Positions 1 through 11,736 of a stretch of DNA of 11,736 nt are shown here, piece after piece. The notes under the pieces were generated by a model. That model did not search any database, was not told the origin of the DNA, and was given only the letters and a program-made list of their open reading frames with translations. Origin of the DNA: an uncultured archaeon (GTDB lineage: Archaea > Asgardarchaeota > Lokiarchaeia > Sigyniarchaeales > SOKP01); contig CAZDTP010000089.1 in the NCBI GenBank assembly GCA_964508365.1, forward strand, positions 1-11,736. Reading direction: 5' to 3'. How positions within the stretch are numbered: the first letter of the stretch is position 1; each line of letters begins with the position of its first letter. Made by a program: the position numbers and the translations under genes.

Positions 1-87
1 TCAGCAATTCCTTTGTTAAATCTTTTTAGCTCTCAACTAAAAAAGAAAAAAAATTGAATTTGTTTTTTAAGAGTTTTTTTTCAGCCA

Positions 88-465
88 TTATTTCCGTTGG
101 ATGTATATGTAAATGAAAACTATCACTTGTACGATCCATATAATTGTGTTCATCCAGACAATTGGATGAGTGGGAAGACCAAAGTGGATATACAACATGG
201 TTGCTATTTCCATTAAAATCCATATAATCTGCGTCAAAACAACCATTTTCACGCATTCCCATTCCTTTTTCCTGTATGCTAGTAAGTTAAGGGAAGCGAA
301 TCCTAGAAGAGAAGCTCCAAAAAGCCGAGGAATTCCCATATCGTCATAAGGCCAATACAACATATCTAAGAATGGTTCTAAAAGAAAAATAAATGTTAAT
401 CCAAAGAATACTTGTAAAACAAAGGAAAAAAGGAACCAATATTTTGTTAATTTCTCGATATCCAT
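88..465 (-). CDS. Small integral membrane protein, about 4 TM helices, function unknown
   Basis: 125-aa ORF with four hydrophobic segments (YWFLFSFVLQVFFGLTFIFLL; IPRLFGASLLGFASLNLLAY; MVVLTQIIWILMEIATMLYIHF; IVWMNTIIWIVQVIVFIYIYI). AGAGGT lies 9 nt upstream of the ATG on the minus strand (475-480). Confidence 0.8.
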   Translation of the reverse strand: MDIEKLTKYWFLFSFVLQVFFGLTFIFLLEPFLDMLYWPYDDMGIPRLFGASLLGFASLNLLAYRKKEWECVKMVVLTQIIWILMEIATMLYIHFGLPTHPIVWMNTIIWIVQVIVFIYIYIQRK

Positions 466-778
466 TATAATTTAACCTCTTTTTAATTAAAATTTCTTAT
501 CTTTCAAAATTCACATATTTTTGGTAAATTTGTAAAGTTTATTCAAATTGAGTTATCTAAATATATGGGACGGCTCATATTTAAATATTGCTGTTACTAT
601 GATGATCACTAGACATTCTGAAGATGAATTAAAACCCATTTCACCAACTTACCTGATAATTTATGTGCCGCCTCACAATAAATGAACTTAAATATTTGAC
701 ACGCTTATTTATAAATAGAAAAAGAGATAATTGATATTTCCATTAATATTTTATAGAATTTTTGAGCTGTAAATTAGG

Positions 779-1582
779 TTGCCTGAAGAAAAATATCGAG
801 GAATAACATCTGATAAATTAAAAGTAGACGATAAAAAGCAATATACAATAAGTTTGCCGAGTGGGGAGGAGATTAAAGTCGTTCTCAATGATAGAGAGAT
901 TTATACAGTAGAAAATTGGTTTCTTTTATTTAGCAAACATAATTTAAGATTCGATATATGGAATATATTACAAATATATGAGGAAGCTAATATAACTCAA
1001 ATTAGCGCCATGGTGAAACAAAGTAAATCGACGGTAGCCAGACATCTCAAGTTGATGGAAAGGGATGGTCTTGTTTTATCAAGAAAAGGTGATACAGCTC
1101 AACAAGGAAAAATACCTCCAAAACTATTTAGAGTAAATCGTAGGTTACTTCAAGTAGTCGAGAATAGCCCCGTAAATAAATCACCCCCCGACGATCCTTC
1201 AGAATTAATTGAATTCTATAAAAAACAAATTCAAAACTATCGAGCAACTATATATAGGTTTAAACTCTTACTTGATTTACTAAATCCGTTATTGGATGAT
1301 TTTGAGAATCACCTCGACGATGTTGATGCCGCTAAAGAAATTTTTAATAAATATTTCAATTTTACCAGATTAGAACCCGGGTTTGCTTATGCCTATTTTA
1401 GCGATAAATATTACGATGAATTGGTTGATGAATTTAATGAATATATGAAAAAATGGGCAGATATATTAGCAAGACAAAATAACGATCCTGAAGTTAAAGG
1501 AAGAATTTATACTCAGGTTATTGCCGATTTGCCTGTAAAAGCTTTATTGGAAATTTACCGACGAAAATTAAAAGAAGAATAA
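779..1582 (+). CDS. ArsR-like winged helix-turn-helix transcriptional regulator with long C-terminal helical domain
   Basis: TTG start. The wHTH signature is LRFDIWNILQIYEEANITQISAMVKQSKSTVARHLKLMERDGLVLSRK, followed by a wing (KIPPKLFRVN). The C-terminal half is acidic and predicted helical. The protein has no Cys. Confidence 0.85.
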   Translation: MPEEKYRGITSDKLKVDDKKQYTISLPSGEEIKVVLNDREIYTVENWFLLFSKHNLRFDIWNILQIYEEANITQISAMVKQSKSTVARHLKLMERDGLVLSRKGDTAQQGKIPPKLFRVNRRLLQVVENSPVNKSPPDDPSELIEFYKKQIQNYRATIYRFKLLLDLLNPLLDDFENHLDDVDAAKEIFNKYFNFTRLEPGFAYAYFSDKYYDELVDEFNEYMKKWADILARQNNDPEVKGRIYTQVIADLPVKALLEIYRRKLKEE

Positions 1583-1651
1583 GTTCTACTTTTGTAAATT
1601 ATTTTTATTAAATCAAAAAAAGCATATTTAGCAAAGAAAATTACTCTTTTT

Positions 1652-2284
1652 ATGGAATATTGGGAAAAGCGATTCTTAGATGGAGGTAAAATTTGGGGAG
1701 ACAAACCTAGTAAGACCGCATATTACGCTCTTGAACTTTTCCAAAAACATAATCTCGACAAAATTTTAGTTCCAGGTGCTGGTTATGGTCGAAATACGAA
1801 ATTGTTTACAGATGCTAATTTAAAAGTCGGAGGAATTGAATTTTCTGAATCCGCTATTAATATTGCGAAAAATTTCAATCCAAAAACTCAATTTTTTCAA
1901 GGATCAGTATTAGATATGCCTTTTAATGACGAAAAATACGATGGGATCTATTGTTCTAATGTATTACATTTATTTCTAAAAGACGATCGAATTTCATTCT
2001 TGAAGAAATGTTATAAGCAATTGAGGATTAACGGTTATGTCTTTTTTGTAGTATTTTCCGATAAGGAGAGAAGTTTTGGAAAGGGAAAACGAATTGAAGA
2101 AAATACTTACGAAAGTAAGCCCTGGAGGCCAACTCATTATTTCACAGAACTTGATTTAAAAGAGCATTTTAAAGAATATTCAGTAATAGAGACGGGATTA
2201 ATAGAAGATACAGAGAATCATGGAGAATTAGGGCCACATACACATATCCTAAGATATATCTTTGCAAAAAAAGAAGAAAAATAA
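1652..2284 (+). CDS. Class I SAM-dependent methyltransferase
   Basis: Motif I ILVPGAGYGRN, acidic post-I residue (GIEFS), GSVLDMPF and YDGIYCSNVLHLF segments are typical of class I Rossmann-fold methyltransferases. The substrate cannot be determined from sequence. Confidence 0.92.
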   Translation: MEYWEKRFLDGGKIWGDKPSKTAYYALELFQKHNLDKILVPGAGYGRNTKLFTDANLKVGGIEFSESAINIAKNFNPKTQFFQGSVLDMPFNDEKYDGIYCSNVLHLFLKDDRISFLKKCYKQLRINGYVFFVVFSDKERSFGKGKRIEENTYESKPWRPTHYFTELDLKEHFKEYSVIETGLIEDTENHGELGPHTHILRYIFAKKEEK

Positions 2285-2289
2285 AAATG

Positions 2290-3144
2290 TTAGATGGTTT
2301 TACCCATTTTCTTTCGAGCTTTTTTAAGATCACTATCGGAGAATTTATGTACGAGCTTGGGAAATAATCTCATTATTCTCCAATATAATTTGGATGATCC
2401 TGCATGAATATATAGCTTCTCTTTCAATACGCCTTTGATAATAATTTCAGCTACTTCATCGGGTTGCATAAGTCCTCCTCTTTCAGCAATGATATTTAAC
2501 TCCTCCGGTCTACTTTTCGCTTCTTCATGGAGTCCAAAAGTATCAGTATCTGGAGGGTAGACTATAGAAACTTTAATATTATACGCCTTGTATTCATTTC
2601 TCAGGACCTCGCTTAGCCCAACGATCGCAAATTTAGTGGGGGTATACGCAGCATAACCCATTACACCAATGTATCCTGCAATAGAAGACATATTAACAAA
2701 ATGCCCTTTTTTTCGTTCCATATAATACGGCAATAATGTTAAAATTGAATTCAATTGACCAAAAAAATTGGTATCCATATGAAATTTAAAATCCTCGATA
2801 GTCAATTTATCTGTATAATTTGGATAGGATATCCCTACAAAATTAAATGAATAATCTGGAACACCAAACTCTTCAATGTAATCTTTAAATAACCGTTGAA
2901 CTTGTTCCATATTAGACATATCGCAAGAAATTACTTCCACTAGTTGATTTTCGTCTACTTTCAAGCTTTTAATCTCTTCAGCGGCAGCGTTTAATGTATC
3001 TAAAGTTCTTGCTACTATACACACATTCCCGCCTAATTGTACGAAAAATTTTGCTGTAGCTTTCCCAATCCCTTTTGAACCACCACTAATTATTGCCCAT
3101 TTTCCTTTGAACGGTTGTTTTTTTATTAATTTCTCTTTAGACAT
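2290..3144 (-). CDS. Short-chain dehydrogenase/reductase, KDSR (3-ketodihydrosphingosine reductase)-like subfamily
   Basis: Gly motif SGGSKGIG, basic residue after beta2 (VAR, NADP(H) preference), catalytic Ser (MSS) and YTPTK. The motif VYPPDTDTFG matches my recollection of the KDSR/TSC10 YPPDTDTPG signature. AGGATGA lies 6 nt upstream (3151-3157). Confidence 0.9.
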   Translation of the reverse strand: MSKEKLIKKQPFKGKWAIISGGSKGIGKATAKFFVQLGGNVCIVARTLDTLNAAAEEIKSLKVDENQLVEVISCDMSNMEQVQRLFKDYIEEFGVPDYSFNFVGISYPNYTDKLTIEDFKFHMDTNFFGQLNSILTLLPYYMERKKGHFVNMSSIAGYIGVMGYAAYTPTKFAIVGLSEVLRNEYKAYNIKVSIVYPPDTDTFGLHEEAKSRPEELNIIAERGGLMQPDEVAEIIIKGVLKEKLYIHAGSSKLYWRIMRLFPKLVHKFSDSDLKKARKKMGKTI

Positions 3145-3168
3145 TAGATTTCATCCTTGATTATAATT

Positions 3169-3564
3169 TTAGAAGTTTACATATCCGTAAATTAGGCTTA
3201 ATATGCCCATAATCAATACAATAGAAACAATCGATATACTCATGTAAGCGTCCATATTCTTTGTTTTGAATAGACCGTTTTGGAGATTAAAGGCTAGATC
3301 GATTAAACCTAAAAACATTAAACCTCCACCAGCAACGATAGTAAAAAATATCCCGAATCGTTCCCCTATTAGAAGTCCCGTTGCGGCAACAAGCAGACAT
3401 ACAGTAATTAACCCTAAATCTGGAAGGGGAAAAGACCTCTCGTGTTTTAAATACCATTCTTCTTTTTCTGGATTTCTGTTTTCAACCTTGAAAAAGAATA
3501 TCCAGAAACCTACTATTCCAGCCGCTAAAATTATTTGAACTATTGCTAATATAATTTCAATCAT
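3169..3564 (-). CDS. Small integral membrane protein, about 4 TM helices, function unknown
   Basis: 131 aa with four hydrophobic segments and a polar loop (KHERSFPLPD). AGGTGA lies 10 nt upstream (3575-3580). It ends 24 nt before the KDSR-like start, so co-transcription is likely. Confidence 0.85.
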   Translation of the reverse strand: MIEIILAIVQIILAAGIVGFWIFFFKVENRNPEKEEWYLKHERSFPLPDLGLITVCLLVAATGLLIGERFGIFFTIVAGGGLMFLGLIDLAFNLQNGLFKTKNMDAYMSISIVSIVLIMGILSLIYGYVNF

Positions 3565-3627
3565 TTTATTTTTCTCACCTTGTTAAGATTAATTTTAATC
3601 TATTGTTAAATATCGATTACCCTTATT

Positions 3628-3642
3628 ATTTAAACTTTTAAT
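3628..3642 (-). promoter_or_regulatory. Archaeal BRE + TATA box upstream of the 3564 gene
   Basis: The minus strand reads ATTAAAAG-TTTAAAT(A): a purine-rich BRE directly followed by a TATA box, 64 nt upstream of the ATG. The same 15-mer occurs at 4542-4556. Confidence 0.7.
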
Positions 3643-3672
3643 ATTACAAAAAAAATTGATTTGAAAAAACAA
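3643..3672 (-). terminator. Oligo-T terminator-like tract after the SDR gene
   Basis: The minus strand directly after the stop codon reads TTGTTTTTTCAAATCAATTTTTTTTTG. Oligo-U runs are the usual archaeal termination signal. Confidence 0.45.
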
Positions 3673-4488
3673 TTAATATTGCCATTCTTTAAAAGGATGT
3701 GCTGGTACTCCTACTTCAGCTATACCACCGTCTATAGGAAATATATGTCCTGTAATAAAATCACTTCTAGGAGACGCTAGAAAAATCATTAAATTTACGA
3801 CATCCTCAATCGTTCCAATTCTATTAAGAGGTGTTTTTACATCAGACATCTTTAAAGATTGTATTACAGTATCTTCGCTATTTCCGTAAATTCCAGTAAC
3901 GTGATAACCGGGAGCAATTGCGTTTGAAGTGATGAATGGTGCGAGAGTTTTTGCCATGAGCCGAGTTAAAGCAATAACTCCTGCCTTACTAATACTATAG
4001 GCCGAAAGCGTATCGTCAACGGCCATTCCTGCTATAGAGGTAGTGTGAATTACTTTACCTCTTAGGGGTTCCATTTTTTGCCTGTTCATCTTTCGACAAA
4101 CAGTCTTATCGACCAACCATTGCCCTTTAAGGTTTACGTTCAAGGTCGTGTCCCATGCTTTTTCGCTGATTTTCATAATGTCACTTCCCGCTTGAGCTGC
4201 GGTTCCAGCGTTATTAAATAATATGTAAACATTTTCGAGTTCATTAAATGTTTGTTCTGTCATACTTTTTACTTGCTTTGAATCTGAAACATCGCAAACT
4301 ATTGGAATAATTTTACATTTTGTTTCTTGCTCAATTTTCTTACTAGTTTCTCCTAATAATTCTTCGTTTATGTCAACTAAAACTAAATCTGCGCCTCTTT
4401 TCGCAAATTCATTAGCGACACCTCTTCCAAAACCGCTCGCGCCTCCGGTAATTAAAACTCCCTTCCCTTCTAAAAATTTTTCATTCAT
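3673..4488 (-). CDS. Classical short-chain dehydrogenase/reductase (FabG-like fold, probably NAD(H)-preferring)
   Basis: TGGASGFG, Asp after beta2 (VDIN), NNAG, catalytic Ser (TTS), YSISK, IAPG and C-terminal TPLNRIG...FLAS...FITG..FPIDGG. AGGATGA lies 6 nt upstream (4495-4501). Confidence 0.95.
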   Translation of the reverse strand: MNEKFLEGKGVLITGGASGFGRGVANEFAKRGADLVLVDINEELLGETSKKIEQETKCKIIPIVCDVSDSKQVKSMTEQTFNELENVYILFNNAGTAAQAGSDIMKISEKAWDTTLNVNLKGQWLVDKTVCRKMNRQKMEPLRGKVIHTTSIAGMAVDDTLSAYSISKAGVIALTRLMAKTLAPFITSNAIAPGYHVTGIYGNSEDTVIQSLKMSDVKTPLNRIGTIEDVVNLMIFLASPRSDFITGHIFPIDGGIAEVGVPAHPFKEWQY

Positions 4489-4541
4489 ATTTTTTCATCC
4501 TTTATTCTAAATATCTTATATGTTTTATTTGTTGTTTAATC

Positions 4542-4556
4542 ATTTAAACTTTTAAT
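4542..4556 (-). promoter_or_regulatory. Archaeal BRE + TATA box upstream of the 4488 SDR gene
   Basis: The minus strand reads ATTAAAAGTTTAAAT, 54 nt upstream of the ATG, and is identical to 3628-3642. Confidence 0.7.
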
Positions 4557-4580
4557 TCTAGTAATATTAATCAAAAGAAG

Positions 4581-4633
4581 AGGAAAATAAAAATAAAAAT
4601 AAATTATTCATAGAGAGTGCCTTACTCCCTATA
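4581..4633 (-). terminator. Hairpin plus U-rich tract downstream of the sialidase gene
   Basis: The minus strand has TATAGGGAGT-AAGGC-ACTCTCTATG, a 10-bp stem with two G-U pairs that form only on this strand (4609-4633). It is followed by AATAATTTATTTTTATTTTTATTTTCC. Confidence 0.55.
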
Positions 4634-4651
4634 ATTAATTCATTTCTCTAT

Positions 4652-6271
4652 TTATACCGGAACGAGTGCATCCTGTCCATTTGTAAGCCAATCTAGATCA
4701 ATTTTTATTAGAGTAAGTGATTCTCGATAGTCATACTTACCCGTTTCAAATAATATAACGATAGTATAATCGGATAATATTGTAATTGAGGAATATGCTG
4801 ATGGACCTTCATATACCTGCTTTGAAACATTCCATGTCAACCCCTCATCATAGCTCATCCGGATAGTTAAGTGTCCGCGGGAAAAGAAGTTGGGATTAGA
4901 AAATAAAACACGAGATCGCGTGTGAGTAGATGTATTTGTAAAACGGTGTATTGAAGCCTGGGTGCCAGCAGCGGTAAGATCTTCTTCATAATACCAAGAA
5001 TTCCACGTATCACCCCCATTATTACTCCATGCCATTATTCTATTTCCTCCTCTCTCGGATCGACAATTTATGACTAATGAACCATTCGAGCTTTCAAACA
5101 CCTGTGGTTCCTCACCATTGCCGACATATCCGCCTTTAATCCATGTAAAACCATTGTCGTCACTATAAATAACACAAGCTTCTCCTATTTTGCTAGGAAT
5201 AATTAATCGACCGTTCGACATCTGAATCCCATTACCTGGTCCTGTTGCACAATATAATCCTCCGGCGGCTATTTCTTCGGTTAATTCTCTAGGTTCTGAC
5301 CAAGTAACACCCAAATCAGTACTGTTCATGATAAATACAGTATTATAGTCAACACAGAATGGCAACCATAAGGTTTGCGTATCGTTGTCGAATAGCGGAC
5401 AAGGATTATGAACTGTATGTTCTCCTCTATCTTGTAGAACTTGAATTGCACCCCAAGTTACTCCTCCATCTGTGCTTCGTTTCATTACAATATCTATATC
5501 TCCTAAATCAGACATTGCTTCAAAACGAGATTCACAAAAAGCAAGCATAACATCACCAGGCAAATTGATTAATGCAGGAATTCGATATCCTCGACCGGGT
5601 TGTTCTCCAGTAACAAATAATTGTTGTCTTTGTACGCCATCAGTCCATTGTGGATTCCAAAAAGCTAATGTTACACCAAAAACACCAAAAACGATTAGAA
5701 ACGCAATACCAGCAGCAGTTACACCACGTATTAATCTTACATCCCTTTTGTACCAGAATTTTTCCAAGAAAAATTTAAAACTGCTTACAATAAATAACCC
5801 AGCATATCCAAAAAACGGGATGGCAAGTACAAATATTAAAACTTCTGGTAGAGAACCAGCTGTTCCGAAGTAAAGGAACCGAAAAATGAAAATCAGTAAA
5901 ATTCCGACAAAAATATTCCAAATTGACCAAAATAACAGCCAAACTAATCTGAGTTTTTTACTTGATATATTCTCTAGCAATAATCCCCGCAATCGTCCTG
6001 ATTTTCTGCTAAGAACGGTCATGACAAAACTCCATATTGACCCTCCAATAAGCAAAATTCCAAATACGGGCAACACCCAATCTACCACATCTACAATTAA
6101 GAATTCACCTCCAAATAAAAGGAGTAAAAGCACCGCAACCATACCTATCAAAACCGAAAAGAATATCTGCAAAATTCCAACATAAAGGTGCCATTTAGGA
6201 GGTTTGGTTAAATAAGACTCCCCCTTTTTTTGTTCTGTATTATTTAAATCTTTTTCTTTAATCATAATCAT
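4652..6271 (-). CDS. Membrane-anchored sialidase/neuraminidase (GH33) with an N-terminal 5-TM domain
   Basis: YRIP motif, five Asp-boxes (STDGGVTW, STDLGVTW, SDDNGFTW, SNNGGDTW, SYDEGLTW), candidate Arg triad (YRIP, NCRS, SRGHL), Glu (GEEPQ), Tyr nucleophile (SAYSS) and acid/base Asp (MSDLG). The start is more plausibly ATG 6271 (or 6265) than the TTG at 6373, because the extra 34 codons look like AT-rich intergenic sequence. Confidence 0.92.
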   Translation of the reverse strand: MIMIKEKDLNNTEQKKGESYLTKPPKWHLYVGILQIFFSVLIGMVAVLLLLLFGGEFLIVDVVDWVLPVFGILLIGGSIWSFVMTVLSRKSGRLRGLLLENISSKKLRLVWLLFWSIWNIFVGILLIFIFRFLYFGTAGSLPEVLIFVLAIPFFGYAGLFIVSSFKFFLEKFWYKRDVRLIRGVTAAGIAFLIVFGVFGVTLAFWNPQWTDGVQRQQLFVTGEQPGRGYRIPALINLPGDVMLAFCESRFEAMSDLGDIDIVMKRSTDGGVTWGAIQVLQDRGEHTVHNPCPLFDNDTQTLWLPFCVDYNTVFIMNSTDLGVTWSEPRELTEEIAAGGLYCATGPGNGIQMSNGRLIIPSKIGEACVIYSDDNGFTWIKGGYVGNGEEPQVFESSNGSLVINCRSERGGNRIMAWSNNGGDTWNSWYYEEDLTAAGTQASIHRFTNTSTHTRSRVLFSNPNFFSRGHLTIRMSYDEGLTWNVSKQVYEGPSAYSSITILSDYTIVILFETGKYDYRESLTLIKIDLDWLTNGQDALVPV

Positions 6272-6640
6272 ATCAATGAGATTATCCTTTAAAAAGGTTA
6301 AATTAAGATAGATATTTTTTAATTCTAAGTACATTAACCAAAAGAAAATGAACCCAGGCAGGGTAGTCCTCAAACTTCTATATTTTATACGCTTGAATCA
6401 TTCACTTTTTATTTTTCTAATTATTTCTGTAAATGAGTATCAATAGCGTAGAGTATTTCTTGCATTTTAGGTCTATGTATGAAAAACGAAAGAATTCATA
6501 AACATATAATCAATCCTGCTCTTAAGTGTTTAATTACCTAAAATGATTTTAATGGAACCAAGGAAATTACAACCATACTTTTAAATATTAAATTAACATA
6601 TTAGTAAATCGCTAATATCAAAAAAATTTTTCAGCTTCAT

Positions 6641-6647
6641 AGGGTGA
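6641..6647 (+). promoter_or_regulatory. Shine-Dalgarno-like motif for the giant ORF
   Basis: AGGGTGA lies 6 nt before TTG 6654 and contains the archaeal GGTGA core. An in-frame TAA directly precedes the TTG, so the ORF cannot extend upstream. A candidate TATA box, TTTAAATA, is at about 6580-6587. Confidence 0.6.
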
Positions 6648-6653
6648 AAATAA

Positions 6654-9600
6654 TTGAAGAAAACTAAAAAAATGTTAATTGTCTTAGGGATTTTCATAAT
6701 GTTAAATTTAACTGTATTTATACCAAATAACTTACTTAATAATTATGATTTTCAAGATAAACCAACTCCAATTCATAGTAATGGAAATCAAATTCTTTTA
6801 CATACCCCCGAAAATATAACATACACTAGCCCAATGAGTGGATATTACCCTGCGACTTTTGGGTTTGAAGATGTTCCTGACGATTCTTTACCATCTTACT
6901 GTTATTATGACGCATGGGGCACATCTCCCGATTGGACTAATTCTTACACAAAAGTTATTGATGAAAAAACCGATAGTGCTGGAAATAAGCACAATAAAGT
7001 CTTAGTTCTAAATGATCTTTCAACTAGTAGTGCTTGCGGAAGTAATCTTAATTTTACTGAATATGGTTCTGAAATCGCAAGAGATAGTACAATAGAATTT
7101 TATTTCTGTATTAGAACTACTGGTTCAATACATTATGTAAGTCGTTTAAGTTTGTCTGGGAATTATGGTCCACTATTTACATTAAACTTTGATTCATGGA
7201 GTAGCTTAAATGATCCAGAAATACTATTCGTAAATAGTTCTGGGCAATATTCTACAGGATTTTATCAAGAATGGGAAAAATGGTATAGATATTCCGTTGA
7301 TTTATCTTGCGATGGAGGATATGCAGGATTAGGAGCAAATCAATTTAGATTTCGAATTTATAATGATACTGGTACTATGATTTATACTTCATACGCTATG
7401 GATTTTCAAATCGATCATCTAACAGGTGGACCAAATAGATTTACAATGATATCAACAGAATCTCAAACTCAACTTTATGAATATTTAGATGCGTTTAGTA
7501 TAACTGGGCTAGAAGATAGCTATGAAATTGGAGATAACTTAGAGGAAGGTTTATTACTTGGTTATGAGAATAATACTTCTTTTGATTGGCAAGGGTATTC
7601 CTTAGATGGTCAACCGAATAAAACAATTTTAGGGAATACTACTATTCCATTTCCGGATATAGGACTGCATACGATTCAAGTGTTCGCGAATGACTCGTTA
7701 GGACTGAACTACTGTTCGGACATAAGATATTTTACTGTTAGAAGCGTAATTCATATCATAACTCCAGAAAACAAAACATATACCGAACCAATGAGTGGGT
7801 ATTACCCCGCAACATTTGGATTTGAAGAGACAATTACTGGTACTTTACCCTCTTATTGTGATTATGCTCCGGGGGGTTCAAGTCCTGATGGTCCTGGCTC
7901 TTATGCGAAAGTTATTGATGGTTGGACCGATGGAGCGGGTAACACACACAAGAAAGTGTTAAAAATGTATGATAGGACTAGTAGTGGTACAACGCATGCA
8001 TCGCTTGACTTCACAGAGGATGGTTCCGAAATATTCCGAAATAGCACGATTGAATTCTGGGCGTGTAACACTCTTACAGGGAACTACTATCATAGTTATT
8101 TCGAAATCTGGGGTGATTTAGGAAATATGGTATCATTTGAATGGGATTCAGGTGGTACTACAAATGATCCAGAAGTAAGAATTACTCCTGCTACTGGAGA
8201 GTTTGGTACAGGTGTATATCACGAATGGAATCGATGGTATCGCTATTCCATTGATATTTCTTGTGACGGAGGTTATGCGGGATTAGGTGCCAATCAGTTT
8301 AGATTTCGAATCTATAATGAAACTGGAGATCTTATTTATTCCTCAGCAGACTTGGATTTACTAACTGCGCATCCTACAGGTGGTCCATATAGATATCACG
8401 TGTTATCAACAGAAACTCAATCTGATGTTTCTCACTACCTGGATGGTTTTGGTGTTACTGGATTGCAAGACAATTACATTACTGGGGATAATATTGAAGA
8501 AGGATTATTACTCAGTTTCGAAAATTCAACAGCTCTTGATTGGATGGGATATTCTCTGGATGGTCAAGAAATCAAAACGATTTTAGGAAATACAACATTT
8601 TCGTTCCCTGAAGATGGGAAGCATTCTATTCGTGTATTTGGAAACGACTCATTAGGAACTGAATATCAATCTGCTACACGCCATTTTTCAACTCATCATA
8701 TCTCGGTAGTAACTCCAGAAAACAAAACATACATTGGACCAATGAGTGGATATTATCCCGCTACTTATGGGTTTGAAAATGATGAAGACGGTACTTTTCC
8801 AAATGAATGGGTAGAAAGTGGACAAGGTGCCTATCAGGGAAAAACTAATGTTATTAATGCTAAGGATGGACATAATAAAGTTATACACATGGATGATGAT
8901 GGTACAACTGTACGAACGACGGCAGGTCAAATTTTCAATGAAGAACAATCAAGCGGGACTATTGAATTATGGACATATTTTACAAGTTATCCCTCTTCGT
9001 CTACAGACATTAGAATAGAAAATAGTTCAGGGAACCTTTTAACAGTCATTGGTGCTTGGGAGAACACTTGGAAATATAGAAACGGAACTACTGAGATTAC
9101 TGTTCCGTTAAGTTCCATAAATGAATGGTTTCACATAAGAATTGATTTTTGTTGCGTTGGAAACTATAATGGTTTGACTTCCCAAACTTATAATTTTACA
9201 ATCCGTAGATCAAATGGTTCTATTTATTACGAATCTCCAACAGCCTATTTTTTAAATTATGGTTTAGGCAATGCTGCTCGATTATCAATAACATCTTGGC
9301 AACTTGTTGTTAGAGAAACATGGATTGATGCCGTTGGATATTCGTGGGATCCTAATTATAACATTGGAGATAATCTAAAGGAAGGCTTATTACTGAGTTA
9401 TGAAAATAGTACTGCTCTTGATTGGCAAGGGTATTCTTTAGACGGTCAACCTGTAGCTACTATTTTTGGGAATACAACGATTAGATTACCAGAGGATGGA
9501 TCTCACATGATTAAGGTATTTGGAAATGATACATTTGGAGTTAATTATGAATCAAATATACGCCAATTTTCTGTTCACCATATTTCTATAGTAACTCCAG

Positions 9601-11736
9601 AGGATAAAGTCTACACTGGACCTATGAGTGGCTATTATCCTGCAATACATGGATTTGAGTGTGACGAAAACGATAATTTTCCGAAAGGATGGACTGATAA
9701 TTCTGGTGCTAATGGATATGCTAAAGTTATTGATGGAATTGGTGGACATAATAAAGTTTTAGAATGCTATAGCAGTTCGTCAGACGATTCTCGAGTCGAT
9801 TCAAGTATCTTTTTTGATTCTCAAGAGCATGGCTCAATTGAATTCTGGTGGTACAAATCTTCAAGTTATACCTCGGCAGCAATTGTAGATTTCTGGGGAG
9901 AAACTCCGGGTGCGTGTATCTCAATTAGGGTAGATCATTGGCCTAGTGCTGATAATAATCAAGTTCAGTATCAAACTGGTGCTGGTTATTTAGATACGGG
10001 ATATCCCTATTATGCTGATAATAAATGGATGCATTTCCGTATAGATTTTAATTGTATTTCGGATACATACAGTCTTTGGATAGATCAAGTAAAATATCTT
10101 GATAATATTGATTTTCTAAACTCAAAAGACGAAACTGGTGTTAATCAAACTCGCTTTGATAGTTATAATGCAGCAAACGCAGTTTTATATTATGTTGACG
10201 CTGTAAGTTTCTCATGGGATATAGATTATAGCGTTGGAGCTAATCTAAATGAAGGATTACTGCTTAGTTTTAAAAATTCAACGGAGCTAGAATGGATAGG
10301 TTATTCATTGGATAGTCAATCGAATAAAACAATTTTAGGAAATACTACAATTCCAATGCCCGAAGATGGAATTCATTCTATTCAAGTATTTGGAAACGAT
10401 TCATTGGGAGATAGGTATCAGTCGGATCTTAGATATTTCACTGTTGATTTTCCAATAGATATTATCACACCAGAAGCAAAAACATATATAAAAGGAATGA
10501 GCGGGTATTATCCCGGAACTTATGGGTTTGAAAATGATAAATATGGCGAACAAGCGCAAGATTGGTGGACTGAAAATGAAGTAAATTGTGATTCCCAAAT
10601 TATACCTTATTATAAAGGACATAATGACGTTTATGAATTATCAGATAACAATCCATCAGATAAAGCAGATATACTTAATACTTTTGAAAATAGGACTTAC
10701 GGAACTATTGAAGCATGGTTTCTTCATCGAGCAACTAGTTACTGGAGTGGTATAAGTATAGACTACCGATATCCTTTTGTAAGTATGATTTCGCTTGATT
10801 TTGTACCAGGAAGTTATTTAACTGTATCCAATGGTTCTACTCAAATCACTGTTCCTGAGTTGGGAACCATGCAAGCAGATACATGGTATCATATTAGATT
10901 TGATTTTAGAATAGCAGGGGCTCCACCATACATGGGATTATCAGATGATTCATTTATGATGTATTTAAATGGAAAAAAAATGAATGAAGAATTACTCCTT
11001 AAAAATATAGGATCTCCTATTAATACAATTAACTTTCGTACAGGATGGAGTGCAGCGGGACCAGATAATTTATTTTATGTAGATGCTGTGGGGTATTCGT
11101 GGGATCCTTATTATACTATTGGAGATAATATGAATGAAGGATTACTACTCAGTTATGAAAATAATACCAATCTTGATTGGCAAGGATATTCCTTAGATGG
11201 ACAAGCTAATGTAACTATTTATGGGAACACTACTATTCCATTACCGGATGTTTGTCAGCACACGATTCAAGTTTTCGCGAACGACTCATTAGGACTGAAC
11301 TACTATTCGAATATTAGATATTTTACGGTAAACACAACTCAATATCCTGATTTAATTGCTCCTGTCATAACAATCAATTTACCGGGGCTAAATACTCTTT
11401 TTGGAAATGATGCTCCTTCTTATGATTTAACGATTATAGAAACAGATTTGAACTCTATCTGGTATACTTTAGATGGAGGGACGGTAAATACTACTATAAC
11501 TGAACCAACCGGAACGATTTCGTTATCAATATGGAGTAATCGTCCAAATGGAACAGTAGATATTAGATTCTATGCTGATGATCTCGCAGGAAATGTTGGA
11601 TTTGAAGACGTGAAAGTTAGAAAAGATACAATAGCGCCACAAATTACGATTATCAGCCCAATTGAAAATCAAGTCTTTTATGATACTGCTCCAAGTTTTG
11701 ATTTAACGATAATTGAGGGGAACCTAGGTGGTATTT
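6654..11736 (+). CDS. Giant secreted/cell-surface repeat protein (3' end outside window): signal peptide, five Ig-like domains each carrying an inserted jelly-roll/lectin-like domain, then plain Ig-like repeats
   Basis: Manual translation of frame +3 from TTG 6654 (alternative ATG 6672) shows no stop through 11735, i.e. 1694 codons. The N-terminus MKKTKKMLIVLGIFIMLNLTVFIP has a basic n-region and a hydrophobic h-region. The five-fold protein repeat stays in frame throughout. The ORF track omits it, presumably because it has no stop in the window. Confidence 0.95.
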   Translation, partial: MKKTKKMLIVLGIFIMLNLTVFIPNNLLNNYDFQDKPTPIHSNGNQILLHTPENITYTSPMSGYYPATFGFEDVPDDSLPSYCYYDAWGTSPDWTNSYTKVIDEKTDSAGNKHNKVLVLNDLSTSSACGSNLNFTEYGSEIARDSTIEFYFCIRTTGSIHYVSRLSLSGNYGPLFTLNFDSWSSLNDPEILFVNSSGQYSTGFYQEWEKWYRYSVDLSCDGGYAGLGANQFRFRIYNDTGTMIYTSYAMDFQIDHLTGGPNRFTMISTESQTQLYEYLDAFSITGLEDSYEIGDNLEEGLLLGYENNTSFDWQGYSLDGQPNKTILGNTTIPFPDIGLHTIQVFANDSLGLNYCSDIRYFTVRSVIHIITPENKTYTEPMSGYYPATFGFEETITGTLPSYCDYAPGGSSPDGPGSYAKVIDGWTDGAGNTHKKVLKMYDRTSSGTTHASLDFTEDGSEIFRNSTIEFWACNTLTGNYYHSYFEIWGDLGNMVSFEWDSGGTTNDPEVRITPATGEFGTGVYHEWNRWYRYSIDISCDGGYAGLGANQFRFRIYNETGDLIYSSADLDLLTAHPTGGPYRYHVLSTETQSDVSHYLDGFGVTGLQDNYITGDNIEEGLLLSFENSTALDWMGYSLDGQEIKTILGNTTFSFPEDGKHSIRVFGNDSLGTEYQSATRHFSTHHISVVTPENKTYIGPMSGYYPATYGFENDEDGTFPNEWVESGQGAYQGKTNVINAKDGHNKVIHMDDDGTTVRTTAGQIFNEEQSSGTIELWTYFTSYPSSSTDIRIENSSGNLLTVIGAWENTWKYRNGTTEITVPLSSINEWFHIRIDFCCVGNYNGLTSQTYNFTIRRSNGSIYYESPTAYFLNYGLGNAARLSITSWQLVVRETWIDAVGYSWDPNYNIGDNLKEGLLLSYENSTALDWQGYSLDGQPVATIFGNTTIRLPEDGSHMIKVFGNDTFGVNYESNIRQFSVHHISIVTPEDKVYTGPMSGYYPAIHGFECDENDNFPKGWTDNSGANGYAKVIDGIGGHNKVLECYSSSSDDSRVDSSIFFDSQEHGSIEFWWYKSSSYTSAAIVDFWGETPGACISIRVDHWPSADNNQVQYQTGAGYLDTGYPYYADNKWMHFRIDFNCISDTYSLWIDQVKYLDNIDFLNSKDETGVNQTRFDSYNAANAVLYYVDAVSFSWDIDYSVGANLNEGLLLSFKNSTELEWIGYSLDSQSNKTILGNTTIPMPEDGIHSIQVFGNDSLGDRYQSDLRYFTVDFPIDIITPEAKTYIKGMSGYYPGTYGFENDKYGEQAQDWWTENEVNCDSQIIPYYKGHNDVYELSDNNPSDKADILNTFENRTYGTIEAWFLHRATSYWSGISIDYRYPFVSMISLDFVPGSYLTVSNGSTQITVPELGTMQADTWYHIRFDFRIAGAPPYMGLSDDSFMMYLNGKKMNEELLLKNIGSPINTINFRTGWSAAGPDNLFYVDAVGYSWDPYYTIGDNMNEGLLLSYENNTNLDWQGYSLDGQANVTIYGNTTIPLPDVCQHTIQVFANDSLGLNYYSNIRYFTVNTTQYPDLIAPVITINLPGLNTLFGNDAPSYDLTIIETDLNSIWYTLDGGTVNTTITEPTGTISLSIWSNRPNGTVDIRFYADDLAGNVGFEDVKVRKDTIAPQITIISPIENQVFYDTAPSFDLTIIEGNLGGI
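6789..11330 (+). repeat. Five tandem intragenic modules
   Basis: The anchor motif MSGYYP starts at 6834, 7791, 8742, 9624 and 10497 (periods of 319, 317, 294 and 291 codons). Each module ends with LLLxY/FxNxTxxxWxGYSLDxQ...GNTT...HxIxVFxNDxxG...RxFxV/T. Confidence 0.95.
11349..11736 (+). repeat. Uninterrupted Ig-like repeats (one complete 92-aa unit, second truncated by window end)
   Basis: DLIAPVITINLP...APSYDLTIIE..LNSIWYTLDGG...IRFYADDLAGN (11349-11624), followed by DTIAPQITIISP...APSFDLTIIEGNL (from 11625). Confidence 0.85.

What the first reader, a model, noticed from the sequence alone, without database searches (positions are those of the whole stretch)
6789..11330. Nested architecture: a 211-239 aa domain inserted inside each Ig-like domain, five times
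Seen: each module has a short head (I.I.TPE.KTY, 16-17 aa between modules), an insert (MSGYYP...G.N..EG of 239, 238, 215, 211 and 215 aa) and a tail of exactly 63 codons in all five copies (7551-7739, 8505-8693, 9387-9575, 10257-10445, 11142-11330). Head plus tail align with the intact Ig-like unit later in the same protein: ITINLPGLNTLF with IHIITPENKTY, LNSIWYTLDG with LDWQGYSLDG, and NGTVDIRFYADDLAG with DGSHMIKVFGNDTFG. Inference: the Ig domain is split after its first strand, so the Ig units form a continuous stalk with the inserted domains projecting sideways. A plain Pfam scan would probably miss the split domain.
Basis: partly seen in the sequence, partly recalled or inferred. Interest (0 to 1): 0.8.

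Follow-up and report, generated by a model that had tools for sequence, protein, structure and literature searches.

The report
Lectin-like domains nested in Ig stalk
An Asgard (Loki-type) archaeon encodes a membrane-anchored surface protein in which five successive Ig-like stalk domains each carry a lectin-like jelly-roll domain inserted after their first strand; this unannotated building block recurs in hundreds of proteins from related archaea.

The parts
6654..11736 (+). 5' 1694 codons of the surface-protein gene. It has a TTG start and is cut by the contig end. It continues on contig C47 (reverse strand, C47:33027-32710) for 87 more residues.
   Evidence: exact 55-nt overlap and synteny
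6654..6734 (+). Signal-peptide-like N-terminus: a Lys-rich stretch followed by a hydrophobic stretch.
   Evidence: homologues start with the same pattern. No signal-peptide predictor was run.
6789..6833 (+). Head 1 (Ig strands A/A'), directly after the leader.
6834..7550 (+). Insert 1, a jelly-roll domain of 239 aa.
7551..7739 (+). Tail 1 (Ig strands B-G), 63 aa.
7740..7790 (+). Head 2.
7791..8504 (+). Insert 2, 238 aa; 54% identical to insert 1.
8505..8693 (+). Tail 2.
8694..8741 (+). Head 3. Ordered in the full model and disordered when tail 3 is removed.
8742..9386 (+). Insert 3, 215 aa, concanavalin/LamG-like jelly roll.
9387..9575 (+). Tail 3.
9576..9623 (+). Head 4.
9624..10256 (+). [not shown]
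10257..10445 (+). Tail 4.
10446..10496 (+). Head 5. Disordered in the model when present without its own insert and tail.
10497..11141 (+). Insert 5, 215 aa. The only insert with even a sub-threshold Pfam Laminin_G_3 hit.
11142..11330 (+). Tail 5.
11358..11633 (+). Intact (uninterrupted) Big_13-like Ig repeat.
11634..11735 (+). Start of a second intact Ig repeat, completed on C47.

Best explanation
The gene encodes a cell-surface glycoprotein of an Asgard (Promethearchaeota/Loki-type) archaeon of about 1781 aa. Its order is signal peptide, five nested modules, about two and a half plain Ig-like repeats, then a C-terminal 'PGY + hydrophobic helix + Lys-rich tail' anchor. Each module is one Ig-like beta-sandwich. 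Its first strands (A/A', the 16-17-aa head) are separated from strands B-G (the 63-aa tail) by a complete concanavalin/LamG-like jelly roll of 211-239 aa placed in the A'-B connection. The last strand of one Ig is joined to the first strand of the next by only about 2 residues. The Ig parts therefore most likely form one rod rising from the membrane, with a lectin-like domain held at each joint (inferred, geometry not inspected). The head, the tail and the two junction segments of the insert are strongly conserved, and the Ig part carries the conserved N-glycosylation sequons. The interior loops of the jelly roll are variable and differ among the five copies. The most likely function (inferred, not shown) is multivalent binding of several different glycans or partner-cell surface molecules, that is, an adhesin or capture brush.
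For: Architecture:
- Module boundaries are as stated.
- The two-module AF2 model has pLDDT 92 and pTM 0.81. Heads that precede their own insert and tail are ordered; the orphan terminal head is disordered.
- In the tail-deleted construct the jelly roll is unchanged, but the head falls from pLDDT 94-95 to 48-55 and loses strands 3-7 and 12-13.
- At least seven different homologues have insert-less copies with the head fused directly to the tail. P0276 even keeps the first residues of the insert motif, so these look like clean secondary deletions.
- A head+tail profile aligns with intact Ig repeats over columns 2-75 against 3-84 at 95.4% probability. With the head reversed, only the tail aligns.
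- In 161 mapped modules the head sits 30-75 residues from the protein start with no tail before it. The single-module paralogue on C91 is ordered head-insert-tail.

Insert fold:
- Foldseek gives the same families.
- The jelly-roll alignments start at model residues 316-318 in most of the 50 rows and never earlier than 310, so the head strands (297-301, 306-307) are never included.

Surface display:
- The N-terminus looks like a signal peptide.
- The gene continues on C47 to a membrane anchor, and synteny with L003 confirms the join. Full-length homologues have the same ends.

Constant frame, variable interior:
- Mean information is 2.85 bits (head), 1.65 (insert) and 2.69 (tail).
- Sequons at profile columns 10, 238, 254, 260 and 278 occur in 51-80% of 615 modules.
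Against: - No coordinates were available, so head-tail pairing is inferred from confidence and DSSP changes between constructs, not read from contacts.
- All structural evidence is prediction.
- The lower confidence of the orphan head could partly reflect a more heterogeneous alignment at that end.
- Direct-coupling analysis could not separate the true head/tail pairing from shuffled controls.
- No ligand site was identified and no Pfam lectin family reaches its cut-off in this protein. Structural neighbours also include enzymes (GH16, PL7, GH131), so binding as the function is an inference.
Confidence: 0.8

Rival explanations
1. Linear order without insertion: the head is a C-terminal extension (an extra hairpin strand) of the preceding tail, so the domains run jelly roll, sandwich, jelly roll, sandwich.
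For: Only 2 residues separate the last tail strand from the next head strand in the DSSP string, which would also fit a tight hairpin.
Against: The head placed after tail 4 without its own module is disordered. The first head has nothing before it and is ordered. In 161 modules the head follows the leader directly. Insert-less copies place the head before the tail, not after it.
Confidence: 0.03
2. The head is an N-terminal strand of the jelly roll, and the tail is a separate, shortened six-strand sandwich.
For: The head is contiguous with the insert. The segment right after it (MSGYYP..GFE) is among the most conserved parts.
Against: Deleting only the tail abolishes the head's strands and confidence while the jelly roll is unchanged. 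The structural alignments of the jelly roll start no earlier than model residue 310, after the head strands. The head stays with the tail when the insert is absent.
Confidence: 0.05
3. The nested architecture holds, but the inserted jelly rolls are enzymes (glycoside hydrolase or polysaccharide lyase of GH16/PL7/GH131 type), making the protein a surface-bound multi-enzyme.
Confidence: 0.1
4. The nested architecture holds, but the protein is mainly structural (part of a cell-envelope canopy or sheath) rather than a binding molecule.
For: It has a C-terminal anchor, heavy predicted N-glycosylation of the frame and a rigid repeat rod. There are many paralogues per genome.
Against: The module number and content differ sharply between close relatives whose flanking genes are 79-96% identical. 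The exposed loops are the variable part. This pattern fits recognition better than scaffolding.
Confidence: 0.15

Closest known systems
Nested pilus-tip adhesins RrgA (2ww8), GBS104 (3txa) and Mfa5, as described in PMC7835359
   Same: A binding domain is inserted between strands of an IgG-like stalk domain, so that the stalk domain is built from two separated sequence segments. All are surface proteins with further Ig-like stalk domains.
   Different: In those proteins the insert is a vWF-A domain with a MIDAS site, inserted once, between strands B and C of a CnaA-like domain stabilised by an isopeptide bond. Here the insert is a concanavalin/LamG-like jelly roll placed after strands A/A'. The nested unit is repeated 2-7 times in tandem, the organisms are Asgard archaea, and no isopeptide or sortase features were looked for.
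Integrin beta subunit, betaI domain inserted in the Ig-like hybrid domain (textbook knowledge, not tested here)
   Same: A ligand-binding domain is nested in an Ig-like sandwich of an extended cell-surface leg.
   Different: The insert has a different fold (vWF-A), occurs once, and is eukaryotic. No sequence relation.
Accessory carbohydrate-binding domains of sialidases: BT_1020 (5mqs/5mqr), Akkermansia Am1547 (8hls), Vibrio cholerae lectin domain (2w68); Pfam PF22585 Sialidase-like_CBM and PF13385 Laminin_G_3
   Different: Sequence identity is 12-14%. The inserts of this protein stay below the Pfam cut-offs. Those domains are attached to enzymes, not nested in Ig repeats. Ligand residues were not compared.
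Fibrillar adhesins with repeated stalk domains (PMC9210967)
   Same: They have a signal peptide, a rod of repeated Ig-like domains and a cell anchor, and are fast evolving.
   Different: Classical fibrillar adhesins carry one adhesive domain at the tip. Here each of five stalk domains carries its own.
Archaeal huge proteins rich in Laminin_G_3 (PMC11573180)
   Same: They come from the same lineages and use the same jelly-roll family. Giant relatives contain the insert domain alone in long tandem arrays.
   Different: In those proteins the jelly rolls are strung linearly, and no split Ig frame is described.

Membership tests
Ig-like beta-sandwich of Big_13 / OmpL47 type (PF19077, NF047446) | Sequence match above the curated cut-off | tested here: not met
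   Whole protein: Big_13 scores 14.8 bits against a cut-off of 27, and OmpL47 scores 23.7 against 40; both hits lie in the intact repeats, not in the split domains. Insert-less copies give no Pfam hit. The intact repeats of homologue P0003 do pass (34.4 bits).
Ig-like beta-sandwich of Big_13 / OmpL47 type (PF19077, NF047446) | Head+tail is colinear with an uninterrupted repeat of the family | tested here: met
   hhalign local gives 95.4% probability, E 2e-8, query columns 2-75 against template columns 3-84, with the junction in the A-B loop. The reversed-head control aligns the tail only.
Ig-like beta-sandwich of Big_13 / OmpL47 type (PF19077, NF047446) | Two-sheet sandwich of about 7-9 strands | tested here: inconclusive
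   DSSP shows 2 strands in the head and 7 in the tail. Sheet geometry could not be inspected and no structural hit to the Ig part was listed, because the jelly roll fills the hit lists.
Concanavalin A-like lectin/glucanase clan (Laminin_G_3 PF13385, Sialidase-like_CBM PF22585) | Sequence match above the Pfam cut-off | tested here: not met
   Only insert 5 gives hits: 17.6 bits against 27.6 and 14.4 against 27. The other four inserts give none. Many homologues carry precomputed hits.
Concanavalin A-like lectin/glucanase clan (Laminin_G_3 PF13385, Sialidase-like_CBM PF22585) | Jelly-roll beta-sandwich fold | tested here: met
   [not shown]
Concanavalin A-like lectin/glucanase clan (Laminin_G_3 PF13385, Sialidase-like_CBM PF22585) | Carbohydrate-binding site | not testable with these tools
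   No coordinates and no ligand modelling. The conserved residues lie mostly at the domain junctions.
Nested Ig-stalk adhesins (RrgA/GBS104/Mfa5 type) | Binding domain inserted between strands of an Ig-like stalk domain | tested here: met
   Supported by the construct comparison and by insert-less homologues. This rests on prediction, not on a solved structure.
Nested Ig-stalk adhesins (RrgA/GBS104/Mfa5 type) | Inserted domain is vWF-A with a MIDAS site | tested here: not met
   The insert is an all-beta jelly roll.
Loki-CTERM sorting domain (NF033507) | C-terminal PGY-type motif, hydrophobic helix and basic tail, matching the HMM | tested here: inconclusive
   The pattern is visible in the C47 continuation. 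No HMM hit at E of 0.01 or better for that 105-aa piece. Homologue P0276 scores 19.2 against 19.9, and several homologues are named so by NCBI.
GH16 / PL7 type jelly-roll enzymes | Conserved catalytic acidic strand motif | tested here: inconclusive
   No such motif appears among the invariant columns of 144-145-sequence alignments. This rests on inspection only.

The most novel reading that the evidence does not exclude
The Ig-with-nested-jelly-roll unit is a lineage-specific recognition system of Loki-type Asgard archaea. Constant, glycosylated Ig frames would present exchangeable, highly variable lectin-like cassettes. The number and identity of these cassettes turn over quickly between close relatives. 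This would give each strain a combinatorial surface code for partner-cell or substrate recognition, possibly coupled to the membrane TIR and LRR receptor proteins encoded next to, or built from, the same modules.
Probability: 0.2. Interest if true: 0.75.

Novelty: new variant of a known kind. Interest (0 to 1): 0.5.

Why it matters
Loki-type Asgard archaea are the closest known prokaryotic relatives of eukaryotes. They live in tight contact with partner organisms, yet the molecules on their surface are almost uncharacterised. This work defines a repeat unit of about 290 aa that standard annotation does not recognise: Pfam calls nothing above cut-off in a 1700-aa protein. The unit occurs in hundreds of proteins (636 cluster representatives at E below 1e-30) and has an unusual, testable architecture. 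Knowing that the unit is head + insert + tail, and not a linear string of domains, sets correct construct boundaries for expression, structure determination and glycan or partner binding assays. It also gives a profile for annotating these genomes. In addition, the many natural copies with and without the insert make it a clean natural example of tolerated domain insertion in an Ig fold.

Tried and rejected
- Complex prediction with the tail-1 alignment (A6) and the leader+head-1 alignment (A5): verdict 'no answer' (scores 0.07 and 0.21, mark 0.32). This is not evidence either way.
- Direct-coupling analysis on 615 modules (Meff about 526). The full alignment gave 10 head-tail against 1 head-insert couplings in the top 150, including 10-291, 5-234 and 12-291. 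Matched controls pairing head(n+1) with tail(n), or head(n) with module n+1, gave similar counts, so the result is inconclusive and is not used.
- Sequence search of PDB chains with the module profile and with the insert-less Ig profile: no meaningful hit.
- Pfam and NCBIfam on the whole protein, on single inserts and on insert-less Ig copies: nothing above the cut-offs.
- ESM Atlas shape search with the two-module model: only single jelly-roll matches (Sialidase-like_CBM clusters) and no nested look-alike. The model is longer than recommended for this search, so this does not show that the arrangement is absent elsewhere.
- Literature searches for Asgard + LamG/Ig-like, Loki-CTERM, and nested Ig domain insertion found no description of this module.
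- Recent gene conversion of the frames in this gene: rejected here. Tail DNA copies are only 64-74% identical and there are no near-identical patches.
- A functional link to the divergent BNR/sialidase-like neighbour: the adjacency is kept in a close relative (L003) but not at the P0002/P0004 locus, so it is not used as evidence.

Full report
**What is in the window**

The window is a whole contig (C89) of a 4.07-Mb, 31.8% G+C assembly. The ORF 6654-11736 (+) is open at the contig end and gives 1694 residues. It starts with a Lys-rich and then hydrophobic stretch that looks like a signal peptide. Five modules follow, then plain Ig-like repeats.

- Inserts of 239, 238, 215, 211 and 215 aa, each beginning with MSGYYP and ending with EG.
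- Five tails of exactly 63 codons at the stated coordinates.
- Heads of 16-17 aa carrying TPE.K.Y.

A sixth module lies in a paralogue on contig C91. That protein has one module, one plain Ig repeat, a membrane helix and a leucine-rich-repeat region after it.

**Who else has it**

- A word-indexed search returned 248 (long) and 406 (short) related proteins.
- Every hit that carries an organism name is an Asgard MAG (Promethearchaeota/Lokiarchaeota, Hermod-, Odin-, Thor-, Hod-, Hel-, Kari-archaeota).
- A profile of the six modules found 3357 cluster representatives at E of 1e-3 or better and 636 at 1e-30 or better. These typically have 2-7 full modules in tandem.
- Among 201 species-representative genomes of the phylum, matches at E of 1e-20 or better were found in 28 of 40 genomes of the organism's own family, in 3 of 10 genomes of one other family, and in none of the other 25 families sampled.
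- Some giant proteins contain only the insert domain in long arrays. Others contain only the Ig part. The two components therefore also exist on their own.

**Test of the nested architecture: two-module model**

The tools give confidence values and DSSP strings but no coordinates, so I chose constructs whose outcomes differ between the hypotheses.

The first construct was P0001 681-1281: head 3, insert 3, tail 3, head 4, insert 4, tail 4 and head 5. It was folded with an alignment of 144 two-module segments. Both the nested and the linear hypothesis leave exactly one head without a partner in this construct. The model is confident (mean pLDDT 92.0, pTM 0.81, all five models at 90.6 or above).
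- Head 3, with nothing before it, has pLDDT 94-95 and strands at 3-7 and 12-13.
- Head 4 shows the same pattern, at 297-301 and 306-307.
- Head 5, which only follows a tail, has pLDDT 65 falling to 42 and no 5-residue strand.

A head is therefore ordered by what follows it, not by the preceding tail.

**Test of the nested architecture: tail deletion**

The second construct was 681-911 (head 3 + insert 3, tail removed), folded with 145 equivalent segments. The jelly roll keeps the same strands and pLDDT above 90. The first 20 residues drop to pLDDT 48-55 and both head strands disappear. The tail was the only thing removed, so in the full model the head's strand partner is the tail.

**Comparative evidence**

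- A head+tail HMM finds 23 contiguous matches in the fetched homologues. Seven different proteins score strongly (92-132 bits), and three more score weakly. In these the head runs directly into the tail, usually next to full modules.
- In P0276 the junction still keeps the first residues of the insert motif, so these copies look like clean secondary deletions. The Ig frame evidently tolerates both the presence and the absence of the insert.
- I built a profile of head+tail concatenates and compared it with a profile of intact Ig repeats. The intact-repeat profile was built with all module hits masked. The two align over columns 2-75 against 3-84 at 95.4% probability, with the junction in the A-B loop.
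- With the tail alone, or with the head columns reversed, only the tail part aligns. The gain in score from the head is small, 43.8 against 42.9.
- In 161 mapped modules the head lies 30-75 residues from the protein start, directly after the leader, where no preceding tail exists.

**What the insert is**

VIA-align against 48,161 PDB representatives gives a concanavalin/LamG-type jelly roll:

Foldseek on the insert-only model gives the same picture. The alignments begin at model residues 316-318 in most rows and never earlier than 310, after the head strands.

By sequence, only insert 5 gives a sub-threshold Laminin_G_3 hit, and the whole protein has no Pfam or NCBIfam hit above cut-off.

**Ends of the protein**

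- The last 55 nt of the window are identical to the reverse-complemented end of contig C47. Reading on gives 87 further residues, ending in a PGY motif, a hydrophobic helix and a Lys-rich tail.
- In a related metagenome contig (L003) the homologous surface gene is flanked upstream by a BNR protein and downstream by TIR and RelA/SpoT genes. In this genome the BNR gene is in the window (96% identity), and the TIR and RelA/SpoT genes lie on C47 just after the fragment (79% and 85% identity). The join is therefore sound and the protein has about 1781 residues.
- More plain repeats could be collapsed at the assembly break.
- Full-length homologues have the same layout and the same kind of C-terminus. 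NCBI names this C-terminus Loki-CTERM in several of them. The HMM itself was not matched by the C47 piece.

**Conservation pattern**

- Over 615 modules, mean information is 2.85 bits per column in the head, 2.69 in the tail and 1.65 in the insert.
- Within the insert, the two junction segments and three framework strands are conserved, and long interior stretches are nearly free.
- Within this protein, tails are 59-81% identical, heads 40-75% and inserts 22-54%.
- N-x-S/T sequons at profile columns 10, 238, 254, 260 and 278, all in the Ig part, occur in 51-80% of modules.
- The homologue at the syntenic locus of L003 has a free N-terminal jelly roll and three modules. Only one of them is close (78% identity) to a module here, although the flanking genes are 79-96% identical. 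Module content therefore turns over quickly.
- In this gene the tail DNA copies are only 64-74% identical, so there is no sign of recent gene conversion.

**Mechanism**

Supported at the level of prediction and comparison:
- The Ig fold is split after strands A/A' by a complete jelly roll.
- The nested unit is repeated five times.
- The protein has a secretion signal and a C-terminal anchor.

Inferred:
- The Ig parts form a continuous rod, because only about 2 residues link strand G to the next strand A and pTM is 0.81.
- Each jelly roll sits at an Ig-Ig joint, because the A-B connection lies at the C-terminal end of an Ig sandwich.
- The conserved junction segments form a fixed interface, and the variable loops face outward and bind different glycans or partner-surface molecules.

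The enzyme and purely structural alternatives are not excluded.

**Comparison with known systems and novelty**

Insertion of a binding domain between strands of an Ig-like stalk domain is documented for the pilus-tip adhesins RrgA and GBS104 and for Mfa5 (PMC7835359). It is also textbook knowledge for the integrin beta subunit.

The differences here are:
- The fold of the insert (jelly roll, not vWF-A).
- The insertion point (after A/A').
- The tandem repetition of the whole nested unit.
- The lineage.

Laminin_G_3 is already known as the commonest domain of archaeal giant proteins (PMC11573180), and repeated Ig stalks are known from fibrillar adhesins (PMC9210967). I found no description of this composite module.

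I therefore rate it a new variant of a known kind, of moderate interest. First-reader notes of this scan describe what appears to be the same module in other genomes. I used them only as leads.

**What led nowhere**

The complex prediction gave no verdict. Coupling analysis did not beat its controls. PDB sequence searches and the Atlas shape search gave nothing specific.

Noticed in passing
window 11682-11736 and L002 (G000:C47:31500-33027), C47:33027-32710 reverse strand: The contig ends inside the gene. Its last 55 nt are identical to the reverse-complemented end of C47. C47 supplies the last 87 residues with a PGY + membrane helix + Lys-rich anchor. A TIR-domain gene (C47 32463-30607) and a RelA/SpoT gene (30210-27491) follow, as in the related contig L003.
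   Followed up: yes
window 4652-6373 (-): A divergently transcribed BNR/sialidase-like protein of 573 aa (BNR_2 E 1.8e-32). It is 96% identical to the one beside the homologous surface gene in L003. It is absent from the P0002/P0004 locus (L004), where a TIR gene sits between two module proteins instead. The best structural matches of the inserts are sialidase accessory domains, which may or may not be a coincidence.
   Followed up: partly
L001:498-2669 (G000:C91:8297-10468, +): A paralogue with a receptor-like layout: signal peptide, one nested module, one plain Ig repeat, a membrane helix, a leucine-rich-repeat region and further hydrophobic segments at the C-terminus.
   Followed up: partly
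P0276:356-437, P0277:347-428, P0181:49-130, P0015:913-995, P0146:550-630, P0218:297-378, P0103:968-1049: Natural insert-less copies of the same Ig frame next to full modules. P0276 keeps the first residues of the insert motif at the junction, which suggests precise loss of the jelly-roll cassette.
   Followed up: yes
P0126 (4942 aa), P0131 (6545 aa), G165:C163 (open frame 11,629 aa), G192:C23 (6008 aa): Giant proteins of related genomes carry the insert-type jelly roll alone in arrays of up to 21 matched stretches, without the split Ig frame.
   Followed up: no
L003:4473-8840 (P0010) compared with window 6654-11736: The surface gene at the syntenic locus of a close relative has a free N-terminal jelly roll plus three modules instead of five. 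Only one module is 78% identical, while the flanking genes are 79-96% identical. This indicates rapid module turnover at a fixed locus.
   Followed up: partly
profile columns 10, 238, 254, 260, 278 of the module (for example window 6813-6821 in head 1): Five N-x-S/T sequons are conserved in 51-80% of 615 modules. All lie in the Ig frame and none in the jelly roll. P0001 has 38 sequons in 1694 aa.
   Followed up: partly
window 2290-4488 (-): Two short-chain dehydrogenase genes (284 and 271 aa) flank a small 131-aa ORF. The adh_short gene and the 131-aa ORF recur upstream of the BNR gene in L003.
   Followed up: no
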